Part shown: in pieces, positions 1 through 39,390 of the stretch
Layout of the letters: each line of letters starts with the position of its first letter
Numbering within the stretch: position 1 is the stretch's first letter
Source: Escherichia phage HF4s
DNA length: 39,390 nucleotides
Reading direction: 5' to 3' (one strand)
Sequence record: MT833387.1
Translations under genes and position numbers: made by a program
The notes under the pieces: generated by a model
The model's database searches: none
Seen by the model: the letters and a program-made list of their open reading frames with translations, nothing else
What the model was told of the DNA's origin: nothing

Positions 1-13
1 AAGTGAGATAAAT

Positions 14-436
14 ATGGCGACTGAACCAAAAGCTGGTCGCCCCTCTGATTATATGCCGGAGGTGGCTGACGATATCTGCTCGTTGCTTTCTTCTGGCGAA
101 AGTTTGCTGAAAGTATGTAAGCGTCCTGGTATGCCGGATAAGTCCACTGTTTTCCGCTGGTTGGCAAAGCATGAGGATTTTCGCGACAAGTACGCGAAGG
201 CAACTGAGGCACGAGCTGATTCTATTTTCGAAGAGATATTCGAAATTGCTGACAATGCGATTCCAGATGCTGCTGAGGTGGCAAAGGCAAGACTTCGCGT
301 TGATACCCGCAAATGGGCGCTGGCCCGAATGAATCCCCGTAAGTATGGCGACAAGGTAACTAACGAGCTTGTCGGTAAGGACGGCGGCGCAATCCAGATT
401 GAAACATCACCGATGAGCACTCTATTCGGAAAATGA
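14..436 (+). CDS. terminase small subunit (Sf6 gp1 / P22 gp3 type)
   Basis: 140-aa ORF opening the morphogenesis block, 4-nt overlap with the large terminase; size and position match Sf6-type TerS. Confidence 0.85.
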   Translation: MATEPKAGRPSDYMPEVADDICSLLSSGESLLKVCKRPGMPDKSTVFRWLAKHEDFRDKYAKATEARADSIFEEIFEIADNAIPDAAEVAKARLRVDTRKWALARMNPRKYGDKVTNELVGKDGGAIQIETSPMSTLFGK

Positions 437-1845
437 CCTCGATTAATCCTATCTTTGAACCGTTCATTAAGGCGCATCGCTACAAAGTCGCCAAAGGCGG
501 TCGAGGTAGCGGTAAATCATGGGCAATTGCGAGGCTGCTTGTTGAAGCGGCGCGTCGGCAGCCGGTGCGTATTCTCTGCGCTCGTGAACTGCAAAACAGT
601 ATCAGCGATTCGGTAATCCGGTTGCTTGAAGACACCATAGAGCGGGAAGGGTATTCGGCCGAGTTTGAAATTCAGCGTTCCATGATTCGTCATCTCGGAA
701 CTAATGCTGAGTTCATGTTCTACGGCATCAAAAACAACCCGACAAAGATTAAATCGCTCGAAGGTATTGATATCTGCTGGGTGGAGGAAGCGGAAGCGGT
801 AACGAAGGAATCGTGGGATATTCTGATACCAACCATCCGTAAGCCGTTCTCTGAAATATGGGTAAGCTTCAACCCGAAAAACATCCTCGACGATACCTAT
901 CAGCGATTCGTCGTAAACCCTCCTGATGATATTTGTCTGCTGACGGTGAACTACACCGACAACCCGCACTTTCCTGAAGTTCTCCGTCTGGAGATGGAAG
1001 AGTGTAAACGCAGAAATCCGACACTGTATCGTCACATCTGGCTTGGTGAGCCAGTAAGCGCAAGTGATATGGCAATCATCAAACGTGAATGGCTTGAAGC
1101 CGCAACCGATGCGCACAAGAAACTCGGATGGAAAGCGAAAGGCGCTGTTGTCTCTGCGCATGACCCATCAGATACAGGGCCAGATGCTAAAGGTTATGCA
1201 TCGCGTCACGGTTCGGTAGTTAAGCGCATTGCCGAAGGTCTGCTGATGGACATCAATGAAGGTGCTGACTGGGCTACTTCGCTGGCAATTGAAGACGGCG
1301 CTGACCATTACCTGTGGGATGGTGATGGCGTCGGTGCGGGCCTACGCCGACAGACAACGGAAGCGTTCTCCGGCAAGAAAATCACCGCCACGATGTTCAA
1401 GGGTAGCGAATCGCCATTCGATGAAGATGCATCGTACCAGGCCGGAGCATGGGCTGATGAAGTCGTACAGGGTGACAACGTTCGCACTATTGGCGATGTG
1501 TTCCGCAATAAGCGAGCGCAATTCTATTACGCGCTGGCTGACAGGCTGTATCTGACATATCGGTCGGTTGTCCACGGTGAGTATGCAGACCCCGACGACA
1601 TGCTGAGTTTCGACAAAGAAGCGATAGGCGAGAAGATGCTGGAGAAGCTGTTTGCAGAACTGACGCAGATTCAGCGCAAATTCAATAACAACGGGAAGCT
1701 GGAGCTAATGACTAAGGTCGAAATGAAGCAGAAGCTCGGTATTCCATCTCCTAACCTGGCTGATGCGCTGATGATGTGTATGCATTGCCCGGCATTGGTC
1801 CGCGAAGAAACAGAAATATACGTTCCCTCATCCTCCGGTTGGTAA
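433..1845 (+). CDS. terminase large subunit
   Basis: 470 aa; N-terminal Walker A (GGRGSGKS) ATPase followed by nuclease-like C-terminal half; position after TerS. Confidence 0.93.
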   Translation: MTSINPIFEPFIKAHRYKVAKGGRGSGKSWAIARLLVEAARRQPVRILCARELQNSISDSVIRLLEDTIEREGYSAEFEIQRSMIRHLGTNAEFMFYGIKNNPTKIKSLEGIDICWVEEAEAVTKESWDILIPTIRKPFSEIWVSFNPKNILDDTYQRFVVNPPDDICLLTVNYTDNPHFPEVLRLEMEECKRRNPTLYRHIWLGEPVSASDMAIIKREWLEAATDAHKKLGWKAKGAVVSAHDPSDTGPDAKGYASRHGSVVKRIAEGLLMDINEGADWATSLAIEDGADHYLWDGDGVGAGLRRQTTEAFSGKKITATMFKGSESPFDEDASYQAGAWADEVVQGDNVRTIGDVFRNKRAQFYYALADRLYLTYRSVVHGEYADPDDMLSFDKEAIGEKMLEKLFAELTQIQRKFNNNGKLELMTKVEMKQKLGIPSPNLADALMMCMHCPALVREETEIYVPSSSGW

Positions 1846-1847
1846 AC

Positions 1848-3973
1848 ATGGCAGAGACATTAGAGAAAAACATGAGCGGATCATGCTCAGGTTTGACCGC
1901 GCCTATTCTCCACAGAAGGAAGTGCGCGAAAAGTGCATTGAAGCTACGAGGTTTGCTCGTGTCCCCGGAGGTCAATGGGAAGGAGCAACGGCGGCTGGAA
2001 CTAAGCTTGATGAGCAGTTAGAGAAGTATCCTAAGTTTGAAATCAATAAGGTAGCAACTGAACTTAACCGCATCATTGCAGAATACCGCAATAACAGAAT
2101 CACTGTTAAGTTTCGTCCTGGTGACAGAGAGGCAAGCGAAGAGTTAGCCAATAAATTAAATGGTCTGTTCCGTGCTGACTACGAAGAAACTGATGGCGGT
2201 GAGGCTTGTGATAATGCATTTGACGACGCTGCTACTGGTGGTTTCGGTTGCTTCCGTTTGACGTCGATGCTGGTCAATGAATACGACCCCATGGACGATC
2301 GTCAGCGTATTGCTATTGAACCAATATACGACCCGTCGCGCTCTGTGTGGTTTGACCCTGACGCTAAGAAGTACGACAAATCTGACGCGTTGTGGGCGTT
2401 CTGCATGTATTCGTTGTCACCTGAAAAATATGAGGCTGAATACGGAAAGAAACCTCCTGCTTCTCTGGATGTAACGTCTATGACCAGTTGGGAATATGAC
2501 TGGTTTGATGAAGATGTTATTTACATAGCGAAGTATTACGAAGTTCGTAAAGAGTCTGTTGACGTCATCAGTTATCGACATCCAATCACTGGAGAGATTG
2601 CAACATACGACAGTGATCAGGTTGAAGATATTGAAGATGAACTGGCAATAGCTGGATTTCATGAAGTGGCAAGGCGCTCAGTGAAGCGCCGTCGTGTGTA
2701 TGTATCCGTAGTGGATGGTGATGGTTTCCTTGAGAAACCTCGACGTATTCCTGGTGAACATATCCCCCTCATCCCGGTTTATGGAAAACGCTGGTTCATT
2801 GATGACATTGAGCGTGTCGAAGGGCACATTGCAAAAGCAATGGATCCACAACGTTTGTACAACCTTCAGGTTTCAATGCTGGCTGATACTGCAGCGCAAG
2901 ACCCCGGTCAGATCCCTATAGTTGGCATGGAGCAAATTCGTGGACTTGAGAAGCACTGGGAGGCTCGCAACAAGAAACGCCCAGCGTTCTTGCCGTTGCG
3001 CGAAGTGAGAGATAAATCTGGCAACATTATCGCTGGAGCTACCCCTGCAGGATATACACAGCCTGCGGTTATGAATCAGGCATTGGCTGCATTACTACAG
3101 CAAACCAGTGCAGATATTCAGGAGGTTACAGGCGGCAGTCAGGCCATGCAGCAGATGCCAAGTAATATTGCTCAGGAAACGGTTAACAACTTGATGAACA
3201 GAGCAGATATGGCTTCGTTTATCTATCTGGACAATATGGCGAAAAGTCTTAAACGCGCTGGTGAAGTATGGCTGTCAATGGCGCGTGAAGTGTACGGTTC
3301 AGAACGTGAAGTGCGCATCGTTAACGAAGATGGAAGTGATGATATCGCTGTCCTGAGCGCACAGGTTGTTGACAGGCAAACAGGGGCTGTTGTTGCGTTA
3401 AATGACCTTTCTGTCGGTCGATACGATGTGACGGTTGATGTTGGACCAAGCTACACAGCACGACGTGATGCAACGGTTTCTGTACTGACAAATGTCCTTA
3501 GCTCTATGCTTCCAACAGACCCAATGCGCCCGGCAATTCAGGGTATTATTCTGGACAATATCGATGGCGAAGGCCTTGATGACTTCAAAGAGTACAACCG
3601 AAACCAACTGCTGATATCTGGTATTGCAAAACCACGCAATGAGAAAGAGAAGCAGATTGTTCAACAGGCGCAAATGGCAGCACAAAGCCAGCCAAATCCT
3701 GAAATGGTTCTCGCTCAGGCGCAAATGGTAGCAGCGCAGGCAGAAGCGCAAAAAGCAACTAACGAAACTGCTCAAACTCAAATCAAAGCATTTACTGCCC
3801 AGCAGGATGCGATGGAGAGTCAGGCAAACACTGTCTATAAACTGGCTCAAGCCAGAAACATCGATGACAAAGCAGTGATGGAGGCAATACGCCTTCTGAA
3901 AGATGTCGCCGAGTCACAACAACAGCAATTCCAGTCACCACCACAGTCACCGGCAGACTTAATGCCGAGTTAA
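1848..3973 (+). CDS. portal protein (P22 gp1 / Sf6 gp3 type), N-terminus disrupted by apparent frameshift
   Basis: Longest intact ORF is 1883..3973 (696 aa), with an N-terminal region aligning to P22 portal. An ATG at 1848 with MAETLEKN lies 3 nt after the terL stop in another frame; restoring one A in the A5 run 1866-1870 gives MAETLEKKHERIMLRFD, co-linear with the P22 portal N-terminus. Confidence 0.85.
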
Positions 3974-3986
3974 CCAGGAGTAATCA

Positions 3987-4870
3987 ATGGAAAACGAACT
4001 GATCATCGACGGTCAGGTTATTGACCTGTCTGAAACACAGGAAAATGCAGAAGAAACCATCATCCAAACAGAGTCACAGCCTGAGAATGAAAGCCAGGAT
4101 GACAACGGAAAAGAGATGGCAACTGATCCTGAAAAACCGAAGAGACACCAGAAGATTACGCCTTGCGTATTGGTGATGAAGAAATTCAGCTTAACGCTGA
4201 CGATGATGATCACATTGACGGGCAACCTGCACCGCAATGGGTGAAAGATCTTCGCAAAGGCTTCAAAGAAACACAGAAAGAAAACCGTGAGTTGCGCCGC
4301 CAGCTTGAGGAAGCATTAGCCAAGCCTGCGGAACATCAGCAACCACAACCAGACGCTATTCCACCAAAACCGACTCTTGAGTCGTGTGATTATGACGAAC
4401 AGGCGTTTGAACAGGCATTGACTGATTGGCATGAGAAAAAAGGCCGTGTCGAACAGCAGCAGCAACAAAAACTACGTCAGCAACAGGAATACCAACAGCG
4501 TTTCCAGCAAAGGGTAGAAGCGCATAAACAACGGGCAGCCAAACTTCCTGTGAAAGATTATCAGGAAATGGAGGCCATTGTTCTTAGTGAGCTACCACCA
4601 ATTCAGCAGGAAATCATCATTCACTGTGCAGACGAAGGCTCTGAACTACTCGCCTATGGCTTAGGTAAGAGCCAGCAATTACGCCAGCGTGTAGCCGCTG
4701 AGACAGATCCAATTCGCGCAGCATTCCTCTTGGGGCAGATTAGCAAACAGGTAAGCCTTGCTCCAAAACCAAAGAAAGCCATCAAGCCAGAGCCGGAAGT
4801 ACGTGGTGGCGGTGCTGATGCGAAACAAGACGAATTCAACAAATTATGCCCCGGCGCAAAAATCGAATAA
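3987..4870 (+). CDS. scaffolding protein (P22 gp8-like), split by apparent frameshift
   Basis: Two overlapping ORFs (3987..4244 and 4163..4870 with a TTG start) between portal and coat; acidic N-terminus and charged helical C-terminus typical of scaffold; frame change at the A5 run 4132-4136. Confidence 0.7.
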
Positions 4871-4881
4871 GGAAAAGATAA

Positions 4882-6153
4882 ATGCCTAACAATCTCGACA
4901 GTAACGTCAGTCAAATCGTTCTGAAAAAATTCCTTCCGGGTTTTATGTCAGATTTAGTTCTGGCGAAAACCGTAGACCGTCAGTTGCTGGCAGGTGAAAT
5001 CAACTCCAGCACTGGCGATAGCGTTAGCTTTAAACGTCCGCATCAATTCTCATCCCTCCGTACTCCCACTGGTGATATTTCAGGGCAAAATAAAAACAAC
5101 CTGATCTCAGGTAAAGCTACGGGGCGTGTAGGTAACTACATCACTGTTGCTGTTGAATATCAGCAACTGGAGGAAGCGATCAAGCTTAACCAACTGGAAG
5201 AAATTCTCGCGCCGGTTCGCCAGCGAATCGTTACCGACCTTGAAACAGAGCTTGCTCACTTCATGATGAATAACGGTGCGTTGTCACTTGGTAGCCCCAA
5301 TACTCCAATCACCAAATGGTCTGATGTTGCGCAGACGGCATCTTTCCTGAAAGACCTCGGCGTTAATGAAGGTGAAAACTATGCTGTAATGGATCCATGG
5401 TCTGCACAGCGACTTGCTGATGCGCAGACTGGTTTGCACGCTTCAGATCAATTGGTTCGTACTGCATGGGAGAATGCGCAGATTCCAACCAATTTTGGCG
5501 GCATTCGCGCACTGATGTCTAATGGGCTTGCCTCTCGTACGCAGGGGGCATTTGGCGGAACACTGACAGTCAAAACACAGCCAACTGTTACCTATAACGC
5601 AGTTAAAGACTCATACCAGTTCACTGTAACATTGACCGGAGCGACAGCCAGCATTACAGGTTTTCTGAGAGCTGGTGATCAGGTTAAATTCACCAATACC
5701 TACTGGCTGCAACAGCAGACCAAACAGGCGTTGTATAACGGAGCCACACCAATTAGCTTCACTGCAACGGTTACTGCTGATGCTAATTCAGACAGCAGTG
5801 GCGATGTGACGGTTACGCTTTCTGGTGTTCCGATTTATGACACGACAAACCCGCAGTACAACTCTGTAAGTCGTCAGGTAGCGGCAGGCGATGCCGTATC
5901 TGTAGTAGGCACTGCTAGCCAGACAATGAAGCCAAACCTGTTCTATAACAAGTTCTTCTGTGGACTTGGCTCTATCCCACTGCCGAAACTGCACAGTATT
6001 GATTCTGCTGTTGCAACATATGAAGGTTTCTCCATCCGCGTACATAAATACGCAGATGGCGATGCCAACGTGCAAAAAATGCGCTTTGACTTACTGCCTG
6101 CATATGTGTGCTTTAACCCTCACATGGGCGGTCAGTTCTTCGGTAATCCGTAA
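4882..6153 (+). CDS. major capsid (coat) protein, P22 gp5 / Sf6 gp5 type
   Basis: 423 aa, directly after scaffold with a strong RBS; length and position match the P22-like coat. Confidence 0.9.
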   Translation: MPNNLDSNVSQIVLKKFLPGFMSDLVLAKTVDRQLLAGEINSSTGDSVSFKRPHQFSSLRTPTGDISGQNKNNLISGKATGRVGNYITVAVEYQQLEEAIKLNQLEEILAPVRQRIVTDLETELAHFMMNNGALSLGSPNTPITKWSDVAQTASFLKDLGVNEGENYAVMDPWSAQRLADAQTGLHASDQLVRTAWENAQIPTNFGGIRALMSNGLASRTQGAFGGTLTVKTQPTVTYNAVKDSYQFTVTLTGATASITGFLRAGDQVKFTNTYWLQQQTKQALYNGATPISFTATVTADANSDSSGDVTVTLSGVPIYDTTNPQYNSVSRQVAAGDAVSVVGTASQTMKPNLFYNKFFCGLGSIPLPKLHSIDSAVATYEGFSIRVHKYADGDANVQKMRFDLLPAYVCFNPHMGGQFFGNP

Positions 6154-6159
6154 TAACAA

Positions 6160-6177
6160 GGGGCTTCCGCCCCTTTT
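6160..6177 (+). terminator. intrinsic terminator-like hairpin after the coat gene
   Basis: GGGGC-ttcc-GCCCC stem-loop followed by TTTT, 7 nt after the coat stop. Confidence 0.5.
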
Positions 6178-6195
6178 ATGTTTTAAGGAAACAAT

Positions 6196-6381
6196 ATGGA
6201 TCGCATGAGTGTATTCCTTGCCGCAGATAACGAATCCGGACATGTACAGGCCGTTATCGCAGAAAAAGACTTCCAGTTTTTCGAAAAGTTGGGCTTTGTT
6301 GCCTCAGTTGATGAATTGAAACCGACCAGTAAGCGAGGTCGTAAGGCGGCAGACAATGGCAACAGTACTGACAAAGGGTGA
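6196..6381 (+). CDS. small hypothetical protein (Sf6 gene 6 position)
   Basis: 61-aa ORF between coat and the gp4-like gene, with RBS; overlaps the next gene by 26 nt. Confidence 0.5.
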   Translation: MDRMSVFLAADNESGHVQAVIAEKDFQFFEKLGFVASVDELKPTSKRGRKAADNGNSTDKG

Positions 6382-6838
6382 GATCGTCCTTTTTGCGCTT
6401 CGTAAGTTTGCTATTGCTTCTAATGCATCGCTGACTGATGTTGAGCCGCAATCAATTGAAGATGGTGTAAATGATCTGGAAGATATGATGTCCGAGTGGA
6501 TGATTAACCCCGGCGACATTGGTTACGCTTTCGCAACTGGAGATGAGCAGCCATTACCAGATGATGAGTCAGGTCTTCCAAGAAAATACAAACACGCAGT
6601 AGGCTATCAGTTATTGCTGAGAATGCTATCTGATTACAGCCTTGAACCAACTCCGCAAGTTCTCAGTAACGCCCAACGCTCATATGATGCCTTGATGACC
6701 GACACTCTGGTTGTTCCTTCAATGCGACGACGTGGAGATTTTCCTGTATGGCAGGGTAATAAATATGACGTGTTCACATCTGACCGATATTATCCAGGCG
6801 ATCTCCCTCTGATTGATGGCGATATCCCAAACGCATAG
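6356..6838 (+). CDS. tail accessory / head completion protein (P22 gp4-like)
   Basis: 160 aa; N-terminus aligns with P22 gp4 (conserved ASxASLTDVEPQS motif). Confidence 0.8.
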   Translation: MATVLTKGEIVLFALRKFAIASNASLTDVEPQSIEDGVNDLEDMMSEWMINPGDIGYAFATGDEQPLPDDESGLPRKYKHAVGYQLLLRMLSDYSLEPTPQVLSNAQRSYDALMTDTLVVPSMRRRGDFPVWQGNKYDVFTSDRYYPGDLPLIDGDIPNA

Positions 6839-6846
6839 GTGAATAA

Positions 6847-8265
6847 ATGCCTATTCAGCAACTTCCGCTTATGAAAGGTGTCGGCAAAGACTTCCGAAAC
6901 GCTGACTATATCGACTATCTGCCAGTGAATATGCTGGCTACACCCAAAGAAATCCTGAACAGCAGCGGATATCTTCGCTCATTCCCTGGCATTGCCAAAC
7001 GCTCTGATGTGAACGGTGTATCTCGCGGCGTCGAGTACAACATGGCACAAAATGCTGTTTATCGCGTGTGTGGTGGCAAGCTGTACAAAGGCGAAAGTGA
7101 AGTCGGTGACGTTGCCGGAAGTGGTCGCGTATCAATGGCGCATGGTCGAACATCACAGGCAGTAGGCGTTAATGGTCAACTGGTCGAGTATCGCTATGAT
7201 GGCACGGTTAAAACCGTCTCAAACTGGCCTACTGATAGCGGGTTCACTCAGTATGAGTTAGGCTCGGTCCGCGACATTACGCGCTTACGTGGGCGTTATG
7301 CGTGGTCAAAAGACGGAACTGATTCATGGTTTATCACTGACCTTGAAGACGAATCGCATCCTGACCGCTACAGCGCACAATATCGCGCAGAATCTCAGCC
7401 GGACGGCATCATCGGCATCGGAACATGGCGAGACTTCATCGTATGCTTTGGTTCATCAACGATTGAATATTTCTCCCTGACTGGGGCAACCACCGTTGGT
7501 GCCGCTTTGTATGTCGCACAGCCATCACTGATGGTGCAGAAAGGCATTGCCGGAACTTACTGCAAAACGCCATTCGCTGATTCTTATGCGTTCATCAGCA
7601 ATCCGGCAACAGGTGCGCCGTCTGTATATATCATCGGCTCCGGTCAGGTATCACCAATCGCCAGCGCGAGCATTGAGAAAATACTGCGCTCCTACACTGC
7701 TGATGAACTGGCTGATGGCGTGATGGAATCGTTGCGGTTTGATGCTCATGAGTTGCTGATTATTCACCTGCCGCGCCATGTTCTGGTGTACGACGCATCT
7801 TCAAGCGCCAATGGTCCGCAATGGTGTGTGCTGAAAACAGGCCTGTATGACGATGTGTACCGCGCTATCGACTTCATTTACGAAGGCAATCAGATAACAT
7901 GCGGCGATAAACTGGAATCCGTGACCGGGAAATTGCAGTTCGATATCAGCAGCCAGTATGGGCTACAGCAAGAACACCTGTTGTTTACACCACTCTTCAA
8001 AGCTGAGAACGCCAGATGTTTTGATCTGGAAGTTGAATCATCGACTGGTGTCGCTCAGTACGCTGACCGCCTGTTCCTCTCTGCAACCACTGACGGCATA
8101 AATTACGGACGTGAGCAGATGATTGAGCAGAATGAACCGTTCGTTTACGACAAACGCGTTTTGTGGAAGCGTGTCGGGCGAATCAGGAAAAATGTCGGCT
8201 TCAAACTTCGCGTTATCACGAAGTCACCTGTAACTCTGTCTGGCGCTCAGATAAGGATTGAGTAA
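6847..8265 (+). CDS. tail hub protein (P22 gp10-like)
   Basis: 472 aa, same length and position as P22 gp10. Confidence 0.8.
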
Positions 8266-8966
8266 TGGCGGATTCATCACTGAATAATCCTGTCGCGATT
8301 CAGGCTACGCGCCTTGATGCTTCAATTTTGCCACGCAATATATTCAGCCAGTCTTATCTGCTGTATGTCATAAATCAGGGAGCTGATGTCGGTGCAATTG
8401 CTGGGAAGGCAAATCAGGCTGGCCAGGGCGCTTACGATGCCCAGGTAAAAAACGATGAACAGGACGTAGAACTGGCTGATCACGACGCAAGAATCACCGC
8501 AAACACAAAAGCGATAAATCTCCTTGAGGTCAGGTTAACAACCGCCGAAGGGAAGATAGTCGTACTGCGTAGCGATGTTGATTACTTGCTGGATGAGGTT
8601 ATCGATATTCAGGCGCATCTGGTCACTGTTGACCAAAGACTGGATGGCGTAGAAAGCGATGTATCTGACATTAAGAGTGATTACGTATCGAAAACCGTAA
8701 CAGAATCGCAGTCTCTTGCGTCACCGCTGGATGTAAAAACATCATATTCAGTTGATGGAATTCAGGTAGTTGGAGCAAGGCAGACTGGATGGACTGCAGC
8801 CACAGGTACGCCACTTCTTGGCTCATTCAACGCTAACCAGTCATACACGGTCGGCACTACGTACACGCAATCCGAAGTCGCAGCTCTCGCAACAGGTTTG
8901 CAGCAGGCGCGGCAGCGTATTCTGGCGCTTGAAACAGCACTTAGATTACATGGGCTGATTGACTGA
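8265..8966 (+). CDS. tail needle protein (P22 gp26-like)
   Basis: 233 aa, same length as P22 gp26; heptad-rich central region consistent with a trimeric coiled-coil needle. Confidence 0.8.
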
Positions 8967-9421
8967 TGATTACATTCAAACCAACGCGAAACATCGACCT
9001 GATCGAAGCAGTCGGAAATCACCCTGACATTATCGCCGGTAGCAACAACGGCGATGGATACGACTACAAACCTGAATGCCGTTACTTTGAGGTGAACGTG
9101 CACGGGCAGTTCGGCGGAATTGTTTACTATCAGGAGATTCAGCCGCTGACCTTTGATTGCCACGCCATGTACCTGCCAGAGATTCGCGGATTCAGCAAGG
9201 AAATCGGGCTGGCTTTCTGGCGATACATTCTGACGAACACCACCGTTCAGTGCGTCACATCGTTCGCTGCACGCAAATTCCGCCACGGGCAGATGTACTG
9301 CGCAATGATTGGCCTTAAGCGTGTAGGAACCATCAAGAAATACTTCAAAGGCGTGGATGACGTGACGTTTTACAGCGCCACACGCGAAGAACTAATCGAC
9401 TTCCTGAATCACGGGAGATAG
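8966..9421 (+). CDS. P22 gp14-like virion protein
   Basis: 151-aa ORF in the gp14 position between needle and ejection genes. Confidence 0.6.
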   Translation: MITFKPTRNIDLIEAVGNHPDIIAGSNNGDGYDYKPECRYFEVNVHGQFGGIVYYQEIQPLTFDCHAMYLPEIRGFSKEIGLAFWRYILTNTTVQCVTSFAARKFRHGQMYCAMIGLKRVGTIKKYFKGVDDVTFYSATREELIDFLNHGR

Positions 9422-9423
9422 CC

Positions 9424-10116
9424 ATGTTATATGCATTTAAGCTGGGCAGAAAACTGCGCGGCGAGGAACCTTATTGCCCTGAAAAAGGCGGGAAAGGTGG
9501 CAGCTCTGATAAAAGCGCAAAGTATGCAGCAGAAGCTCAGAAGTATGCCGCAGACATGCAAAATCAGCAGTGGCAGACGATCATGAAAAACCTTGCTCCG
9601 TTCACGCCGCTTGCGGAGCAGTATGTTAACCAGCTTCAGAATCTTTCCAGTTTAGAAGGACAGGGGCAGGCACTTAATCAGTATTACAACTCTCAGCAGT
9701 ATAAAGACCTTGCAGGTCAGGCTCGCTACCAGAATCTTGCTGCTGCGGAGGCGACGGGGGGACTTGGTTCGACAGCCACAAGCAATCAACTGGCTACGAT
9801 CGCGCCGACACTCGGTCAGTCTTGGTTATCAAACCAGATGAGCAATTACAACAATCTGGCAAACGTTGGGCTTGGTGCTCTGCAAGGTCAGGCAAACGCC
9901 GGGCAGACGTACGCCAACAACATGAGCAGCATTGCACAGCAAAGCGCAGCTCTTGCCGCTGCTAATGCCAACAAACCATCAAGTCTTCAGACAGCAATTA
10001 GTAGCGGAACGTCTGGTGCGATTGCCGGTGCAGGTCTTGCCAGCCTTTTGGGAACATCAACACCTTGGGGCGCTGGCATTGGTGCTGGTATCGGATTGCT
10101 TGGTTCGTTGTTTTAA
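9424..10116 (+). CDS. ejection (internal virion) protein, P22 gp7-like
   Basis: 230 aa; Q/N/A-rich with Gly-rich hydrophobic C-terminus; position and size match gp7. Confidence 0.75.
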   Translation: MLYAFKLGRKLRGEEPYCPEKGGKGGSSDKSAKYAAEAQKYAADMQNQQWQTIMKNLAPFTPLAEQYVNQLQNLSSLEGQGQALNQYYNSQQYKDLAGQARYQNLAAAEATGGLGSTATSNQLATIAPTLGQSWLSNQMSNYNNLANVGLGALQGQANAGQTYANNMSSIAQQSAALAAANANKPSSLQTAISSGTSGAIAGAGLASLLGTSTPWGAGIGAGIGLLGSLF

Positions 10117-10125
10117 GGGGTAATC

Positions 10126-11514
10126 ATGGCTACTTGGCAAGGATCAAATGGCGGATTGTTGGCTGGTATCGGCGGCGTCAACTCAAACGCTCCGAGCGTA
10201 AATGACATCGGCAATACGCTTCAGCTTATCAGGCAGAACAATGATATTGAGCGTTCAGGCGCTAACAATGTTGGGCTGACTGCTTTGCAAGGCCTTTCAG
10301 GTATTGCGGGGGTGTTTCAGCAGGAAAAGCAGGCTCAGCGGCAGAAAGAATTTCAGCAGGCATACGCTAATGCTTATGCGTCTGGTGATCGCGGTGCTTT
10401 GCGTCAGTTGGCTACTCAATATCCAGACCAGATTGAATCCGTTCGTAAAGGCATGGGATTCATTGATGAAGAGCAGCGTAATTCTATCGGCACCTTAGCA
10501 GCTGGCGCACGCCTTGCGGCCTCGTCTCCAGAAGCAATGCAATCATGGCTGCAAAACAACGCCAAGGAACTGGCGCGCGTCGGCGTTGACCCTAACAACG
10601 TTGCTCAGATGTATCAGCAGAATCCTTCAGGATTTGGTGAGTTTGTTGATCACCTCGGAATGGCTGCTCTTGGTCCGATTGATTACTTCAATGTTCAGGA
10701 CAAGATGGCTGGTCGTGAGATTGACAGAGGCAGACTGGCAGAGACAATCCGCAGCAATCAGGCCGGAGAGGCGCTAACAGCACGAGGTCAAAACATCACG
10801 ATGCGCGGTCAGGATTTATCTGCTTCTACTGCGCGACGCGGTCAGGATTTGGCAATGCAGCGAGCGTCAACAAGAGGAACCGCTGGGAATGACGAGCGTA
10901 CAGTTCAGTTATCAGATGGCAGAACTGTAACGGTAGGCGGGAAGCTTCACGGCGCTGGGGCTAATGCGTTCTACGAAGGCATCGACAACGAGGGGAATAT
11001 GGTTCGCGTTCCTGCCAGTTCAATCGCAGCGCCTGCAACATCGTCTGCATCAGCACAAAACTATGCCATGAAGAAGGATATCGACGCGATCGCAAATGCA
11101 GACGCTTCTGCTCTCGATTTCATGACAGGAATGACCGGCGGTGCAGGTAACCCGGCAATTGGTGCTGATGTTCGCAGCCGATTAACAGGAAAAGAGCAGC
11201 GCCAGTTATATAACTCAGCACAACGTATTCAGGGAAGAATGCAGAATCAGGGCGTGGCGGCAGCAAGGGACATGGGTGCCAGTGGTATTAACACCGTTGC
11301 AGAAGCGAAGATGTATTTTCAGGGGATGCCGCAGGTTGACTATTCAAGCCCGGAGGCTATGCAGCAGTCGATTCGTGAAATTCAGGAATACACCAACAAT
11401 TACAACCAACAATATAACGTTAATGTTGGCAAATCTCAGCGGAAGCAATCTCAACCTGCACAGGTATCACAGCCAGCAGCCAGCAGTAACTTTTCTTCAC
11501 TATGGGGTGATTAA
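10126..11514 (+). CDS. ejection protein, P22 gp20-like
   Basis: 462 aa in the gp20 position. Confidence 0.75.
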
Positions 11515-13511
11515 TGGCTAAAGCATGGAAAGATGTTATCGCCTCTCCACAGTATCAGGCGTTAGCACCAGAACAAAAAGCGCAGGCTCAGGAGCAATAC
11601 TTCAATGAAGTCGTTGCTCCGCAAGCCGGAGAAAATGCAGAGCAGGCTAAGCAAGCTTTCTATGCTGCCTATCCATTGCCATCTGTGCAGCCAGTGGAGA
11701 CACAGCAACCAGTAGCACAGCAACAACCACAGCAAAGTGGATTCATGTCTGATCTTGGCGAAGCAGTAAAAGAGACTGGTCGCGGAATGGTGCAGGCTGG
11801 CGTGAACGTGGCAAACATACCTGCATCAGTTGCCGATGCTGTAATAAGCGCGGCGGCTTGGGCTGGCGGTAAACTCGGCATTGGCGATGGTACATATCAC
11901 CCAGCGCCACGAGTAACAACGCAGGGATTAGAGCAGGACTTTGGCCTTCAGCAAGGCGCGCTGACTCCACAAACGACAGAGGGCAGGGTGTTTGCTGAAG
12001 CATTGCCTTACCTCACTCCTGCTGGCGTTGAGAGAGCGGCAGCACAGGCACCAACACTTGCTGGTCGAATTGCTCAGGGGGCAACTCGCCTTCTAGCAGA
12101 AAACGCAGTTGGATCACTTGCTGCAAATAGTGCGAAAGATGATGCGGAAGCACTCGCCACCGATTTAGGCGTTGGTGTGCTGGCTGGCGGTGCTATTAAC
12201 GCTGCCGGACGTGGATTAGGTGCTGCTTATCGTGGCGTTCGTGGTGCTATTGCGCCAGAAGCGCAGCAGGCTATCAGATTTGCAGAGCGTGAAGGAGTTC
12301 CTCTGCACACCACAGACCTGTTACAGCCTACTTCCCGGGTCGGAAAAATGGCGCAGACTACAGCAGAAAATATCCCTCTGGCTGGCACAAGCGGAATGAG
12401 AGCAACGCAACAGGAAGCGAGAAGCCAGTTGGTGCAGAGATTTGCTGATAAATTCGGCGAGTACGATCCGGCAGTTGTTATTGACAGCCTTAAAGCGAAA
12501 ACATCAGGAATTCGTCGTGCTGCAGGGAGCCGTCTTGAGCAGGTTCAGAATGCAATGGCGGGAGTCAATATACAGCCTGCGCGAGCAATTCAGCAGATTG
12601 ATACTGAGATATCTAATCTGCAGAAGCTTGGTAAGGTAGCTGATAACGAGACAATTTCAAAACTTCAGTCATATCGTGATGAGCTTGTTCGTAATGCTGG
12701 CCCTGATGGTCCGGTAAATCTGGATTTGAAGCAATTAAGCGACCTGCGCAGCCAGTTCAGAATGGACGTGAAGGGTGAGCGACCAGTGTTACCAAACCGT
12801 TCCGATGCCGCCATTCAGCGCGTTTACAAGGCAATGACTGACGATATCAATGGTGCCATTGGTCAGAATCTTGGCAACGATACTCTCCGTAAATATCAGC
12901 AGGCCAATGCCGTCTACGCTGACGAAGCGGCGAAACTAAAGAATACCAGGCTGAAGAATGTTCTCATGAAAGGCGACCTGACGCCTGAGGTCGTAAACAA
13001 CATGCTTTTCAGTAAGAACAAGTCTGAGGTGCAGAACCTCTACAACTCTGTCGGCCAAGTAGGTCGGTCTCAGATGCGTAACGGCATTATCGGCAAGGCG
13101 ATGGAAAAATCAGGTGGCTCACCTGACCAGTTCCTGCGACAGGTTAACCTGATGTCTAACCAGACTGGAATCGCGTTTAAAGGTCGTGATGCTGCTTATC
13201 TGAAAGGGCTGAAGAACTACCTGGAGTCAACGAAGCGAGCAGGACAAGCAGGAGTAACAACGCCAACCGGCCAGCAGGCTATCCCGTTCATTATGGGAAT
13301 TGGCACTGTAACTAACCCAGCATTATTAGGGGTTGGAGGTGGATATGGCTTACTTGCAAGAATGTATGAGAGCGAACCAGCACGTAATGCGATGCTTCGC
13401 CTGGCAAATACCCCTAGAGGGTCTACCGTCTTCGAGAAAGCGTTATCTGACGTCGAGCGCATTGTTAATTCATTCGCTCAGGGCGCGAAGTCTGAGGCAT
13501 TAAGTGAATAG
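11514..13511 (+). CDS. ejection protein, P22 gp16-like
   Basis: 665 aa in the gp16 position; Gly/Ala-rich segments. Confidence 0.75.
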   Translation: MAKAWKDVIASPQYQALAPEQKAQAQEQYFNEVVAPQAGENAEQAKQAFYAAYPLPSVQPVETQQPVAQQQPQQSGFMSDLGEAVKETGRGMVQAGVNVANIPASVADAVISAAAWAGGKLGIGDGTYHPAPRVTTQGLEQDFGLQQGALTPQTTEGRVFAEALPYLTPAGVERAAAQAPTLAGRIAQGATRLLAENAVGSLAANSAKDDAEALATDLGVGVLAGGAINAAGRGLGAAYRGVRGAIAPEAQQAIRFAEREGVPLHTTDLLQPTSRVGKMAQTTAENIPLAGTSGMRATQQEARSQLVQRFADKFGEYDPAVVIDSLKAKTSGIRRAAGSRLEQVQNAMAGVNIQPARAIQQIDTEISNLQKLGKVADNETISKLQSYRDELVRNAGPDGPVNLDLKQLSDLRSQFRMDVKGERPVLPNRSDAAIQRVYKAMTDDINGAIGQNLGNDTLRKYQQANAVYADEAAKLKNTRLKNVLMKGDLTPEVVNNMLFSKNKSEVQNLYNSVGQVGRSQMRNGIIGKAMEKSGGSPDQFLRQVNLMSNQTGIAFKGRDAAYLKGLKNYLESTKRAGQAGVTTPTGQQAIPFIMGIGTVTNPALLGVGGGYGLLARMYESEPARNAMLRLANTPRGSTVFEKALSDVERIVNSFAQGAKSEALSE

Positions 13512-13620
13512 GGCGACGCCAACACATATTCCGAAAATTAAGAAAGCAAAGTTCAACAAGTTTCGTTCCATAAACCCTCCACTCTTTTAACCAATTATAA
13601 CCGACCTTAACGCAACGCTG

Positions 13621-13646
13621 CGCAAGTTTTAGCTTGTGCGGTTTTG
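13621..13646 (+). terminator. imperfect hairpin plus U-tract upstream of tailspike
   Basis: CGCAAG-ttttag-CTTGTGCG followed by GTTTTG in the 155-bp gap between gp16 and tailspike. Confidence 0.3.
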
Positions 13647-13666
13647 CTGCGCCAGGAGCACAGTAA

Positions 13667-16042
13667 ATGTCAGATATCACAACAAATGCTGTTGTCGTAA
13701 ACCCACGCCCTATTTTCACCGACTCAAGAACGTTCCGAGCAGTTGCTAATGGTAAAATCTACGTAGGGAAAATAGACACCGACCCAACCATTCCATCAAA
13801 CCAGATCCCGGTCTACCTTGAAAATGAGAATGGTGACAAGGTTCAAATCCCTCAACCACTCATCGTAAATAACGCTGGCAAGATTGTTTACAACGGACAG
13901 TTAGCAAAGGTCGTAACGGTAAACGGTTATAGCATTGCCGTATATGACGCCTACGGTTCTCAAGTTGACTATATCCCAAACGTCCTTGGGTACGATCCAG
14001 ATAGCTTCAAAGACCAATTAGCTGGCCCAGACGGAGCATCGTTAATTGGTTATGGCAATGGAACGGTTGCAGATAAGCTTGATGAGCTTAAGACGCCATT
14101 TGACTTCGGCGCTAAAGGGGATGGAGTAACTGACGACACGCTGGCATTACAAGCATACATTGATGGTGTAGATGGCGACATTGACTTATACGGAAAAACT
14201 TATCTAGTTAGCAAAAACCCAGCACTTGCAACTACCTATCCAACGGAACCTGATTTAGCCAACAATGGATACAACTTCTGCCCGTGTCTCGCTATAGTTA
14301 ATAAAACCAATAAGAGAATCTTTAACGGCACACTCGTCAGCAAGGTATTTGGTCAGTCTGTTCTGTCTATCATCAACAGCACAGGAATAGAAGTTAACCT
14401 TAAAATTGTTGGGTTTGGTAAGTTTCCTGCCATTGACCACCCTAGTGGATATGCGGAAAAAGGATATTCAACTGGGGGCTACAATACGATTGATGGAGGC
14501 CTTCTTCTTGGCCCAAACAATTCAATCCCCACCTCCAGCTATACGCTAGGAAAGTACAATGGGGTATCAGGTCAGTTCCCAATATACGATGCCTCATGTA
14601 ACCCTACAGGTGGATATCAGTCTACTTGGGGTGCATTTGGAGGGGGTTACATTGGTAGCTATGCATGTGCTGTAACTATTCAGCGGGCATGCAAAAATAT
14701 AACACTACGCGGCTGTGAGATATACGGATTCAATGAAGCTGCTGTCGGCATTGGCATAAGATTTATTGTCAGCTCCACTGGATACACCGACTATACAACC
14801 GATGCTGATGTTCCTCGTGGGGTTAACGTCCTGGATTGCTATCTGCATGACTGCTACACAGCAGGAGTGCACGTATGCTCAGGGTACAATATTGTTTATG
14901 ACTCGTTAAGAGTGGAGAACATTGGTCATCCCAATGCAGATGACGCAACAGACACAGACATTAACCCAGGATACGGAGTAACAACATCAAGATTTAGAAA
15001 CATCCGAAACATAACTTGCGTGAATAGTTTCTTCCTAAATTGCAAACGCAAATCTATCGATTTCCATGCAGGCGGGCAATTGATAGTTGATGGAAACTAT
15101 TGCATGAGAACAGGTGTCAATGGCATATATTTTGAGGCGGGATTTGGTTGGGATAATGGATACGAGCCATATAACGTCATTGTTACTAACAATTACATTG
15201 TTACAAGAGCACTAGGCGTGGTTGGCACTGGTGGGATTTCCATGGTAGGAAATGGCTCCGCCCTAGCAGAGTCATACCCGTATCCTTTTTTGAAGTGTAA
15301 CAACAACTATATTGAGGTAAGGGCTGCCAACGGGGTGGGTATTAATAATGGTTACAACAATAACGATTACCACTATGAGGACATAAACATATGTGATAAT
15401 ACGGTTGTATACAAATCTGACACCTACACCCCGGGTCAGTTTGTTGCTATTCGTTGCAACCTAAATACTCCTTCATCTACTACTCTTCCGAAGCAAAACA
15501 TCAAGCTCTGTCGTAACAGCATAAAAATCCTGACAACGCTTGGTAATTACGCATTCGGAACTCCAATAACCATCGGTGGAACTCCTGCTGTTCTTATTGC
15601 AACCGATAATACAGTGGATATGGGGAACGTAGCTAATGGATCAAGTGCATGGTATGCGACAATTACCCCCAACCCAATAACTGACTATTACTTCTCAGGT
15701 AATAAAATACTTAACTACATTAAACCAGCCACTTTAAGACAAGCGGAAGTTATGTTCTATGACAACATAGGATTTACTGCCACAGGAACTTATGTTTCGA
15801 TAGCTATGCAGTGGTTTAGAGGGATATGGACGGTTGATGCAGCTGGTCTCGATTCACTTGCTGGCGCTAAGTCAGTTACCCTTGCATCTGACGGGGTCGG
15901 GATCACTCAGGGAACCCCGATACAACATGGGTCAATATCAGCTGCAATGACAATAAGTTCATCTAATATTGGGTTTACTACCACCGCCGGAACGACATGC
16001 TACGTTGGCGTAAAAATGAAACCTGTTGGTATTAAAGCATAA
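13667..16042 (+). CDS. tailspike protein: P22-type head-binding domain fused to a pectate-lyase-like beta-helix depolymerase domain
   Basis: 791 aa; first ~115 aa closely match the P22 gp9 head-binding domain (NPRPIFT...[16 protein letters not shown]...YDPD); remainder is unrelated to the P22 endorhamnosidase and carries the [13 protein letters not shown] motif of pectate-lyase-fold depolymerases. Confidence 0.9.
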
Positions 16043-16046
16043 ATAT

Positions 16047-16070
16047 GGCGGGGATACCCCCGCCTATTTT
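16047..16070. terminator. bidirectional intrinsic terminator between convergent tailspike and gtrC
   Basis: GGCGGGG-ata-CCCCGCC hairpin flanked by A/T runs on both sides. Confidence 0.6.
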
Positions 16071-17301
16071 ATTTCTGGTATATGTAATCGATACCGTAAT
16101 ATTCTCCAGCAGCTTTAGGGTTATGGAACTTATCAAGGCGATCCCCTAACCTGAAAGTGTTCTTCTCATTATATTTTGGCACTGTAATCACCTTTTCTCC
16201 AGAATGAATGCCTTTCTCTATCATTGCCACTCTGTCCAAGTATTGATTGTTTATATCTATGTAATATGATGACAACATGAAATAATCAACAAGAAATACA
16301 GGCAATAAAGTTAAAAGTAATACTGGCGTATAAAATTTTGAGATTTTCCCCTCAAATGAAGAAATTATCAGCGACAGACTTGCGAGAAGCAAAATAAAAC
16401 CAGTGGTCATAGCCCTTTGCGGATAGTAAGGTGCTGCAAACATAATTACATTCGAGCCGATTGCAAGGGCAAAGAATATAAAGGAGTATTGCATTTTTGT
16501 TTTATCATGCAGCATTGACAATGACGACAAAATAAACATTGATGTCATGATTACGATTATTAGTGCCCCATACTGCACAAGCATTTCAGGCATCCGGTCA
16601 AGCATGTGAAAGTAGATTCTTTCAGTTAAATCTTTTGAATACCATGAACTGAATGAAGGGCCGGAAGCCCTTGCTGCATTCCCAGGTGCCAAAAGCATGG
16701 AGGCAGAACCAACAAGTACAAATGGCAATAGAGCCAAATCTTTTACAGCGAAACGCTTGTTTATGAATGCCAATATACTATGACAAACGATAAATCCCAC
16801 AGAAAGCACCGCCACTGACTCATTCGATGCGCCAGCTAAAAATCCTAACGCAGCTTGTGGTATGGTAAATTTTACACCTTTCATTAAATTATTGCACAAG
16901 AGCATTAGAAGTAATGAAGGTATTAGATAATTAACAAACCCTACAACCCAAAAGGTATTTTGGCCTATGGAAGGGTTAAAAATAAAGAATGAAACCGCTA
17001 TTAAGCAGAATATAGCAGCCCCACCCTGAGCCATTCTCCTAATAACATGCATCAGAAGTATGCTAACTGTCGCGGTAACAGTTGCACTCATCGCATTAGA
17101 TTTAGCAAAAAGGATCATCGGACTAATAAAGTCTACTATGTATCTGCCGCTCCACCCCATATACATTGCAATATGCTTGTCAATGCTAAATCCAAGATTG
17201 CAGAATGCATAATCATCAGATTGCATTGGTGAAAGATAGCTTATTGCCCAAACCATCCCAAAGAAGGCAATATATGCGATAGGGTCTAAATACTTTTTCA
17301 T
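16069..17301 (-). CDS. gtrC: serotype-specific O-antigen glucosyltransferase, GtrC-type polytopic membrane protein
   Basis: 410-aa multi-pass membrane protein immediately downstream of gtrA-gtrB in the same orientation; visibly AT-rich relative to neighbours. Confidence 0.7.
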
Positions 17302-18214
17302 TTTCTTCCCTTCAGCACGTAACGAGGCCTATTCTTAACTTCTACGTAAATCCTGCCAATGTACTCACCGAGCACACCAATTCCTATTAGCTGAATACCG
17401 CCAAGAAAAAGAATAGAAACAAGGAGGGATGGATACCCACGAACCGCATTACCAAAGGCCAGGGTGTCTATAATCATCCACGCGCCGTACATAAACGCAG
17501 CACCGGCAACGAACAGGCCAATATAAGTCCACATGCGCAGTGGGAATGTTGAGAAGCTTGTGATCCCCTCAAGCGCCAGGTTCCATAGCTTCCAGCCGTT
17601 GAATTTGGTGCTTCCAGCCACTCGTTCTGCTCTGGCATACTCCACAACATCGGTACGGCCGCCAACCCAACTCAATACGCCTTTCATGAACAGGTTGCGC
17701 TCAGGCATGAGCTTAATGTTTTCTACCACCTCGCGAGACATTAGCCTGAAATCTCCAACATTTTCCTCGATCTGCGGGTTGCTGATTTTGTTATGCAGCT
17801 TATAGAACCACTCGGCGGTTTTCCTCTTCAGTCTGCCATCAGTTGAGCGGTCAGATCGTTTAGCAAGCACCATGTCAGCACCTGCTAGCCACTTTTCAAT
17901 CAGATGAGGAATGACCTCAATCGGGTCTTGCAGGTCAACATCAATAGGAATAACGGCATCACCTGTTGCATGGTCTAACCCTGCAAACAATGCTGGTTCT
18001 TTACCAAAGTTTCGTGTAAATGACAGCGGAACAACTAGAGGATCTGAAACGGACAGAGCGTTAATGATTGACTCCGTAGCGTCTTTGCTACCATCATTTA
18101 TAAAAACAATTTCCACTTCATATGGCTTCAACTCTTCGAATTCACGTACCGTTTTATAAAAATAGGTATCGCTTCCTCTTCGTTGAAGACAGGAACGACC
18201 AGAGATATCTTCAT
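17298..18214 (-). pseudogene. gtrB: bactoprenol glucosyltransferase GtrB, frameshifted after codon ~19
   Basis: ATG overlapping the gtrA stop encodes the canonical [19 protein letters not shown] and then terminates; the rest of GtrB ([10 protein letters not shown]...) continues in another frame; break at the T5 run (plus-strand A5, 18158-18162). Confidence 0.85.
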
Positions 18215-18573
18215 TTCGCATCCCTAAAGACAATGAACTTTGAATAGACGAAACCGCACACTAGGCTGATGGCGGAGAAGGTGACAAGAGTGACAATTGG
18301 AGGAAGTGCACATTTATCGGCAGCCCATCCAACAGTAGCACTCAGTGTTCCCATGAATCCTACATATAACATGTAGCGCATCGTTGTAGTCGAAGCTTTG
18401 AATGTGAATTTTGCATTCGCGAAGAAGCTAAAGCTCACAGCCACAACGAAACCTGCGAAGTTTGCAAGAGCCTGATTGGTGTGCGCGGCATAGATACATA
18501 CACCAAAAACCACCCAATGTATAAGTGTGTTCAGCACACCAATCGAGGTGTACTTTGCAAATAGCTTTAACAT
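18211..18573 (-). CDS. gtrA: GtrA flippase-like small membrane protein
   Basis: 120-aa hydrophobic protein with stop overlapping the gtrB start (ATGA); typical gtrA size and arrangement. Confidence 0.85.
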
Positions 18574-18706
18574 TTCTTCTATCAGCTAATAATCAAAGGC
18601 ATGAAGTCTATCATCCAAGCATCAATCGATCGATGACTTGCTGTGGTTGATGAGACAAAACTGAGATACACAAGGCTTTGTGACATTCGATAGTGGTTAA
18701 GGTCGA

Positions 18707-19900
18707 TCACTCCACCTTTTCATCAAGCCAGTCCGCCCACCACTGCATCATTTCTCTGCGCTTATCGAGATACTGAGCATGGTTGTAAATCCCACGCACA
18801 GATCCGCCGTTGGCATGTGCCAGTTGCACTTCAATAGCATCAGCAGGCCATTCGTGCTCGTTCATAATCGTGCTGAATTCATGCCTGAATCCGTGACCGC
18901 TTTCCAGACCCTCATAGCCGATTTGTTTGATCACAAGCAGTACCGCGTTCTCGCAGATTGGCTTCTTCTTATCGTTGCGCCCGGCAAAAACAAACTCTGA
19001 TACTGGTTTGGTGATTGAGCTTAGCGTAGTGAGAAGTTCAACCACCTGGTCTGACATAGGAACCACATGAATTTTGCGTCCTTTCATCACACTGGCGTCG
19101 ATGGTGATAATCCTGTTTTCAAAATCGACGTTCTTCCATAGCATGGAACGAAGCTCTTTCGTTCTTAGGGCTGTGTAGCGTAAAACTTTGGTCGCAATGA
19201 GCGATACGATACTTCCTGAAAATGTTGCCAGTGCTTTGTTGAATGCAGGGATCTGGTCTGCAGGAAGAAACGGGAAGTTCTTCTTGCGGTATCCCTTCAT
19301 GGCGTCAGCAAGGTCAGGTGCCGGGTTATATTTAGCCCTACCAGTGACAATAGCGTAACGGAAAACCTCGCCGCATCTTCTGCGGGCTTTGTTGGCTCGC
19401 TCCATTGCACCGCGATCTTCAAATCTGCGGATTACTTCCAACAGTTGCATCGGCTCAATATCCTGAATCTCAAGACCGCCGATGATGGGTAAAATGTCGT
19501 CATCAAACATTTTGGCAAGTTCAGTTGCATAGCCTACTGACCAGACTTGCTTCTTGTGCTCGTACCATTCCTTGTAAATCGCACTAAAGGAATTGTTGTT
19601 AGACGAAGCCTTTTTCGCCTTTACCGGATCGATGCCAACCGAGATGTCTTTCCTCGCAGTCCATGCTTTATCCCTTGCCTCTTGCAAAGTCATAAGCGGA
19701 TATTTTCCGACGGTCAGGATTTTCTCCTTACCGTCAATCTTGTAGCGAAGCTGCCATACCTTTTTCCCGGATACAGGGACATAAAGGTACAGGCCATTAC
19801 CATCGAGAAGGCGGTATGGTTTTTCTTTCGGCCTTGCTGCTTCAATCTGCTTAACGGTGAGCATGGGTAAAAATCCGGTGGGTAAAATTATTTTATCCAC
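18707..19900 (-). CDS. int: tyrosine integrase, P4-type (IntS-like)
   Basis: 397 aa with GTG start; N-terminal arm-binding-type domain and C-terminal catalytic domain with conserved R...H..R...Y region; attP-like sequence immediately upstream. Confidence 0.9.
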   Translation of the reverse strand: MDKIILPTGFLPMLTVKQIEAARPKEKPYRLLDGNGLYLYVPVSGKKVWQLRYKIDGKEKILTVGKYPLMTLQEARDKAWTARKDISVGIDPVKAKKASSNNNSFSAIYKEWYEHKKQVWSVGYATELAKMFDDDILPIIGGLEIQDIEPMQLLEVIRRFEDRGAMERANKARRRCGEVFRYAIVTGRAKYNPAPDLADAMKGYRKKNFPFLPADQIPAFNKALATFSGSIVSLIATKVLRYTALRTKELRSMLWKNVDFENRIITIDASVMKGRKIHVVPMSDQVVELLTTLSSITKPVSEFVFAGRNDKKKPICENAVLLVIKQIGYEGLESGHGFRHEFSTIMNEHEWPADAIEVQLAHANGGSVRGIYNHAQYLDKRREMMQWWADWLDEKVE

Positions 19901-20025
19901 TTTTTACCCGTCATGGAGTGCGGCTGTCAACGATCTGACGCGAACCATTACGAACTGTTAATCTACGGAAGGCTTGATATTCAGGGGATTTTGCGGACTG
20001 GTACGGATGGGAGCGAACTGATAAA

Positions 20026-20040
20026 TGGTGTCCCCTGCAG
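20026..20040. other. candidate attP core (reverse complement of the 3' end of an argW-type tRNA-Arg gene)
   Basis: TGGTGTCCCCTGCAG matches the complement of the tRNA acceptor 3' end, in the 213-bp gap between xis and int, as expected for P4-type integrases. Confidence 0.5.
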
Positions 20041-20113
20041 ACATCTACTTGAAGCGGCAGGGGATTGATTGGAATGGTGTTTTTTAGGTGTGAGAAATAT
20101 TTTACCCGCTATT

Positions 20114-20314
20114 TTACCCATTGGCGCGGCTTAAGAGCTTATTTTTGAATTCACAATGGTCACGATATAACCATCTTGCGCGTCCGTGGATAACTTTGGC
20201 TTTTGGCAGGTCGCCGGACTTAATCCGGTCATAGATGAAGGTTTTACCGAAGCCAGTATCGGCCATGATGAATTTCAAATCAACCAGGGAATCAGGCTGT
20301 AGTTCGTGTTGCAT
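20114..20314 (-). CDS. xis: excisionase / AlpA-family DNA-binding protein
   Basis: 66 aa with AlpA-like helix-turn-helix (IMADTGFGKTFIYDRIKSGDLP...GRARWLYRD); directly upstream of int. Confidence 0.7.
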   Translation of the reverse strand: MQHELQPDSLVDLKFIMADTGFGKTFIYDRIKSGDLPKAKVIHGRARWLYRDHCEFKNKLLSRANG

Positions 20315-20371
20315 GAGTGCTATCTCCGAATAGGGAATCGAACCTGCAAATCAGGCAATAAAAAACCGCCA

Positions 20372-20539
20372 TCAGGCGTTTTTGTGTTCTTTCAGTTCTT
20401 CAATTCGAATATTGGTTACGTCTGCATGTGCTATCTGCGCCCATATCATCCAGTGGTTATAGCAGTCGTTGATGTCCTCTGCTTCGATAACTCTGTTGAA
20501 TGGCTCTCCATTCCATTCACCTGTGACTCGGAAGTGCAT
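20372..20539 (-). CDS. small hypothetical protein (55 aa)
   Basis: ATG-initiated ORF below the track size cutoff (MHFRVTGEWNGEPFNRVIEAEDINDCYNHWMIWAQ...). Confidence 0.45.
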   Translation of the reverse strand: MHFRVTGEWNGEPFNRVIEAEDINDCYNHWMIWAQIAHADVTNIRIEELKEHKNA

Positions 20540-20610
20540 TTATCATCTCCATAAAACAAAACTCGCCGTAGCGAGTTCAGATAAAAGAAATCCCCGCGAG
20601 TGCGAGGATG

Positions 20611-20895
20611 TTATTCATTGCCGATATTCACCTTTATCGCGAACACCTTTACCGGTTTATCACCGAAGTGCGGATGTGTGATTGTCTTGATTTCATAGCC
20701 GCCATACGGAACGTCAATTCTGCGGCTGGAATCGTCACGCTTCGGATATCCCTTTGTGATAATCAGGCGGTCATACTCCCGGAACATAATTCGCTTATTC
20801 CAATAGTCATTACACAGGCGATACTCTTCCGTTTTCTCTCCTCGAATCATGGCATCGAAGTATTCACCTTTGACGGCAAGTTGTAGGTTAGCCAC
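20611..20895 (-). CDS. hypothetical ea-region protein
   Basis: 94-aa ORF, 8-nt overlap with the upstream gene. Confidence 0.5.
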   Translation of the reverse strand: MANLQLAVKGEYFDAMIRGEKTEEYRLCNDYWNKRIMFREYDRLIITKGYPKRDDSSRRIDVPYGGYEIKTITHPHFGDKPVKVFAIKVNIGNE

Positions 20896-21172
20896 GACCT
20901 TCCTCCTTTGGCTTGTGAATTTGTATCGTCATGCCGCTTTGAGTGGTGACTACAATGACAGAACCAGGCTGAAGGCTGTTAAGATTGAATGCTTCGTAAA
21001 ACGAATCCAAGGCCAGCGCTTTTTTATTCTTTCGGTTCCACCAACGCCATCCCTTGCTACAGGCTACACTGACAATCCACTGTCCACTCCTGTAAGCCAT
21101 ATAAAACCAGATGAGCAAAACCTGAAGGAAGGCTATCCAGTCAATAATCGTATATTTCGCGAAGGAGTCCAT
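20888..21172 (-). CDS. hypothetical single-pass membrane protein
   Basis: Internal ATG at 21172 preceded by GGAGGT RBS; one predicted TM helix (IIDWIAFLQVLLIWFYMAY). Confidence 0.5.
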   Translation of the reverse strand: MDSFAKYTIIDWIAFLQVLLIWFYMAYRSGQWIVSVACSKGWRWWNRKNKKALALDSFYEAFNLNSLQPGSVIVVTTQSGMTIQIHKPKEEGRG

Positions 21173-21379
21173 CACTTCACCTCCTGCGCCGTTTTGATGA
21201 TTGCTGCCAGACAATTCTTGCAAGGAACAAGCAGCGTTCCCTGCTCAATGCTCAATAGCGCATGCTGAGCATCCTGAAAAGCCATTCGAATGACCCTGGC
21301 CGATGACCGCACCATGTCTCAATCTCGTGCTTAGGGAGTTTAACTCCCTCTCGATAGTCATATTTGATGATGTGCTTTC

Positions 21380-21571
21380 TCACGACTTCACCTCCTGTTG
21401 AGCAGAAACCTGATTTTTGAGTGATTCAGAAATATTCCTGCAATACCTAGCGGATTCATCGTCGAAAATGCTTTCGAAATACTCAGCAATCCAGCCGAAC
21501 ACAACAACCTGCTCATTGCTTGGATTTGCACTTTGATTGAAGGCGGTTATTAGTGATGCACTCATACTCAC
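21380..21571 (-). CDS. hypothetical protein
   Basis: 63-aa ORF translationally coupled to the upstream gene. Confidence 0.4.
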   Translation of the reverse strand: MSMSASLITAFNQSANPSNEQVVVFGWIAEYFESIFDDESARYCRNISESLKNQVSAQQEVKS

Positions 21572-22389
21572 TTAACCTCCTGCGGCGGTTCAGGTAGTGG
21601 CATCCAGTGGGTTACATTGCTAATCAGACCATATTCATTAGTTTGAGGATGGTTGCCGCTATCATCTCCATATTTAAGACTCTCCATAAAACCATAATGC
21701 TTATTCCCATTAACTCTCACAAAACCGTAATAAGCTGGTATAACGCCGATCTCACACGTAACCAGTAAAGGAACACTAGTTCTCCAATTTATCTCGCCAA
21801 TTACAGGCATTCGCTCACTACAGCTTATCCAACCATCCGGAGTTACCGGATAGTTGCCAGCCAGTCTACGCAAAACAGCCTTAACAGCTTCAATACGGTC
21901 ATCATCAACTTTTTCTACAATATTGGAATTTAAATACTTCGAAGCGTTGCTATGCCAATCGCTGGTTTTAGGGTCTTGTCCATCCATCAAACGCCAAGCT
22001 TCAGCGATTAACTCATAGCCAGTGACAGTGGCTTCCTGCGCATCACCAATCAGTTGTGTGATCTCTCTTTCAAGCATGCTTAGAGGGTTAGGCATTGGTT
22101 TTTCTTCCGGTACTACTGGCGCTGGAGGGGCGGCGTAAATGCCCTCTATCACTAAATGTTTGCGCTCAAAATCATCTGGCTCTCGATGATATACGTAACT
22201 CCAATCACCAAGGTTATCATTGCGCCTGAAACGGAAACCTATCGGCTCTGCTTCCAGCGATGCCAGTGCGATACGCAGGGCAGCCAGGATATTCCCCTGG
22301 TAATCATCAAGCCCGAAAGGAAGCTCATCACGAACGCTTTCATAATCGTTGATAGCCTGCTGCAGCCATTCTCTTGTGATAGTGCTCAT
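21568..22389 (-). CDS. DUF551-type lambdoid prophage protein
   Basis: 273 aa; C-terminal W..PLPEPP region typical of DUF551 ea-region proteins. Confidence 0.6.
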   Translation of the reverse strand: MSTITREWLQQAINDYESVRDELPFGLDDYQGNILAALRIALASLEAEPIGFRFRRNDNLGDWSYVYHREPDDFERKHLVIEGIYAAPPAPVVPEEKPMPNPLSMLEREITQLIGDAQEATVTGYELIAEAWRLMDGQDPKTSDWHSNASKYLNSNIVEKVDDDRIEAVKAVLRRLAGNYPVTPDGWISCSERMPVIGEINWRTSVPLLVTCEIGVIPAYYGFVRVNGNKHYGFMESLKYGDDSGNHPQTNEYGLISNVTHWMPLPEPPQEVK

Positions 22390-23006
22390 GATGCCTCTCC
22401 TTTAACTGCTTCGGTGACGTTTATTCCAGCGTTGTGCAGTGCCTCAAGAACCTGATGCTGCCTGTAAACCATTTCAGTGTGGTAAGGCTCGTCAAAATCG
22501 ACGCGATGCAACATGCTATAGCATTGCGGAAGCACAACCTCCCGCAACTCCAGCTCAGCAATGCGCTTCTCTGCGGCTTCCAGCTTCTCGCGCATATCGT
22601 CAACGTACTCGACCAGAGATCCGCCAGCAGGAATTTCGCACTCCTCGACCAGTTGGAAGTAGATATCAGCTGCGGCCCGTGTGTTGCTATGCCTAGCGTC
22701 GCCCATCTCACCTTCACGAAGAGCATCGCGTTCGGCGGTAAGATTGGCTATTTTGCTGTCTTTGCCTTCCAGCTCAACTCGCAGCTTCCCTACCGTTAGC
22801 GCAATATCCTCGTTCTCCTGGTCGCGGTGTTTGATGTATTGCTGGTTTCTTTCCCGTTCATCCAGCAGGGCCAGCACAATGTGTGGCGTTATCAGGGACT
22901 CAAATTCGGCAACAGCTTGCTCGCCTCGCTTGTAATTCTTAATCCCACCTAAATCTTTCGCGTTCTGCGCCGCCTCACGCAGTGCCTGATAGTCAATCTT
23001 GCTCAC
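22386..23006 (-). CDS. Ea22/Ead-like coiled-coil protein
   Basis: GTG start at 23006 preceded by AAGGAGG, overlapping the Lar stop; coiled-coil rich. Confidence 0.55.
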   Translation of the reverse strand: MSKIDYQALREAAQNAKDLGGIKNYKRGEQAVAEFESLITPHIVLALLDERERNQQYIKHRDQENEDIALTVGKLRVELEGKDSKIANLTAERDALREGEMGDARHSNTRAAADIYFQLVEECEIPAGGSLVEYVDDMREKLEAAEKRIAELELREVVLPQCYSMLHRVDFDEPYHTEMVYRQHQVLEALHNAGINVTEAVKGEAS

Positions 23007-23226
23007 TGTTCGCCTCCTTTGCTCGCTGATTCCACTCTGCTCTAACCTCTGAATAAAAAATCGCGCAGTCATTTCCAGGCGCTGCATATTTGCTACCAGA
23101 TTGAGCGCGACACGTACCGCATCGAACGAAATAGAATCGACCGCCAGAGCCATATTCAGGGTGATCTGCTTCGCTGGCAACGTGCGCTGCACCGCCACAG
23201 AATGGACATGGTAGTAGGTTGCTCAT
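22993..23226 (-). CDS. Lar-family restriction alleviation protein
   Basis: [13 protein letters not shown]-terminus and second Cys pair (CGTC) characteristic of the Lar family. Confidence 0.65.
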   Translation of the reverse strand: MSNLLPCPFCGGAAHVASEADHPEYGSGGRFYFVRCGTCRAQSGSKYAAPGNDCAIFYSEVRAEWNQRAKEANSEQD

Positions 23227-23783
23227 GAATGCACTCCCTTGTGAAGCTGTTCCGCACAATGCAGCAGGGCGTCAGTCGCCTCTTTCACCGTAACGCAGTC
23301 GCCATCGTCCAGCCCGGACACCGACGCGTGCTTAACGAACGCCGCGCAAAGGTCATCAAACGCCTTAGCCCGGACTTCAGCCAGGAAAGCATCGGTGGCT
23401 GGGGTGTCAACACGGATGCTGTCGCGCAAGATGAAAAATGCATTGAGCATTCCAGTCTCTGGCACTTCATCCTGATGCTTCTCATACGCATCAAGAGCCT
23501 TCATCATCTCATGTCCGAATGGTTGAGGGTGCGCAGCCTTCAGCCCAGCATTCTCCGCCGCCAGCACTGAAAACTTCTCGTGTGCCAACTTAACAGCCGA
23601 ATCAGCCTGCTTAATTGACTCAATCGCTCTCTGTTGGTCTTCGGACAGAGCCGAAATCTTGGCCTCCGCTTCAGCAAATTTACGCACCAGATATTCAGCG
23701 TTTGTTTCGTTAACCTTTAAATCTCGTGGAATGCATTTACCTTTCAGAAATCCATCCATCTCAATTAGTGACATTTGTTTCAT
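23223..23783 (-). CDS. hypothetical ea-region protein
   Basis: 186-aa ORF coupled to flanking genes (ATGA overlaps). Confidence 0.5.
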
Positions 23784-23944
23784 TTCTTCCCACTCCGCAA
23801 CATCGCATTCAGATATTTGTTGTCATTAACAGAACCGAAACTCTTTCTCTTAAGCAATTCCTCTCTCGATGGCATTGGCTTTACGCGTTGGCGAATAATC
23901 ATTTCTGCCGGAAGAATGCCGGGATTGTATGCAAGTCCTCTCAT
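23780..23944 (-). CDS. small hypothetical protein
   Basis: Probable start at internal ATG 23944 with GAGGAA RBS, 8 nt after the upstream stop. Confidence 0.4.
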
Positions 23945-23954
23945 GGTAAATTCC

Positions 23955-24248
23955 TCAGTCATTACTGATAGCGCCATAGCGTGAGCGGTAATTACGCAGG
24001 CGCGGGTCAATTTCAGGGAAGTGGGTATATGTGGCTTTGCGGAATGGTCGGATTGATGTCTGGTAAATTCGCTCGCGTTCTTCTTTCTCTGCAAGCCATA
24101 TACAATGGCGAAATTCCTTTTCCTCTTTCGTTTCCTGCGGTAGCGACATTATCCGATCGTAGTTTTTTCTGAATTTATCCAGCACCTCCGATACGGAATT
24201 GCCGGAACAGCGGCGCGCGTCATCCGCACCATACAGAGGCGCTGGCAT
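23955..24248 (-). CDS. hypothetical protein (Abc-position, possible anti-RecBCD)
   Basis: 97-aa ORF downstream of the erf-ssb pair; function inferred from position only. Confidence 0.4.
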
Positions 24249-24271
24249 AATGGAATCCTTATTTTGCTAAT

Positions 24272-24654
24272 TTAGAAGGGAATTGAATCGTCGTATTCAG
24301 GATGATTTTGATGATTGCTACTTTGTTGCTGTTGGCTGTTTCCTGAAGTTGCAAATCCAATCTTTGCATTCAGTAATTCAAGAGTGATTGATTGACCATT
24401 TTGCCCCTGATAAACATCAACCCTGATGTTTTCTCCGGTAATTTCCACAATGCCACCTTCAACAAGAACACTACGGTAGTAATCCGCTTGCGCTCCTGGC
24501 TTGGCAAATACAACGGCGCTGTAGTTTGTCCATTCTTTCTTTTTGTCTGGCGATCGTAATACTGAACGCCAGCACGGATGTTGAATCCGATATTTTCCCC
24601 GGCCTGAAACTCTCTTGCGGGCTTGTTTAGTCTTACAGTAATCGAATGTGCCAT
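24272..24654 (-). pseudogene. ssb: single-stranded DNA-binding protein, frameshifted
   Basis: N-terminal ~40 codons in one frame; the other frame continues as an OB-fold-like sequence ending in the SSB acidic tail (EYDDSIPF-stop); break at the A5 run (plus-strand T5, 24540-24544). Confidence 0.75.
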
Positions 24655-25259
24655 TAAGCAGCCGCTCCTTCTAATTCGTCTCGTCTGATGTTGTAAACGC
24701 CCTGCGCTTTGTGCTGCTCCGGTGTGCCTTCGAGCATCTTCCACGCTTTGGCGAACGCCTGTTTAAGCTCTTCCACGGTGTTTTTCTGCAATGCTGCGTC
24801 AGTGAATGCTTTTAGAACCTGTTCAGGTGTAGGTGATGGTTTTGACTGCTTTGCTGCTGCGTTCTGCTGATGTTTATGCTCGTCTGTATCTGCATCTTTC
24901 GCATCATCAATGCCGAACAAACCATTGAGGCAATATTTGCGTGCATAAGAGCTTGTAGCTCCCGTAACTTGTGCAGAATCCATTCCTTTCTTGCTTTCTT
25001 CCTCTCGTGCAAGAGCGGTTGCCGTATGACTGTTTTCGCCATCGGTAATAGTTGCCGTGGCTTTCACGTAATACCGATCACCAATCAACACAACTTCATC
25101 GCTGATTGATAAAAACAGACCATTCAGTAACGGCTTAACGCCTTCAAGAATATCTTCGCAGCTTCTGTATTTATATTTACCGAATGAGTTGTACTGATTC
25201 TTTGGCGCGTTCAGATTCTCCTGAATAGCTGCCAGTCTTGCGTAAAATTCTTTGCTCAT
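24654..25259 (-). CDS. erf: Erf single-strand annealing recombinase
   Basis: N-terminal ~120 aa closely match P22 Erf (MSKEFYARLA.IQE.LNAPKNQYNSFGKYKYRSCEDILEGVKPLL...). Confidence 0.9.
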   Translation of the reverse strand: MSKEFYARLAAIQENLNAPKNQYNSFGKYKYRSCEDILEGVKPLLNGLFLSISDEVVLIGDRYYVKATATITDGENSHTATALAREEESKKGMDSAQVTGATSSYARKYCLNGLFGIDDAKDADTDEHKHQQNAAAKQSKPSPTPEQVLKAFTDAALQKNTVEELKQAFAKAWKMLEGTPEQHKAQGVYNIRRDELEGAAA

Positions 25260-25348
25260 ATGATTGTTCTCAGAATGGACATGGCCCAAGGAAATAACGC
25301 TGATTTAATACTTCAGTCTTTGCCGCATTTAAAAATACGCGAACACCT

Positions 25349-25534
25349 TCACGATCTCCCTTCTGGCGATACATTAACGCCTGCTGCGTGTACATGCGTC
25401 TCTGTAACTTGCTCTCCTTCACTGTGGTTGCAAGTGACATGAATATCTCCTTCGTTACCGATTAATTCTTTCATCTGACGAATGAATTCTTCGTCTGACC
25501 AGTTATCTGTAAAACTCATTTCCTGCGATACCAC
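25349..25534 (-). CDS. hypothetical small protein (arf position)
   Basis: 61-aa acidic ORF between kil and erf. Confidence 0.4.
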   Translation of the reverse strand: MVSQEMSFTDNWSDEEFIRQMKELIGNEGDIHVTCNHSEGEQVTETHVHAAGVNVSPEGRS

Positions 25535-25665
25535 GGAAGGTTGATAGCTGATTTCATCGCTTTATTTGCTTCAAGCCACATTTTGGAATCACCAATAAAT
25601 CGGGCTATTACTGCTTTGTTCTGTGCTGCACGAAGCATCTGGTGATTGATAGCTATTTCATTGCG
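25513..25665 (-). CDS. kil: Kil-like host-killing protein
   Basis: 50-aa ORF directly after cIII containing IARFIGDSKM, similar to the lambda Kil core (IATFIGDEKM). Confidence 0.6.
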
Positions 25666-25784
25666 CATAATAAGACCTCAACTCTTTTCCATCCGTCACG
25701 TAATTTACGGGTGATTCGTTCAAGTAAAGATTCATTTAGTTGGAAGGCACCCATGCGAGCGCCTCCCGCGATTGCGTAAATCAT
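25650..25784 (-). CDS. cIII: CIII-like protease inhibitor
   Basis: 44-aa ORF containing ESLLERITRKLRDGWKR, identical to the lambda CIII central helix. Confidence 0.8.
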
Positions 25785-25808
25785 GGGTGGTTCCTTATGT
25801 TGGTTTTA

Positions 25809-26777
25809 TTAGTAGGTTATTTTTGTTGCGAATACTTCGCCTTTTACGATGGCTGTTATGATATTTTTAGCAACATCTTCTGATGCGCCAACCTTGATAA
25901 GGTCAGCAAGTATTTTGTTATTTACTTCTTTCCGGTGAGCTTTATCCTTTGCTCTACGCTCTTCTTCGTCCTTGATTCTTTTTTCTTCTGCTATTCTGGC
26001 TTGCTCTTTTGCTTCAGCCTCGCGACGGATTCGTTCAGCCTCCTCCTGTGCTTTTCTGCGCTCTGCTTCAATTGCTGCCTGCTTTTCTCTTTCAGCTCGT
26101 TCTGCTGCCTCTTTTGCTTCGCGCTGTGCTCGTTGCTCGGCTTCAATGCGTTCACGCTCTGCACGTTCCGCTGCGGCCTTAGCTTCTGCTTCTCGCCTTG
26201 CTGCTGCTTCAATTTCGGCTTTTGCCTTTGCTTCGGCTTCTGCTCTGGCTTTCTCTTCAGCTTCTCTTTTTAATCGTTCTTCATGCTCTCGCTTTTCCTG
26301 CTCCGCTTTGAGTCTTGCCTCTTCTCTTTGGCGGTCAAATTCGCGATCCATCAAAATAGCTATTTCATGGTCAGACTCAATTTGCTTTGCGAGAGCTTCA
26401 GCTGCTGCCTTAGCTTCTTCTTCGGCTTTAATCCGCGCCTGTTCTTCCTCATAATCAGTAAGAGGCTGGCGCGCCTTGGCTTTCAGCTCATCAAGGCGAT
26501 CACGCACTGTCTTGCGGTTGGCATCAATTAGCTTTGGAATTTCCTTCAGTTCAGCAACAAGGTCTTTGCCAAGACCATCGAGATATGTTTTCGTCTGCGC
26601 AACTTTATACGCCAGAGAAGCGATCTCCTTTCTGCCCTTTGCCGTTGTGATATCAGGCACAAAGGACATAACTTCACGTTCAACCTTTTGAAGGATTTCT
26701 TCAATCTGGTCGGCAGACTGAAATACAGTCATTGCATTTGCTTTTTCAATAACAACTAAATCTGTTACTTCACTCAT
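25809..26777 (-). CDS. hypothetical protein with long charged coiled-coil (E/A/K/R repeat) region
   Basis: Start assigned to ATG 26777 (GGAGG RBS) downstream of the terminator; ~150 aa of EAKA/ERAER low-complexity repeats. Confidence 0.7.
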   Translation of the reverse strand: MSEVTDLVVIEKANAMTVFQSADQIEEILQKVEREVMSFVPDITTAKGRKEIASLAYKVAQTKTYLDGLGKDLVAELKEIPKLIDANRKTVRDRLDELKAKARQPLTDYEEEQARIKAEEEAKAAAEALAKQIESDHEIAILMDREFDRQREEARLKAEQEKREHEERLKREAEEKARAEAEAKAKAEIEAAARREAEAKAAAERAERERIEAEQRAQREAKEAAERAEREKQAAIEAERRKAQEEAERIRREAEAKEQARIAEEKRIKDEEERRAKDKAHRKEVNNKILADLIKVGASEDVAKNIITAIVKGEVFATKITY

Positions 26778-26789
26778 ATATCCTCCATC

Positions 26790-26818
26790 AAAAAAATTGC
26801 CCTCACATCGGAGGGCAA
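26790..26818 (-). terminator. intrinsic terminator (tL1-like)
   Basis: Minus-strand TTGCCCTC-cgatgt-GAGGGCAA hairpin followed by a T7 run. Confidence 0.7.
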
Positions 26819-26965
26819 AGAAGATTTCCAATAATCAGAACAAGTCGGCTCCTGTTTAGTTACGAGCGACATTGCTCCGTGTATTCACTCGTTGGAATGA
26901 ATACACAGTGCTATGTTTATTCTGTTGTTTATGCCAAAAATAAAGGACGGTTATGCGGCCTGAAA

Positions 26966-27415
26966 TTACTTAACCAATGATGCTGCATATTCGATAAGGT
27001 AAAGTTTTGGGGCCAGCCAAATTTTTAACCAAGTCATATTGGTTACTACACCAATAATAAAAATCCCCCACAGAGTCAAAACTCCAACCAATGGCATGAT
27101 AAGAAGGTTAATATCTCCTTTGCTATCCCAAACCATTGTCGGACTGTATTTGGTATTTCCCCTCTCCCATGAGTATCCTTCATCACCGATTTTACCTGTC
27201 TCAACTCTTTGGCACTGCTTCTTCATAAACCAGAAAACCAGTGGGATTGTTAGAATGGCTATTAATGTTTTAATCAGACTGTCAACCATATTCCATAGCA
27301 GCAACTGATGAACAACATCAGGAATCTGCGCTTGGCTGAATGAAACAGCCGCGTCTATTCCATTACTGGCTTTTTGCAGTAGTTCTACGAGAATCTTGTT
27401 TGCTTGTTCTTCCAT
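26966..27415 (-). CDS. membrane protein in SieB position (candidate superinfection exclusion protein)
   Basis: 149 aa, two strongly hydrophobic helices; first gene after N in the PL operon. Confidence 0.6.
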   Translation of the reverse strand: MEEQANKILVELLQKASNGIDAAVSFSQAQIPDVVHQLLLWNMVDSLIKTLIAILTIPLVFWFMKKQCQRVETGKIGDEGYSWERGNTKYSPTMVWDSKGDINLLIMPLVGVLTLWGIFIIGVVTNMTWLKIWLAPKLYLIEYAASLVK

Positions 27416-27423
27416 ATCTCACC

Positions 27424-27729
27424 TCAATCGTAATAAGCTGGAATTGATTTTCCGCGTTGCTTCTGGCGGCCTGAACAGGTCACACCCATTTCACTGCGTG
27501 GCTTGCGGTAGTAAATACGGTTCTGTTTAAGCTCGACTTCTTCTGCCTTCTTGCAGCGAAGGCTTCCGAGTGATGCTGCTTTATCTGCTCTGACGCAACC
27601 AGAGAGCTTTAGCGCAATTTTTCGCGCCAGTCGCTGCTCTTGCATTGCCTGTTCACGTTGAGCCTGTCTGCGTGCTCTGCGGCGATTTCTGGCGTTATCG
27701 TCAGCCAGATATGTAATGACTACTGTCAT
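27424..27729 (-). CDS. N: antitermination protein N
   Basis: 101 aa; arginine-rich motif near the N-terminus (NARNRRRARRQAQ); C-terminus (GVTCSGRQKQRGKSIP) matches lambda N. Confidence 0.85.
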   Translation of the reverse strand: MTVVITYLADDNARNRRRARRQAQREQAMQEQRLARKIALKLSGCVRADKAASLGSLRCKKAEEVELKQNRIYYRKPRSEMGVTCSGRQKQRGKSIPAYYD

Positions 27730-27836
27730 GTTGACCTCCGATGATTGACTTTGGCGGTGACGCGCCGGGTGCTTATCTTCCGGTTGCCGTCGTGCAGCTG
27801 CACTTCACGTCACCCCAAAGCCAACTACTCTTTGGT

Positions 27837-27878
27837 TCCCGCATTTCGGCGGGACAATCCCATCAATGTTAAAGAGCC
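27837..27878 (-). promoter_or_regulatory. nutL (boxA plus boxB)
   Basis: Minus-strand GGCTCTTTAACA (rrn-like boxA) followed ~12 nt later by the TCCCGC-CGAAAT-GCGGGA hairpin, identical to the nutR boxB. Confidence 0.7.
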
Positions 27879-27925
27879 TGCCAATCTGTTCCGTTTGGCT
27901 ACCAGCGTCCTGCTGATGGCTAAAG

Positions 27926-28010
27926 AATACTGTAGGTATTTTATTGTGTAAATACCCAAGGTATTTATTTTTGGTGAAATAATGATAAGCAAATGAATAC
28001 AAAGGATATT
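27926..28010. promoter_or_regulatory. OL operator region / PL promoter
   Basis: Three 15-bp sites of the form AATAC-N5-GTATT (AATACTGTAGGTATT, AATACCCAAGGTATT, AATACAAAGGATATT), same consensus as the OR sites. Confidence 0.65.
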
Positions 28011-28096
28011 TATTTTTTCGGTGTCTGCTTGTTCAGTGCTTTTTATGCGGGATATGTGAAGTGGATCCCGATAGCTATTGCTGCCGGGATTATGGG

Positions 28097-28464
28097 TTAG
28101 TCAGCGAAGGTTAAGACGAGAATTACCTTAATGATGTCTGCTACAACAGACACGGCCATAGATAAACCAAAGACAATCCAAGCCATAGAGATGTCTTCAC
28201 TACCATCGTATAGGGTTCCGTAATCACTGGTGTAAGGCGTAAATGTCGCGCCTTGATACAATAGGTATAAGCTTGATCCATAGAGGATAAATGCAGATAT
28301 CCCTTGTATTGCTATGATCACTAGAATCATGAAACGAGCTGATCTATGCGCCCAAGCCTGGCTTATTTTTCTGATAGAGATTTCGCAATAAAAGCATGCG
28401 CTAAGCCGTAAATTGTCGAGATTGCCAACATCCCAAAAAAGCTTGCTATAGCGGTTCCAACCAT
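28097..28464 (-). CDS. small multi-pass membrane protein in the rexAB position, split by apparent frameshift
   Basis: 33-aa hydrophobic ORF (AAGGGG RBS, 17 nt after the cI stop) and 77-aa two-TM ORF (28097..28330) are separated by an A5 run; adding one A fuses them into one ~122-aa protein with 3-4 predicted TM helices. Confidence 0.6.
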
Positions 28465-28481
28465 AATCGCCCCTTGCGTGA

Positions 28482-29198
28482 TCAAACCAGCCTCAGTTTT
28501 GTCTCAATTGCAACGCCTATAATCTTGCAGTTTCCATTGATTGGCACGAGAGGCCATGCAGGATTAAGTCCCTTGAGGTATTTATTTCCGCCGTCGATTA
28601 TCAGCTTCTTGAATGTTGCTTCGTTAGAGTCAGAAAGTTTTGCTATGACCAAGCTGCCGTTGATCGCCTCCCTTCCGGTATCGAAAAGAACGAATGTTCC
28701 CTCTGGAATGCTTAACCCAACCGGTGCCGTCATTGAATCACCTTCCACTTTAAGCCAGAACGCATTACCTTGAATATGCGCGTCAGACTCAAGCCAAACA
28801 TCTATGTCTTTAATGGTGTATGGTTCGCATGCTTCACACCACGAGCCAGCCTGGATACTGCTTAACACCGGATACCTCTTTCCTGCTCTGTATTCCCCTG
28901 CATACCTTACGTTGGCATCGCTCTTAAGGCTTTCTGCCTGTTCTGCAACCTTGGCAGCAATTGACTGGCTAAAATCAGCAATTGAGACTTGCAACAGTCG
29001 TGCAAAACCAGATGCAACCTCAACGTTTAGCGCGTTTCTGCCATTAAGATAATGCCCTACCGCTCCTTGGGTGATACCCAGTTCATCAGCGATTGAGTAT
29101 TGGGTTATTCCCAATTCTTTCTTTTTTGACTCATACAAAGCCTTAAGCCGCTTAGCGTCTTCCAGCTGTTCTGTCGTCAGTGATTTTTTATTTTCCAT
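28482..29198 (-). CDS. cI: CI-type repressor (HTH plus LexA-like S24 autoprotease domain)
   Basis: 238 aa; aligns along its length with lambda CI, including the Ala-Gly cleavage region and Ser/Lys dyad context. Confidence 0.92.
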   Translation of the reverse strand: MENKKSLTTEQLEDAKRLKALYESKKKELGITQYSIADELGITQGAVGHYLNGRNALNVEVASGFARLLQVSIADFSQSIAAKVAEQAESLKSDANVRYAGEYRAGKRYPVLSSIQAGSWCEACEPYTIKDIDVWLESDAHIQGNAFWLKVEGDSMTAPVGLSIPEGTFVLFDTGREAINGSLVIAKLSDSNEATFKKLIIDGGNKYLKGLNPAWPLVPINGNCKIIGVAIETKLRLV

Positions 29199-29204
29199 AG
29201 CTTA

Positions 29205-29275
29205 ATTCTAATAGCTAAGGTACTTAAACTAAAAATACCCTGAGTATTGATTGCTTTGAATACCTGTAGTATTCT
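29205..29275. promoter_or_regulatory. OR operator region with divergent PRM/PR
   Basis: AATACCCTGAGTATT and AATACCTGTAGTATT palindromes between divergent cI and cro. Confidence 0.7.
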
Positions 29276-29304
29276 TTGTTCATGGTTAATAACGGAGAGT
29301 GCAT

Positions 29305-29499
29305 ATGATTCGAATGACACTTGCCGATTACGCCAAAATCCATGGACAGGCTAAAGCAGCCAGTGACTTTGGTGTAATCCAGTGCGCTATCAGCAAGGCC
29401 ATTCTGGCAGGCCGTAACATCATGGTTACGGTAAAGCCTGATGGCAGTGTGATTGGAGAGGAAGTTCGTCCTTTCCCAAGCAACAAGAAAAACAAATAG
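29305..29499 (+). CDS. cro: Cro repressor
   Basis: ~64 aa, lambda Cro-like ([11 protein letters not shown]..., ending PFPSNKK); GGAGAG RBS before the ATG at 29305. Confidence 0.85.
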
Positions 29500-29505
29500 T
29501 AACAC

Positions 29506-29549
29506 CGCTCTTTAACAGTCATGGTCCTCATTCCCGCCGAAATGCGGGA
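29506..29549 (+). promoter_or_regulatory. nutR (boxA plus boxB)
   Basis: CGCTCTTTAACA boxA followed by the TCCCGC-CGAAAT-GCGGGA boxB hairpin between cro and cII. Confidence 0.75.
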
Positions 29550-29607
29550 ATACAACGCGCATAAGTTGATGCGCATAACTTCTTATTTGTTAAGGAAATA
29601 CTTACAT

Positions 29608-29904
29608 ATGGTTCGTGCAAACAAACGCAACGAGGCTCTAAGAATTGAGAGTGCGTTGCTTAACAAAATCGCGATGCTTGGAACTGAGAAGACAGCGGAA
29701 GCTGTGGGAGTTGATAAGTCGCAGATCAGCAGGTGGAAGAGGGACTGGATTCCAAAGTTCTCAATGCTGCTTGCTGTTCTTGAATGGGGTGTCGTCGACG
29801 ACGACATGGCTCGATTGGCACGACAAGTTGCTTCGATTCTCACCAATAAAAAACGCCCGGTGTGCAAGACCGAGCGTTCTTATCAAATACAAATGGAATT
29901 TTAA
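29608..29904 (+). CDS. cII: CII transcriptional activator
   Basis: Near-identical to lambda CII from MVRANKRNEALRIESALLNKIAMLGTEKTAEAVGVDKSQISRWKRDW...; the track N-terminal extension from 29521 is spurious because it covers nutR. Confidence 0.92.
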   Translation: MVRANKRNEALRIESALLNKIAMLGTEKTAEAVGVDKSQISRWKRDWIPKFSMLLAVLEWGVVDDDMARLARQVASILTNKKRPVCKTERSYQIQMEF

Positions 29905-29926
29905 CAACATCCAACGAGGTAATTAT

Positions 29927-30199
29927 ATGCGAAACAAAGGCTTTAATCCACCTGATACACACAAAGAAGCTAAGCGTTTGAGCTTCCTTCGTTCCATTGA
30001 TGAAAGAACTCAAATCTCTTTTGTGAAAGTTGCCAGAACTGAGCTTCTGAAGGCTGAGGCGAGGGCGTTGCTCCCGTCTCTACCAAAAGAGGATGGATAT
30101 ACGTTCATTCCAAACGCATTTCTGGAAAAGCTTCTCAAAGAAGACATATCCGTAAGTCAGTTTAACGATGTTCTTAAGGTCTTTCGTCAAGGCAGGTAG
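29927..30199 (+). CDS. hypothetical protein between cII and the replication initiator
   Basis: 90-aa ORF with GAGGT RBS, in a position that is empty in lambda. Confidence 0.5.
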   Translation: MRNKGFNPPDTHKEAKRLSFLRSIDERTQISFVKVARTELLKAEARALLPSLPKEDGYTFIPNAFLEKLLKEDISVSQFNDVLKVFRQGR

Positions 30200-30201
30200 T
30201 T

Positions 30202-31149
30202 ATGAGCAATACAGCAAAAATCTACGATTTCAGCGCCGCACACGAGCGCAGGAGCAACAGGATGGAGAACCAGAAAACTGGTTACATTCCGTTGTACCGG
30301 AGCATTCTGAAACAGTCATGGGCGAAAGATGTTTATCTTCGCACCCTGTGGGAAAACCTTCTCCTGAATGCCGCCAGAAAGCCATACAAAGCGAATTTCA
30401 AAGGTCATGAATGGCATCTGCAACCCGGTCAACTGGTTGTGACAGCAGCTGATTTAGGTCTTCAGTTATGCGACAGACATGGCAAGCCAGCAAGCCGTGA
30501 TCAGGTTGAGCGGATGCTTCAGGTTTTTGTGAAAGAGGGGATGATCTCCATTGATGGAGAGAAGCAAAAAGGTCGTGTGATCACCATCACAAATTACCAT
30601 GAATATGCTCAAAAAATGGACAATTTACCCGCACATGAAGCCGCACAAACAACCGCACATGATGCCGCACATGACGAAGCCAGTAATGGCGCGGATTTCA
30701 GCGCACATGCCGCACATGAAAGCGCACATGAAGCCGCACAAATAACCGCACATCATGAACAAGAAGGTATTAACAAGAATATAAATAATACCCCCCTACC
30801 CCCCAATGGGGGAGGCGATGGACAGGTTAAACCTGAACGTCGCAAGGCAGAACGAATCGACTACGAATCCTTCCTGAACGCCTACAACACCGAAGTCGGT
30901 GACAGACTGCCACACGCTGTTGCGGTCAACGAGAAACGCAAACGCCGCCTGAAGAAAATCATCCCGCAACTGAAAACGCCAAACGTGGACGGTTTCAGAG
31001 CGTATGTCAGGGCGTTTGTGCATCAAGCCAAGCCGTTTTACTTCGGAGACAACGACACGGGCTGGACGGCTGATTTTGATTACCTGCTGAGAGAAGACTC
31101 GTTAACGGGAGTTCGGGAAGGGAAGTTTGCAGACAGGGGGATTGCATGA
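30202..31149 (+). CDS. replication initiator (O-like) with internal origin iterons
   Basis: 315 aa; HTH-like N-terminal domain, central His/Ala-rich repeat encoded by DNA iterons, conserved C-terminal domain; coupled to the helicase gene. Confidence 0.8.
30627..30810 (+). repeat. origin of replication: ~7 iterons (GCACATGA core) plus A/T-rich segment
   Basis: Direct repeats CCGCACATGA(A/C/T) at 10-25 bp spacing inside the initiator gene, followed by an A/T-rich stretch and C6-tacc-C6-aat-G5. Confidence 0.7.
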
Positions 31150-32564
31150 GACAGGATATCGAAGCGAGCGTTATCGGTGGCCTGCTGATTGGTGGATTAA
31201 CTCCAACCGCCAGCGACGTTCTGGCAACGCTGGAGCCGGAAGCGTTTTCAATTCCGCTCTACCGGAAAGCCTTCGAGGTTATCCGCAAGCAGGCGAGAAA
31301 CAGAAACCTAATCGACGCGCTGATGGTTGCCGAGGCGTGCGGAGAGGAGCATTTCACGTCAATCCTGATGACCAGTAAGAACTGCCCGAGTGCCGCAAAC
31401 CTGAAGGGATATGCCGGAATGGTCGCGGATAACTATCACCGCCGTCTGGTGCTGGAAATCATGGATGAAATGCGTGAACCAATTCAGAGCGGAACCATCG
31501 ACGCATCGAGTCAGGCGATGGACGAGCTCGTAAAGCGTCTTTCAGCCATCAGAAAGCCCCGTGACGAGGTTAAACCTGTACGGTTAGGGGAAATCATCAC
31601 TGACTACACTGACACGCTTGACAGGCGTCTGAGGAACGGAGAGGAATCAGATACCCTGAAGACCGGAATCGAAGAACTTGACGCTATCACCGGAGGGATG
31701 AACGCAGAAGACCTGGTGATTATCGCCGCTCGTCCTGGTATGGGGAAAACCGAACTGGCTCTGAAGGTTGCCGAAGGCGTGGCAAGCCGCGTTATTCCTG
31801 GTTCTGACGTCCGGCGCGGGGTATTGATTTTCTCAATGGAAATGAGCGCATTGCAGATTGCAGAGCGAAGCATTGCCAACGCCGGGAGGATGTCGGTTAG
31901 CGTACTGCGAAATCCTGCATCGATGGATGACGAAGGCTGGGCGCGTGTTGCTAACGGCATGAGTCAGCTTGCGGATTTGGATGTATGGGTAGTCGATGCA
32001 TCGCGGTTATCGGTCGAAGAAATACGCTCAATCGCAGAACGGCACAAACAGGAAAATCCAAACCTGTCACTCATCATGGCGGATTATCTTGGCCTGATTG
32101 AGAAGCCGAAAGCAGACCGCAACGACCTCGCAATTGCTCACATCTCCGGAAGCCTGAAGGCGATGGCGAAAGACCTGAAAACGCCTGTTATCTCCCTGAG
32201 TCAGCTTTCGCGCGATGTTGAGAAGCGACCAAACAAACGCCCGACAAACGCAGATTTGCGTGATTCAGGAAGCATTGAACAGGACGCAGACTCAATCATC
32301 ATGCTCTATCGGGAAGCGGTATATGACGAGAACAGTAGCGCCGCGCCATTTGCTGAAATCATCGTGACGAAAAACCGTTTTGGCTCACTTGGTACGGTTT
32401 ACCAGCGGTTCTGTAACGGACACTTTGTTGCATGTGACCAGGATGAAGCCAGACAGATTGCACAGCATCAAATGCGCCTGCTGCGCGTGGCAGACGATAT
32501 GCACAAGGGGCGGACGTATGACCATCATACATCAGACGGGACGTATGACCATCTACATCACTGA
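31146..32564 (+). CDS. replicative DNA helicase, DnaB family (P22 gp12-like)
   Basis: 472 aa; Walker [10 protein letters not shown] and DnaB C-terminal motifs. Confidence 0.9.
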
Positions 32565-32574
32565 GCTAATAACA

Positions 32575-32601
32575 GGGGCTATTTACACAGTAGCCCTTTT
32601 T
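32575..32601 (+). terminator. intrinsic terminator (tR2-like)
   Basis: GGGCTA-9 nt loop-TAGCCC followed by TTTTT, directly after the helicase stop. Confidence 0.65.
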
Positions 32602-32628
32602 ATTGGATTAAGAACGAGGGGGATCCTG

Positions 32629-32841
32629 ATGGACACCGTTAACGGAATGTGTTCAGACGCACCGCGTGCCAAAAAATGTAAGTGCGGAAAATCACCGACA
32701 ATATTCGACATGGAGAACGGGTGCCAAATCTACTGCGCTAACCACGCTGTTGTGGCGGCCGCGAATTATCGCAGTGCGGTAACGGAGTGGAATAACCTGA
32801 AATCTGTTAGAGAGGGAAGTCATGAAAAAACTAACCTTTGA
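32629..32841 (+). CDS. small Cys-rich protein (NinA position)
   Basis: 70-aa ORF with CKCG...C..YC motif; overlaps the ninB start. Confidence 0.45.
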   Translation: MDTVNGMCSDAPRAKKCKCGKSPTIFDMENGCQIYCANHAVVAAANYRSAVTEWNNLKSVREGSHEKTNL

Positions 32842-33262
32842 AATTCGATCCCCAGCACATCAGCAAAACGCTATTCACGCAGTACAGCAAATTCTTCCAG
32901 ACCCAACCAAGCCAATCGTAGTGATCATTCAGGAGCGCAACCGCAGCTTAGACCAGAACAGGAAGCTATGGGCCTGCTTAGGTGACGTCTCTCGTCAGGT
33001 TGAATGGCATGGTCGCTGGCTGGATGCAGAAAGCTGGAAGTGTGTGTTTACCGCAGCATTAAAGCAGCAGGACGTTGTTCCTAACCTTGCCGGGAATGGC
33101 TTTGTGGTAATAGGCCAGTCAACCAGCAGGATGCGTGTAAGCGAATTTGCGGAGCTATTAGAGCTTATACAGGCATTCGGTACAGAGCGTGGCGTTAAGT
33201 GGTCAGACGAAGCTCGACTGGCTCTCGAATGGAAAGCGCGATGGGGAGATCGGGCAGCATGA
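32822..33262 (+). CDS. ninB: NinB recombination protein
   Basis: 146 aa, near-identical to lambda NinB. Confidence 0.92.
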   Translation: MKKLTFEIRSPAHQQNAIHAVQQILPDPTKPIVVIIQERNRSLDQNRKLWACLGDVSRQVEWHGRWLDAESWKCVFTAALKQQDVVPNLAGNGFVVIGQSTSRMRVSEFAELLELIQAFGTERGVKWSDEARLALEWKARWGDRAA

Positions 33263-33786
33263 CTATCAAATCAAATACGCCAGCACACGACAAGGACTGC
33301 TGGCAAACGCCGCTTTGGCTTTTTGATGCACTGGATATTGAGTTTGGATTCTGGCTGGATTCGGCAGCGAGCGACAAAAATGCTCTGTGTGCTCACTGGC
33401 TAACTGAGGCCGACGACGCGCTAAATTCTGAGTGGATAAGCCACGGTGCAATCTGGAATAACCCACCGTACAGCAATATCAGGCCGTGGGTGGAAAAAGC
33501 CGCTGAGCAGTGCATACAACAGCGACAGACGGTAGTTATGCTTGTGCCAGAGGATATGTCAGTCGGATGGTTCAGCAAGGCTCTGGAGAGTGTCGACGAA
33601 GTTCGCATTATCACTGATGGACGGATTAATTTTATCGAACCATCGACAGGGCTGGAGAAGAAGGGAAACAGCAAAGGCTCCATGCTGCTGATTTGGCGAC
33701 CGTTCATCAGTCCTCGACGGATGTTTACTACCGTATCCAAAGCGGCATTGATGGCGATCGGGCAGGGCGTCAGGAGGGCGGCATGA
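33259..33786 (+). CDS. phage DNA N6-adenine methyltransferase (Dam-type)
   Basis: ~175 aa with NPPY catalytic motif (IWNNPPYS); start overlaps the ninB stop. Confidence 0.75.
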
Positions 33787-33959
33787 GACGACAGCGACGA
33801 AGTTTCACCGACATCATCTGCGAAAACTGCAAATACCTTCCAACGAAGCGCTCCAGAAATAAACGCAAGCCAATCCCAAAAGAATCTGACGTAAAAACCT
33901 TCAATTACACGGCTCACCTGTGGGATATCCGGTGGCTAAGACATCGTGCGAGGAAATGA
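33783..33959 (+). CDS. ninE: NinE
   Basis: 58 aa, [23 protein letters not shown]... as in lambda NinE. Confidence 0.85.
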
Positions 33960-34345
33960 CAATGGATTATTCACAGTTAAGTGATTTTGAAATTAACGTG
34001 GCGGTATTCGAAGCCATTCATAACGGATCACCGGATTACAAAGAAGGTGAGAATGGCGATATGGTGTTTGTCTCATTTGAGGGAGACATTGTAAACGGAG
34101 ACGCAGTTGAAGTAGAAGTTGAGCGCGGATCATTTAACCCATGCGTAAACTCAGCAGACGCATGGCCGATTATCACTGAAAACAACATCAGCATAATTTT
34201 AGACAATCCCTCAATGCCGTGCGCCACAGACAACGCAAGGGACTTGTTTGATGATGCAGGACCGAATGTTGGTGTCGCATATGACAATCCACTCCGTGCC
34301 GCCATGATTGTCTTTCTCATGCTGCAGGACGCCAATAATGCTTAG
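33956..34345 (+). CDS. NinX-position protein
   Basis: 129-aa acidic ORF between ninE and ninF. Confidence 0.55.
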
Positions 34346-34514
34346 CCCATCCCAATCCATTCAATACCAGAAAGAAAGCGTCGAGCGAGCTTTAACGTGC
34401 GCTAACTGCGGTAAGAAGCTGCATGTGCTGGAAGTTCACGTGTGTGAGCACTGCTGCGCAGAACTGATGAGCGATCCGAATAGCTCAATGTACGAGGAAG
34501 AATACGATGGCTAA
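34338..34514 (+). CDS. ninF: NinF
   Basis: 58 aa, [25 protein letters not shown]... as in lambda NinF. Confidence 0.85.
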
Positions 34515-35118
34515 ACCAGCGCGAAGACGATGTAAAAACGAAGAATGTCGGGAATGGTTTCACCCTGCATTCGCTAATCAGTGGTGGTGCTCTCCAGAGT
34601 GTGGAACAAAGATAGCACTCGAACGACGAAGCAAAGAACGCGAAAAAGCGGAAAAAGCAGCAGAGAAGAAACGACGACGAGAGGAGCAGAAACAGAAAGA
34701 TAAACTGAAGATTCGAAAACTCGCCTTAAAGCCCCGCAGTTACTGGATTAAACAAGCCCAACAAGCCGTAAACGCCTTCATCAGAGAAAGAGACCGCGAC
34801 TTACCATGTATCTCGTGCGGAACGCTCACGTCTGCTCAGTGGGATGCCGGACATTACCGGACAACTGCTGCGGCACCTCAACTCAGATTTGATGAACGCA
34901 ATATTCACAAGCAATGCGTGGTGTGCAACCAGCATAAAAGCGGAAATCTCGTTCCGTATCGCGTCGAACTGATTAACCGAATCGGGCAGGAAGCAGTAGA
35001 CGAAATCGAATCAAACCATAAACGCCATCGCTGGACTATCGAAGAGTGCAAGGCGATCAAGGCGGAGTATCAGCAGAAACTCAAAGACCTGCGAAATAGC
35101 AGAAGTGAGGCCGCATGA
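34507..35118 (+). CDS. ninG: NinG (Rap) recombination-associated endonuclease
   Basis: 203 aa, lambda NinG-like with Cys clusters. Confidence 0.9.
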
Positions 35119-35321
35119 CGTTCTCAGTAAAAACCATTCCAGACATGCTCGTTGAAGCATACGGAAACCAGACAGAAGTAGCACGCAGACTGAAATGTAG
35201 TCGCGGCACGGTCAGAAAATACGTTGATGATAAAGACGGGAAAATGCACGCCATCGTCAACGACGTTCTTATGGTTCATCGCGGATGGAGTGAAAGAGAT
35301 GCGCTATTACGAAAGAATTGA
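35115..35321 (+). CDS. ninH: NinH
   Basis: 68 aa, lambda NinH-like ([36 protein letters not shown]...). Confidence 0.85.
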
Positions 35322-35970
35322 TGGCAGCAAATACCGAAATATTTGGGTAGTTGGCGATCTGCACGGATGCTACACGAACCTGATGAAAAAACTGGAGACG
35401 ATAGGATTCGACACCAAAAAAGACCTGCTTATCTCGGTTGGCGATTTGGTCGATCGCGGTACAGAGAACGTCGAATGCCTGGAATTAATCACATTCCCCT
35501 GGTTCAGAGCTGTACGTGGAAACCATGAGCAAATGATGATTGATGGCTTATCAGAGCGTGGAAACGTCAATCACTGGCTGCTTAATGGCGGTGGCTGGTT
35601 CTTTAATCTCGATTACGACAAAGAAATTCTGGCTAAAGCTCTTGCCCATAAAGCAGGTGAACTTCCGTTAATCATCGAACTGGTGAGCAAAGGTAAAAAA
35701 TATGTCATCTGCCACGCCGATTATCCTTGTGATAAATACGAGTTTGGAAAGCCAGTTGATCATCAGCAGGTAATCTGGAGCCGCGAACGAATCAGCAACT
35801 CACAAGACGGGATCGTGAAAGAAATCAAAGGCGCGGACACGTTCATCTTTGGTCATACGCCAGCAGTGAAACCACTCAAGTTTTCCAACCAGATGTATAT
35901 CGATACCGGCGCAGTGTTCTGCGGAAACCTCACATTGATTCAGGTACAGGGAGAAGGCGCGTGGGCATAA
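35299..35970 (+). CDS. ninI: Ser/Thr protein phosphatase NinI
   Basis: [24 protein letters not shown]... with GDLVDRG and GNHE metallophosphatase motifs, as in lambda PPase. Confidence 0.9.
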
Positions 35971-36479
35971 GAGAACTAAACCTCACCAAAGAGCAGCACG
36001 AGTGGCTGAATGGCTGGCTTGAACTGTGGGGCGCATGGGTTTATTCAGGTCGTCTGGAAAAGCGCATGAGCAGCGTAATAGCGAAGTTCATGGAGAGCGT
36101 AGAGCCGGGAAGAGTTATGACAAGGCCAATGTGCAATGATGATGATGGAATGTTGATTTCTCAGGTCGTCGATTCCGTCATGTACATCGACAAAAAAGCC
36201 TTTGGCATCCTCCTCAGCTACTACGCTCATGGTTCATCTAAGCGAGCAATTGCATCCTACTATCACGCGACTGCAAAGCCACGCAAGATGTGTGGACGTG
36301 GTGGCGAGGGATGGAGAAAACCTTCACTGGCAACCTGTAGAAACGAAATTGACGACATCCTGAAAGCGTCATTATTTGTTTTGTACCAACCAATGCAAAA
36401 TGCTTTCAAAATGCGTAAACGTGTTGAGAAAGTTAAGCATGTTGCTGTTAAAAACCTTGACATGCAATTAGCCATTTAG
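35961..36479 (+). CDS. Q: late-gene antiterminator Q (QuuD / phi21-Q type)
   Basis: 172 aa immediately upstream of the late leader and lysis cassette; shares LxxWGAW and PxCxDDD motifs with DLP12 QuuD-type Q proteins. Confidence 0.65.
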
Positions 36480-36496
36480 CCATAATTAGAGGGTAA

Positions 36497-36537
36497 GCTG
36501 CCGTTAGTGACTCTTAAGTTGCAACGGTGGCTTTTTT
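36497..36537 (+). terminator. tR'-like intrinsic terminator
   Basis: 9-bp stem with two G-U pairs followed by a T6 run, 18 nt after the Q stop. Confidence 0.55.
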
Positions 36538-36541
36538 ATTT

Positions 36542-36616
36542 GGGTCAGTCGTATAAAGGTCATTACGGAAGGCTGTTAACCTTCTTATCGTGGTTCGAGT
36601 CCACGCTGTCCCGCCA
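36542..36616 (+). tRNA. tRNA-Asn (anticodon GUU), phage-encoded
   Basis: Cloverleaf by hand: acceptor GGGTCAG/CTGTCCC (one mismatch), anticodon stem GAAGG/CCTTC with loop CTGTTAA, T-arm CGTGG-TTCGAGT-CCACG, encoded CCA. Confidence 0.55.
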
Positions 36617-36621
36617 AATAT

Positions 36622-36697
36622 GCTGGTTTAGCTCCAATGGTAGAGCAGTCGCCTTGTAAGCGAATGGGTAGCGGTTCAAGTCCGTTAACCAGCACCA
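36622..36697 (+). tRNA. tRNA-Thr (anticodon UGU), phage-encoded
   Basis: Perfect 7-bp acceptor GCTGGTT/AACCAGC, D-arm GCTC-CAATGGTA-GAGC, anticodon loop CTTGTAA, T-arm AGCGG-TTCAAGT-CCGTT, encoded CCA. Confidence 0.6.
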
Positions 36698-36939
36698 TAA
36701 CTGAGCCGTAGCCACTGGCTATCCTGAATTCATCAGTGATAGTTACGCTGCGGCCTTCTACACATGACCTTCGTGAAAGCGGGTGGCATGAGGTTGCGCT
36801 AACAACCTCCTGCCGTTTTGCCCGTGCATATCGGTCACGAACAAATCTGATTACTAAACACAGTAGCCTGGATTTGTTCTATCAGTAATCGACCTTATTC
36901 CTAATTAAATAGAGCAAATCCCCTTATTGGGGGTAAGAC

Positions 36940-37263
36940 ATGAAGATGCCAGAAAAACATGACCTGTTAGCCGCCATTCTCGCGGCAAAGGAACAAGGCA
37001 TCGGGGCAATCCTTGCGTTTGCAATGGCGTACCTTCGCGGCAGATATAATGGCGGTGCGTTTACAAAAACAGTAATCGACGCAACGATGTGCGCCATTAT
37101 CGCCTGGTTCATTCGTGACCTTCTCGACTTCGCCGGACTAAGTAGCAATCTCGCTTATATAACTAGCGTGTTCATCGGCTACATCGGTACTGACTCGATT
37201 GGTTCGCTTATCAAACGCTTCGCTGCTAAAAAAGCCGGAGTAGAAGATGGTGGAAATCAATAA
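36940..37263 (+). CDS. S: holin, lambda S type with dual start
   Basis: 107 aa, essentially identical to lambda S ([22 protein letters not shown]...); upstream stem-loop as in lambda. Confidence 0.95.
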
Positions 37264-37723
37264 TCAACGTAAGGCGTTCCTCGATATGCTGGCGTGGTCA
37301 GAGGGAACTGATAACGGACGTCAGAAAACCAGAAATCATGGTTATGACGTCATTGTAGGCGGAGAGCTATTCACTGATTACTCCGATCATCCTCGCAAAC
37401 TTGTCACGCTAAACCCAAAACTCAAATCAACAGCAGCCGGGCGCTATCAGCTTCTTTCCCGTTGGTGGGATGCCTACCGCAAGCAACTTGGCCTGAAAGA
37501 CTTCTCTCCGAAAAGCCAGGACGCTGTGGCATTGCAGCAGATTAAAGAGCGTGGCGCTCTACCGATGATTGATCGCGGTGATATTCGTCAGGCAATCGAC
37601 CGTTGCAGCAATATATGGGCTTCACTTCCGGGGGCTGGTTATGGTCAGTTCGAGCATAAGGCTGACAGCCTGATTGCAAAATTCAAAGAAGCTGGCGGAA
37701 CAGTCAGAGAGATTGAGGTATGA
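37247..37723 (+). CDS. R: endolysin, lambda R-type lytic transglycosylase
   Basis: 158 aa, near-identical to lambda R. Confidence 0.95.
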
Positions 37724-38157
37724 GCAGAGTAACCGCGATTATCTCCGCTCTGGTTATCTGCATCATCGTCTGTCTGTCATGGGCTGTTAATCACTACCGT
37801 GATAACGCCATCGCCTACAAAGAACAGCGTGATAAGGCCGCATCCATAATCGCTGATATGCAGAAGCGTCAACGTGATGTAGCAGAACTTGACGCCAGAT
37901 ACACAAAGGAGCTTGCTGATGCTAACGCGACTATCGAAAGTCTCCGTGCTGATGTTTCTGCTGGGCGTAAGCGCCTGCAAGTCGCCGCCACCTGTGCAAA
38001 GTCAACGACCGGAGCCAGCGGCATGGGCGATGGAGAAAGCCCAAGACTTACAGCAGATGCTGAACTCAATTATTACCGTCTCCGAAGTGGAATCGACAAG
38101 ATAACCGCGCAGGTTAACTACCTGCAGGAATACATCAGGACGCAATGCCTTCGATGA
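37720..38157 (+). CDS. Rz: spanin inner-membrane subunit Rz
   Basis: 145 aa; N-terminal TM helix identical to lambda Rz, divergent coiled-coil periplasmic part. Confidence 0.9.
37919..38104 (+). CDS. Rz1: spanin outer-membrane lipoprotein Rz1, embedded in Rz (+1 frame)
   Basis: Embedded ORF with signal peptide ending in lipobox-like VSAC followed by a Pro-rich segment. Confidence 0.75.
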
Positions 38158-38331
38158 TAGCGATAATTTTACTCATCATCCTTCACATCTGGCTCTGTAG
38201 ACAGGGTGATGATCACTTCTGGAGTGAATCCAGATTAAACATCTCATTGCTGATGCTTGATATTGAGCATCTTGCGCGCGGTAAGGGGCTGCGTTGAGAT
38301 AAGAGCCAGTCATTACAAATACCAGGATTTA

Positions 38332-38355
38332 GCCTCGCATTCGCGGGGCTTTTTA
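38332..38355 (+). terminator. intrinsic terminator-like hairpin
   Basis: 7-bp stem GCCTCGC/GCGGGGC with ATTC loop followed by TTTTT. Confidence 0.5.
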
Positions 38356-38375
38356 TTGCAACAAAGGTAAAGACG

Positions 38376-38663
38376 ATGGATGAAGAATATCGTAAAGACC
38401 TGCAACTGTGGTTTGGTCTTACGCATGCGCCGTTCTGCGTGATGCCGCGAGTATTCATGGAGGCTATGCCGCCAGAATGGCAAGAGAAGATGGCTCAGTT
38501 GCTTTTTGAGTATAGCGACACAATCAAAACGGATGTCTGCGGAGTTCACAGCTGTTTTGTTACTGCCAAAGACAGCAACAACCGCTTTATGAGGATGCCA
38601 GAAGATATTCTGAACTATCGTCATCCCCGACGTGAATTCATCGAATCAGTTCTGAAGAAGTAG
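38376..38663 (+). CDS. hypothetical lambdoid protein downstream of the lysis cassette
   Basis: 95-aa ORF with upstream AAAGG RBS. Confidence 0.55.
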   Translation: MDEEYRKDLQLWFGLTHAPFCVMPRVFMEAMPPEWQEKMAQLLFEYSDTIKTDVCGVHSCFVTAKDSNNRFMRMPEDILNYRHPRREFIESVLKK

Positions 38664-38909
38664 CCATTACAAAGCCTATCTACTGGTGGGCTTGATAATG
38701 AAACCAGAATTTATTCTTGGCAACCAGTTACGGCAGTACAGCGAAACAACCCAAGCCAGTAAGTGGGGAAATAACACTGGCAGCCACTGAAAGATGAACC
38801 TCCTGCCTTATGGCAAAAAGATTCTTTGTGGTGGCGGACTGATGGAAAGACATCTGTTATTGCAGAGACCATTCAATGAGTGGTCTCGACAATGGCTTAT
38901 ACCCTGCAC

Positions 38910-38935
38910 GGGATATCTTAACTGATATCCCTTTT
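38910..38935 (+). terminator. intrinsic terminator-like hairpin
   Basis: Perfect 8-bp inverted repeat GGGATATC-ttaact-GATATCCC followed by TTTT. Confidence 0.5.
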
Positions 38936-38956
38936 AACGGATAAACGGAGCCAACA

Positions 38957-39199
38957 ATGGCAGAGATTATTCCCATGACTGAAGAACAGAAATTCCAGTT
39001 AGAGATTTACAAGCTGGTAATGAACCAGAACGCAGCCGCAGAGGAAGCATTTCAATTCATCGGCACTGACGAGCTGAAGCTTGAGTTATTCAAAATTCAC
39101 TTCCAGTCAGGCGGCGCTAATTCAGATATCACGACCCGCACAATCGAAGCGGTACGTAAATCGAAGGAAGCGTTAGACCTGTTCACTACCGGAGCATGA
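38957..39199 (+). CDS. hypothetical protein
   Basis: 80-aa ORF upstream of terS. Confidence 0.5.
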   Translation: MAEIIPMTEEQKFQLEIYKLVMNQNAAAEEAFQFIGTDELKLELFKIHFQSGGANSDITTRTIEAVRKSKEALDLFTTGA

Positions 39200-39200
39200 T

Positions 39201-39380
39201 GTGAGCCGCGTAATCAATTTGGGTAAGGAGAAGAAATTTCCAATTACTCAAGAGCTATACGAGCGGCTGGAAAGCGTCATTCATGATTACGATGGTGAAA
39301 TCAGTTTATGCGAGGCGATTGGCACACTCGAATTGCTGAAGCAGTCACTGATTGAAGGCGCGAAAGAGTCCTCAACCTGA
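39201..39380 (+). CDS. hypothetical small protein (GTG start)
   Basis: 59-aa ORF starting at a GTG preceded by GGAG, 1 nt after the previous stop; last gene before terS on the circular map. Confidence 0.4.
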   Translation: MSRVINLGKEKKFPITQELYERLESVIHDYDGEISLCEAIGTLELLKQSLIEGAKESST

Positions 39381-39390
39381 AATGACAATT

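Follow-up and report, generated by a model that had tools for sequence, protein, structure and literature searches.

The window, that is, the whole stretch of 39,390 nucleotides analysed here (Escherichia phage HF4s, MT833387.1), is a P22-like podovirus mosaic of the Sf6/HK620 kind that begins at the small-terminase gene. No near-identical sister genome was found: even for the best matches among phages, coverage did not exceed 71% of either half, with ~97% identity. On the minus strand, three consecutive genes (erf, an SSB-like gene and abc2, the third gene of the module) lie in the arrangement listed in Table 1. The erf gene comprises 606 nt and matches HK022_41 and the erf gene of HK97 in length and position. 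Its TAA stop codon (24656–24654) and the ATG of the SSB-like gene (24654–24652) have one base in common (GCTTAATGGCAC, TAATG), while abc2 starts 23 nt past the SSB-like stop codon and has its own AAGGA Shine-Dalgarno sequence.

As recorded, the SSB-like gene is distributed over two reading frames. The frame that opens at the ATG translates as MAHSITVRLNKPAREFQAGENIGFNIRAGVQYYDRQTK, departs from the conserved frame at CAGACAAAAAGAAAG, where the A5 run is located, and then continues as unrelated sequence to a stop codon at 24370–24372. The −1 frame reads KKEWTNYSAVVFAKPGAQADYYRSV...NHPEYDDSIPF, or equally ...KKEWTNYSAVVFAKPGAQADYYRSVLVEGGIVEITGENIRVDVYQGQNGQSITLELLNAKIGFATSGNSQQQQSSNHQNHPEYDDSIPF up to its stop codon at 24272–24274. 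The context of the frame switch on the minus strand is CAGAC-AAAAA-GAAAG. A preliminary description had reported a TAATG stop/start overlap between erf and a downstream ORF, a second frame ending with the SSB acidic tail DDSIPF and a split at a 5-nt homopolymer, and all of these features were found as described, the homopolymer being an A5 run where relatives carry A6.

Table 1 Features of the erf/SSB-like/abc2 locus and shortened A/T runs elsewhere in the window.
Feature	Position	Strand	Description
erf	24654..25259	−	201 aa from the ATG at 25259; Pfam PF04404 (ERF), E = 2.5e-44
SSB-like gene, assigned by sequence to the HK97 gp40 / HK022 gp40 family ('SSB-1b')	24272..24654	−	Two frames as recorded
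A5 run (T5 on the plus strand)	24540..24544	−	A6 in relatives; sole site of frame change; codons Lys38–Lys40 of the intact protein
Codons for the C-terminal tip DDSIPF	24275..24292	−	SSB-type acidic tip, from translation
abc2 (anti-RecBCD protein 2)	23955..24248	−	97 aa; Pfam PF11043 (Anti-RecBCD_p2), E = 5.6e-63, residues 1–97 of 97
A run in the portal gene	1866–1870	+	A5 vs A6 in Sf6, Gally and 683R2; codons 7–8 frameshifted
A run in the scaffolding-protein gene (3987–4870)	4132–4136	+	A5 vs A6 in relatives including Sf6
A run	21277–21280		A4 vs A5 in 2 relatives; no gene effect identified
T run in a predicted membrane-protein gene (~28097–28485)	28366–28370	− (gene)	T5 vs T6 in 9/9 relatives
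T run in a ninA/gp56-like small gene after the helicase gene	32597–32601	+	T5 vs T6 in 8/8 relatives
A run in an unannotated stretch	38815–38819		A5 vs A6 in 6 annotated relatives; no gene effect identified

Addition of one A to the run yielded a translation of 127 aa that is identical to HK022_40 at 127 of 127 positions, and the two-frame arrangement is therefore not a product of chance. The single cause of the split is an A5 run where relatives carry A6. In an alignment of the coding region with HK022 and PDP110P2, the window differed in length only at the A run, which is A6 in both of these and in HK97, so that the gene measures 383 nt in the window and 384 nt in relatives. Megablast of the region returned matches in 133 phage records and 911 E. 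coli genomes, and the full-length ones were 1 base longer than the query. At the DNA level, the locus is 98.9% identical to HK022 and 95.8% identical to HK97; the repaired protein is >90% identical to HK97 gp40 and 98% identical to the largest family cluster (P0001). Like HK022 gp40 and HK97 gp40, the window gene is coupled to erf by TAATG and flanked by erf and abc2 within the early-left recombination module, in the same order as in HK022, HK97, CUS-3 and HK544, but it has one base fewer in the A6 run, which breaks the single uninterrupted ORF of ~125–134 aa typical of the family. By these similarities, the gene is best classed as a member of the already known HK97 gp40 / HK022 gp40 family. 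The predicted structure of HK97 gp40 resembles bacterial SSBs, and the protein was named SSB-1b (Genome Res 2025, PMC12315714); the homologue in HK75/HK446 is Gp31 (2026 OLD preprint).

The prototype record of the family itself lacks the SSB-type tip. As deposited, HK97 gp40 (AF069529.1; locus L002, 1568–1957 on the minus strand) has one base inserted close to its 3′ end and terminates in ...YDDSNPILI, in contrast to the DDSIPF of the window gene. E. coli strain 81 carries the HK97 allele minus this extra 3′ base.

We compared the repaired protein with known SSBs at the levels of profile, sequence and fold. A Pfam scan gave no SSB match (PF00436) at E ≤ 0.01, and TIGR00621 in the NCBIfam scan reached 16.4 bits, below its cut-off of 53.95. 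Across the family, PF00436 was touched by only 6 of 37 members, with a best E of 0.0038. In the PDB, the profile search yielded a non-significant SSB match (E = 0.94), and sequence searches gave marginal SSB matches only. Because the curated HMMs alone could not establish SSB membership, the assignment had to draw on PHROGs, pairwise BLASTP and fold comparison. The repaired protein matched PHROG 44 (phage single strand DNA binding proteins) over residues 2–127 (E = 1.8e-28, 101 bits), and BLASTP against the canonical SSB of Sf6 (gp27) aligned residues 31–127, including the tail, with ~31% identity over 97 residues (E = 1e-5).

The alignment of the 37 family members revealed a conserved domain of ~100 aa followed by a Q/P-rich linker that varies from ~10 to >100 residues and, in most members, by a tip of the form D(D/E)xIPF or PPF. 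Six aromatic residues (F16, F24, Y33, Y45, F50 and Y60) are invariant and W42 is nearly so, as would be expected if these side chains stack on bases. An AlphaFold2 model built from this alignment (pLDDT 85.6, pTM 0.71) adopts an OB layout of strands, a helix at residues 55–63 and further strands, followed by a disordered tail in which residues 108–118 have a pLDDT of <50. The predicted fold, a five-stranded barrel whose strands 3 and 4 are separated by a helix, is nearest to SSB structures: the best 50 PDB matches in Foldseek were all bacterial SSB, PriB or mitochondrial SSB, with 10–20% identity to the solved SSBs. The disordered linker leads to an acidic tip of the IPF/PPF kind (...NHPEYDDSIPF). 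The SSB-like gene thus most likely encodes a divergent SSB in which a predicted N-terminal OB domain of ~100 aa is joined to an acidic tip by a short, disordered linker rich in Q, and this protein would bind ssDNA.

The OB fold, the disordered Q/P/G-rich linker and the ...DD(S/D)IPF tip are shared with canonical SSBs, including Sf6 gp27, the IME10 SSB ('SSB-1') and E. coli SSB, which ends in DDDIPF (PMC5928155). Unlike these, the window protein (127 aa in total) does not reach the SSB thresholds of Pfam and TIGRFAM, and its linker is shorter. The preliminary reading of the second-frame ORF as an SSB is therefore supported by PHROG 44, the OB-fold model and the tip, albeit for a divergent family that had already been described. 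The check that it had proposed, HMM and OB-fold searches with the repaired translation, gave a divided answer: PHROG 44 and the OB-fold model with its SSB and PriB matches were positive, whereas Pfam and TIGR00621 remained below their cut-offs.

The erf/SSB-like/abc2 arrangement is a known and widespread lambdoid recombination module. The order of erf, this gene family and abc2 was found in HK97, HK022, CUS-3 and HK544, the arrangement also occurs in Sf101, and a 91-nt probe from the SSB-like gene matched 577 of 5426 complete E. coli genomes. Canonical SSB genes of P22-like phages occupy the same slot downstream of erf and upstream of abc2: Sf6 has erf (gene 28), ssb (gene 27) and abc2 (gene 25), and IME10 has erf-ssb. 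An SSB, an annealing protein and an anti-RecBCD protein are standard components of lambdoid Rec modules (PMC12315714). The combination of Erf and SSB, which had been singled out as notable, is thus commonplace, given the erf-ssb-abc2 order of Sf6 and the same gene in HK97, HK022, CUS-3 and HK544.

The statement that the gene stands in place of P22 abc1 holds for position but not for sequence. The window gene shares the slot between erf and abc2 with P22 Abc1, a recombination accessory, and HK022_40 is annotated as "hypothetical protein, likely analog of P22 Abc1". Sequence similarity was not detectable, however, when the Abc1-like protein of phage Gally (annotated 'similar to P22gp35_Abc1') was used as a stand-in for P22 Abc1 (BLASTP E = 0.28), and homology to Abc1 was rejected. 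The 'abc1 slot' of the P22-like module also holds a phage SSB in HK620, namely HkaK (SSB-HK620, DUF669; 'SSB-2'), whose last six residues, NDYPPF, resemble the tip of the host SSB as DDSIPF does in the window protein. HkaK belongs to another fold family and has Sak4, a RecA-like protein, as its partner in place of Erf; SSB-2 of the HK620 type is not a homologue of bacterial SSB (PMC12315714).

Directly upstream of erf, a small ORF at 25270–25440 on the minus strand is the positional homologue of HK97 gp42 and of Gp33 in HK75/HK446. Gp33 alone is reported to trigger the P2 OLD defence (2026 OLD preprint). A one-base polymorphism at 25315 within this ORF sets the window apart from 77 of 118 relatives.

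The layout of the locus suggests how the intact gene may function. Translation of the SSB-like gene would be coupled to that of erf through TAATG, and the protein could coat ssDNA at phage DNA ends or at replication forks once Abc2 has modified RecBCD. The DDSIPF tip would then pass the ssDNA to Erf, recruit host SSB-interacting proteins, or both, and such a handover would promote single-strand annealing in a manner analogous to HK620 SSB and Sak4. [quoted passage not shown] By analogy, the SSB-like protein may interact with Erf, and the HK620 SSB/Sak4 pair is the best experimental model of how the window gene probably works. A different role, in which the protein is not a working ssDNA-binding protein but an Abc1-like accessory or an 'SSB-tip decoy' whose OB domain is merely a scaffold and whose DDSIPF tip titrates or redirects ExoI, RecQ, RecO and PriA, is rather unlikely: the nearest structures are SSB and PriB, which bind ssDNA, the aromatic residues listed above are invariant or nearly so in the family, the sequence is unlike that of the Abc1-like protein, and canonical SSBs fill the same slot in Sf6 and IME10. 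The HK97 gp40 / SSB-1b family is a reasonable candidate for better Erf-based recombineering.

The A5 allele at 24540–24544 is very rare. The run was A6 in 124 of the 126 fetched loci, in 45/45 matching phage records and in 575/577 E. coli genomes. A 35-mer with A5 was absent from IMG/VR, against at least 120 matches there for the A6 form, and from the GTDB representative genomes. A 41-mer that seeds only on A5 was found in 0 phage records and in 2 of 5426 complete E. coli genomes, those of ET151 (NZ_CP100996.1) and strain 81 (NZ_CP088131.1); these are the two exceptions among the fetched loci (L124 and L125). Both copies are annotated by PGAP as a "frameshifted" pseudogene, their flanking haplotypes differ, and ET151 has the allele at two places. 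The presence of the same A5 allele on two complete E. coli chromosomes that are independent and differ in flanking haplotype indicates that the run changes in real or in recorded sequences, and its occurrence in these strains could reflect either recurrent slippage or recurrent miscalling at the run.

A run-aware indel scan of the window against 131 fetched loci, in which indels were keyed to the whole homopolymer run, uncovered seven private one-base deletions, all in A/T runs, including the site in the SSB-like gene. At each of the seven sites, all aligned relatives were one base longer, with the exception of the two A5-bearing E. coli loci at 24540–24544, and the same scan found no homopolymer insertions in the window. 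Five of the seven deletions break genes (portal, scaffold, SSB-like, membrane protein and ninA-like). Addition of one A to the portal gene restored the exact N-terminus of Sf6 (MAETLEKKHERIML...), the regained stretch, MAETLEKKHERIMLRFDRAY, being identical to that of Sf6. The scaffold gene is split into ORFs at 3987–4244 and 4163–4870, and one added A restored the full 294-aa protein. The membrane-protein gene, located downstream of the cI-like repressor, is recorded as ORFs of 40 and 77 aa that were joined by an added base into one ORF of ~130 aa, and the ninA-like ORF was likewise made continuous by one base. None of the broken ORFs of the window contained nonsense substitutions, IS elements or larger deletions, and one added base brought them to full length. 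In contrast, a control scan of Sf6, CUS-3, Gally, 683R2, HK544 and IME10 gave 0 private homopolymer deletions and one insertion. Since 25 A6/T6 runs and one A7 run are retained in the window, about 1 in 5 of its long A/T runs is short, and the loss is partial and not systematic.

The DnaB-like helicase gene (31146–32564, plus strand) exhibits compensating one-base differences at 32458 (TT vs TTT) and 32527 (an extra A), which place ~23 C-terminal codons in another frame than in most relatives. This pair at the 3′ end may represent either a genuine variant or a further two errors.

The recurrence of seven like deletions in A/T runs, in ORFs that are otherwise intact and with two essential virion genes among them, is characteristic of homopolymer under-calling rather than of natural decay. 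The A5 run at 24540–24544 is thus most likely a homopolymer sequencing or assembly artefact in the record, and the real phage most likely encodes an intact protein identical to HK022 gp40. A reading of the split as a notable biological feature of the locus is accordingly not supported; its cause belongs to a set of seven private A/T-run deletions, two of which fall in the essential portal and scaffold genes.

It is unlikely that the deletion is a real mutation, in a decaying or defective prophage whose SSB-like, portal, scaffold and other genes were inactivated by replication slippage at A/T runs. Such runs are natural slippage hot spots, and their loss in the window is only partial; the window contains an integrase gene and gtr-like lysogenic conversion genes, and can therefore exist as a prophage; and the identical A5 allele lies on two complete E. 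coli chromosomes in different haplotypes, in both cases within a gene called as a pseudogene. Against this, each of the seven private indels is the loss of a single base from an A/T run, the broken ORFs are otherwise intact and attain full length with one added base, and the six related phage genomes of the control scan contain no private homopolymer deletion. In addition, the record shares its starting point, the small-terminase gene, with curated P22-like phage genomes, which suggests that it was derived from virions, and a virion is impossible without portal and scaffold proteins.

It is very improbable that the A6 run is a slippage-prone contingency site at which A5 is a real and recurrent allele, in the window and in two unrelated E. 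coli prophages, so that the SSB-like protein is switched off or made as a trickle through −1 slippage before AGA. If this were true, the site could tune Erf-dependent recombination or help the phage to evade a host defence that senses phage SSB. That the split is functional, with the level of the SSB-like protein set by programmed −1 ribosomal frameshifting or by an on/off switch based on slippage, is scarcely credible. In its favour, a −1 slip at ACA-AAA-AGA would let the P-site tRNA-Lys pair again with AAA and restore the wild-type QTKKKEW, the AGA codon is rare in E. coli and decoded slowly, and the A5 allele recurs in three records. Against it, the gene is a plain single ORF with A6 in the IMG/VR contigs (at least 120), phage records and E. 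coli genomes counted above, A AAA AGA does not have the tandem-slippery form X XXY YYZ and only its P-site codon can re-pair, and the same kind of deletion strikes unrelated genes of the window. A programmed −1 frameshift was rejected on the absence of a tandem slippery heptamer and on the lack of conservation of the two-frame arrangement, which excludes it as a property of the family.

The biological weight of the observation is small: the module is widespread, and a proposal that its middle gene is a divergent SSB had been published before. Its practical use lies in quality control: 'pseudogene' or 'frameshift' calls in the window should be distrusted until it is resequenced.

Elsewhere in the window, positions 13667–18573 contain a tailspike gene (791 aa) and, on the minus strand, a gtrA/gtrB/gtr(type)-like O-antigen glucosylation cluster (120, 311 and 410 aa). 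For this region, neither the phage nor the E. coli genome collection contained a close relative; its best matches were Enterobacter phages at ~82% identity, with partial matches of 92–97% to E. coli yfdG/yfdH, and the host serotype specificity may be unusual.

Follow-up and report, generated by a model that had tools for sequence, protein, structure and literature searches.

The open reading frame at positions 25809 to 26777 of Escherichia phage HF4s, analysed here within a window comprising the whole 39,390-nucleotide stretch of DNA (MT833387.1), is a genuine phage gene whose 322-amino acid product belongs to a common but uncharacterised phage family, PHROG 1376. Genes of this family are linked to homologous recombination modules across proteobacterial phages, and this conserved linkage, which the initial annotation overlooked, is a new and informative feature of the gene. 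Judging from sequence, we tentatively favour the reading that the protein is a non-enzymatic, elongated adaptor of the phage homologous recombination module (an Erf, RecT, Rad52 or Sak4 recombinase, optionally accompanied by an exonuclease and SSB). Modules of this kind, built on annealing recombinases, drive phage mosaicism and underlie recombineering, and among the genes found ahead of annealing recombinases only the Gam proteins are understood in function; the slot is filled, whatever the recombinase type, by a very large proteobacterial family of some 5,700 clusters for which there is no Pfam model.

The gene lies in the early-left operon, where the order is N, an ORF for a 149-aa membrane protein, a terminator, the 322-aa gene, cIII, Kil and Erf. 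The features of this region are as follows.

23955..24248, minus strand: Abc2 anti-RecBCD protein, part of the recombination module (PF11043, E 5.6e-63)
24654..25259, minus strand: Erf-type single-strand-annealing recombinase (PF04404, E 2.2e-44)
25516..25668, minus strand: kil (PF06301, E 1.7e-20)
25653..25784, minus strand: cIII (PF02061, E 4e-15), 100% identical to Sf6 gene 32 and 24 bp downstream of the 322-aa gene
25809..26777, minus strand: coding sequence of the 322-aa protein, an ORF with stop codon TAA at 25809-25811; equivalent of Sf6 gene 33, PHROG 1376
26781..26786, minus strand: Shine-Dalgarno sequence GGAGGA, read from the sequence, 3 nt ahead of the ATG at 26777
26790..26818, minus strand: intrinsic-terminator-like hairpin and T-run, equivalent to tL2A, directly upstream of the 322-aa gene
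27424-27729: N, upstream of the ORF for the 149-aa membrane protein

The ORF and its length are as first annotated. Its longest minus-strand form (25809..26831) would encode 340 aa from a TTG codon, and initiation at the ATG at 26777 yields 322 aa plus the stop. The ATG is the more probable start, as an extension to the TTG would cross the terminator-like hairpin and the GGAGGA Shine-Dalgarno sequence, a strong ribosome-binding site, precedes the ATG; Sf6 gene 33 is annotated with a start that matches this codon. The hairpin consists of GCCCTC-cgatgt-GAGGGC followed by T7, with an 8-bp stem that includes 5 GC pairs. It had been likened to tL1, and while the placement of the gene in the early-left operon upstream of cIII stands, the terminator does not correspond to tL1, since the equivalent position in the Sf6 record is annotated 'terminator, homology to lambda tL2A'; one gene lies between N and the terminator. 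The 322-aa gene is presumably expressed as a delayed-early gene, with N antitermination permitting read-through of this terminator. A mosaic boundary falls at the terminator; on the downstream side, cIII, kil and two small ORFs lie between the gene and erf.

The PHROG 1376 HMM matches the protein over its full length (E 2e-110, residues 1-322 on profile positions 1-362), and the gene is 98-99% identical at the DNA level to those of phiv205-1, CUS-3, HK544, mEp234 and Sf6. Sf6 gene 33 and its counterparts in CUS-3, HK544 and mEp234/mEp213 represent the same enteric gene at the same site, between a tL2A-like terminator and cIII, and equivalents within the family also include IME10 Orf53 and Pseudomonas D3 Orf53-like proteins. 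Nothing separates these equivalents from the 322-aa protein, and their database labels range from hypothetical to 'TolA', 'coil containing', 'fibrinogen binding' and 'tail fiber'. The gene had been described as unusually long for its slot, but it is not unusual there: 530 of the 5,426 complete E. coli genomes carry it (9.8%), and its N-domain is present in 190 phage records. At greater evolutionary depth, the N-domain profile recovers 5,706 clusters (50% identity) at E<=1e-3 and 1,811 at E<=1e-30. Plasmids are nearly devoid of the family (27 of 72,556 records), and 26 of these records are non-mobilizable, many being about the size of a phage genome. The absence of a characterised homologue was borne out: the full protein, the N-domain, the C-terminal module and up to 43 homologues match no curated family in Pfam, NCBIfam or PADLOC, PDB sequences queried with the protein and with three profiles yielded no hit below E 0.004 and compositional matches only, a fold search gave no match, and we found no functional study of any family member in the literature.

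The protein consists of an N-terminal domain, a charged helix and a short C-terminal domain, a layout already recognised in the initial annotation and evident both in the conservation of the ends and in an AF2 monomer model, which predicts one continuous helix over residues 108-295.

26403..26777, minus strand: N-terminal conserved helical domain, residues 1-125, conserved in 12 close and 11 distant homologues
25938..26330, minus strand: predicted ER/K-type single alpha-helix core, residues 150-280, based on composition, charge pairing and AF2
25812..25955, minus strand: C-terminal conserved module, residues 275-322, with R-x-x-D-x-x-H-R-K and a helix-loop-helix, ending in KITY

The N-domain carries the motif VPDxxTxKGRxxIAS...K...D..GKxL...D..R...R..LD......R.P....E.. 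and is followed by the rod, whose core (residues 150-280) is 93% E/A/K/R/Q/D with 6% large hydrophobics. Oppositely charged residues are paired at i->i+4 far beyond chance (62 pairs observed versus 29.3 +/- 4.0 in shuffled sequences, z = 8.2), with no enrichment at spacings of i+1, +2, +3, +5 or +7. Even in the best register, hydrophobic occupancy of the heptad a and d positions reaches 0.12-0.25 over residues 150-280, compared to 0.5-0.75 in the N-domain. The central segment, which had been called a coiled-coil repeat, thus reads by its sequence properties as an ER/K-type single alpha-helix (SAH) without a hydrophobic heptad seam and not as a heptad coiled coil. The protein has a net charge of -8 and the charges of the helix are balanced, as in the ER/K type. 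SAH domains of this type are known from eukaryotic myosins among other proteins, and the phage rod resembles them in composition, in the i->i+4 salt-bridge pattern and in the missing hydrophobic seam; it presumably shares their role as a semi-rigid spacer that sets the distance and encounter rate of the end domains. It differs from the eukaryotic examples in its bacteriophage context and in an alanine content of 24-27%, which seems high for the class.

The length of the whole protein differs between family members, being 245-333 aa among variants whose ends are at least 98% identical and 197 aa in Klebsiella P0032, and all large in-frame indels among the 245-333-aa variants lie within the ER/K helix. 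If fully helical, the rod in this phage would measure up to about 28 nm. From this pattern we infer that the helix acts as a variable-length spacer whose exact length is immaterial; the family would then show an ER/K single alpha-helix serving, in a bacterial virus, as a spacer that is free to vary in length. At the other end of the rod, 97 of 113 family members carry the motif R(84%)-E-A-[D/N](94%)-x-x-H-[R/K]-x-x-[I/V]-N, with the H mostly 42-43 aa before the terminus and a final Y or F in 91% of members. This module of about 45 residues gave hints of UBA, RuvA_C and HhH, all sub-threshold, and in neither end-domain was a DNA- or protein-binding domain recognised above threshold. The AF2 monomer model of the Klebsiella P0032 protein (pLDDT 93) is all-helical and has no enzyme-like fold. 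Two readings of the C-terminal module were set aside. The Rx4-6H motif is carried by HEPN RNases, and a HEPN-like interpretation of the C-terminal R-x5-H was rejected, since the model lacks a four-helix bundle and HMM and fold searches gave no match in its favour; mimicry of the SSB tail by the ...IP..I.Y terminus was also rejected, as that terminus lacks the acidic residues found at the tip of SSB.

At most of the loci sampled, the family gene lies near recombination genes. On viral contigs, 128 of 139 family loci are followed, on the same strand and within 3.5 kb, by a single-strand-annealing recombinase (SSAP) gene, and in a one-genome-per-species sample an SSAP is present at 58 of 72 loci and an SSAP or its exonuclease at 62 of 72, leaving 10 of 72 without an assignment; these loci are the best 80 of each scan rather than a random draw, and ORF calling and SSAP typing were rough. 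Among non-redundant representatives, the module begins within the next one to three ORFs in 26 of 27, and its genes were confirmed by Pfam as ERF, RecT, Rad52_Rad22, AAA_24, YqaJ and SSB, while a Pfam-negative SSAP group (U271) proved to be a divergent ERF. Over the two samples the family gene often ends 7-10 bp before the SSAP; the gap is typically 7 bp in the one-genome-per-species sample, which covers Alpha-, Beta- and Gammaproteobacteria, and outside the enterics dozens of species-level loci show a gap of 7-12 bp. For example, the family gene is followed after 8 bp by Bet and YqaJ in Pseudomonas PP9W2, after 12 bp by Erf, YqaJ and NinB in Sinorhizobium phiLM21, after 11 bp by Bet in Acinetobacter TCUAN1 and after 7 bp by ERF and YqaJ in Lbo-JY16. 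Rearranged modules retain the association: in Iodobacter phiPLPE the order is recE, a RecT-like bet, the family gene and rdgC, and at loci L204-L208 the SSAP lies immediately upstream of the family gene.

The identity of the recombinase appears to matter little. Proteins that are at least 90% identical to the 322-aa protein in both end-domains adjoin AAA_24/Sak4 (21 cases), Rad52 (15), RecT (4) and ERF (2), and the occurrence of near-identical proteins beside four unrelated recombinase types suggests a partner common to all modules, although the same pairing could equally mean that the protein is functionally independent of the recombinase. In the adaptor model that we tentatively prefer, the conserved N-domain (about 125 residues) and C-module (about 45 residues) would sit at the two ends of the semi-rigid ER/K rod. 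One end would bind a target that all the modules have in common, for which a DNA end, single-stranded DNA coated with SSB and a host protein of replication or repair are candidates, and the other would bind a second partner. The adaptor would in this way tether the substrates and factors of recombination, or raise their local concentration, early in lytic development. The notion of a spacer or tether derives from the conservation of the ends while the ER/K helix varies in length; the adaptor role and the choice of either partner are our deductions from this and from gene order. In enteric lambdoid phages the adjacency could partly reflect an inherited early-left gene order, because cIII, kil and small ORFs intervene here.

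A broader version of the adaptor model, which we hold with less confidence and consider possible at best, is that the family constitutes an unrecognised, widespread fourth component of proteobacterial recombination modules, beside the annealing recombinase, the exonuclease and SSB. It would be a recombinase-agnostic, length-tolerant tether that acts through a common partner and raises recombination or recombination-dependent replication, and, if this is true, adding a family protein could make recombineering systems more portable. The family offers a readily testable candidate in the tractable phages Sf6, CUS-3, HK544 and mEp234.

The position of the gene also invites comparison with Gam. In that case the protein would shield linear phage DNA ends or inhibit a host nuclease (RecBCD, SbcCD or another) on behalf of the recombinase, its rod and end-domains binding the nuclease or capping the DNA ends, a role that we think unlikely. 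Many phages carry the family gene immediately ahead of the SSAP, where lambda has gam (gam-bet-exo), and the family shares with lambda Gam and Mu Gam both this site and the standing of a non-enzymatic module accessory. In Firmicutes phages the slot upstream of erf, sak4 or recT holds Mu-Gam-like, DUF2483, DUF1351 or Sipho_Gp157 genes, often of the Mu-Gam-like kind, and the shared position was taken by the authors as a sign of analogous function (PMC8093625). Most non-enteric modules consist of ERF, YqaJ and SSB without a recognisable anti-nuclease, as far as rough ORF calls can tell. However, known RecBCD inhibitors accompany the family gene rather than being replaced by it: Abc2 co-occurs with it at 42 of 139 loci, this phage included, and a lambda-Gam-like gene follows it by 8 bp at two loci (L060 and L061). 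The 322-aa protein is moreover much larger than lambda or Mu Gam, is built around an ER/K rod and has no sequence or fold similarity to either; with a net charge so small and a charge-balanced helix, it is not an acidic DNA mimic.

The other Firmicutes occupants of the slot, DUF1351 (PF07083), Sipho_Gp157 (PF05565) and DUF2483, are placed as this family is and are likewise without an assigned function; no homology to any of them was detected, Pfam giving no hit for 43 full-length members or 11 N-domains. In phi9805 the order is gp48 (DUF1351), Sak4 and SSB, and gp48, at 308 aa, is similar in size to the 322-aa protein and lacks the C-terminal H...INY module. Homology to DUF1351 was suggested by eye from the layout of motifs and was not supported: no DUF1351 Pfam match was found at E<=1 for the query and 11 N-domains or at E<=1e-3 for 43 full-length members, and hhalign of the two families gave a probability of 0.6-0.9% (E 0.06-0.09), the DUF1351 alignment being shallow at 5 sequences, compared to 100% on a true remote pair. 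What the family shares with DUF1351 is direct placement upstream of an SSAP gene.

We give still less credence to the view that this is an early gene unrelated to recombination, for instance in host takeover, as a nucleoid or replication scaffold or as a dispensable accessory, whose neighbourhood is a by-product of operon order. The genes that intervene before erf and the mosaic boundary at the upstream terminator would fit such a role, as would the near-identical copies beside unrelated recombinases and the N-domain relatives in marine Vibrio phages, near which no recognisable recombinase was found. Set against this are the short gaps to the SSAP in dozens of non-enteric species-level loci, an adjacency that outlasts changes in gene order (phiPLPE and L204-L208) and the near-absence of the family from true plasmids.

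A role in counter-defence strikes us as improbable. Here the protein would shield recombinases, SSBs or DNA intermediates from bacterial immune sensors, or act as a decoy for them, and the gene would therefore travel with the module regardless of recombinase type. Linkage is indeed blind to SSAP type, the gene occupies an early accessory position beside host-interference genes of the ral, cIII, kil and abc2 types, and its rapid length variation and mosaic distribution are in keeping with this idea; homologous recombinases of phages are reported to be the target of various defence systems (PMC11846896). By contrast, the only PADLOC hit is LmuB (E 0.03, 10.6 bits), a compositional match in the helical region, no mention was found in the escape-mutant or screening literature, and the strong conservation of the end-domains over three proteobacterial classes is more in line with a housekeeping role for the phage than with an arms race.

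The likeness to TolA domain II that had been noted from the sequence holds for composition only. In both proteins a long helical spacer rich in Lys, Ala and Glu joins two functional ends, and the Lys/Ala/Glu-rich helical composition of residues 150-280 is the sole ground for the name. TolA has a membrane anchor and a C-terminal domain, whereas the phage protein has neither and is cytoplasmic: we found neither a signal peptide nor a transmembrane segment (stretches free of charged residues extend to 10 residues at most), no Pfam TolA, TonB or TolA C-terminal domain, and a score of 9.2 bits against a cutoff of 59.45 for TIGR02794 (tolA_full), confined to the helical region. That the gene encodes a TolA-like cell-envelope protein, as the names in most database records imply (in NCBI and JGI, 'cell envelope biogenesis protein TolA' or 'colicin import membrane protein'), is thus scarcely credible despite the similar composition, given also that the gene is placed in a phage early operon and not in tol-pal and that the RefSeq E. 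coli annotation is now back to 'hypothetical protein'. The correction of 'cell envelope biogenesis protein TolA' concerns hundreds of records, the closest cluster alone numbering 471 sequences.

The helix-coding DNA is strongly skewed (AT skew -0.65 to -0.77 and GC skew about -0.24 over 25900-26300), and several antisense ORFs lie wholly within the 322-aa gene.

25935..26454, plus strand: span of two antisense ORFs of low complexity (25935-26273 and 25972-26454)
26009-26182, 26283-26531 and 26476-26691, plus strand: further antisense ORFs of low complexity

Their translations are of low complexity and rich in S/A/L/F/C, and alternative minus-strand frames of low complexity are also found within the gene. 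We agree with the initial annotation that the antisense ORFs are artefacts of repetitive, skewed DNA, probably arising as the reverse complement of GAR, GCN, AAR and CGN codons in combination with the strong skew. A tandem-repeat search of the gene detected weak 6-, 15- and 18-nt periodicity only, and a clean tandem array is ruled out by the nature of the repeats, which are degenerate, codon-level direct repeats at spacings that are all multiples of 3.

The minus-strand ORF at 25809..26831 encodes 340 residues when counted from a TTG codon, and an internal ATG at 26777 yields the 322-aa protein described in the initial annotation. This ATG is the likelier start because the TTG extension crosses a terminator-like hairpin, because a GGAGGA Shine-Dalgarno sequence sits 3 nt ahead of the ATG, and because Shigella phage Sf6 is annotated with the same start. 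The hairpin had been labelled tL1-like, which needs correcting; its position is annotated in Sf6 as homologous to lambda tL2A. The gene lies among the following features:

28482-29198: cI-type repressor, confirmed by Pfam
27424-27729: N-like ORF upstream of the 322-aa gene, no Pfam match
Also upstream of the gene: membrane-protein ORF of 149 aa, no Pfam match, 51% identity to Sf6 gene 34
26818-26790, minus strand: terminator-like hairpin GCCCTC-cgatgt-GAGGGC, then T7
25811-25809, minus strand: TAA stop codon of the 322-aa gene, 24 bp ahead of the cIII ATG
cIII and Kil: both confirmed by Pfam
24654-25259: Erf, confirmed by Pfam
23955-24248: Abc2, confirmed by Pfam

The gene region is strongly strand-skewed (AT skew down to -0.77, GC skew about -0.24) and carries several overlapping low-complexity ORFs on the opposite strand and in other frames. 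Given its composition and the conservation of the sense frame, we accept the earlier view that these are artefacts, most probably of GAR/GCN/AAR/CGN codons read backwards. With three terms corrected, of which tL1-like is one, the initial description is essentially right: the gene is real, common and already catalogued as a hypothetical protein, and its popular name is wrong.

The protein corresponds to that of gene 33 in Sf6, whose annotation reads 'similar to phage D3 Orf53', and its whole length matches PHROG 1376, a group of unknown function. Near-identical genes are found in CUS-3, phiv205-1, HK544, IME10, mEp234, mEp213 and some Stx phages, and the gene is present, at an identity of at least 95%, in 530 of the 5,426 complete E. 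coli genomes; its description as unusually long for this slot must be revised. A profile search with the N-domain recovered 5,706 clusters (50% identity) at E <= 1e-3 and 1,811 at E <= 1e-30. Of 50,697 phage records, 190 contain relatives of this domain (58 from Pseudomonas, 52 from Vibrio, the rest from enterics, Acinetobacter, Sinorhizobium, Alcaligenes and others), and true plasmids almost entirely lack the family gene.

Family members share three parts. The N-domain has an invariant polar pattern, VPDxxTxKGRxxIAS...K...D..GKxL...D..R...R..LD...R.P...E, and is followed by a variable middle, which is an ER/K rod in the enteric branch and, in most others, an additional helical insert with a charged helix after it. 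The C-terminal module carries the motif R-E-A-[D/N]-x-x-H-[R/K]-x-x-[I/V]-N...G...IP.V.I.Y, with a near-invariant His usually 42-43 residues ahead of the terminal Tyr/Phe (alignments A4 and A7). In the window this module comprises residues 275-322 (25812-25955), and the motif brings R, D/N and H together on the same face of a helix. Its likeness to a HEPN Rx4-6H motif is superficial and has no fold or HMM support. No part of the protein matched curated families.

The rod had been described as a coiled coil. Residues 150-280 are 93% E/A/K/R/Q/D, with large hydrophobics at only 6%, and a/d positions are hydrophobic at no more than 12-25% in any heptad register. Opposite-charge pairs at i->i+4 number 62 compared with 29.3 +/- 4.0 in shuffles (z = 8.2), with no enrichment at the other spacings tested. 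Lacking heptad hydrophobics and paired in this way, the segment carries the signature of a predicted ER/K single alpha-helix, not of a coiled coil. The AlphaFold model, a monomer as were all our structure predictions, has one unbroken helix over residues 108-295; an alpha-helix rises 0.15 nm per residue, giving a rod about 28 nm long if wholly helical. The gene DNA contains degenerate direct repeats whose every spacing is a multiple of three. E. coli variants of 245, 275, 290, 300, 306, 309, 322 and 333 aa differ solely by in-frame indels within the helix, with both ends 98-100% identical, and in a Klebsiella homologue, complete at 197 aa, both ends are retained on either side of only about 40 helical residues. 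These length differences argue for the rod as a spacer whose length is unconstrained, with the ends as the probable functional parts.

In the window, as in Sf6, erf is separated from the 322-aa gene by cIII, kil and two small ORFs. In annotated phages of unrelated hosts, the end of the family gene lies 7-12 bp upstream of a gene for a single-strand-annealing recombinase (SSAP):

Pseudomonas PP9W2: family gene, Bet, YqaJ exonuclease
Sinorhizobium phiLM21: family gene, Erf-like, YqaJ, NinB
Acinetobacter TCUAN1: family gene, Bet
Lbo-JY16: family gene, ERF, YqaJ

Simple scripts for ORF calling and SSAP typing, applied to 166 fetched viral-contig loci, detected the family ORF in 139, of which 128 have a typed SSAP at most 3.5 kb downstream on the same strand (raw counts, as are all adjacency figures; this locus set and the species-level set are each the best 80 of a pattern-seeded scan, not random samples). 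A recombination module lies within the next one to three ORFs in 26 of 27 non-redundant representatives with enough flank. Pfam verified neighbour clusters as ERF, RecT, Rad52_Rad22, AAA_24, YqaJ and SSB, and one Pfam-negative cluster is a divergent ERF-superfamily branch (hhalign probability 100%, E 1e-38). This clade comprises 258-306-aa proteins in the recombinase position, with no Pfam match in the one member tested:

Gene after the family member: loci L147, L165, L178, L181, L182, L185, L189, L191, L198, L203, L229 and L248
Gene just upstream of the family member: locus L207

An independent scan of one genome per species across Alpha-, Beta- and Gammaproteobacteria found an SSAP in 58 of 72 loci and an SSAP or partner exonuclease in 62, usually 7 bp off, leaving ten loci with neither assigned. 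The neighbourhood outlasts changes of gene order: four genome loci have the SSAP directly upstream, and Iodobacter phiPLPE (L168, 1678-5466) reads recE, RecT-like bet, family gene, rdgC. The phiPLPE member, which carries the annotation 'putative tail-fiber protein', lies within the recombination module yet downstream of the recombinase. Exceptions to the synteny rule are the marine Vibrio phages 1.013.O (L084) and 1.209.O (L170), which encode N-domain relatives of 331 and 251 aa; no recombinase, exonuclease or SSB could be recognised within about 3.5 kb of either, and one of the two sits after divergently oriented lysis genes. Vibrio phages account for 52 of the 190 records.

The family thus occupies the pre-recombinase slot in proteobacterial phages. 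A survey of SSAPs in Firmicutes phages reports that one of four gene types, Mu-Gam-like, DUF2483, DUF1351 or Sipho_Gp157, comes ahead of the erf, sak4 and recT modules; its authors inferred analogous function from common position (PMC8093625). We confirmed one example, Oenococcus phage phi9805, in which gp48 (DUF1351, 308 aa) precedes Sak4-like and SSB genes. Our family resembles these genes in position and architecture, but homology is not demonstrable: against DUF1351, whose alignment is shallow, the profile-profile probability was below 1%, and the same tool gave 100% for a true remote pair. To our knowledge, Gam proteins are the only slot occupants of known mechanism, and we found no functional study of DUF1351 in the literature.

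Proteins at least 90% identical to that of the window in both end-domains adjoin SSAPs of the AAA_24/Sak4 (21), Rad52 (15), RecT (4) and ERF (2) types, which argues that the protein lacks a cognate recombinase. Any role within the module would have to be exerted via something common to all modules, such as DNA ends, a host factor or ssDNA coated with SSB. Building on the established gene, architecture, family, misannotation and linkage, we tentatively favour a non-enzymatic adaptor or tether of the recombination module, in which two conserved ends, predicted to bind, would sit on a semi-rigid, length-tolerant spacer and act through such a shared partner. Strong linkage across proteobacterial phages, independent of recombinase type, is what our analysis adds, and through it a long-ignored slot gains a testable candidate.

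A Gam-like role, protecting ends or inhibiting a nuclease, is unlikely. Abc2 accompanies the family gene in 42 of 139 loci, the window included, and in two loci (L060 and L061) a lambda-Gam-like gene lies 8 bp downstream; the protein is therefore not simply a substitute for known RecBCD inhibitors, and its rod is balanced in charge rather than acidic. The Gam-like ORF (112 aa) lies between the family gene and recT, placing family and Gam in one operon. Less probable is an unrelated early function with merely positional linkage, given the 7-bp coupling outside enterics and its persistence through rearrangements. Less probable again is a role in counter-defence, shielding recombinase or SSB components, since the conserved ends speak against an arms-race gene. 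A true TolA-like envelope protein is refuted by a TolA model score of 9.2 bits against a 59.45-bit cutoff and by the lack of a transmembrane segment in the 322-aa protein.

The 'TolA' name evidently reflects composition. Such misnaming is widespread (records P0083-P0202; phage hits H13, H21, H33, H44 and H59) and includes 'cell envelope biogenesis protein TolA', 'colicin import membrane protein', 'fibrinogen binding protein' and 'putative tail-fiber protein'; in current RefSeq E. coli genomes the label is already 'hypothetical protein'.

Mosaic junctions flank the gene block at 26790-26900, where the Sf6 annotators marked a 'boundary sequence' (bsq4), and at 25270-25290. Identity to Sf6 genes 33-29 runs from 82 to 100% across the target, cIII, kil and two small ORFs, but drops to 51% for the upstream membrane-protein ORF (against Sf6 gene 34) and to 29% for the downstream Erf (against Sf6 Erf); the SSB-like Sf6 genes 26 and 27 matched no counterpart in the window. 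An SSB-like gene immediately 3' of erf (24272-24654, minus strand) appears split by a frameshift at an A-rich run (cagacaaaaagaaagaa): residues 1-39 of the homologue in locus L069 (156 aa, ending DFDDDIPF) match frame -1 (24654-24538), residues 38-105 match frame -3 (24544-24341), and the final piece ends ...YDDSIPF. A pseudogene, a sequencing error or slippage could each account for the split. Finally, two small hydrophobic ORFs (77 and 40 aa; 28097-28485, minus strand) between the cI-type repressor and the N region occupy an immunity-region slot that is often home to cargo or exclusion genes; in mEp234 (L002) the corresponding slot holds genes annotated HicA, HicB and 'HicC'.

What the first reader, a model, noticed from the sequence alone, without database searches (positions are those of the whole stretch)
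28097..28464. Uncharacterised small multi-pass membrane protein in the rexAB position between cI and OL/PL
In lambdoid phages the interval between the repressor gene and PL is a lysogen-expressed accessory slot (rexA/rexB in lambda). Here it holds no rex homologue but a 33-aa hydrophobic ORF and a 77-aa two-TM ORF, co-directional with cI and starting 17 nt after its stop. Repairing a single A in the A5 run between them gives one ~122-aa protein with 3-4 TM helices and an acidic loop. A small membrane protein expressed from the repressor transcript is a plausible superinfection-exclusion or abortive-infection effector, and I do not recognise it as a described family.
Basis: partly seen in the sequence, partly recalled or inferred. 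Interest (0 to 1): 0.75.

Follow-up and report, generated by a model that had tools for sequence, protein, structure and literature searches.

The report
hkaS membrane gene, likely sequencing frameshift

Summary
On the minus strand, 17 nt after the cI stop, a 33-codon ORF and a 77-codon ORF are separated by an A5 run. Adding one A gives a 122-aa protein. That protein is hkaS, annotated "unknown" in phage HK620 in 2001 (PHROG 6534). The repaired product is identical to a common natural allele. 147 of 149 related copies carry A6.

The window also has five other A6/T6-to-5 contractions and no expansions. Two of them break the portal and scaffold genes, and one breaks an SSB-like gene. The split is therefore most likely a homopolymer sequencing artefact (about 0.85).

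HkaS is a real gene under purifying selection. AlphaFold2 gives a confident three-TM-helix model. I found no sequence or fold relative outside its own small enterobacterial family.

In every lineage examined it lies directly after one cI repressor family and before a hairpin and OL/PL. More distant repressors have unrelated genes, or none, in that slot.

Function is untested. The best guess is a lysogen-expressed inner-membrane protein acting against superinfecting phage (about 0.4). It is not a RexB, SieA/Imm or holin family member.

Interest is low to moderate.

The parts
28482..29198 (-). cI repressor gene (238 aa, HTH_3 + Peptidase_S24 type). It is the first gene of the presumed PRM/PRE operon.
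   Evidence: ORF. It differs from HK620 cI at one residue (A66T; translations), and tblastn gives 100% identity to the mEpX2 repressor. Pfam domains are recorded on homologues.
28470..28475 (-). Shine-Dalgarno motif AAGGGG, 5 nt upstream of the hkaS ATG.
   Evidence: Sequence. AAGGA is found at the same place in the divergent loci L108 and L111.
28097..28464 (-). hkaS gene. As given it is 368 nt with the frame broken; 369 nt and 122 codons in relatives.
   Evidence: Alignment to HK620/HK630 hkaS. HK620 annotation. PHROG 6534 match at E = 1e-78 over the full length.
28363..28464 (-). N-terminal fragment ORF: 33 codons plus TAA. It corresponds to HkaS residues 1-33, which is TM helix 1.
28366..28370 (-). 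A5 run, which is A6 in relatives. This is the site of the -1 frameshift.
   Evidence: 141 of 141 aligned relatives have 6, and 147 of 149 after more loci were added. The exact A5 pattern has 0 hits in IMG/VR and the A6 pattern has 103. All 33 metagenome matches to a pattern with a free gap have a gap of 6.
28097..28330 (-). C-terminal fragment ORF of 77 codons. It corresponds to HkaS residues 46-122: TM helix 2, the acidic loop with a beta-hairpin, and TM helix 3.
28065..28090 (-). Stable RNA hairpin 7 nt after the hkaS stop codon. It is the probable 3' end or stabiliser of the cI-hkaS transcript and has no U-tract.
   Evidence: Fold energy -13.7 kcal/mol, z = -3.3. Hairpins of unrelated sequence occupy the same place in L108 (z = -3.5) and L111 (z = -1.5).
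27985..28015 (-). tIMM as annotated in HK620, overlapping OL3. Coordinates were transferred from the HK620 record.
   Evidence: HK620 annotation, offset +26037. My terminator scan did not detect it.
27917..27988 (-). OL1-OL3 operators and the PL promoter.
   Evidence: HK620 annotation. A promoter-like site TTTACA-17-TATTCT lies at 27952-27924. The operator sequences are conserved in L108 and L111.
27424..27729 (-). N-like antiterminator gene. It is the first gene of the PL operon and marks the far boundary of the slot.
   Evidence: PHROG 271 match at E = 5e-37. HK620 annotation.

Best explanation
The feature is the hkaS gene of the HK620-type immunity module, and I make four claims about it with separate confidence. 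(a) Shown, about 0.97: the 33-aa and 77-aa ORFs are the two halves of hkaS. This is a 122-aa protein encoded immediately downstream of one family of cI repressors and upstream of a hairpin and OL/PL. (b) Strongly inferred, about 0.85: the one-base gap (A5 instead of A6) is a homopolymer undercall in this sequence rather than a mutation, so the phage most likely makes intact HkaS. (c) Predicted, about 0.8: HkaS is an inner-membrane protein with three TM helices (residues 2-29, 41-73, 89-121). The N-terminus is periplasmic. A conserved basic amphipathic loop (KISQAWAHRxARF) and the invariant C-terminal ILVLTFAD lie on the cytoplasmic side. A variable acidic beta-hairpin loop lies in the periplasm. 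HkaS is made in lysogens from the PRM cI transcript, and from PRE during establishment. (d) Inferred from position and topology only, about 0.4: it serves the prophage by acting at the inner membrane against superinfecting phages. It could block genome entry as P22 SieA or T4 Imm do, or collapse membrane potential on infection as RexB is reported to do, but as a single protein without a RexA-like sensor.
For: (a) HK620 and HK630 hkaS align with one single-base indel. The repaired protein equals the second commonest natural allele, found in 18 of 133 copies. It gives a full-length PHROG 6534 match. Synteny holds in all four lineages examined. hkaS lies 17-20 nt after a cI that is 86-96% identical to the window's (86% for L108 from an ungapped comparison; 96% and 89% by BLASTP), and it is followed by OL/PL and N. 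There is purifying selection across both halves: pS 0.79-0.88 against pN 0.27-0.33. (b) Among comparable homopolymers, all 903 three-runs, 201 four-runs and 61 five-runs match the relatives. Of the 29 runs that are six long in relatives, 6 are five long in the window. All six are A or T, and there are no expansions. Adding one base at 1866-1870 restores the Sf6 portal N-terminus. At 4132-4136 it turns an 85-aa ORF into the 294-aa scaffold protein. At 24540-24544 it restores an SSB-like protein ending DDSIPF. The window is laid out as a virion-type genome, with terminase at base 14 and int in the middle, which implies a viable phage. (c) The AlphaFold2 model has mean pLDDT 90.2. The hydropathy peaks agree with it. 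Charge distribution is +4 in loop 1 and -4 in loop 2 (sequence). Invariant columns are concentrated in loop 1 (10 of 18) and the C-terminal helix (13 of 29), against 4 of 21 in the acidic loop. Co-transcription is suggested by the 17-nt gap and the gene's own SD. The only promoter-like site found in 27700-29350 is PL. A hairpin follows the stop in three lineages, and HK620 annotates tIMM after hkaS. (d) The cI-to-N interval is a recognised hotspot for prophage-expressed defence genes such as rexAB and bstA (PMC8585504; PMC2629481). The slot holds unrelated genes after more distant repressors (Erwinia phage 49, Sf6/Sf101) or is empty (L159). HkaS evolves 3-4 times faster than its cI neighbour: 83, 61 and 52% identity against 96, 86 and 89%. 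Most of that change is in the periplasmic loop.
Against: (b) An A5 allele on a different allelic background occurs in an independent short contig (L157). Other null alleles exist: Q36 to TAG in L149, L151 and L152, and small deletions in L154 and L155. A real inactivation is therefore possible. The reads are not available to settle it. (c) Topology and co-transcription are predictions, and no canonical U-tract terminator was found. (d) There is no homology of any kind to a known exclusion or defence protein. Pfam, NCBIfam, PADLOC-DB and PDB sequences gave nothing. Foldseek against PDB and BFVD gave nothing at E < 0.001. An HMM search of 1.84 billion representatives found only the family itself. 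hkaS is never found apart from one cI family. This fits a repressor-linked role as well as it fits a mobile defence gene. The occasional natural null alleles show the gene is dispensable.
Confidence: 0.65

Rival explanations
1. The A5 frameshift is real. In this phage hkaS is a recently inactivated pseudogene that makes at most a 33-aa one-helix peptide and possibly a 77-aa two-helix fragment.
For: Independent null alleles occur elsewhere. A5 is seen in L157, Q36-to-stop in three contigs, and other indels in L154 and L155. One of 133 fetched copies is frameshifted elsewhere. The gene is therefore dispensable and sometimes lost.
Against: The same 6-to-5 contraction hits 6 of 29 six-runs in this window, including the essential portal and scaffold genes. 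No other class of indel or run length is affected. The rest of hkaS is identical to a common intact allele. 147 of 149 relatives have A6.
Confidence: 0.13
2. HkaS is not an anti-phage protein. It is instead an accessory of the lysogeny switch tied to this particular repressor. It might modulate repressor cleavage or stability, as 434 Hex does from the same position, or act on FtsH/HflKC and hence CII/CIII turnover at the membrane.
For: hkaS is found only with one cI family of at least 86% identity, across lineages in which HkaS itself has diverged to 52%. Its most conserved parts face the cytoplasm. 434 Hex is translated from the cI mRNA and prevents RecA-mediated repressor autocleavage (PMC3564112 abstract).
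Against: Tight physical linkage (17 nt, same operon) explains the co-inheritance without any functional link. There is no similarity to any regulator. Natural null alleles persist in apparently complete prophages. Related repressors at 65% identity carry a different gene in the slot.
Confidence: 0.15
3. HkaS is a host-fitness moron unrelated to phage-phage conflict, for example one that affects envelope stress, ion homeostasis or colonisation.
For: Many prophage-expressed small membrane proteins have no anti-phage phenotype. There is no defence-family hit. The gene is present in 2.7% of complete E. coli genomes from varied hosts.
Against: No positive evidence was found. The slot's characterised occupants, rexAB and bstA, are anti-phage.
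Confidence: 0.15
4. The A-run is a programmed frameshift or phase-variation site that regulates HkaS dosage.
For: In the A5 form, a -1 P-site slip of tRNA-Lys on GA-AAA-A next to the TAA stop would give exactly the wild-type E-K-I-S sequence (read from the sequence). Variants with other run lengths exist (A4 in L155, A5 in L157).
Against: A6 in frame is the overwhelming state, in 147 of 149 copies. Six bases is short for phase variation. The divergent homologues do not conserve the run; P0010, for example, reads LSLKISQ. No stimulatory structure was examined or is evident.
Confidence: 0.02

Closest known systems
hkaS of coliphage HK620 (AAK28867; also HK630 HkaS, RefSeq WP_000233125, PHROG 6534)
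   Same: It is the same gene. DNA identity is about 98%. The position after cI and before tIMM/OL is the same. The 122-aa product is the same once one A is restored.
   Different: The window copy has A5 instead of A6, which splits the ORF. It also has two or three amino-acid differences from the HK620 allele (V20G, T93S, V94M) that match another common allele.
Lambda RexB (with RexA)
   Same: Same genomic slot between cI and OL/PL. Both are presumably expressed from the repressor transcript in lysogens. Both are small polytopic inner-membrane proteins (PMC8585504).
   Different: There is no sequence relationship: no Pfam hit and hhalign probability 0.3%. HkaS has three predicted helices and 122 aa; lambda RexB is 144 aa. 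No RexA-like partner gene is present, and nothing else fits in the slot.
P22 SieA / T4 Imm type superinfection-exclusion proteins
   Same: They are small prophage- or phage-encoded inner-membrane proteins. SieA is expressed from the prophage and blocks DNA delivery by interacting with ejection proteins (PMC10883804).
   Different: No sequence or profile similarity was found. PHROGs at E <= 1 returned only PHROG 6534 and two weak families of unknown function, and Pfam returned nothing. sieA lies in the ant moron of the late region, not in the cI operon (PMC2629481). No exclusion phenotype is known for HkaS.
BstA of Salmonella prophage BTP1
   Same: It is encoded directly downstream of the prophage repressor, presumably shares its promoter, and has its own terminator (PMC8585504).
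   Different: [quoted passage not shown] It is not a homologue of HkaS: no hit in PADLOC-DB.
Sf6 gp38 / Sf101 gp38 (PHROG 2651) and the Erwinia phage 49 200-aa protein
   Same: They occupy the same slot right after related cI genes in P22-like or lambdoid phages, and their function is also unknown.
   Different: The sequences are unrelated. Sf6 gp38 has a hydrophobic N-terminus (MIRIAALLSILLTT) followed by a largely polar sequence, so it looks like an exported protein rather than a polytopic membrane protein.

Membership tests
HkaS family (HK620 hkaS, PHROG 6534) | Full-length sequence match to the family profile or its members | tested here: met
   The HK620 allele matches PHROG 6534 over residues 1-122 of 122 at E = 1.1e-78. 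The repaired window protein is 98% identical to that allele. DNA identity to HK620 hkaS is about 98%.
HkaS family (HK620 hkaS, PHROG 6534) | Uninterrupted 122-codon reading frame | tested here: not met
   As given, the window has a -1 frameshift at 28366-28370. The frame is restored by one A. The frameshift is probably an artefact.
HkaS family (HK620 hkaS, PHROG 6534) | Position 17-20 nt downstream of an HK620-type cI and upstream of OL/PL | tested here: met
Lambda RexB | Sequence or profile similarity to RexB | tested here: not met
   No Pfam hit at E <= 1. hhalign of the HkaS alignment against lambda RexB gives probability 0.3%.
Lambda RexB | Adjacent rexA-like sensor gene | tested here: not met
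   hkaS starts 17 nt after cI, and only a hairpin and the operators follow it. There is no second gene in the slot.
Lambda RexB | Infection-triggered loss of membrane potential | not testable with these tools
   This needs physiology, for example DiBAC or K+ efflux measurements on infected lysogens.
Superinfection-exclusion membrane proteins (P22 SieA, T4 Imm/Sp, HK97 gp15) | Sequence or profile similarity to any of these families | tested here: not met
   PHROGs at E <= 1 gave only PHROG 6534 plus two weak families of unknown function. Pfam gave no hit. The exhaustive HMM search found only the family itself.
Superinfection-exclusion membrane proteins (P22 SieA, T4 Imm/Sp, HK97 gp15) | Inner-membrane location | tested here: inconclusive
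   Three hydrophobic helices are predicted with high confidence. This is prediction only.
Superinfection-exclusion membrane proteins (P22 SieA, T4 Imm/Sp, HK97 gp15) | Blocks genome entry of superinfecting phage | not testable with these tools
   This needs plating-efficiency and DNA-entry assays.
Class I holins (lambda S type) | Three TM helices, N-out/C-in, about 100-130 aa | tested here: inconclusive
   The prediction is compatible: three helices, with the positive-inside rule giving N-out/C-in.
Class I holins (lambda S type) | Charged cytoplasmic C-terminal tail, location in the lysis cassette, and a holin Pfam match | tested here: not met
   The protein ends in the invariant ILVLTFAD with predicted helix 3 running to residue 121, so there is no C-terminal tail. 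The ORFs that align with the Sf6 holin, endolysin and Rz genes lie at 36940-38157. No Pfam hit.
Known anti-phage defence systems (PADLOC-DB 2.0) | Match to any defence-protein model | tested here: not met
   No hit at E <= 1.

The most novel reading that the evidence does not exclude
HkaS is a stand-alone, single-protein inner-membrane defence or exclusion effector with a fold unrelated to any characterised one. It is made from the repressor transcript. Its fast-evolving periplasmic hairpin would recognise incoming phage components. Its conserved cytoplasmic motifs (KISQAWAHRxARF and ILVLTFAD) would carry out the effector step. It would in effect be a sensor-less counterpart of RexB, confined to one immunity type of enterobacterial lambdoid phages.
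Probability: 0.3. Interest if true: 0.55.

Novelty: already known. Interest (0 to 1): 0.27.

Why it matters
If HkaS does protect lysogens, it would add a very small one-gene membrane system to the defences encoded in the cI-N hotspot. It would be easy to test, because HK620 and its host are laboratory tools. About 1 in 37 complete E. coli genomes, including Stx-phage lysogens, carry it. As it stands, the practical value of this check is different. It shows that the 'two small ORFs' are an annotated gene. It also shows that this window carries systematic homopolymer undercalls, breaking the portal, scaffold, SSB-like and hkaS genes. These should be corrected before any ORF-level interpretation of this sequence.

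Tried and rejected
Remote homology gave nothing. Pfam, NCBIfam, PADLOC-DB and PDB sequences returned no hit. An HMM search over 1.84 billion representatives found only the family plus one truncated copy.

A RexB relationship was rejected by hhalign.

Literature searches for hkaS, its accession numbers or the PHROG id found no paper. The P22 SieA paper mentions HK620 only for its ejection proteins.

The small hydrophobic + strand ORF at 27993-28100 was considered as a possible convergent toxin-like gene and rejected. Its ATG lies inside OL3, and the ORF is not conserved in L108 or L111.

I tried to find the source assembly through an exact tailspike protein and found nothing. The hkaQ-like protein led only to a heteroimmune relative, L159.

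An internal promoter for hkaS, analogous to lambda PLIT, was looked for. No promoter-like site was found on the minus strand within cI.

Full report
**What is there**

The window is a complete P22-like (Lederbergvirus) genome in virion-type layout. The terminase gene starts at base 14, there is an Sf6-like structural block, and int and a gtrABC-like module sit in the middle. Its immunity region is 98-99% identical to that of coliphage HK620 and to lambdoid phages that carry the same module: HK630, HK140, mEpX2, phi296 and some Stx2c phages.

On the minus strand, cI occupies 28482-29198. Seventeen nucleotides after its stop, and behind an AAGGGG ribosome-binding site, an ATG at 28464 opens a 33-codon ORF that ends at a TAA at 28363-28365. 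A 77-codon ORF follows at 28097-28330.

**Identity**

HK620 annotates a single 369-nt gene here, hkaS, with product 'unknown'. It lies between cI and tIMM/OL3, and HK630 names it HkaS. The alignment shows that the only indel between the window and these phages is one A: A5 in the window against A6.

Restoring that A gives a 122-aa protein. It is identical to the second most common allele among 133 copies I collected. The family profile, PHROG 6534 ('unknown function'), matches the 98%-identical HK620 allele end to end at E = 1e-78. RefSeq annotates it as hypothetical protein WP_000233125. The cI-hkaS segment occurs in 146 of 5426 complete E. coli genomes and in 15 phage records.

**Is the frameshift real?**

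The A5 form is essentially unique to this window.
- The exact A5 pattern has no hit in IMG/VR, while the A6 pattern has 103.
- A metagenome scan with a free 3-9 nt gap at the run found 33 matches, all with a gap of six.
- 147 of 149 aligned relatives have six.

I then compared every homopolymer in the window with its close relatives. All 903 three-runs, 201 four-runs and 61 five-runs agree. Of the 29 runs that are six long in relatives, six are five long in the window. All six are A or T, and there is no expansion anywhere.

Three of the other five contractions break genes:
- The portal gene is broken at codon 8.
- The scaffold gene gives 85 aa as it stands and 294 aa when repaired.
- An SSB-like gene regains its C-terminal DDSIPF on repair. 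The closest relative, L159, has T6 there and an intact gene.

A length-dependent, contraction-only pattern that hits essential virion genes, in a genome laid out as a viable phage, is what homopolymer undercalling produces. I put the probability that the hkaS split is an artefact at about 0.85.

There is a caveat. A look-up of the exact 77-aa product found other assemblies with disrupted hkaS: a Q36-to-TAG nonsense codon in three contigs, small deletions in two, and A5 on a different allelic background in one short contig. The gene is therefore sometimes lost, or mis-sequenced, elsewhere, and a real null allele here cannot be excluded without the reads.

**The gene is real and constrained**

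The search for homologous proteins returned only 12 clusters, with source names from E. coli, Hafnia and Salmonella. All intact members are 122 aa. An exhaustive HMM search of 1.84 billion representatives found nothing outside the family.

Against the 52-61% identical homologues, synonymous sites are saturated (pS 0.79-0.88) while pN is 0.27-0.33. This holds for the 33-codon and the 77-codon parts alike.

In every lineage examined, the gene lies 17-20 nt after a cI that is 86-96% identical to the window's. It is followed by conserved OL operators and N. HkaS diverges three to four times faster than that cI: 83, 61 and 52% identity against 96, 86 and 89%.

At greater repressor distance the slot holds other genes. 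After the Erwinia phage 49 cI (65% identical) there is an unrelated 200-aa protein. In Sf6 and Sf101 there is a 134-aa protein with a hydrophobic N-terminus. After a P22-c2-like repressor in L159 there is nothing.

**Anatomy of the protein**

AlphaFold2 on a six-sequence alignment gives mean pLDDT 90. The model has helices at residues 2-29, 31-38, 41-73 and 89-121, and a short beta-hairpin in the 74-88 loop. Hydropathy agrees with three membrane helices.

Loop 1 (KSLSEKISQAWAHRSARF) carries four basic residues and is the most conserved segment, with 10 of 18 columns invariant. Loop 2 (TSDYGTLYDGSEDIS) carries four acidic residues and is the least conserved, with 4 of 21 columns invariant. The C-terminal ILVLTFAD is invariant, and helix 3 holds an invariant D110/K113 pair.

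By the positive-inside rule, the N-terminus and the acidic hairpin face the periplasm, while loop 1 and the C-terminus face the cytoplasm. This topology is a prediction. The frameshift, if real, would separate helix 1 from helices 2-3.

**Expression**

Co-transcription with cI is inferred, not shown. The supporting points are:
- the 17-nt gap and the gene's own Shine-Dalgarno motif;
- PL being the only promoter-like site found in 27700-29350;
- a stable hairpin just after the stop codon (28065-28090, z = -3.3), with hairpins of unrelated sequence at the same place in the two divergent lineages;
- HK620's annotated tIMM.

**Function**

No direct evidence exists.
- No paper mentions hkaS or its accession numbers.
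- There is no match in Pfam, NCBIfam, PADLOC-DB or PDB sequences.
- Foldseek against PDB and BFVD returned nothing significant.
- HkaS is not RexB: hhalign probability is 0.3%, there is no RexA partner, and the two proteins differ in length, 122 against 144 aa.
- It is not a recognisable SieA/Imm-type protein and not a holin. It has no charged tail, lies in the wrong place, and has no family hit.

The literature treats the cI-to-N interval as a hotspot for prophage-expressed genes. Examples are rexAB, bstA, 434 hex and the epsilon34 genes 44/45 (PMC8585504; PMC2629481; PMC3564112).

From position, predicted location and the fast-evolving periplasmic loop, my best guess is a lysogen-expressed inner-membrane protein that interferes with superinfecting phage, at about 0.4. 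Two rivals stand at about 0.15 each: a repressor-linked lysogeny accessory, suggested by its exclusive association with one cI family and its conserved cytoplasmic face, and a host-fitness moron.

**Verdict**

The gene is an already annotated orphan family, and the split is most likely a sequencing artefact. The functional hypothesis is reasonable, untested and easy to test. Interest is low to moderate.

Noticed in passing
window 1866-1870, 4132-4136, 24540-24544, 32597-32601, 38815-38819 (and 28366-28370): Six A/T runs are five long in the window and six long in close relatives, and no run is longer in the window. The first three break the portal gene (codon 8), the scaffold gene (85 aa against 294 aa) and an SSB-like gene (which loses its DDSIPF tail). 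The last two lie in ambiguous or non-coding sequence. This is the signature of homopolymer undercalling.
   Followed up: yes
L149 (39.5-kb contig), L151, L152, L154, L155, L157: Other public assemblies carry disrupted hkaS. Three contigs have a CAG-to-TAG nonsense codon at Q36, on two slightly different backgrounds. L154 has a 2-nt deletion, L155 has A4 plus a deletion, and L157 has A5 on an F10L background. hkaS is therefore dispensable and is occasionally lost or mis-sequenced.
   Followed up: partly
window 27993-28100 (+): A 35-aa hydrophobic ORF (MNTKDIYFFGVCLFSAFYAGYVKWIPIAIAAGIMG) runs convergent to hkaS and overlaps its stop codon and the post-gene hairpin. Its ATG lies inside OL3. The ORF is not conserved in the divergent loci L108 and L111, so it is probably spurious.
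   Followed up: partly
window 28065-28090 (-); L108 about 5381-5421; L111 about 5383-5412: Each of three hkaS lineages has a stable hairpin shortly after the stop codon (7 nt in the window, about 12-14 nt in L108 and L111), although the sequences are unrelated. None has a clear U-tract. This is a conserved structural end of the cI-hkaS unit, and it is distinct from the weak AT-rich tIMM that HK620 annotates over OL3.
   Followed up: yes
window 26966-27415 (-): A 149-aa protein lies immediately after N in the PL operon. It has two hydrophobic segments (about residues 37-60 and 100-125). It matches PHROG 3054 (unknown function) and has no Pfam or PADLOC hit. It is a second uncharacterised small membrane protein next to the immunity region.
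   Followed up: no
window 25809-26831 (-): A 340-aa ORF is extremely rich in E, A, K and R, with repeated AEAKAKAE / REAEAK-like stretches. It has no Pfam hit. L159 has a 322-aa counterpart.
   Followed up: no
window 16069-18573 (-): A gtrA (PF04138) / gtrB (GT2) / DUF6056 membrane protein trio lies between the tailspike gene and int. It is probably an O-antigen glucosylation (serotype-conversion) module with a GtrC-type specificity protein.
   Followed up: partly
L145 (Sf6) 26068-26472; L148 (Sf101) 2409-2813; L147 (Erwinia phage 49) 2530-3132: The same slot after related cI genes holds unrelated genes of unknown function. In Sf6 and Sf101 it is a 134-aa protein with a hydrophobic N-terminus (PHROG 2651). 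In Erwinia phage 49 it is a 200-aa protein (PHROG 22434). Both are equally uncharacterised candidates for prophage-expressed functions.
   Followed up: partly
window 28363-28373 (-): In the A5 form the sequence reads GAA AAA TAA. A -1 P-site slip of tRNA-Lys at the stop codon would read GAA AAA ATA AGC and regenerate exactly the wild-type E-K-I-S sequence. Even a genuine A5 allele could therefore be leaky. This was read from the sequence and not tested.
   Followed up: no

What the first reader, a model, noticed from the sequence alone, without database searches (positions are those of the whole stretch)
30627..30810. Replication origin embedded in the initiator gene: iterons translated as a His/Ala-rich linker
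About seven copies of a GCACATGA-core iteron lie inside the O-like gene and are translated as an AHEAAQ/AHDAAH repeat linker, followed by an A/T-rich segment and an unusual C6-tacc-C6-aat-G5 element. This is lambda-like ori logic with a different iteron sequence, which defines replicon specificity.
Basis: partly seen in the sequence, partly recalled or inferred. Interest (0 to 1): 0.4.

Follow-up and report, generated by a model that had tools for sequence, protein, structure and literature searches.

The report
Phage replication origin inside initiator gene
This is very probably the replication origin of a P22-like E. coli phage, written lambda-style inside the gene for its own initiator protein; the principle is textbook, and only the repeat sequence and its tight 12-base spacing are particular to this phage group.

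Summary
Inside the O-like initiator gene (30202-31149) lie eight in-register copies of (C/G)CGCACA(T/A) at a 12-bp period, in two arms of four, plus one off-register copy. They are followed by a 33-bp tract that is 82% A+T and purine-rich, then by C6-TA-C6-AAT-G5.

Comparison with 36 species-level prophages and 80 near-identical viral contigs points to selection on the DNA itself. Synonymous positions in the cores are almost frozen, while the encoded residues vary.

Relatives with N-terminal domains 45-52% identical carry different 12-bp repeats in the same layout. The repeats always travel with the N-terminal winged-helix domain. The C-terminal domain and its partner gene are swapped at the AT-rich tract: a P22/HK97-type domain with a DnaB-like helicase here, a lambda-type domain with a lambda-P-like gene in Klebsiella and Yersinia phages.

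AlphaFold2 predicts the origin-encoded stretch to be disordered, and natural variants change its length in 12- or 93-bp in-frame steps.

This is a new member of a known kind, common in E. coli (272 of 5,426 complete genomes). The one unexplained item is the C-rich box, which also closes iteron arrays of many unrelated specificities.

The parts
30202..31149 (+). O-like replication initiator gene (315 aa) that contains the origin
   Evidence: ORF listing. It is 98.8% identical in DNA to CUS-3 gene O. Residues 1-20 are conserved in distant homologues, which favours the 30202 start over Met21 at 30262.
30259..30597 (+). Coding region for the N-terminal origin-binding domain (aa 20-132), a winged-helix-like fold
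   Evidence: Pfam Phage_rep_O, E 2.4e-15, 57.3 bits against a cutoff of 28.7. AlphaFold2 pLDDT is 70-90. Foldseek hits are weak (E 0.02-0.1) but all are winged-helix DNA binders such as CodY, MarR and ArsR.
30606..30628 (.). Conserved segment to the left of the iterons (CAAAAAATGGACAATTTACCC)
   Evidence: Third-codon-position entropy is 0.55 bits here against 1.20 in the N-domain, across 23 species loci.
30629..30676 (.). Iteron arm A: four 12-bp units with 8-nt cores CCGCACA(T/A) at 30629, 30641, 30653 and 30665
   Evidence: In the family the base before the GCACAT hexamer is C in 195 of 197 copies although the encoded residue varies, and the His codon is CAT in 171 of 176.
30677..30709 (.). 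Central spacer between the arms (encodes [11 protein letters not shown]); includes the off-register, polymorphic ninth copy GCGCACAT at 30701-30708
   Evidence: The 45-bp distance from the last arm-A core to the first arm-B core holds in 28 of 31 family members. The spacer motif AGYAATGGCGCGGCTTC recurs in subfamilies with other iterons. The spacer is variable in the close population (14 of 33 sites) and is absent from natural 284-292-aa variants.
30710..30757 (.). Iteron arm B: four 12-bp units with cores at 30710, 30722 (GCGCACAT), 30734 and 30746
   Evidence: A 32-bp higher-order repeat, 30629-30660 against 30722-30753, has 2 mismatches and lies 93 bp apart.
30758..30790 (.). AT-rich, purine-skewed tract; inferred DNA-unwinding element
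   Evidence: 82% A+T and 73% purine on the top strand, against 78% and 73% for lambda's tract. It lies in the lowest 0.03% of 33-nt windows for G+C. None of its 33 sites varies among 51 close haplotypes. Synonymous sites are invariant across species.
30791..30812 (.). C-rich box C6-TA-C6-AAT-G5 at the right edge of the origin and at the junction between the N and C modules
   Evidence: Present in HK97, P22, BTP1, Omnitron, S.Inf 5-2, ENT1, L036, L041 and L044. One of 22 sites varies in the close population. The P22/HK97 version closes many unrelated iteron arrays. Its hairpin energy is no better than that of shuffled sequence.
30813..31146 (+). Coding region for the C-terminal domain (P22/HK97 type); inferred to recruit the helicase
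   Evidence: Identical in protein to the HK97 O C-terminus and 60% identical to P22 gp18. Helical in the AlphaFold2 model, with 10-residue block means of 58-77 over residues 221-280 and 64-73 over 291-310, and a low-confidence stretch at 277-289.
31146..32564 (+). DnaB-like replicative helicase gene (P22 gene 12 / HK97 P type), overlapping the stop codon of O
   Evidence: Pfam DnaB_C E 2.1e-77 and DnaB N-terminal domain E 4.7e-13.

Best explanation
The segment from about 30606 to 30812 is the phage's origin of theta replication, embedded in the initiator gene as in lambda.

Shown by sequence comparison:
- Eight direct-repeat iterons (core CCGCACAT, 12-bp period, two arms of four) are under selection as DNA.
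- They always accompany one subfamily of O-type N-terminal winged-helix domain.
- They are followed by an invariant AT- and purine-rich tract and a C-rich box.
- The protein stretch they encode is a disordered linker that tolerates changes in length.

Inferred from the lambda and P22 precedent:
- The N-terminal domain of the initiator binds the iterons and assembles an O-some-like complex. Because the repeats are direct and lack dyad symmetry, one domain probably binds each 12-bp unit, head to tail.
- The strain melts the adjacent AT-rich tract.
- The C-terminal domain (HK97/P22 type) brings the phage's own DnaB-like helicase, encoded by the next gene, onto the opened DNA.

The iteron sequence together with the matching N-domain sets origin specificity. 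The C-domain sets which helicase or loader is used.
For: Gene context. The order is cI, cro, cII, O, DnaB-like helicase. O has a Phage_rep_O domain.

Repeat statistics. Seven of the eight CGCACAT copies in the window lie in the origin, and the clustering probability is about 5e-17.

Conservation of the layout. Across Enterobacterales the family shows 3+3 iterons in 23 of 31 loci and 4+4 in 5 of 31, with a 45-bp offset between arms in 28 of 31.

DNA-level constraint.
- His is CAT in 171 of 176 core codons against 78 of 138 elsewhere in the gene (p = 5e-20).
- Core Ala is GCA in 144 of 203 and never GCC, against 25% and 27% elsewhere.
- The base before the GCACAT hexamer is C in 195 of 197 copies, while the residue it helps encode is P, A, G, S, T, Y or N.
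- Third-position entropy is 0.57-0.65 bits in the arms and AT tract against 1.20 in the N-domain, even though the amino acids there are less conserved.
- Among 51 close haplotypes, 9 of 64 core sites vary against 13 of 32 inter-core sites (p = 0.005), and 0 of 33 AT-tract sites vary.

Covariation. N-domain subfamilies 45-52% identical carry different 12-bp repeats (CCGATGAA, GTCGAA, AGGTAAC, GATACACC) in the same layout. Residues A82/S and D100/H, at the starts of the two helices of the helix-turn-helix, segregate with GCACAT against GCGCAT cores.

Module exchange. The same N-domain and iterons occur with a lambda-type C-domain, a lambda-P-like gene and the lambda palindrome in Klebsiella and Yersinia phages. 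The same C-domain occurs with HK97, P22 or S.Inf 5-2 iterons.

Linker. Mean pLDDT per 10-residue block is about 22-34 over residues 141-210, and the whole stretch 140-217 is below 50. Natural variants of 284 to 357 aa differ by in-frame steps of 12 or 93 bp.

Precedent. Lambda, P22 and L each have different iterons inside the O or gene 18 reading frame.
Against: - There is no experimental evidence of replication, binding or unwinding for this origin type.
- The iterons lack the dyad symmetry of lambda and P22 iterons. The binding mode is therefore inferred, and a 12-bp footprint per domain is tight.
- The iterons sit next to the N-domain coding sequence, so co-inheritance is partly expected from linkage alone. 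The GCGCAT loci form a clade, so the residue-to-base covariation is not phylogenetically independent.
- Variants with only three iterons and no spacer exist, and whether they function is unknown.
- Part of the core information content is circular, because the copies were selected with a regular expression. Positions -2, -1, +2 and +5 relative to the first base of GCACAT were not constrained by it.
Confidence: 0.85

Rival explanations
1. The repeats are only a low-complexity protein linker made by replication slippage and have no role as DNA. The origin lies elsewhere.
For: The region is predicted to be disordered. Its length varies among natural variants. Its amino-acid sequence is poorly conserved.
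Against: Synonymous sites are more conserved here than in the folded N-domain. The base before each core is invariant although it falls in codons for seven different residues. The array length is constant (221 nt) in all 42 distinct haplotypes from the roughly 60 close viral contigs that could be scored. Cores vary less than inter-core bases. Subfamilies keep the 12-bp period and the layout while changing the peptide completely.
Confidence: 0.04
2. The repeats are genuine initiator-binding sites, but they serve control (titration, handcuffing or autoregulation of O) rather than acting as the start site. Unwinding and helicase loading happen at another locus.
For: Iteron arrays in plasmids serve both purposes (established knowledge). 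Plasmid-borne lambda iterons inhibit lambda replication. Extra arms are tolerated in the 346-357-aa variants.
Against: The array directly abuts the most AT-rich 33-mer class in the genome, and that tract is invariant. The arrangement matches lambda, where the annotated iterons lie inside gene O next to the AT-rich tract. No second cluster of cores exists in the 39-kb window.
Confidence: 0.06
3. The Ala-His repeats act at the protein level, for example in metal binding or as a partner-docking motif. The DNA regularity is a by-product.
For: The AH dipeptide is conserved across 31 loci, and the final AHHEQEG is nearly invariant.
Against: Sister subfamilies replace the AH repeats with PDEPCDKPSD, VEGSDEPPVE, EVTNEV or DTP repeats of unrelated chemistry at the same period. 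The codon choice for Ala and His is fixed. Variants with 3 to 16 repeats all exist.
Confidence: 0.03

Closest known systems
Bacteriophage lambda origin (ori lambda) inside gene O
   Same: - The origin lies in the middle of the initiator gene, between the N-terminal origin-binding domain and the C-terminal partner-binding domain.
- There are multiple iterons, followed by an AT- and purine-rich tract of about 35-40 bp (78% A+T and 73% purine in lambda, 82% and 73% here), followed by an element with inverted-repeat character.
- The next gene encodes the helicase-delivery function.

   Different: - Lambda has four 18-bp iterons with internal dyad symmetry, spaced 20-24 bp apart. Here there are eight 8-bp direct-repeat cores at 12 bp in two arms, with no dyad.
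- Lambda's right-hand element is the 28-bp palindrome GTCAGAGAATTCTGGCGAATCCTCTGAC. Here it is C6-TA-C6-AAT-G5.
- Lambda's partner is P, a loader of host DnaB. Here it is a phage DnaB-like helicase.
P22 gene 18 / HK97 gene O replication modules, with P22 gp12-type DnaB-like helicase
   Same: - The C-terminal domain is identical to HK97 O and 60% identical to P22 gp18.
- The helicase is of the same DnaB type.
- The same C-rich box lies to the right of the AT-rich tract.
- The gene order is the same.

   Different: - The N-terminal domain is unrelated at the sequence-search level. A tblastn search with the N-domain listed no P22 or HK97 record and reported no genus group that would hold them (60 of 68 records shown).
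- P22 and HK97 iterons are about 17-19 bp and dyad-symmetric (TTTACC-N5-GGTAAA; TTAGCC-N5-GGCTAA).
Phage L gene 18 (predicted origin)
   Same: Short direct repeats inside the initiator gene, six imprecise copies of an 11-bp sequence, were proposed as the origin on sequence grounds alone. This is the nearest precedent for short direct-repeat iterons in an O-like gene.
   Different: The repeat sequence differs (TGTCCAACGGA). The two proteins were not compared here.
Iteron-containing plasmid replicons (pSC101, R6K, P1, RK2 Rep proteins)
   Same: Direct-repeat iterons are bound by a winged-helix initiator next to an AT-rich unwinding element. Iterons set replicon specificity. (Established knowledge; not tested here.)
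   Different: Plasmid iterons are 17-22 bp and intergenic. Their Rep proteins belong to other families. Here the array is translated, its period is 12 bp, and the protein matches Phage_rep_O.

Membership tests
Lambda-type (O-type) phage origin embedded in the initiator gene | The initiator carries the Phage_rep_O N-terminal origin-binding domain | tested here: met
   PF04492, E 2.4e-15, 57.3 bits against a cutoff of 28.7, aa 20-132.
Lambda-type (O-type) phage origin embedded in the initiator gene | A repeat array lies inside the initiator reading frame, between the N- and C-terminal domains, and is translated as a flexible linker | tested here: met
   The cores lie at aa 143-184. The AlphaFold2 model has pLDDT below 50 for residues 140-217. 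Natural variants change length in frame.
Lambda-type (O-type) phage origin embedded in the initiator gene | The iterons are specific to, and inherited with, the N-terminal domain, while the C-terminal domain can be exchanged | tested here: met
   All 31 loci of the N-domain cluster carry GC(A/G)CAT cores, across at least three distinct C-domain types. Seven loci with N-domains 45-49% identical carry four other repeat types. HK97 has the same C-domain with other iterons.
Lambda-type (O-type) phage origin embedded in the initiator gene | The iterons are about 18-19 bp with internal dyad symmetry (binding sites for an O dimer) | tested here: not met
   The cores are 8-bp direct repeats at a 12-bp period. 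No inverted repeat was found within the array. Compare the lambda iterons.
Lambda-type (O-type) phage origin embedded in the initiator gene | An AT-rich, strand-asymmetric tract lies immediately to the right of the iterons | tested here: met
   30758-30790 is 82% A+T and 73% purine, and is invariant in 51 haplotypes.
Lambda-type (O-type) phage origin embedded in the initiator gene | Initiator-dependent DNA binding, unwinding and replication from the segment | not testable with these tools
   This needs cloning with a replication assay, or footprinting. No published test was found.
P22/HK97-type replication module (gp18 or O with a DnaB-type helicase) | A C-terminal domain of P22 gp18 / HK97 O type and an adjacent DnaB-like helicase gene | tested here: met
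   The C-domain is 100% identical to HK97 O and 60% identical to P22 gp18. The helicase matches DnaB_C at E 2.1e-77.
P22/HK97-type replication module (gp18 or O with a DnaB-type helicase) | N-terminal domain and iterons of P22 or HK97 type | tested here: not met
   A tblastn search with the N-domain listed no P22 or HK97 record and reported no genus group that would hold them (60 of 68 records shown). The iterons differ. The gene is therefore a mosaic.
Plasmid iteron replicons (Rep_3, RepA or pi type) | Intergenic 17-22-bp iterons and a Rep_3-type initiator | tested here: not met
   The only Pfam hit is Phage_rep_O. The array lies inside a gene with a 12-bp period. The 'plasmid' records holding this gene are circles of about 36.7 kb, the size of a phage genome.

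The most novel reading that the evidence does not exclude
The C-rich box to the right of the AT-rich tract (here C6-TA-C6-AAT-G5; in P22 and HK97, ACCCCCTTACCCCC-N3-4-GGGGG) may be a distinct DNA component of O-type phage origins, independent of reading frame. It could mark the edge of the unwound region or position helicase loading. Because it is shared, it may also serve as the recombination joint through which origin-recognition modules and helicase-recruitment modules are exchanged.

The identical 14-mer closes iteron plus AT-rich arrays of at least 12 different repeat words and spacings. It is read as T-P-L-P-P in some families and as N-P-L-T-P in others.
Probability: 0.35. Interest if true: 0.5.

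Novelty: new member of a known kind. Interest (0 to 1): 0.25.

Why it matters
It defines the origin and the likely specificity determinants (core CCGCACAT with its matching N-domain) of a replicon that is common in E. coli and Salmonella prophages. The carriers include Stx2a-converting phages, and for lambda-type Stx phages DNA replication has been linked to toxin production.

It gives a ready-made set of natural variants for testing how many iterons an O-type origin needs: 3 to 16 iterons, five iteron specificities, and several C-domain types.

It also shows that an origin can be held under DNA-level selection inside a coding region by placing it in a disordered linker whose period is a multiple of three.

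Conceptually, none of this goes beyond the lambda, P22 and L paradigm.

Tried and rejected
- Rfam scan of the window: only two tRNAs, nothing in the origin.
- Promoter and terminator scan of 29800-31300: no promoter-like site, and one terminator-like hit, below the number expected from shuffles.
- Hairpin in the C/G box: -6.6 and -7.2 kcal/mol on the two strands, z about -0.8, no better than shuffled sequence. A structure-based role cannot be argued from energy.
- DnaA boxes, IHF consensus and GATC clusters in the origin: none. The nearest DnaA-like 9-mer has one mismatch and lies at 31279.
- PDB sequence search with O: no hit.
- Foldseek against the PDB: only weak winged-helix matches, E 0.02-0.1.
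- Literature searches for the iteron and box sequences returned only unrelated papers.
- Plasmid collection: only phage-sized circular records, so this gives no independent evidence of plasmid-like autonomous replication.
- A strict link between the C-box and the DnaB-type helicase was rejected. L020 lacks the box, and L036 has it next to a lambda-P-like gene.
- The ninth repeat at 30701 was rejected as a conserved iteron. It is off-register and polymorphic.
- Copy-number instability among close relatives was not seen in the viral contigs, although 12- and 93-bp variants exist in the wider protein database.

Full report
**What is there**

The window is a P22-like (Lederbergvirus) phage genome close to CUS-3, Kapi1, JEP4 and Gally. 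It also shares this replication region with a large set of Stx2a-converting phages.

The local gene order is as follows:

| Gene | Coordinates | Strand |
|---|---|---|
| cI | 28482-29198 | minus |
| cro | 29299-29499 | plus |
| cII | 29521-29904 | plus |
| O-like initiator | 30202-31149 | plus |
| DnaB-like helicase | 31146-32564 | plus |

The initiator matches Pfam Phage_rep_O over residues 20-132 (E 2.4e-15). The helicase matches DnaB_C (E 2.1e-77).

**Checking the observation**

The repeats are real and far beyond chance. CGCACAT occurs eight times in 39.4 kb on both strands, and seven of those lie within 30600-30800. Outside the origin, CCGCACA occurs at the chance rate, 5 copies against 5.08 expected. 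The probability of seven copies in a given 124 bp is about 5e-17. Tandem Repeats Finder reports two period-12 arrays.

Read in register, there are eight 8-nt cores:
- arm A at 30629, 30641, 30653 and 30665;
- arm B at 30710, 30722, 30734 and 30746.

A ninth copy at 30701-30708 is 9 bp out of register and polymorphic in close relatives.

The AT-rich tract is 30758-30790.

**The family**

I collected 36 species-level loci from bacterial genomes and 80 near-identical viral contigs, using an alignment of N-terminal domains.

Thirty-one loci have N-domains 69-100% identical to the window's. They come from Escherichia, Klebsiella, Yersinia, Xenorhabdus, Proteus, Brenneria, Sodalis and others. All show the same layout:
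- two arms of 12-bp-period repeats with core (C/G)CGC(A/G)CAT;
- 3+3 copies in 23 loci and 4+4 in 5, including the window;
- 45 bp from the last arm-A core to the first arm-B core in 28 of 31;
- then CATGAACAAGAA and an AT-rich tract.

**Evidence that the DNA, not the peptide, is under selection**

- Within the cores, His is CAT in 171 of 176 codons, against 78 of 138 elsewhere in the same genes (p = 5e-20).
- Core Ala is GCA in 144 of 203 codons and never GCC, against about 25% each elsewhere.
- The base preceding each GCACAT hexamer is C in 195 of 197 copies. It is the third position of codons for seven different amino acids.
- Across 23 loci of equal length, mean third-position entropy is 1.20 bits in the folded N-domain but 0.57-0.65 bits in the arms and the AT-rich tract. 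The amino acids there are less conserved, 0.70 against 0.80.
- Among 51 close haplotypes, 9 of 64 core sites vary against 13 of 32 inter-core sites (p = 0.005). The spacer is the most variable part (14 of 33), the AT-rich tract is invariant (0 of 33), and the C/G box nearly so (1 of 22).

**Specificity**

Seven loci with N-domains only 45-49% identical keep the 12-bp period, the two-arm layout, a similar central spacer (AGYAATGGCGCGGCTTC) and the AT-rich tract. Their cores are different: CCGATGAA, GTCGAA, AGGTAAC and GATACACC. These are translated into unrelated peptides.

Within the main cluster, nine loci use GCGCAT or GAGCAT instead of GCACAT. Two residues segregate perfectly with this difference, A82/S and D100/H. 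They sit at the starts of helices 82-88 and 99-111 in the AlphaFold2 model, which I read as the helix-turn-helix. These nine loci are also a clade, so the covariation is suggestive only.

The gene is a mosaic, and the break lies at the AT-rich tract:
- The N-domain plus iterons recur at 74-83% nucleotide identity in Klebsiella and Yersinia phages. Their O genes continue with a lambda-type C-domain, the lambda-type palindrome and a lambda-P-like gene.
- From [13 protein letters not shown] onward, the window's protein is identical to HK97 O, which has a different N-domain and dyad-symmetric iterons.

No locus pairs an N-domain with another subfamily's iterons.

**The linker**

AlphaFold2, run with 15 sequences, gives these confidence values:

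| Residues | pLDDT (mean per 10-residue block) | Reading |
|---|---|---|
| 31-130 | 70-90 | folded N-domain |
| 141-210 | 22-34 | disordered (whole stretch 140-217 is below 50) |
| 221-310 | 58-77, except 40 for 281-290 | helical C-domain with one low-confidence stretch (277-289) |

The disordered part is the one encoded by the origin.

A protein database search found natural variants of several lengths. The 357-aa form is annotated from Met21.

| Length (aa) | Iteron arrangement |
|---|---|
| 284 | three cores, no spacer |
| 288 | four cores |
| 292 | five cores |
| 315 | 4+4 (this window) |
| 346 | three arms |
| 357 | four arms |

They differ by steps of 12 bp or of 93 bp. The 93-bp step equals the distance between the 32-bp higher-order repeats 30629-30660 and 30722-30753. 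The reading frame is always kept. The 4+4 form is by far the most common.

**The right-hand elements**

The AT-rich tract matches lambda's in composition: 82% A+T and 73% purine here, 78% and 73% in lambda.

The C-rich box is present, with small spacing differences, in P22, HK97, BTP1, Omnitron, S.Inf 5-2, ENT1 and three prophages with other C-domains. In these it falls in different codon phases and gives different peptides. Pro is CCC in 21 of 29 codons inside the box against 21 of 121 outside.

- At least 26 matches have an AT-rich 45-mer upstream and a 7-mer repeated at least three times further upstream.
- These involve at least 12 different repeat words, at spacings of 12 to 24 bp.
- The box is read as TPLPP in most and as NPLTP in some.

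The box is not strictly tied to the helicase type. Its function is unknown, and its hairpin is no more stable than shuffled sequence.

**How it most likely works**

By analogy with lambda, the N-domain binds the eight cores. Because the repeats are direct and lack dyad symmetry, one domain probably binds each 12-bp unit, head to tail. The nucleoprotein complex destabilises the adjacent AT-rich tract. The C-domain then delivers the phage's DnaB-like helicase.

For lambda, two iterons plus the AT-rich tract are reported to suffice for unwinding. The three-iteron variants could therefore still be active.

The sequence and evolutionary statements above are shown. Binding, unwinding and helicase loading are inferred.

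**Comparison and novelty**

An origin inside the initiator gene, with iterons that differ between phages and define specificity, is established for lambda. It has been proposed from sequence for P22 and L, including short 11-bp repeats in L.

This case passes the membership tests for an O-type embedded origin except for iteron geometry. It combines a distinct N-domain and iteron type with an HK97/P22-type helicase-recruitment module.

I found no paper describing this iteron or the C-box. The sequence itself is common: 272 of 5,426 complete E. coli genomes carry it, annotated simply as 'replication protein'.

I rate it a new member of a known kind, of low to moderate interest. The widely shared C-rich box is the only feature that may deserve follow-up.

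Noticed in passing
window 30791-30812; loci L128-L247: The C-rich box to the right of the AT-rich tract is shared far beyond this phage. The exact 14-mer ACCCCCTTACCCCC closes iteron plus AT-rich arrays of at least 12 different repeat types in viral contigs. It is read in two different frames (TPLPP and NPLTP). Its function is unknown.
   Followed up: partly
window 29930-30199 (+): An 89-aa ORF between cII and O has a weak, sub-threshold match to the N-terminus of Phage_rep_O (E 0.0099). Its counterpart in Kapi1 is annotated as a hypothetical protein with a Phage_rep_O note. It may be a remnant or a small paralogue of an initiator N-terminus.
   Followed up: partly
window 36542-36613 and 36622-36694 (+): Two adjacent tRNA genes were found by Rfam (55 and 61 bits).
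   Followed up: no
window 32440-32564: The last ~40 residues of the DnaB-like helicase differ from CUS-3 P. A 1-nt indel (ATTGCACAG here, ATTTGCACAG in CUS-3) and a 21-bp duplication give 472 aa against 458.
   Followed up: partly
window 30202 vs 30262: Many database records start the initiator at Met21 (the 295-aa forms). Residues 1-20 are conserved in homologues only 45-52% identical, which favours the upstream start at 30202.
   Followed up: partly
window 30677-30700; L006, L007, L040-L046: The central spacer motif AGYAATGGCGCGGCTTC (peptide SNGAA) recurs between the two iteron arms, even in subfamilies with entirely different iterons. It is nevertheless variable among close relatives and absent from the natural short variants.
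   Followed up: partly
window 30445-30447 and 30499-30501 (O residues 82 and 100): A82 to S and D100 to H, at the starts of the two helix-turn-helix helices in the model, segregate perfectly with iteron core GCACAT against GCGCAT or GAGCAT (22 against 9 loci). The G-type loci form a clade, so this is suggestive only.
   Followed up: partly
L047 (IMGVR_UViG_2529293142_000029), first C run of the box: One close relative has C5 instead of C6, which shifts the initiator reading frame after the origin. This is either a homopolymer sequencing error or slippage at the C run.
   Followed up: no
proteins P0001, P0013, P0042, P0046, P0047: Natural initiator variants of 284 to 357 aa differ only in the number of iteron units (3 to 16) or whole arms. 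They arise by in-frame 12-bp or 93-bp steps.
   Followed up: yes

Follow-up and report, generated by a model that had tools for sequence, protein, structure and literature searches.

The gene between ninB and ninE in Escherichia phage HF4s very probably encodes an orphan AdoMet-dependent N6-adenine methyltransferase, an allele of M.EcoVT2Dam directed at GATC, which is carried as a cassette of the nin region and would supplement limiting host Dam. HF4s (MT833387.1), a lambdoid podovirus of E. coli/Shigella, is a mosaic resembling Sf6, HK620, and CUS-3, and its sequence of 39,390 nucleotides is in the following termed the window. The open reading frame, hereafter referred to as dam, covers positions 33259-33786 on the + strand and comprises 528 bp coding for 175 aa, with the start codon ATG at 33259-33261 and the stop codon TGA at 33784-33786. 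The sequence-only reading had placed a translationally coupled NPPY methyltransferase of ~175 aa at this position, and comparison with the open reading frame and the Pfam assignments of both neighbors proved its coordinates, length, motif, and ninB/ninE context to be correct throughout. The start codon shares the tetranucleotide ATGA (33259-33262) with the ninB stop codon TGA (33260-33262), which bears out the proposed junction, and the stop codon is interlocked in the same manner with the ninE ATG (33783-33785) as ATGA (33783-33786). By direct reading of the sequence, a Shine-Dalgarno-like GGGGAGA was located on the + strand at 33243-33249, within the 3' end of ninB and 9 nt 5' of the dam ATG, while the ninE ATG is preceded by a Shine-Dalgarno AGGAGG of the GGAG type (33771-33776, +). 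Translation of dam is probably coupled to that of ninB via the ATGA overlap.

Profile searches assigned the encoded protein to the T1/HP1/VT2 Dam family over its full length and above the curated cut-offs. PF05869 (DNA N-6-adenine-methyltransferase, Dam) was matched with 218 bits (cut-off 28.1; 8e-65; profile positions 1-167 of 169), and the equivalog TIGR01712 (phage N-6-adenine-methyltransferase) with 264.2 bits against 97.05 (3e-79; 1-165 of 165), confirming a phage N6-adenine methyltransferase between ninB and ninE. These scores lie so far over the cut-offs that dam is not a chance open reading frame. In addition, phrog_111 "DNA methyltransferase" matched at 9e-88. The catalytic motif IV of N6-adenine methyltransferases, (D/N)PP(Y/F/W), is intact and reads NPPY at residues 68-71 (codons 33460-33471, +). 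The conserved F-x-L-D-x-A-A-S block is represented by F29-G-F-W-L-D-S-A-A-S38 (codons 33343-33372, +) on the predicted strand beta-1 and is presumed to be the AdoMet-binding motif I. In an alignment of 35 homologues with identities down to 60%, 47 positions proved to be invariant; besides the catalytic region N68-P69-P70-Y71, these include T17-P18, F29/F31/L33/D34/A36, D113-E114, G121-R122, and K139-G140. No restriction enzyme family was found among the neighboring products NinB, NinE, NinX, NinF, NinG (the Rap junction endonuclease), NinH, and NinI; dam is an orphan methyltransferase without an adjoining cognate restriction endonuclease.

A Pfam scan at E <= 0.01 returned PF05869 only, PF02086 (MethyltransfD12, the family of E. 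coli and T4 Dam) not being matched, and a phmmer search of the PDB, which holds both E. coli and T4 Dam, gave nothing better than E 0.18, this match being to unrelated proteins. The designation "Dam-type" consequently holds for the activity, GATC being very likely by way of M.EcoVT2Dam, but not for the family, as host Dam is not a relative. There is also no PDB entry related by sequence to the dam protein, leaving the family without a solved representative. Its fold was evaluated by an AlphaFold model built on the 35-sequence alignment (mean pLDDT 76, pTM 0.77), which displays an alpha/beta core with the LDxAAS block on the strand 31-36 and a strand 64-68 running into NPPY. Foldseek matched it best within the PDB to PCIF1/CAPAM (E 1.2e-4, probability 1.0, TM 0.56), with HsdM of EcoR124I, CamA, METTL3/METTL14, METTL4, and KsgA/DIMT1 among the further matches. 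The best of these are N6-adenine methyltransferases, at modest similarity, and model and matches together display the class I (Rossmann-like) AdoMet-dependent methyltransferase fold. The model is thereby consistent with a minimal, AdoMet-dependent adenine-N6 methyltransferase of class I that appears to lack a separate target-recognition domain. In enzymes of the (D/N)PP(Y/F) class, the flipped target adenine is held in the NPPY pocket and receives the methyl group from AdoMet. In the HF4s enzyme, the target adenine of GATC would be flipped into a pocket made up of NPPY (residues 68-71) and be methylated from AdoMet, held in the Rossmann-like core including the F-x-L-D-x-A-A-S strand.

Comparison with individual phage enzymes allowed a closer assignment. 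The dam protein has a 100% identical counterpart in phage Nil2 and shares 174 of 175 residues with the product of VT2-Sakai orf32 (M.EcoVT2Dam), the conservative exchange I60V being the sole difference; toward the DNA methyltransferase of phage T1, identity amounts to 33% over 158 residues. The VT2-Sa enzyme M.EcoVT2Dam "is known to target 5'-GATC-3'" according to a methylome paper (PMC6602927), and it has been grouped with the Dam enzymes of P1, T-even phages, and HP1 (PMC7556043); for the GATC specificity, we rely on these two papers, both of which refer to Radlinska & Bujnicki 2001. Because of the near-identity to M.EcoVT2Dam (174/175), we infer that the HF4s allele very likely methylates the adenine N6 in GATC.

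Extension of the analysis toward the surrounding genes showed dam to be part of the rightward early region, with the order cro-cII-O-like-DnaB-like-hairpin-Cys-rich ORF-ninB-dam-ninE-ninX-ninF-G-H-I-Q. Therein, cro, cII, and the O-like initiator were assigned by PHROGs and the DnaB-like helicase by a separate profile scan; on the leftward side, an N-like antiterminator (phrog_271) and a cI repressor were identified by PHROGs. A terminator-like hairpin at 32574-32598 (+), with a stem of 10 pairs followed by a T run (TTTATTGG), was picked up by a consensus scan alone. It separates the DnaB-like helicase gene from the nin genes, at the position of a tR2-type terminator, and its function is presumed accordingly. 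A small Cys-rich ORF of 69-70 aa (32632-32841, +) is situated downstream of this hairpin and extends 20 nt past the ninB start; a match was obtained to phrog_6308 (unknown function, 1e-53) but to no Pfam family, and for its counterpart in HK544 the annotation notes similarity to HK97 gp60. The genes flanking dam, all on the + strand, are ninB (32822-33262; Orf recombination mediator, 146 aa, PF05772 at 7e-54), ninE (33783-33959; 58 aa, PF05322 at 4e-43), and a ninX-like gene (33956-34345; PF10765 at 4e-14, phrog_444 at 7e-41). The latter offers two in-frame ATGs, at 33956 (in ATGA overlap with the ninE stop) or at 33962, so that ninB, dam, ninE, and ninX may be chained by three consecutive ATGA stop/start overlaps. 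The ninF-ninG-ninH-ninI block (34372-35963, +) follows, identified by its match to lambda and by the Pfam families NinF, NinG, and NinH, and the consensus scan predicted a strong late-promoter-like site after the Q-like gene at the end of the operon (36457-36486).

By analogy with lambda, this arrangement points to dam as a delayed-early gene of a repressor-controlled pR operon. Preceded by the terminator-like hairpin in this operon, dam should therefore be off in a stable lysogen. After infection or induction, the N-like antiterminator would allow read-through of the hairpin and thereby expression of dam. For the copy in phage Phi24B, the protein of which is 100% identical to that of VT2-Sakai, a significant change of the transcript level on prophage induction is on record (PMC3342100).

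Alignment with lambda revealed the borders of the cassette. The ninB segment (window 32810-33262 vs lambda 40632-41084) shows 96.2% nucleotide identity, the ninE segment (window 33790-33956 vs lambda 42097-42263) 95.8%, and the ninF-ninI segment (window 34372-35963 vs lambda 42297-43888) 97.1%. The dam segment (window 33263-33789), the ninX-like segment (window 33957-34371), and the Q region have no lambda match. Homology to lambda thus ends exactly at the ninB stop and picks up again at the ninE start, the place of dam being occupied in lambda by ninC and ninD (41081-42123, about 1 kb). The view of a gene inserted into an otherwise lambda-identical nin region has to be modified in this respect: the position between ninB and ninE stands, but dam replaces ninC and ninD, the flanks are 95.8-97.1% identical, the ninX-like gene is extra, and Q differs. 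A simple insertion of the cassette was rejected, since the 528 bp of dam take the place of two genes. Such a replacement of ninC and ninD at exact gene boundaries is typical lambdoid mosaicism.

As to the purpose of such an enzyme, the question reaches beyond HF4s: why do many temperate phages of Dam+ hosts carry a GATC methyltransferase of their own? A topping-up of GATC methylation is its most likely role, because host Dam is limiting. Lambda, being without dam, was found to be methylated at about 46% of its GATC sites on wild-type E. coli and at 77% with extra Dam (bioRxiv 10.1101/2025.08.29.673000); the methylation of no more than about half of the sites on wild-type hosts renders this role plausible. 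The phage enzyme would supplement limiting host Dam, leading to a fuller GATC methylation of replicating and packaged phage DNA. As a result, the phage would be independent of the host Dam level and shielded from MboI/DpnII-type restriction as well as from MutH nicking at un- or hemimethylated GATC. The mismatch-repair version of this benefit is weakened, because the mutation rate of lambda was unchanged by more GATC methylation (bioRxiv 10.1101/2025.08.29.673000). STEC strains with and without extra phage copies both exhibited 99.9% GATC methylation (PMC6602927), and an effect is thus not apparent in a Dam+ lysogen. What phage Dam enzymes do has been described as "still not well understood", and anti-restriction and regulatory roles are speculation, also in the same source (PMC7556043).

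A possible imprint of dam on the GATC content was also evaluated. The 39,390 bp of HF4s contain 86 GATC sites vs 166 +/- 12 expected from dinucleotide-preserving shuffles (O/E 0.52), dam-less lambda contains 116 vs 196 +/- 12 (O/E 0.59), and phage T1, carrying a Dam of the same family, contains 235 vs 214 +/- 14 (O/E 1.10) and shows no depletion. A relaxed GATC avoidance in the presence of dam was not seen between HF4s and lambda (0.52 vs 0.59). GATC is as depleted with dam as in dam-less lambda, so the gene has not relaxed selection against this site. This speaks against a strong effect of dam, with the reservation that an influence on the depletion could be masked by exchange of the cassette between mosaic genomes. 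In HF4s, CTAG (O/E 0.35) and GGCC (O/E 0.53) are also low.

Among the alternatives to a supplementation of host Dam, a role in the lysogen survives best, although we consider it unlikely. According to this explanation, a low level of phage Dam would alter GATC-dependent switches of host or prophage, e.g., by locking a Dam/OxyR phase switch of the gtr operon or by stabilizing lysogeny. HF4s indeed carries gtrA (18211-18573), gtrB (17298-18233), and a GtrC-type gene with DUF6056 (16069-17301), together spanning 16069-18573 on the - strand and adjoining int. The gtr leader (18574-18713, -) is homologous to the regulatory region of P22, and P22-type gtr operons undergo phase variation via Dam and OxyR, which is abolished by Dam over-expression (PMC2909390). 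The P22 switch is characterized by two pairs of GATC sites, overlapped by three OxyR half-sites, in a stretch of about 115 bp preceding the gtr transcription start. For a gtr operon that has a single GATC and lacks an OxyR site, absence of phase variation was predicted (PMC2909390). In the alignment with P22, the HF4s leader has kept two of the four sites, GATC1 (18705) and GATC4 (18628); GATC2 reads ATCGAA and GATC3 lies in a 6-bp gap. These two are also the only GATC sites of the 133-bp int-gtrA spacer, a number below that of the P22-type switch. With 2/4 sites, the leader was rejected as a P22-type Dam/OxyR switch, and its sequence suggests that the HF4s gtr operon may be expressed without phase variation. 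The sequence-only reading had connected dam to the GATC sites near this leader; the sites do exist, but the connection is weak given the degenerate leader and the position of dam in the repressed pR operon.

Further support for a role in the lysogen comes from Phi24B, the Dam of which was detected by an antiserum raised against lysogen cultures (PMC3342100). In a passage of this paper, its authors consider that Phi24B Dam may supplement host Dam, needed for stable 933W lysogeny. However, the signal from lysogen cultures could come from spontaneously induced cells, the gene lies in a repressor-controlled operon behind the terminator-like hairpin, and the hosts are Dam+, with the above-mentioned 99.9% GATC methylation irrespective of extra phage copies. 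Considering the degenerate leader together with the repressed operon, an effect of dam on gtr in stable lysogens is therefore unlikely. Two further proposals are yet more improbable: the phage Dam might act as a counter-defence against a host system sensing under-methylated GATC in replicating phage DNA, or might reset the two remaining gtr-leader GATC sites after infection or induction and thereby lock newly formed lysogens in the ON or OFF state of O-antigen modification. Neither of them has specific support.

It is very unlikely that the enzyme methylates a non-GATC motif or acts with relaxed specificity as a broad anti-restriction protection. The protein is very small (175 aa) and its model exhibits no obvious separate target-recognition domain, which would be compatible with a loose target choice, and phage adenine methyltransferases of relaxed specificity are documented (PMC7556043). 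The latter belong to other families, however, and HF4s dam differs from M.EcoVT2Dam, reported to be GATC-specific, only by the conservative I60V. Moreover, in REBASE-based methylome papers, copies of 99% identity were assigned to GATC, and none of the m6A motifs seen beyond it was attributable to them (PMC6602927).

Least of all, with a probability close to nil, an antisense ORF of 174 aa across dam and ninE (33393-33917, -) could be the real coding gene and the dam frame incidental: phrog_37455 ("unknown function") matches it at 4e-119 over 1-174 of 174 and long antisense open frames are also present in the Pectobacterium and Edwardsiella homologues, but it has no Pfam match, the comparison with VT2-Sakai yields six amino acid changes from nine nucleotide changes in the antisense frame vs a single one from seven in the dam frame (six of seven at third codon positions), and in the Yersinia homologue the antisense frame is split into pieces of 55 and 86 aa. 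Based on the missing Pfam match, the substitution pattern, and the broken Yersinia frame, it was rejected as a gene, and from these sequence comparisons we conclude that it is a shadow ORF, phrog_37455 probably being a family built from mis-called or mis-annotated genes in deposited genomes. As far as can be read from the sequence, dam is intact, with overwhelming family support for its + frame. A 392-aa antisense open frame over dam and rusA at the Edwardsiella locus (L009) is presumably a composition artefact.

The supplementing GATC methyltransferase proposed for HF4s is widely distributed. At >=95% nucleotide identity, the same gene was found in 243 phage records, including lambda-like isolates, HK544, mEp phages, Sf6, Sf101, and many Stx1/Stx2 phages, as well as in 1,566 of 5,426 complete E. 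coli genomes (about 29%), with up to five copies per genome. These E. coli copies bear the PGAP label "phage N-6-adenine-methyltransferase" and are nearly always situated between NinB and NinE, and one 90% cluster of dam homologues alone comprises 2,325 member sequences. Homologues of 60-86% identity are present in prophages of Pectobacterium, Edwardsiella, Serratia, Yersinia, Providencia, Photorhabdus, and others; those of 68-80% identity include loci of Pectobacterium (L007), Edwardsiella (L009), and Yersinia (L010/L011). The distant homologues are always located in early regions with varying neighbors, such as Dam-NinF-NinG-Q, Dam-RusA, or a YqaJ exonuclease block. As these differing early-region contexts show, dam moves as a single-gene cassette. 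In the last of them, it terminates a YqaJ-exonuclease/DUF1317 block situated at the edge of a prophage. In some database proteins, confined to rare clusters (P0001, P0005, P0011, P0013, P0023, P0037, and P0087), a NinE, NinB, RusA, CII, or Q domain is joined to the Dam domain; these fusions probably reflect frameshifts, recombinant junctions, or gene-calling artefacts where stop and start codons overlap.

The gene, its family, its nin position, and the likely GATC specificity are documented in literature and annotation pipelines from about 2000 on (HK97 gp62, VT2-Sakai orf32, M.EcoVT2Dam, and TIGR01712). HF4s dam is the same gene as HK97 gp62 and as dam of Phi24B, 933W-type phages, Nil2, HK544, Sf6, and Sf101. 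HK544 displays the identical order ninB-dam-ninE-ninX-ninF-G-H-I-Q, and its annotation refers to HK97 gp62. M.EcoVT2Dam (VT2-Sakai orf32) agrees in its length of 528 bp, in 174/175 aa, and in its location between the homologues nin146 (ninB) and nin60 (ninE). Besides I60V, the difference resides in the carrier, the HF4s allele being harbored by an Sf6/HK620-like podovirus mosaic with a gtr operon and not by an Stx phage. The nin region of lambda has ninB, ninE, and ninF-ninI in the same order at 96-97% identity and likewise features overlapping stop/start junctions, e.g., ninB/ninC at 41081-41084, whereas HF4s has dam for ninC and ninD, an added ninX-like gene, and other Q and replication genes.

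Within the PF05869/TIGR01712 family, the Dam of T1 and that of Haemophilus phage HP1 are the founding members, and both are listed together as phage Dam-like enzymes (PMC7556043). T1 Dam shares the WxTP, LDAAAS, NPPY, and GR-x-F/KGS blocks with HF4s dam but is larger (237 aa), with N-terminal and internal extensions, and belongs to a virulent phage whose genome is not GATC-depleted. The alpha-class Dam enzymes of E. coli and T4 (PF02086) have the presumed product G-m6A-TC and the (D/N)PP(Y/F) catalytic chemistry in common with HF4s dam, which in contrast is about 100 aa shorter and is modeled without a separate target-recognition domain. HF4s dam is hence a functional analogue of E. coli and T4 Dam and not a close homologue.

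Follow-up and report, generated by a model that had tools for sequence, protein, structure and literature searches.

The window, by which we mean the whole 39,390-bp stretch of phage DNA analyzed here, carries two adjacent tRNA genes, tRNA-Asn with the anticodon GUU and tRNA-Thr with the anticodon UGU, in the leader of its late operon. We consider it quite probable that this pair is the late-leader cassette of phage 21 and Sf6, that it provides two functional elongator tRNAs expressed by Q-dependent readthrough, and that its benefits are the supply of a tRNA for ACA codons together with resistance to Old-type nucleases.

ARAGORN called exactly two tRNA genes in the window, both on the + strand. 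The tRNA-Asn gene occupies positions 36542–36616 (75 nt with encoded CCA) and the tRNA-Thr gene positions 36622–36697 (76 nt with encoded CCA); the 5-nt spacer between them on the same strand, read off the sequence, is AATAT (36617–36621). These calls and the matches to Rfam RF00005 agreed exactly with the initial annotation, which had placed Asn-GUU and Thr-UGU genes at 36542–36697 and had named tRNA predictors as the check. Against a gathering score of 29, RF00005 scored 55.3 bits (E = 2e-9) for tRNA-Asn and 61.5 bits (E = 4e-11) for tRNA-Thr, and in both cases model positions 1–71 of 71 were matched. The proposed cloverleaves with encoded CCA were likewise borne out by single-sequence folding of both genes, by the Rfam alignments, and by covariation. 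When tRNA-Thr was aligned with six homologs, standard pairs filled 96.6% of the pair cells, compared with 22–49% when the partners were slid, and eight pairs were changed on both sides, i.e., in a compensatory manner. In tRNA-Asn, pairs 6-67, 7-66, and 28-42 were changed on both sides in the homolog from a Klebsiella phage.

The bases expected of elongator tRNAs were also in place. Both sequences contain U8, A14, G18G19, U33, a 7-nt anticodon loop, and a GTTCRA T-loop, and their anticodon loops, CUGUUAA in Asn and CUUGUAA in Thr, are those of host asnT and thrU. E. coli AsnRS recognizes the anticodon GUU and G73, and E. coli ThrRS recognizes G1-C72, C2-G71, G35, and U36. All of these identity bases were found in the two sequences (discriminator G73 in tRNA-Asn; G1-C72, C2-G71, and A73 in tRNA-Thr). 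Each gene has one mismatch, U4·U69 in the acceptor stem of tRNA-Asn and an unpaired G27·A43 in the anticodon stem of tRNA-Thr (GUCGC/GCGAA), a stem in which the CNG motif is absent from both strands. We considered whether these mismatches mark pseudogenes and rejected the idea, as both are kept in diverged homologs with covarying neighbor pairs, the U4·U69 mismatch in the Klebsiella-phage copy of Asn. The Asn/Thr pair therefore consists of genuine tRNA genes, far beyond what chance would produce.

The pair lies between Q and the lysis genes, as the initial annotation had it, and within the late leader, 3' of both PR' and tR'. The late antiterminator gene Q (ORF at 35961–36479, + strand, 172 aa) is of the phage 21 type; its colinear counterpart in Sf6 is gene 59 ('similar to phage 21 Q'), its database matches are annotated as antitermination protein Q, and its 3' end overlaps PR'. 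PR' (36457–36486, + strand) has the −35 hexamer TTGACA at 36457–36462 and the −10 hexamer CATAAT at 36481–36486, matching at 11 of 12 positions in the promoter scan, and the homologous feature of Sf6 is annotated 'P R'''. The direct repeats ATTAGCCA (36467–36474) and TTTAGCCA (36475–36482) sit where phage 21 has its Q-binding element (QBE). The phage 21 record annotates this element together with a start site and the pause element TAAGCTG; by homology, transcription from PR' of the window would start at approximately 36493, and the same letters TAAGCTG are found at 36494–36500.

The intrinsic terminator tR' (36495–36541, + strand) consists of a hairpin at 36495–36533 followed by a T-tract up to 36541. 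Its RNA fold has an energy of −20.2 kcal/mol (z = −3.8), and none of 200 shuffled sequences was as stable; it is the annotated tR' of Sf6 and phage 21 save for one T in the T-tract, and it aligns with the lambda tR' T-tract. The tRNA-Asn gene starts at 36542, directly at the end of the T-tract and about 50 nt from the PR' start. On the other side of the cassette, the right mosaic boundary TAACTGAGCCGTAGCC opens a lambda-type leader (36698–36939, + strand) that is near-identical in alignments with lambda, HK75, CUS-3, Kapi1, and Sf6. This leader runs to the lambda-type holin/antiholin gene S (ORF at 36940–37263, + strand, dual starts at 36940 and 36946, corresponding to annotated Sf6 genes 60/61), the first late protein gene 3' of the tRNAs, so that the cassette lies about 240 nt upstream of S.

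PR' was the sole good promoter in the promoter scan. A promoter belonging to the tRNAs themselves was considered and rejected, as the interval from PR' to the first tRNA is only a 48-nt terminator and as the Kapi1 cassette meets a lambda-type tR' at the very T-tract; because the pair abuts the tR' T-tract about 50 nt from the PR' start, there is no room for one. The tRNAs would therefore be expressed from terminator-resistant, Q-modified transcription, and the anatomy argues for a strict dependence of their expression on tR' readthrough. A literature search for expression data on this cassette in any phage, phage BTP1 included, found none. In the pathway that we propose, the tRNAs would be transcribed only by RNA polymerase passing tR'. 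Such polymerase would be Q-modified and come from PR'; N-type antiterminated polymerase that arrives from the early operon may contribute as well. The 5' leader of the late transcript would then be cut by host enzymes to release the tRNAs: RNase P would make their 5' ends, and their 3' ends would be formed by an endonuclease and subsequent trimming as far as the encoded CCA. After charging by host AsnRS and ThrRS, extra tRNA-Asn(GUU) and tRNA-Thr(UGU) would be available when late proteins are produced.

Both tRNAs are 100% identical to the copies in phage 21 and Sf6 (75/75 for Asn and 76/76 for Thr), and the only difference within the cassette is the spacer, AATAT in the window versus AACAT in phage 21 and Sf6. 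The pair is found at 39591–39665 and 39671–39746 in phage 21 (OL657228.1), and it is annotated at 36065–36139 and 36145–36220 in Sf6 (AF547987.1) as 'similar to phage 21'; its position in both, 3' of the tR' hairpin and T-tract and 5' of the holin gene, is that of the window. The initial annotation had stated that lambda, P22, and Sf6 lack such genes. This was correct for lambda, in whose corresponding late-leader slot no tRNA was found, and for P22, which has none according to PMC8022706, but it was wrong for Sf6. Since Sf6, the closest whole-genome relative (96.4% identity over 58% of the first 25 kb), carries the identical pair, the implied unusualness of the pair in the window is gone. The pair is in fact already known: the records of Sf6 and phage 21 annotate it, and it has been described for SfI, L, and ST64T. 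The value of the present result is thus mainly corrective; it establishes that Sf6-type phages have tRNAs in the late leader and allows the annotation to be transferred without reservation.

The pair was found in 369 of 5426 complete E. coli genomes (6.8%). It occurs behind different Q/PR' modules, of the 21 type in the window and Sf6 and of the lambda type in Kapi1, where the cassette is fused to a lambda-type tR' right at the T-tract; the lysis module that follows the cassette also varies, being lambda S in the window and S21 in phage 21. This recurrence, together with the compensatory changes in diverged copies, points to selection on the RNAs. The cassette has sharp mosaic boundaries, and its slot is filled with other sequence in lambda, HK75, and CUS-3. 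We considered whether this filler is a true tRNA or tmRNA and rejected the possibility: with its thresholds relaxed, ARAGORN still made no call on the + strand, and the Rfam tmRNA match of 20 bits was below the gathering score of 47. In HK75, the element in the slot resembles a tRNA without being a decodable one.

Codon usage was compared with that of a sample of 42 E. coli genes, which served as the host reference. ACA occurred at 17.8 per 1000 codons in the late genes, 11.9 in the early genes, and 5.4 in the 42 E. coli genes, a 3.3-fold enrichment of the late genes over the host sample, and its share of the Thr codons was 30% versus 10% in the host (Fisher p = 3e-15). Asn codons stood at 52.3 per 1000 in the late genes versus 37.7 in the host sample (1.39-fold), with 1.8-fold enrichment of AAU and 1.15-fold enrichment of AAC. 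The initial annotation had suggested that the tRNAs compensate for the codon usage of late genes. The usage data support this for Thr and ACA, whereas for Asn, with an enrichment of only 1.4-fold, they support it weakly.

The cassette might do nothing beyond matching the AT-richer usage of the phage, so that ACA and AAY codons in its abundant late proteins are decoded, with the nuclease resistance of tRNA-Thr being incidental. We regard this explanation as rather doubtful, although several observations speak for it. The ACA bias of the late genes exceeds that of the early genes, 26 ACA and 66 Asn codons per 1000 were counted in the coat ORF, and the GC content of the window is 47.5% versus 52% in the host sample. 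Related cassettes contain added tRNAs for other enriched codons, namely Gly-UCC (GGA) in JLK-2012 and Arg-UCU (AGA) in a Klebsiella phage. The same ACA bias, with no obvious Asn bias, was reported for SfI (PMC3636060), and the authors of the phage L study described its coat gene as AAC-rich (PMC8022706). However, ACA ranks only seventh by enrichment, and the most enriched rare codons, AGA, AGG, and AUA, rank higher without having a phage tRNA in the window. Nor is Asn a limiting tRNA, and its codons are enriched to only a small degree; the E. coli host carries four asn genes. HK620, whose structural genes are approximately 96% identical to those of the window, is without a tRNA between Q and S, and the tRNAs are therefore dispensable for translating these late genes. 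Codon supply by itself would also leave unexplained the two exact Old-resistance features of the tRNA-Thr stem, which are kept in the Klebsiella-phage copy.

These features were defined by Govande et al. (2025, PMC12445682), who reported that P2 Old kills through cleavage of thrU and that tRNA-Thr21 of phage 21 protects Old+Gam+ cells and resists cleavage in vitro. The resistance of Thr21 lies in C28U/G42A and a shortened anticodon stem, and the rescue experiments, in which the UGU anticodon was needed, imply that Thr21 decodes ACA (PMC12445682). The sequence of Thr21 was taken from the phage 21 genome record OL657228.1, and the identity of the tRNA-Thr of the window to Thr21 rests on that record. 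The window copy has U28-A42, UCG/CGA, and the unpaired G27·A43, whereas host thrU has CUG/CAG, A27-U43, and a 5-bp stem; the published features of Thr21, that is, the UGU anticodon, the altered CNG at 28–30/40–42, and the shortened stem, are thus all present. For the Thr copy, the role versus P2 Old has already been defined by experiment on the identical phage 21 sequence, a published function that the initial annotation had overlooked.

Accounts that put defense first can be built on the same data. The cassette could primarily provide resistant replacements for tRNAs that are cut by OLD-family or other anticodon-arm nucleases of competing prophages, with the codon bias raising the stakes. Besides the protection afforded by the identical Thr21, this proposal has in its favor that phage 21 holds both trigger and antidote, that Old also cuts host tRNA-Asn(GUU), although more slowly, and that the authors regard defense evasion as a main reason for phage tRNAs (PMC12445682). 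We nevertheless judge it somewhat unlikely as the primary function in this phage. The trigger of Old is a lambda-type Gam, and Abc2 does not activate P2 Old (PMC12445682). Phage 21 encodes Gam, a trigger of this type, whereas the window carries abc2 for a P22-type anti-RecBCD protein (23955–24248, − strand; Pfam PF11043, E = 5.6e-63, full length) and lacks a Gam-type RecBCD inhibitor, a tblastn search of the window with lambda Gam giving nothing below E = 1.4. P2 old was found in 17 of the 5426 E. coli genomes (0.3%), far fewer than the 6.8% with the cassette, and the tRNAs would appear only in the late phase, once any early trigger has acted.

The avoidance of CNG, for its part, was rejected as a family rule, because the tRNA-Asn of the Klebsiella phage (CAG/CUG) and the tRNA-Thr genes of P1 and Cyrano carry the motif on both strands. 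Other nucleases were also considered as partners of the cassette. A link of PARIS/AriB to Asn or Thr was rejected, since the main text of the Nature 2024 paper does not mention Asn and, among the Thr-prefixed matches listed for that text, none is on tRNA-Thr; in the retron-Eco7/PrrC study and the bacterial Schlafen study, no Asn/Thr link to the cassette was found.

An extension of the counter-defense proposal makes the pair a two-part unit in which the phage tRNA-Asn, too, would be a nuclease-resistant replacement for its host counterpart. Host asnT has CNG on both strands (CGG/CCG), whereas the phage tRNA-Asn is without it (AAG/CUU). The absence of CNG in the phage gene is, however, weak evidence, because a random stem lacks CNG by default, and we consider the two-part unit unlikely. 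If it were true, the pair would counter Old-family anticodon-arm nucleases more fully than tRNA-Thr alone. It would also explain the co-travel of Asn and Thr in lambdoid phages, P1, and Cyrano, including phages without Gam, and the growth defect that partly remains when Thr21 is supplied alone (PMC12445682). Since the phage tRNA-Asn lacks the Old cleavage motif, the proposal gives a testable prediction on the function of the Asn partner. The tRNA-Asn of phage 21 is not addressed in the published work on Old (PMC12445682).

We return to the reading stated at the outset, an Sf6/phage 21 late-leader cassette with two benefits. The first would be a supply of tRNA for ACA, a codon whose sole reader in E. 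coli is thrU, a minor tRNA present in single copy, and which the phage over-uses by approximately 3-fold. The second would come from the nuclease-resistant tRNA-Thr, which may sustain ACA decoding once an Old-type nuclease has removed the anticodon arm of thrU.

Two further explanations dispense with these benefits. In the first, which we consider very unlikely, the cassette is a passenger that rides with the tR'/late-leader mosaic module and brings no measurable benefit to this phage. The sharp mosaic boundaries, the other sequence in the slot of lambda, HK75, and CUS-3, and HK620 without any tRNA would agree with a passenger, as would the decay of the Thr homolog in ST64T, L, and PS3, from which it follows that Thr is dispensable in some lineages. 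Some Stx2c phages, moreover, show 34-nt matches at tR' plus the first 24 nt of the Asn gene, i.e., a mere Asn stump. Against this stand the perfect identity of the tRNAs across phages with diverged flanks, the multiple compensatory substitutions in diverged copies, the intact Asn gene where Thr has decayed, and the presence of the cassette in 6.8% of E. coli genomes. In the second, the cassette would act mainly as a processing device: RNase P/RNase E cuts after tR' would remove the leader and determine where the late mRNA begins and how stable it is, and the tRNAs would be by-products. Such a device would suit the location right after tR' and 240 nt ahead of S and the non-decodable element of HK75, but it is extremely improbable given that the full conservation of the anticodon loops, the identity elements, and the encoded CCA goes beyond the needs of a processing signal, that the identical Thr is implied to decode ACA, and that in lambda and HK620 the same leader is expressed with no tRNAs in it.

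Several known systems invite comparison with the cassette. T5 tRNA-Lys acts against PARIS/AriB and a T5-like tRNA-Tyr against retron-Eco7 PtuAB by the same principle, an uncuttable phage isoacceptor replacing the destroyed host tRNA. The phages in question, however, are lytic, carry large tRNA arrays, and have strong promoters for their tRNAs, and the nucleases, targets, and resistance determinants are others.

The initial annotation had stated that Stx-type phages carry tRNAs in the late leader, and phage 933W indeed has tRNA genes in the corresponding region. Its ileZ-argN-argO genes lie in the Q-controlled late-operon leader, between Q/PR' and stx2 and upstream of the lysis region, and the codons that they decode are rare in E. 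coli. The tRNAs themselves (Ile-CAU, Arg-UCG, and Arg-UCU) are unrelated to the pair in the window, and no 933W-type record was among the full-length DNA matches to the pair. About 430 nt and two terminators separate them from PR', and they have an annotated putative promoter of their own, pT, whereas the pair in the window abuts tR'.

Closer in composition are P1, with trnA(Asn)-trnT(Thr), and Cyrano, with Asn-Thr(-Ser), in which Asn(GUU) is followed directly by Thr(UGU) in the order seen in the window. Their Thr genes are homologous to that of the window (63/76 identical for P1), with compensatory stem changes, but differ from it in keeping CUG/CAG and a full 5-bp anticodon stem, and their Asn genes show generic similarity only (45/76). 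The context in P1 differs as well, the pair being 3' of the C1-controlled ban promoters and outside a late leader.

Salmonella phages L, ST64T, and PS3 have an identical Asn gene in the same slot (PMC8022706 among the sources). Their second gene, named 'tRNA-Leu(UAA)', is homologous to the Thr gene but has diverged from it, with 4 nt deleted from the anticodon arm and C at position 33; ARAGORN made no call for it at default settings, and its Rfam score was 42 bits.

Phage 21 shares with the window the tRNAs, the gene order, and the upstream tR' hairpin. It differs in being a lambda-like siphovirus with Gam and the S21 pinholin lysis genes, whereas the window represents an Sf6-like podovirus with Abc2/Erf, lambda-type S/R/Rz, and a different QBE sequence. 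The likeness is greatest with Sf6, in which identical tRNAs are combined with the same Q type, PR', qut, tR', and lambda-type lysis genes, and in which one spacer base is the only difference that bears on the cassette.

Two tRNA genes and no others were called by ARAGORN in the window: tRNA-Asn (anticodon GTT, 36542-36616) and tRNA-Thr (anticodon TGT, 36622-36697), both on the + strand and separated by a 5-nt spacer (AATAT). The Rfam tRNA model (threshold, 29 bits) was covered end to end by both genes, with scores of 55.3 and 61.5 bits, respectively. The coordinates and anticodons in the initial annotation were exact, and the CCA that it described in each gene was confirmed from the sequence. 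By all computational criteria, the pair is real and functional, and it was already known.

The genome in the window is that of a podophage, Sf6-like and P22-like: its first 25 kb match Sf6 at 96.4% identity over 58% of their length, and it also has large blocks in common with HK620, Gally, and N7. The initial annotation had held that lambda, P22, and Sf6 lack such tRNA genes. This was correct for lambda, in which ARAGORN found no tRNA in the Q-S region, and for P22, which has no tRNA genes (PMC8022706), but not for Sf6: AF547987.1 annotates the identical pair, labels both tRNAs 'similar to phage 21', and gives the same order as the window (Q [gene 59], PR', qut, tR', tRNA-Asn, tRNA-Thr, holin). 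Direct comparison showed that tRNA-Asn (75/75) and tRNA-Thr (76/76) were identical to those of both Sf6 and phage 21 (OL657228.1). Annotations of the pair exist as well for SfI, BTP1, SPN9CC, Kapi1, mEp506, vB_SosS_Oslo, and others. Among 5426 complete E. coli genomes, 369 contained it, with the PGAP labels tRNA-Asn and tRNA-Thr, and the SfI (PMC3636060) and phage L (PMC8022706) papers explicitly discuss it at this position. By its sequence identity, the window pair belongs to the late-leader tRNA cassette of phage 21 and Sf6.

Upstream of the pair lie Q (35961-36479) and PR' (-35 TTGACA, 36457-36462; -10 CATAAT, 36481-36486; 11/12 match). Direct repeats ATTAGCCA and TTTAGCCA (36467-36482) take the place of the phage 21 Q-binding element (QBE), ATTGAGCA/AATGAGCA, implying a different Q/QBE specificity although the window Q is of the 21 type; a similar remark was made for phage L's own sequence (PMC8022706). 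The annotated start site of phage 21 lies directly 5' of the pause element TAAGCTG, and by homology transcription in the window should start at about 36493. The sequence of the tR' hairpin (36495-36533; -20.2 kcal/mol, z = -3.8) is that annotated as tR' in phage 21 and Sf6, and the T-tract of the terminator ends at 36541, so that tRNA-Asn starts at the next base (36542, about +50). Downstream of tRNA-Thr, a 242-nt leader near-identical to that of lambda precedes lambda-type S, R, and Rz. Elsewhere, in the nin region, an ORF (33199-33786, +) carries an NPPY motif (…IWNNPPYSN…), which is typical of N6-adenine DNA methyltransferases.

Because tR' ends directly before the first tRNA and PR' is the only good promoter, the tRNAs would be made only by polymerase reading through tR'. 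Q-modified polymerase that passes tR' would transcribe the pair, and, by analogy with lambda biology, N-type antiterminated polymerase from the early operon would be a second plausible route. Maturation would be expected to use the usual E. coli steps: cutting by RNase P, an endonuclease cut on the 3' side, and trimming by exonucleases.

Comparison of natural variants indicates that the genes are under selection as tRNAs, because these variants carry compensatory changes. The tRNA-Thr of E. coli prophage AMR2684 has U5-A68 in place of G5-C68, and the Klebsiella-phage homologs show compensatory changes at pairs 3-70 and 6-67 (Thr) and at pairs 6-67, 7-66, and 28-42 (Asn). In an alignment of seven Thr sequences, standard pairs occupied 96.6% of the pair cells, compared with 22-49% in slid controls, and eight pairs were altered on both sides. 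Host asnT and thrU have the same anticodon loops, and the E. coli identity elements were all present in the phage genes (GUU and G73 for AsnRS; G1-C72, C2-G71, G35, and U36 for ThrRS). A reading of U4·U69 (Asn) and G27·A43 (Thr) as signs of decay was ruled out, since both are kept in the diverged Klebsiella-phage copies.

Alignments indicate that the cassette is a module with sharp boundaries. In the window and Sf6, a 21-type PR'/tR' precedes the left joint, which lies at the tR' T-tract; in Kapi1, the tR' before it is lambda-type. The right joint is the conserved TAACTGAGCCGTAGCC directly after the CCA of tRNA-Thr. Unrelated filler occupies the same slot in lambda (159 nt), HK75 (205 nt), and CUS-3 (longer), and no tRNA was found between Q and S of HK620. 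Related cassettes further indicate that the slot is an expandable array: JLK-2012 carries Asn-Thr-Gly(UCC), Klebsiella phage ST16-OXA48phi5.2 carries Asn-Phe-Thr-Arg(UCU) downstream of Q (comparison locus L022:270-589), and ST64T, L, and PS3 carry Asn with a decayed Thr homolog. As the initial annotation had noted for Stx-type phages, 933W has late-leader tRNA genes (Ile-Arg-Arg), about 430 nt from PR' and with their own putative promoter.

Several of these relatives have features of their own. The Asn and Thr genes of the Klebsiella phage are clear homologs of those in the window, with an identical Thr anticodon arm including G27·A43. The second 'tRNA' of ST64T (L002:493-565), found also in phage L, PS3, ST160, and others and annotated as tRNA-Leu(UAA) in phage L records, is a diverged Thr homolog with a 4-nt anticodon-arm deletion, C33 for U33, and G37; it gave no ARAGORN call at default settings and 42 bits with Rfam, and probably represents a gene in decay, not a Leu tRNA. 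The Asn gene beside it remains 100% identical. In JLK-2012, tRNA-Thr (L003:493-568) is followed by tRNA-Gly(UCC) (L003:572-646) and then tciA. This tRNA-Thr looks chimeric: its 5' third matches a Thr gene of the phage 21 type, the remainder is 67/76 identical to host thrU, and its anticodon stem is weakened (3/5 pairs). The P1 tciA gene is found about 730 nt downstream of trnT, and in E. coli thrU and glyT belong to one operon; the chimeric Thr and the tciA/glyT arrangement suggest recombination with host or P1-type tRNA clusters. Some Stx2/Stx2c phages, including Nil2 and 2851, retain the tR' T-tract and only the first 24 nt of tRNA-Asn (window 36532-36565), a remnant of this cassette that in Nil2 is followed by an element annotated as an IS285-like insertion. 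In an E. coli E2348/69 prophage (L021), the tR'-tRNA cassette follows different upstream sequence. Instead of Q, the annotation there names the adjoining gene 'HNH endonuclease signature motif containing protein'; this could reflect another kind of antiterminator or an annotation error.

The filler of HK75 (L004:344-548), CUS-3 (L005:343 onward), and lambda (L007:487-645, approximately 44786-44944) is equivalent to window positions 36542-36697 and contains a long hairpin, which is probably a second leader terminator, and another element that ends in ACCCA. A 7-bp helix closes this second element; it reads TGTGGTG/CGCCACA in HK75 and CUS-3 and TGTGCTG/CAGCACA in lambda, a single compensatory replacement of G-C by C-G. 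In HK75 the element is 131 nt long, and its fold has an acceptor-like helix, a D-arm, and a T-arm of canonical form (GCCGG TTCGATT CCGGC), with a long insert. Rfam gave only a sub-threshold tmRNA match (20 bits) and ARAGORN no call on the + strand; the element is possibly a tRNA-like RNA of the lambda-type late leader, in fossil or variant form.

Two benefits of the cassette, codon supply and counter-defence, are both plausible for this phage and are not mutually exclusive. Codon compensation, proposed in the initial annotation, was assessed from codon counts of 17 late and 23 early ORFs and a host sample of 42 annotated E. coli K-12 genes. ACA, which is decoded only by single-copy thrU (PMC12445682), was enriched (17.8, 11.9, and 5.4 per 1000 codons in late, early, and host genes, respectively; late versus host, Fisher p = 3e-15), making up 30%, 28%, and 10% of Thr codons, and Asn codons reached 52.3, 42.5, and 37.7 per 1000. 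However, ACA ranked only seventh among enriched codons, behind AGA, AGG, AUA, GGA, UCA, and CGA. HK620, with structural genes about 96% identical, lacks the tRNAs, indicating that supply is at most helpful and not required.

The pair could also provide nuclease-resistant replacements against P2 Old. According to Govande et al. 2025 (PMC12445682), this tRNA endonuclease cuts out the anticodon arm at paired CNG motifs (positions 28-30 and 40-42), and thrU is its lethal target; cells are rescued by phage tRNA-Thr(UGU) genes, among them tRNA-Thr21 of phage 21, which owes its resistance to cleavage to C28U/G42A and a shorter anticodon stem. The window tRNA-Thr has the tRNA-Thr21 sequence (stem GUCGC/GCGAA, with U28-A42, G27·A43, and no CNG), whereas the host thrU stem is ACUGA/UCAGU, with CUG/CAG. 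Host tRNA-Asn(GUU) is among the more slowly cleaved substrates (PMC12445682), and the CGG/CCG of the asnT anticodon stem is AAG/CUU in the phage gene, suggesting that the Asn partner may be a resistant replacement too. Against counter-defence as the role in this genome, the window encodes Erf and a P22-type Abc2, which does not trigger Old (PMC12445682), and no Gam, the known trigger; P2 old was present in only 17 of the 5426 E. coli genomes, compared with 369 for the cassette. In addition, CNG occurs on both strands in the Klebsiella-phage Asn homolog and in the P1 and Cyrano Thr genes, and its absence is the default state of a random stem.

Compared with known systems, the Stx-phage ileZ-argN-argO genes are likewise tRNAs in a Q-controlled leader but are non-homologous, and P1 and Cyrano have the Asn-then-Thr order and a homologous Thr in common with the window. 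Within the class of Old-resistant phage tRNA-Thr genes, the window Thr has every defining sequence feature but differs in context: phage 21 has Gam, whereas the phage studied here does not encode the trigger.

Follow-up and report, generated by a model that had tools for sequence, protein, structure and literature searches.

What do two interleaved inverted repeats do in the late leader of a lambdoid phage, about 50 nt before its holin gene? For lysis timing the lambda S holin serves as a textbook model, in which the known RNA control consists of the sdi hairpin and an intragenic stem-loop. In the genome of Escherichia phage HF4s (MT833387.1; the window analysed here is this whole stretch of 39,390 nt), a first-pass annotation had described a 9-bp and a 7-bp repeat in the order A-B-A'-B', and had proposed that they form mutually exclusive hairpins or a pseudoknot, as an RNA switch or processing site that controls lysis timing. 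We have asked whether the arrangement exceeds chance, which of the pairings is kept in related phages, and which readings of the site are compatible with the answer.

The late leader and its interleaved repeats

The setting of the repeats is defined by the following landmarks.

35961-36479, Q antiterminator gene (PF06530 match)
36457-36486 (+), pR'-like late promoter, TTGACA-18-CATAAT, just 3' of the Q gene (11/12 positions in the promoter scan)
36495-36543 (+), tR'-like intrinsic terminator: hairpin at 36495-36533, then the U run UUUUUUAUUU (fold −20.2 kcal/mol, z −3.47)
36542-36616 (+), tRNA-Asn(GTT) (ARAGORN; Rfam RF00005)
36622-36697 (+), tRNA-Thr(TGT) (ARAGORN; Rfam RF00005)
36919-36933 (+), sdi stem-loop, nt −21 to −7, sequestering the GGGGG Shine-Dalgarno of Met1 (fold −9.7 kcal/mol)
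36940-37263 (+), S holin/antiholin gene with dual start, Met1 at 36940 and Met3 at 36946 (ORF list; PF05106, 2.4e-30)

The promoter at 36457-36486 is strong and sigma-70-like, and the terminator at 36495-36543 makes of all downstream sequence a Q-dependent late leader; with Q, promoter and terminator upstream of the repeats and S downstream of them, their original placement in the late mRNA leader is correct. The stretch between tRNA-Thr and S is a leader of 242 nt, after which come S and then R. In a BLAST search against phage records the segment 36700-36945 is 97.2% identical to lambda 44946-45191, and the repeat site is thus that of the lambda late leader just 5' of S. The lambda homology begins exactly at the 3' end of tRNA-Thr; the idea that lambda's leader holds a vestigial tRNA 3' end was considered and rejected, as the similarity merely starts after the tRNA. 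The two tRNA genes, Asn-GTT and Thr-TGT, are part of the Q-dependent late leader, with the terminator on their 5' side and the S leader on their 3' side, an arrangement found also in Salmonella phages S135 and vB_ST415_1NRH; since both upstream tRNAs are excised, the 5' end of the leader in this phage is necessarily made by processing.

The sdi stem-loop precedes ATGAAGATG and the Met-Lys-Met dual start, and belongs to the lambda sdi control element; its position and its role in the control of the Met1 Shine-Dalgarno are described in bioRxiv 10.1101/2025.05.14.654169, citing Chang et al. 1995. The stem covaries between lineages (CCCC/GGGG versus CCUCACG/CGUGAGG). It lies outside the interval 36839-36890 that holds the repeats, which are therefore separate from it, as had been claimed. 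The elements of the leader upstream of sdi are listed below.

36785-36814 (+), P0, a 12-bp hairpin with loop CGCUAA upstream of the repeats (inverted repeat I2; −16.3 kcal/mol, z −5.0)
36839-36847 (+), A, GAACAAATC in DNA and GAACAAAUC in RNA, 5' arm of hairpin P1 (inverted-repeat search)
36849-36855 (+), B, GATTACT (GAUUACU) (inverted-repeat search)
36871-36879 (+), A', GATTTGTTC, 3' arm of P1 (inverted repeat I4)
36870-36882 (+), extended A', GGAUUUGUUC(UAU), GGATTTGTTCTAT, 5' arm of helix P2 (inverted repeat I1)
36884-36890 (+), B', AGTAATC (AGUAAUC), lineage-specific partner of B (inverted repeat I7)
36909-36921 (+), A'', AUAGAGCAAAUCC, or ATAGAGCAAATCC in its full 13-nt form, 3' arm of P2 (inverted repeat I1)

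All four arms of A:A' and B:B' are perfect complements in the order A-B-A'-B', with linkers of 1 nt (36848), 15 nt (36856-36870) and 4 nt (36880-36883) between them, and 49 nt separate the end of B' from the S ATG (36940); the repeats themselves and their distance from S are confirmed. The arrangement is real and unusual: perfect inverted-repeat pairs interleaved in this way (at least 9 plus at least 7 nt, within 60 nt) occur once in the window, at this site, against a mean of 0.055 in 200 dinucleotide-preserving shuffles of the window, and in none of 5000 shuffles of the 241-nt leader. Taken alone, the 9-bp stem is not unusual window-wide (6 observed, 5.1 expected) and is present in only 2.4% of the leader shuffles. 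B:B' alone is weak: given the A:A' hairpin, an equally good duplex between loop and downstream sequence appears in approximately 2% of loop shuffles, and in isolation the B..B' hairpin has a stability typical of shuffled sequence (−5.8 kcal/mol, z −0.58). The 11-nt sequence CAGTAATCGAC stands at 36883-36893, where it contains B', and again, as an exact direct repeat, at 37070-37080 inside the S coding region (2 occurrences in the window, 0.01 expected); it may be a hint to the origin of the lambda-specific B'.

Conservation of the pairings among related leaders

Conservation was assessed in 272 related contigs, which yield 78 distinct leader sequences of about eight lineages (lambda type, epsilon34/P22, HK620, L104/L163, L161, L015, L193, L210, and others). 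The leaders were obtained by BLAST against phage records, by a protein-based search of species genomes, and by four anchored collection scans, of which three were anchored on A', A'' or A, each together with SD/ATG, and the fourth on a linker motif plus SD/ATG, with A, A' and A'' left free. The three scans that fix one element inflate the apparent conservation of that element within the scan concerned. The statistics on helix alignment (cells paired, RNAalifold, energetics) refer to a set of 27 diverse leaders.

Pairwise identity is 0.87 for A, 0.99 for A' and 0.92 for A''; the two loops have 0.49 and 0.53, B has 0.35 and B' has 0.56. Indels between lineages are confined to the loops. A' is invariant in 33 of the 33 unique homologous sequences retrieved by the scan that places no constraint on A, A' or A'', and its only variants in the whole sample are GGGTTTGTTC, which is compensating (7 contigs), and GGATTTGTTA, which concerns the terminal base (3 contigs). 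This near-invariance would fit a segment obliged to pair with two partners. Because A, A' and A'' vary so little, the compensatory evidence is thin: P1 has a single double change, and the extension of P2 has one or two; most substitutions are A to G transitions, a common class anyway.

The homologues reached in species genomes through the S protein are mostly lambda DNA contamination of assemblies: the short contigs L133-L170 (Cohnella, Flavobacterium, Kitasatospora, various MAGs) carry lambda S and its leader at 98-100% identity, and this is almost certainly lambda control DNA. Holins 81-83% identical to S in prophages of Intestinirhabdus, Citrobacter and Apirhabdus (L171-L173, L184) are preceded by an unrelated leader with its own terminator; what these leaders keep is a short, sdi-like hairpin, such as CCGAACUAUCGG before AGGUGAGG, in which the Shine-Dalgarno is sequestered, and since it occurs there without the P1/P2 leader, the sdi principle is wider than the P1/P2 module. 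One and the same leader, including its sdi-like hairpin, stands before class I holins (lambda S, P22 13) and before class II holins starting MYRMD (PS119, S135, VSe13), as is seen in L007, L008, L009, L011 and many IMG/VR loci, with the recombination junction between leader and holin falling in the sdi loop; judging from these sequences, the leader is a module that passes from one dual-start holin to another.

The two interleaved pairings fare very differently across this sample. For the pseudoknot or competing hairpins of the first-pass annotation, conservation of the pairing in related phages was the test set beforehand, and the B:B' half fails it. Among the sampled lineages AGTAATC is present only in lambda-type leaders, and in the 27-sequence alignment just 26-49% of the B:B' cells are paired. 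The duplex between the P1 loop and the segment joining A' to A'' reaches −7.9 kcal/mol (z −2 to −3 versus shuffled loops) in the lambda type only; in every other lineage the duplex between the two loops has a z near 0. Within the lambda type, B' is changed to AGTAACC (several contigs), AGAAATC, AGTAATA or AGCAATC with B unchanged, and these four substitutions leave the duplex, otherwise at −7.9 kcal/mol, with about −3 to −4 kcal/mol. Moreover, recombinants are found that join a lambda-type B to an epsilon34-type 3' half (L241) or show the reverse (L292, L074).

These results bear directly on the reading of the site as an H-type pseudoknot, or as two exclusive hairpins A:A' and B:B', that would act as an RNA switch for lysis timing. 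The perfection of both repeats, the rarity of their interleaving by chance and the energy of the lambda-type loop-loop duplex all speak for it, and in the A-B-A'-B' order of two perfect complements the lambda-type sequence does have the stem order of such a pseudoknot. Unlike in an H-type pseudoknot, the second stem is neither conserved nor covarying (S2 is lost while S1 is kept), and its added stability, estimated from hairpin and duplex energies, does not go beyond chance; it also competes with the conserved inner stem of P1, which occupies 5 of the 7 B bases, and a linker of 4 nt spanning a 9-bp stem would be strained in the classical H-type geometry. Together with the absence of B:B' from all lineages other than the lambda type, the uncompensated changes in B', the recombinants and the poor z of the lone B..B' hairpin, this makes the pseudoknot or B:B' switch very improbable indeed in our estimation. 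The interleaving of B:B' is probably a peculiarity of the lambda lineage, coincidental and not functional as pairing.

The 9-bp repeat does belong to a structured RNA, in keeping with the earlier proposal: A:A' is the base of the hairpin P1, which is conserved in all lineages (90.1% of cells paired in the 27 leaders). P1 (36839-36879) is imperfect, with approximately 10 bp, an internal loop and a 5-bp inner stem that uses most of B, pairing 36851-36855 (UUACU) with 36862-36866 (AGUAG); the core TAC..GUA of the inner stem is kept across lineages. Both P1 and its inner stem are in the MFE and centroid structures, P1 in local as well as full-leader folds, and in isolation P1 has −12.5 kcal/mol, with z −4.65 versus shuffles. 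Variants of A have A to G opposite U (GGACAAACC, GAGCAAACC, GAACAAGCC) or U to C at position 8, which leaves either a mismatched C.A or, if the register shifts, a single bulged A; leaders of the L193 type have, opposite the C at position 8, an A to G in A' (GGGTTTGTTC), a compensation from U:A to C:G. The apical loop ranges from 18 to 44 nt, and the L015 type has an apical insertion of 25 nt that pairs with itself as a hairpin, as well as a CCGA:UCGG extension.

A natural deletion of about 70 nt in phage mEp235 (L010:640-830), equivalent to approximately 36824-36892, removes A, B, A' and B' and keeps P0, A'' and sdi, with the G-run GGGGC in place of GGGGG. As mEp235 is a viable isolate without P1, P1 is dispensable and the element is not essential. 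A cmscan of 36300-37300 against Rfam 15 (E<=1) returned only the two tRNAs and two far-sub-threshold chance matches. As regards a role as intrinsic terminator, P1 is followed by CUAUCAGUAAUC and P2 by CCUUAUUGGGGG, neither of which is a U-tract; the promoter/terminator scan called no + strand terminator in 36300-37300 and no promoter-like site in the P1/P2 region.

The helix of the leader that covaries best is P0, in which 7 of 12 pairs change on both sides among the 27 sequences. In a Shimwellia prophage (L137:1026-1240) the apical part of P0 is inverted, from GCGCTAAC to GTTAGCGC, as expected of hairpin-mediated template switching, and the TAA in the P0 loop serves, in phages of the P22/epsilon34 type, as the stop codon of a small annotated ORF (gp63-like). 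A conserved CUUCGUG (36769-36775) at the 5' edge of the leader module has two complements, UCACGAA (36835-36841), overlapping the 5' end of A, and CAUGAAG (36939-36945), at the start codon of S; the latter pairing is in the full-leader MFE, and the former is broken without compensation in one natural variant (UUCGCGA). Both are possible long-range closures. A coding role for the 50-aa ORF at 36736-36888, or for mini-ORFs over P0 and A, was rejected on the basis of frame-shifting indels and the lack of a Pfam match.

P1, P2 and the start region of S

A'' nearly repeats A, in direct orientation, and A' is thus complementary to two flanking elements. The segments 36870-36882 and 36909-36921 can pair over 13 nt, all pairs being standard in RNA when U.G wobble is counted, and the resulting helix P2 (10-13 bp) has the arm A' in common with P1 and cannot coexist with it. 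With the last 3 nt of A'' (UCC, 36919-36921) the 5' arm of sdi begins, so that full P2 and full sdi are mutually exclusive. P2 has −14.5 kcal/mol and z −4.63 in isolation. It is the RNAalifold consensus helix, with 10/10 bp in 27/27 sequences and only U:A to U.G changes; over 13 bp 93.9% of cells are paired, and at the first extension pair 12 sequences have A:U and 6 have U:A. Mutually exclusive pairings of the kind first proposed do, then, appear to exist, as P1 and P2, but the conserved competitor is A'' and not B:B'.

The leader has the features of a bistable one, with one segment complementary to two others, both helices conserved, and the two close in energy. When six core pairs are enforced, the ensemble free energies of P1 and P2 are approximately 0-4 kcal/mol apart in most lineages; P1 is the more stable in 22 of the 27 sequences and P2 in the others, and in three sequences P1 is favoured by 4-6.6 kcal/mol. 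Because the model favours P1 by up to 6.6 kcal/mol, formation of P2 without a trigger may be rare. In the P1 state the probability that the Met1 Shine-Dalgarno is unpaired does not exceed 0.04 in 21 of 27 sequences; in the P2 state this probability rises (0.09-0.56) in 25 of 27, with the opposite in L248 and L265. For the lambda type, the nearest-neighbour model prefers a helix of 36894-36905 with 36926-36937 over sdi, whose pair probability is only 0.14, and the thermodynamic picture of this region is therefore unreliable. That helix, CUUAUUCCUAAU with AUUGGGGGUAAG, has 12 bp of which 3 are G.U, covers both Shine-Dalgarno sequences and is in the MFE; a motif related to it, UUCCUAAUU, is conserved in several other lineages, while the full helix is not.

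These observations can be read as follows. The 52-nt site would belong to a structured RNA module of the Q-dependent late leader, common to lambda-, P22-, HK620- and related phages, that toggles between P1 plus sdi on one side and P2 on the other; we give this reading slightly less than an even chance. P1, the predicted ground state, would be the first to form as the leader is transcribed, and would leave A'' free, allowing sdi to close and the known start-site choice to operate. If A were removed or occupied, through 5' processing, decay or a bound factor, A' would pair with A'', and P2 would invade or weaken sdi and thereby expose the upstream Shine-Dalgarno; P2 would also be a new stable hairpin near the 5' end. 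From this we infer that the module may tune holin/antiholin initiation and possibly the stability of S mRNA. It is a bolder claim, and one that we hold to be unlikely, that the three-element toggle A/A'/A'' couples an upstream event (leader processing or decay, including tRNA excision, or a host factor) to the opening of sdi and so shifts the holin:antiholin ratio.

Other readings of the leader and its likeness to known systems

In a reading without switching, P1 would stabilise the lysis-gene mRNA at its 5' end, or mark it for processing by RNase III or RNase E, and the complementarity of A'' to A' would be a secondary matter. It is especially plausible in this phage, where tRNA excision upstream would leave a new 5' end and where, with tRNA genes directly upstream, the leader must be processed. 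Both hairpins, P1 and P0, are conserved and stable, and P1 dominates the predicted ensemble; to go by the title of Daniels et al. 1988 (PMID 2849240), as cited in PMC7547250, the lambda late leader reportedly also has RNase III processing sites. What a static P1 leaves unexplained is A'', which retains an identity of 0.92 with only pairing-compatible changes while the loop that flanks it has diverged. The long tR' hairpin of lambda, furthermore, is an equally good RNase III candidate, and P1, with about 15 bp and an internal loop, is shorter than typical RNase III substrates. We see in the static hairpin an appreciable but minor chance. If P1 were only a stabilising hairpin the result would be an ordinary one, yet the pseudoknot reading would still be corrected.

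The remaining readings dispense with pairing altogether. GAACAAAUC(C) is present three times, twice in direct and once in inverted orientation, and these copies might be sites for a factor acting in trans, either a protein or a small RNA, or protein sites at the level of DNA: they lie within 83 nt, they are conserved as sequence, and the GGA of A' may stand in a context loosely resembling that of CsrA sites. However, the spacing varies from 18 to 44 nt between A and A' and from 26 to 32 nt between A' and A'', which is hard to square with phased DNA sites, and the region holds no promoter-like site. The substitutions, too, are strand-asymmetric, with A to G opposite U in A and A'' and never the mirror U to C in A', and the rest of the window shows no enrichment of the motif (6 one-mismatch matches against 3.4 expected, three of them being this cluster), so that sites of this kind seem improbable. 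It could also be argued that the leader is young, travels with the lysis cassette and has no function here, its complementarities being accidental. Of 5426 complete E. coli genomes, 1113 carry a nearly identical copy of the lambda-type leader, which means that much of the apparent conservation is recent spread, and mEp235 lives without P1. Yet between lineages the loops are about 50% identical as against 87-99% for A, A' and A'', the indels keep to the loops, and the helices are far better than shuffles (z about −4.6); we rate the absence of function as highly improbable.

To return to the toggle between P1 plus sdi and P2, we found no published description of either helix in a search that included the literal sequence; the classic papers on the late leader and on S translation were outside our reach, and an earlier account is possible. 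If the toggle exists, start-site choice would depend on the context or processing of the leader, an extra layer of lysis timing in the best-studied phage lysis system. This would bear on quantitative models of the lysis clock, on engineered lysis cassettes, whose leader is often truncated, and on the exchange of one leader module with unrelated dual-start holins.

Several known systems resemble the leader in part. RNase III hairpins, such as the sites of the lambda late leader or those of the T7 R1.1 type, are likewise imperfect hairpins with an internal loop in a polycistronic phage leader; P1 differs from them in having only about 15 bp, and its cleavage is undocumented in the literature we found. 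With trp-type attenuators and hok-type refolding the leader shares a central segment, A', that is complementary to two flanking ones, A and A''. Unlike in trp-type attenuators, neither P1 nor P2 is followed by a U-tract and there is no conserved leader peptide: between lambda, P22, epsilon34 and HK620 the short ORFs over A change frame and length, because of 1-nt indels. The likeness to hok, which encodes a small membrane toxin, extends to the fact that P2 touches the ribosome-binding region of a lethal membrane-protein gene; in contrast to hok mRNA, no antisense RNA or processing step is known for the P1/P2 leader. The leader is also related to the sdi and dual-start (S107/S105) control of lambda S. 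While sdi is a local 5-bp hairpin at −21 to −7 that has been defined genetically, P1 and P2 occupy −101 to −19 and are known here from sequence. They are part of the same mRNA and adjacent to sdi, P2 overlapping its 5' arm at 36919-36921, and the leader module accompanies the dual-start holins of class I and class II alike. P1/P2 would thus be placed as a candidate cis-acting, alternative-helix leader that extends the sdi system.

Follow-up and report, generated by a model that had tools for sequence, protein, structure and literature searches.

The window analysed here is the whole 39,390-nt stretch of Escherichia phage HF4s DNA (sequence record MT833387.1). Its lysis cassette includes a lambda-S-like holin gene at 36940–37263 and, on the plus strand, the i-spanin gene Rz (PF03245) at 37720–38157. 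The o-spanin gene Rz1 would lie within Rz, also on the plus strand, at 37919–38104, coordinates that were transferred from the annotation of phages Sf101 and epsilon34. Just upstream of the holin gene are two tRNA genes, tRNA-Asn(GTT) at 36542–36616 and tRNA-Thr(TGT) at 36622–36697; the phage L genome paper describes tRNA genes at the same position, one of them with a GUU anticodon. Two further regions of the window, 38957–39199 and 39201–39380, were also singled out.

A small ORF begins where Rz, its upstream cistron, ends. Its ATG (38154–38156) overlaps the Rz stop TGA (38155–38157) as ATGA, and the sequence across the overlap, 38143–38162, is caATGccttcgATGAtagcg. The ORF occupies 38154–38297 on the plus strand and consists of 47 codons followed by an in-frame TGA at 38295–38297, as determined from the sequence, its translation and alignment with relatives. 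The initial annotation had placed the ORF correctly but mis-measured it. The overlap and the opening residues that it reported agree with translation from 38154, but its length of 28 codons was wrong, and the stop that it put at 38238–38240 is absent from this frame; the TAA at 38236–38238 is out of frame, and the in-frame codons read TTA AAC. A 50-codon form (38145–38297, plus strand) begins at an in-frame ATG 4 nt after AGGA (38137–38140) and is the form used in GenBank and RefSeq records and in PHROG 11822. This upstream ATG sits within the last Rz codons, CAA TGC, and is absent from Klebsiella-type Rz (CAG TGC). By alignment, the start of relatives of 44–46 aa is homologous to ATG 38154. 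The same 2.9 kb of sequence contains 51 ORFs of at least 20 aa, including several of 45–100 aa in evidently non-coding frames. Judged from the window alone, the small ORF is not beyond chance, and the case that it is more than that comes from its relatives only.

The ORF product matches PHROG 11822 over its full length (residues 1–50 on profile positions 1–50, E 5.5e-38), a family with no function annotated. Megablast of positions 38100–38400 against phage records returned 177 records, most of them 95–99% identical, from P22-like and lambdoid phages of Escherichia, Salmonella and Shigella. Records for epsilon34 (gp67) and g341c (gene 62) call the 50-aa ORF a 'conserved hypothetical protein', those for Sf101 (Sf101_0062) and Ayreon a 'hypothetical protein', and that for Sf6 'gene 65 protein'. 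Sf6 gene 65, epsilon34 gp67, g341c gene 62 and Sf101_0062 are the same ORF, with 97–99% nucleotide identity, the same position after Rz/Rz1, the same 50-aa annotation and no substantive difference. The segment was also found in 1959 of 5426 complete E. coli genomes; there, the product carries the PGAP label 'hypothetical protein'. The small ORF is already known, then, to public annotation and to PHROGs, as a hypothetical protein. Literature searches for its function, expression or genetics found nothing, and searches of Pfam, NCBIfam, PADLOC and PDB sequences with its product gave no match.

More distant relatives were reached by lower-stringency blastn, which identified Klebsiella phages with a 45-codon ORF right after Rz (MLILFILLSIWLCRLSEKPGWFKVSHIISMLALEDEHPARGKGLR), and by protein searches (65 and 24 protein clusters), which added versions from Klebsiella, Raoultella and Kluyvera with identities down to ~50%, nearly all of them 44–46 aa long. 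All homologues tested match PHROG 11822, those of the Klebsiella/Kluyvera type with E values of 1e-10 to 1e-13. The family consensus is MLxLFILLSIWLCRLxExxxWxxVSxxISxLxLExEHPARGKGLR. Among 1.84 billion cluster representatives, a profile search picked out 27 proteins at E ≤ 0.001. The family members among these are 44–50 aa long or are extended versions of such proteins; two others, repetitive proteins as long as 491 and 711 aa, seem spurious. The family as a whole is small.

The peptide has a hydrophobic N-terminus, an Arg, a variable acidic middle in which a single Trp is conserved, and a basic tail, ARGKGLR, that is conserved too. The N-terminal block (38154–38198, plus strand) is a likely transmembrane helix, with a dN/dS of 0.26–0.31. 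It is a single hydrophobic block of 12–18 residues, short (12–15) in most relatives. AlphaFold predicted one long helix, with a pLDDT of 89 over the first 10 residues and 67 overall, a low-confidence model. The suggestion in the initial annotation of a possible small membrane peptide is supported by these features, by membership of the PHROG 11822 family, by the position after the spanins and by the open frame in divergent relatives.

Comparison with known classes of small phage and host proteins gave partial likenesses. Holins and antiholins, such as lambda S105/S107, are likewise small, hydrophobic, encoded in the lysis cassette and charged at the C-terminus. The ORF product, however, has a single short hydrophobic segment and matches no Pfam, NCBIfam or PHROG holin or antiholin family, and the window already has its lambda-S-like holin. 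No spanin lipobox was found in the peptide, whose Cys stands in the context I-W-L-C without [ASG] at −1, and Rz and Rz1 are already present. Type I toxins (Hok, TisB, Ldr) are also ~50 aa long, with an N-terminal hydrophobic helix and possible long-range mRNA pairing. Unlike them, the small ORF appears as a coupled cistron of a late operon, and no promoter, antisense RNA gene or promoter for one, or family match was detected; a search for promoter-like sites near the ORF on either strand found none, and Rfam gave no hit above noise. Accessory genes of lysis cassettes that tune lysis include T4 RI and RIII, P1 LydB and P2 LysA. The phiKZ gp143 gene is likewise an extra small gene in a holin–endolysin–spanin cluster, non-essential and expressed late, but has no sequence relationship to the ORF described here; its product is cytoplasmic and is reported to act via the cognate holin (PMC12894885).

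At all loci examined, the small ORF is the closing cistron of the lysis cassette and comes straight after the final lysis gene. That gene belongs to one of at least five unrelated kinds: Rz (PF03245), DUF2514, three different lipoprotein o-spanin-like genes, and a gene for a 58-aa two-helix protein. The cassettes encode at least four holin families, and endolysins of the lysozyme, glycoside hydrolase 19 or CHAP type. A partner specific to one holin is therefore unlikely, since the peptide accompanies several unrelated holin families. Translation signals were found to be kept across these contexts. Most non-E. coli relatives have AGGTGA or GAGGT 4–6 nt ahead of the ATG, and such sites occur in three upstream coding contexts that are unrelated; the motif at −9 from the start reads GAGGT(A/G)A, AGGTGA or AAGGTGA. 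In other relatives, an ATGA or TAATG overlap joins the start to the stop of the gene before it. The AGGT motif has been lost in the E. coli type, where initiation would rely either on the ATGA overlap or on the upstream ATG preceded by AGGA. Such ATGA overlaps are normal in lambdoid gene packing (10.1101/2020.10.05.325894).

Similarity limits among relatives define a mosaic module at 38122–38355 (plus strand), made up of the 3′-terminal 36 nt of Rz, the small ORF and a terminator. This module is common to lambdoid and P22-like phages whose Rz genes otherwise differ, with at least 94% identity. In 54 of 84 loci, similarity sets in at 38122, within the final 12 codons of Rz; in most loci it stops at 38354–38359. 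The sharp boundary at 38122 indicates that different Rz genes have the same 3′ end. The intrinsic terminator, AGCCTCGC-ATTC-GCGGGGCT followed by TTTTT (38331–38355, plus strand), is annotated in epsilon34 and Ayreon. When loci were anchored on the Rz 3′ end, only ~40% carried the small ORF; in the remaining ~60%, Rz is followed by ~40 nt of unrelated sequence and then by the homologous terminator. The small ORF is therefore an optional module, absent from ~60% of phages with the same Rz 3′ end.

A covarying stem-loop of the form CATTACA-[9–10 bp stem]-GATAATG lies further downstream, at 38665–38700 on the plus strand. In Klebsiella-type loci this junction hairpin follows the ORF stop by 11–14 nt. 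Across 28 distinct versions, 98.8% of cells were paired, and eight of ten inner pairs had changed on both sides. None of 500 shuffles reached the observed score, and slid controls gave 33–50% pairing. The flanks do not vary and, as CAUUA/UAAUG, could lengthen the stem. The hairpin has no U tract and no Rfam match; the Rfam search returned noise only, far below gathering scores. It always lies on the plus strand, 3′ of the lysis cassette, whether or not the small ORF is there, being present in 44 of 91 ORF-less loci, 325–1209 nt after Rz, and it marks the exact joint to many different upstream genes. Because it is present without the ORF and joins many genes, the hairpin is an independent boundary element rather than part of the gene. 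A reading of CATTACA...GATAAT as a sigma-70 promoter was rejected on inspection, as the spacer is ~23 nt. In the window, an inserted segment (38319–38664) between CATTACAAA repeats carries the terminator and displaces the hairpin from the small ORF. The CATTACA at 38311–38317 (plus strand), which in relatives is the left edge of the hairpin, is here cut off from it by the insertion. The segment also holds a 95-aa ORF (38376–38663) that matches PHROG 3527 in its C-terminal part only (139–230 of 233), and is for that reason probably a truncated moron gene.

Selection on the small ORF was examined at two depths. A first set of loci had been picked by protein identity, which biases it towards synonymous change, so it was discarded for selection tests and the loci were re-sampled with DNA anchors lying outside the ORF or at its 3′ end. 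The shallow sample, of the E. coli/Salmonella/Shigella type, comprised 134 loci defined by DNA anchors flanking the ORF, with 61 distinct ORF sequences. Non-synonymous, synonymous and stop-creating substitutions numbered 36:18:2, against a neutral expectation of 37:17:2; a stricter count gave 27:15:2 against 30:12.5:1.7. At the same loci, non-synonymous to synonymous counts were 28:125 for endolysin R, 12:20 for holin S and 27:36 for the N-terminal part of Rz, all far from neutral. In E. coli-type copies, the peptide sequence is thus without detectable constraint, whereas purifying selection on R, S and Rz is clear. Disrupted alleles were found as well, namely two independent nonsense alleles at W16, one frameshift and some stop-loss variants. 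A genome-contig scan with the terminator as anchor yielded only four loci, one from E. albertii and three from MAGs labelled non-enterobacterial. These three (L304, L306 and L307, labelled Cellvibrionaceae, Collinsella and Bacillota) are exact matches to the E. coli-phage terminator segment and are probably binning or contamination artefacts.

For the deep sample, viral and metagenome contigs were searched with the final 29 nt of the Klebsiella-type ORF as anchor, which leaves out fully decayed copies. One such copy is found in Klebsiella phage ST147-VIM1phi7.2 (L309, 1420–1560), where the ORF has in-frame stops and lies beside rearranged Rz/Rz1 fragments, indicating that the gene can be lost by decay. 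All 37 distinct 138-nt stretches in the deep sample were free of stops and indels. The start was ATG in 33, GTG in one, ATA or ATT in two, and two codons upstream in one. In the middle 45 nt there were 1.27 distinct substitutions per site; ~5.1 changes to a stop codon were to be expected, and none proved real. The lengths of the adjacent non-coding spacer and of the hairpin loop vary. Nei–Gojobori dN/dS was calculated by block for the anchored sample and for 14 divergent representatives. The N-terminal hydrophobic block gave 0.26 in the anchored sample (1.35 and 2.62 in the shifted frames) and 0.31 in the representatives; the middle block gave 0.70 and 0.93, respectively. Codons 30–36 reached 1.6 in the anchored sample, and the C-terminal part gave 0.63 in the representatives. 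Clear purifying selection is limited to the N-terminal block. Conservation of the frame in relatives had been proposed at the outset as a test of the ORF, and its outcome was mixed, though the frame itself is kept.

These data could also be read to mean that the segment is conserved mainly as nucleic acid, as a module boundary or structured RNA at the 3′ end of the lysis cassette, with the frame tolerated or decaying, at least in the E. coli type. The neutral substitutions of the E. coli-type copies beside constrained neighbour genes, the roughly neutral rate at which nonsense, frameshift and stop-loss alleles occur, and the mosaic joints at both ends of the segment are all in keeping with this. 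So is the sequence around the stop. The decamer that follows it, GATAAGAGCC (38298–38307, plus strand), is non-coding and is conserved in nearly all family members. Its AGAGCC (38302–38307) is complementary to GGCTCT (38191–38196) inside the ORF, and RNAalifold paired both; it also paired AUCUCA (38241–38246) with UGAGAU (38295–38300) across the stop codon. Together, the two complementary pairs would close a domain of ~110 nt. The fold predicted for the window RNA has a z-score of −3.1 and uses these same helices. Part of the conservation may be at the RNA or DNA level, since identity runs 10 nt past the stop in a sequence complementary to a block of the ORF. However, the ORF-internal helices never vary and so offer no test by covariation, and they are mismatched in three family members (L314, L415 and L412). 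The Klebsiella sequence has a different minimum-energy fold without them, and polymorphism density is equal at predicted paired and unpaired positions (0.43 versus 0.42). The case for RNA structure inside the ORF is weak. Conservation as nucleic acid would also leave unexplained why the ATG and ribosome site are kept in unrelated contexts, why the hypervariable middle is free of stops and indels, and why the N-terminal block is biased to synonymous change, and two family members (L414 and L417) retain the peptide without the downstream conserved nucleotides. We consider this explanation unlikely, though it is the main rival to a coding sequence.

It might instead be the act of translation that matters and not the peptide. 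A coupling or leader-like ORF would park terminating ribosomes 11–14 nt before the junction hairpin and so modulate RNA folding, 3′-end formation or the stability of the lysis message; here, the distance from the ORF stop to the terminator is 34 nt. The invariant length of 44–47 codons around a nearly neutral middle would fit such a role, as would the stop-to-hairpin distance conserved in Klebsiella-type loci, the predicted helix that takes in the stop codon, and a GGGGCT within the final codons, the same as in the 3′ arm of the hairpin or terminator further downstream. In lambda, though, Q-modified late transcription should ignore terminators. Inserted DNA parts the ORF from the hairpin in the window and in most E. 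coli-type loci, the hairpin is also present without the ORF, and the selected hydrophobic N-terminus would be left unexplained. In a check for a leader-peptide attenuator, candidate helices were present but invariant, and insertions often lay between the ORF and the terminator or hairpin. An effect of translation as such is thought improbable.

A chance ORF in an intergenic spacer is very improbable. ORFs of similar size are common in non-coding frames nearby, and the ribosome-binding site before ATG 38154 is weak, as stated in the initial annotation, which took the ORF to be possibly fortuitous for that reason; the weakness stands, but the stop/start overlaps and the AGGTGA/GAGGT sites of relatives argue against the conclusion. 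Homologues down to ~50% identity keep the same length, start and ribosome site and occupy the same position although their lysis cassettes are unrelated, and comparative data of this kind already contradict chance.

The last alternative, a true gene on the opposite strand, bor-like or another moron, has next to nothing to recommend it: one reverse frame is stop-free across the ORF in 36 of 38 relatives, but the reverse ORFs of the window (38176–38313, 45 aa; 38213–38458, 81 aa) are not conserved, differing among relatives in start, frame and length because the spacer has 1–4-nt indels, they have no PHROG match, the 81-aa ORF spans a mosaic boundary, and the reverse strand has no promoter-like site. 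Lambda bor does share with the small ORF the slot just 3′ of Rz, but it is an opposite-strand lipoprotein gene, and neither a conserved opposite-strand ORF nor a lipobox occurs here. The comparison with bor drawn in the initial annotation is irrelevant, since the opposite strand holds no conserved gene.

We therefore return to the small ORF as a coding sequence. It is probably a genuine but dispensable and weakly constrained protein-coding gene, the last cistron of the late lysis cassette. Translation is hard to avoid because the ATG and ribosome site are conserved across unrelated contexts and the length is invariant, and because the hypervariable middle has no stops or indels and the N-terminus is biased to synonymous change. 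The gene is dispensable and under weak selection at most, since in E. coli-type phages it evolves as if neutral, has null alleles and is often missing. It would be transcribed with S-R-Rz/Rz1 from the late promoter and translated by termination–reinitiation at the AUGA overlap with Rz, or alternatively from the ATG 9 nt upstream behind AGGA. The product would be a peptide of 47–50 residues with an N-terminal hydrophobic helix and a basic tail, located in the inner membrane late in infection and acting on the host membrane or a host component. The sequences show the ORF, its family and position, the conservation of frame and ribosome site, and selection on the N-terminus; translation, membrane insertion and any part played in lysis are inferred. 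A membrane peptide that acts on the host is most likely. Since the peptide travels with unrelated holins, endolysins and spanins, its action would be directed at the host rather than at one lysis protein. A role in lysis timing is a guess, made by analogy with accessory lysis-cassette genes such as phiKZ gp143 (PMC12894885).

A bolder reading, to which we give only a small chance, is that the peptide and the conserved nucleotides around its stop form an unrecognized fifth component of the lysis cassette in temperate phages of Enterobacteriaceae. The component would be a host-directed inner-membrane peptide whose translation is coupled to RNA folding at the boundary between lysis and packaging. 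It might, for example, perturb the energization of the membrane and so set or sharpen holin triggering, or protect the lysing cell from superinfection.

What is new here is the corrected coordinates of the ORF, the wider family with its constant place as the closing gene of lysis cassettes that are themselves unrelated, and a frame conserved at depth although substitutions among close copies look neutral. Any function would be minor or conditional, given the near-neutral evolution in E. coli-type phages. If functional, the peptide would nevertheless be an accessory player added to one of the best-studied phage gene cassettes, carried by the P22-like model phages Sf6, HK620, CUS-3 and epsilon34, in which a knockout is easily made, and by roughly one in three complete E. 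coli genomes, O157:H7 prophages among them.
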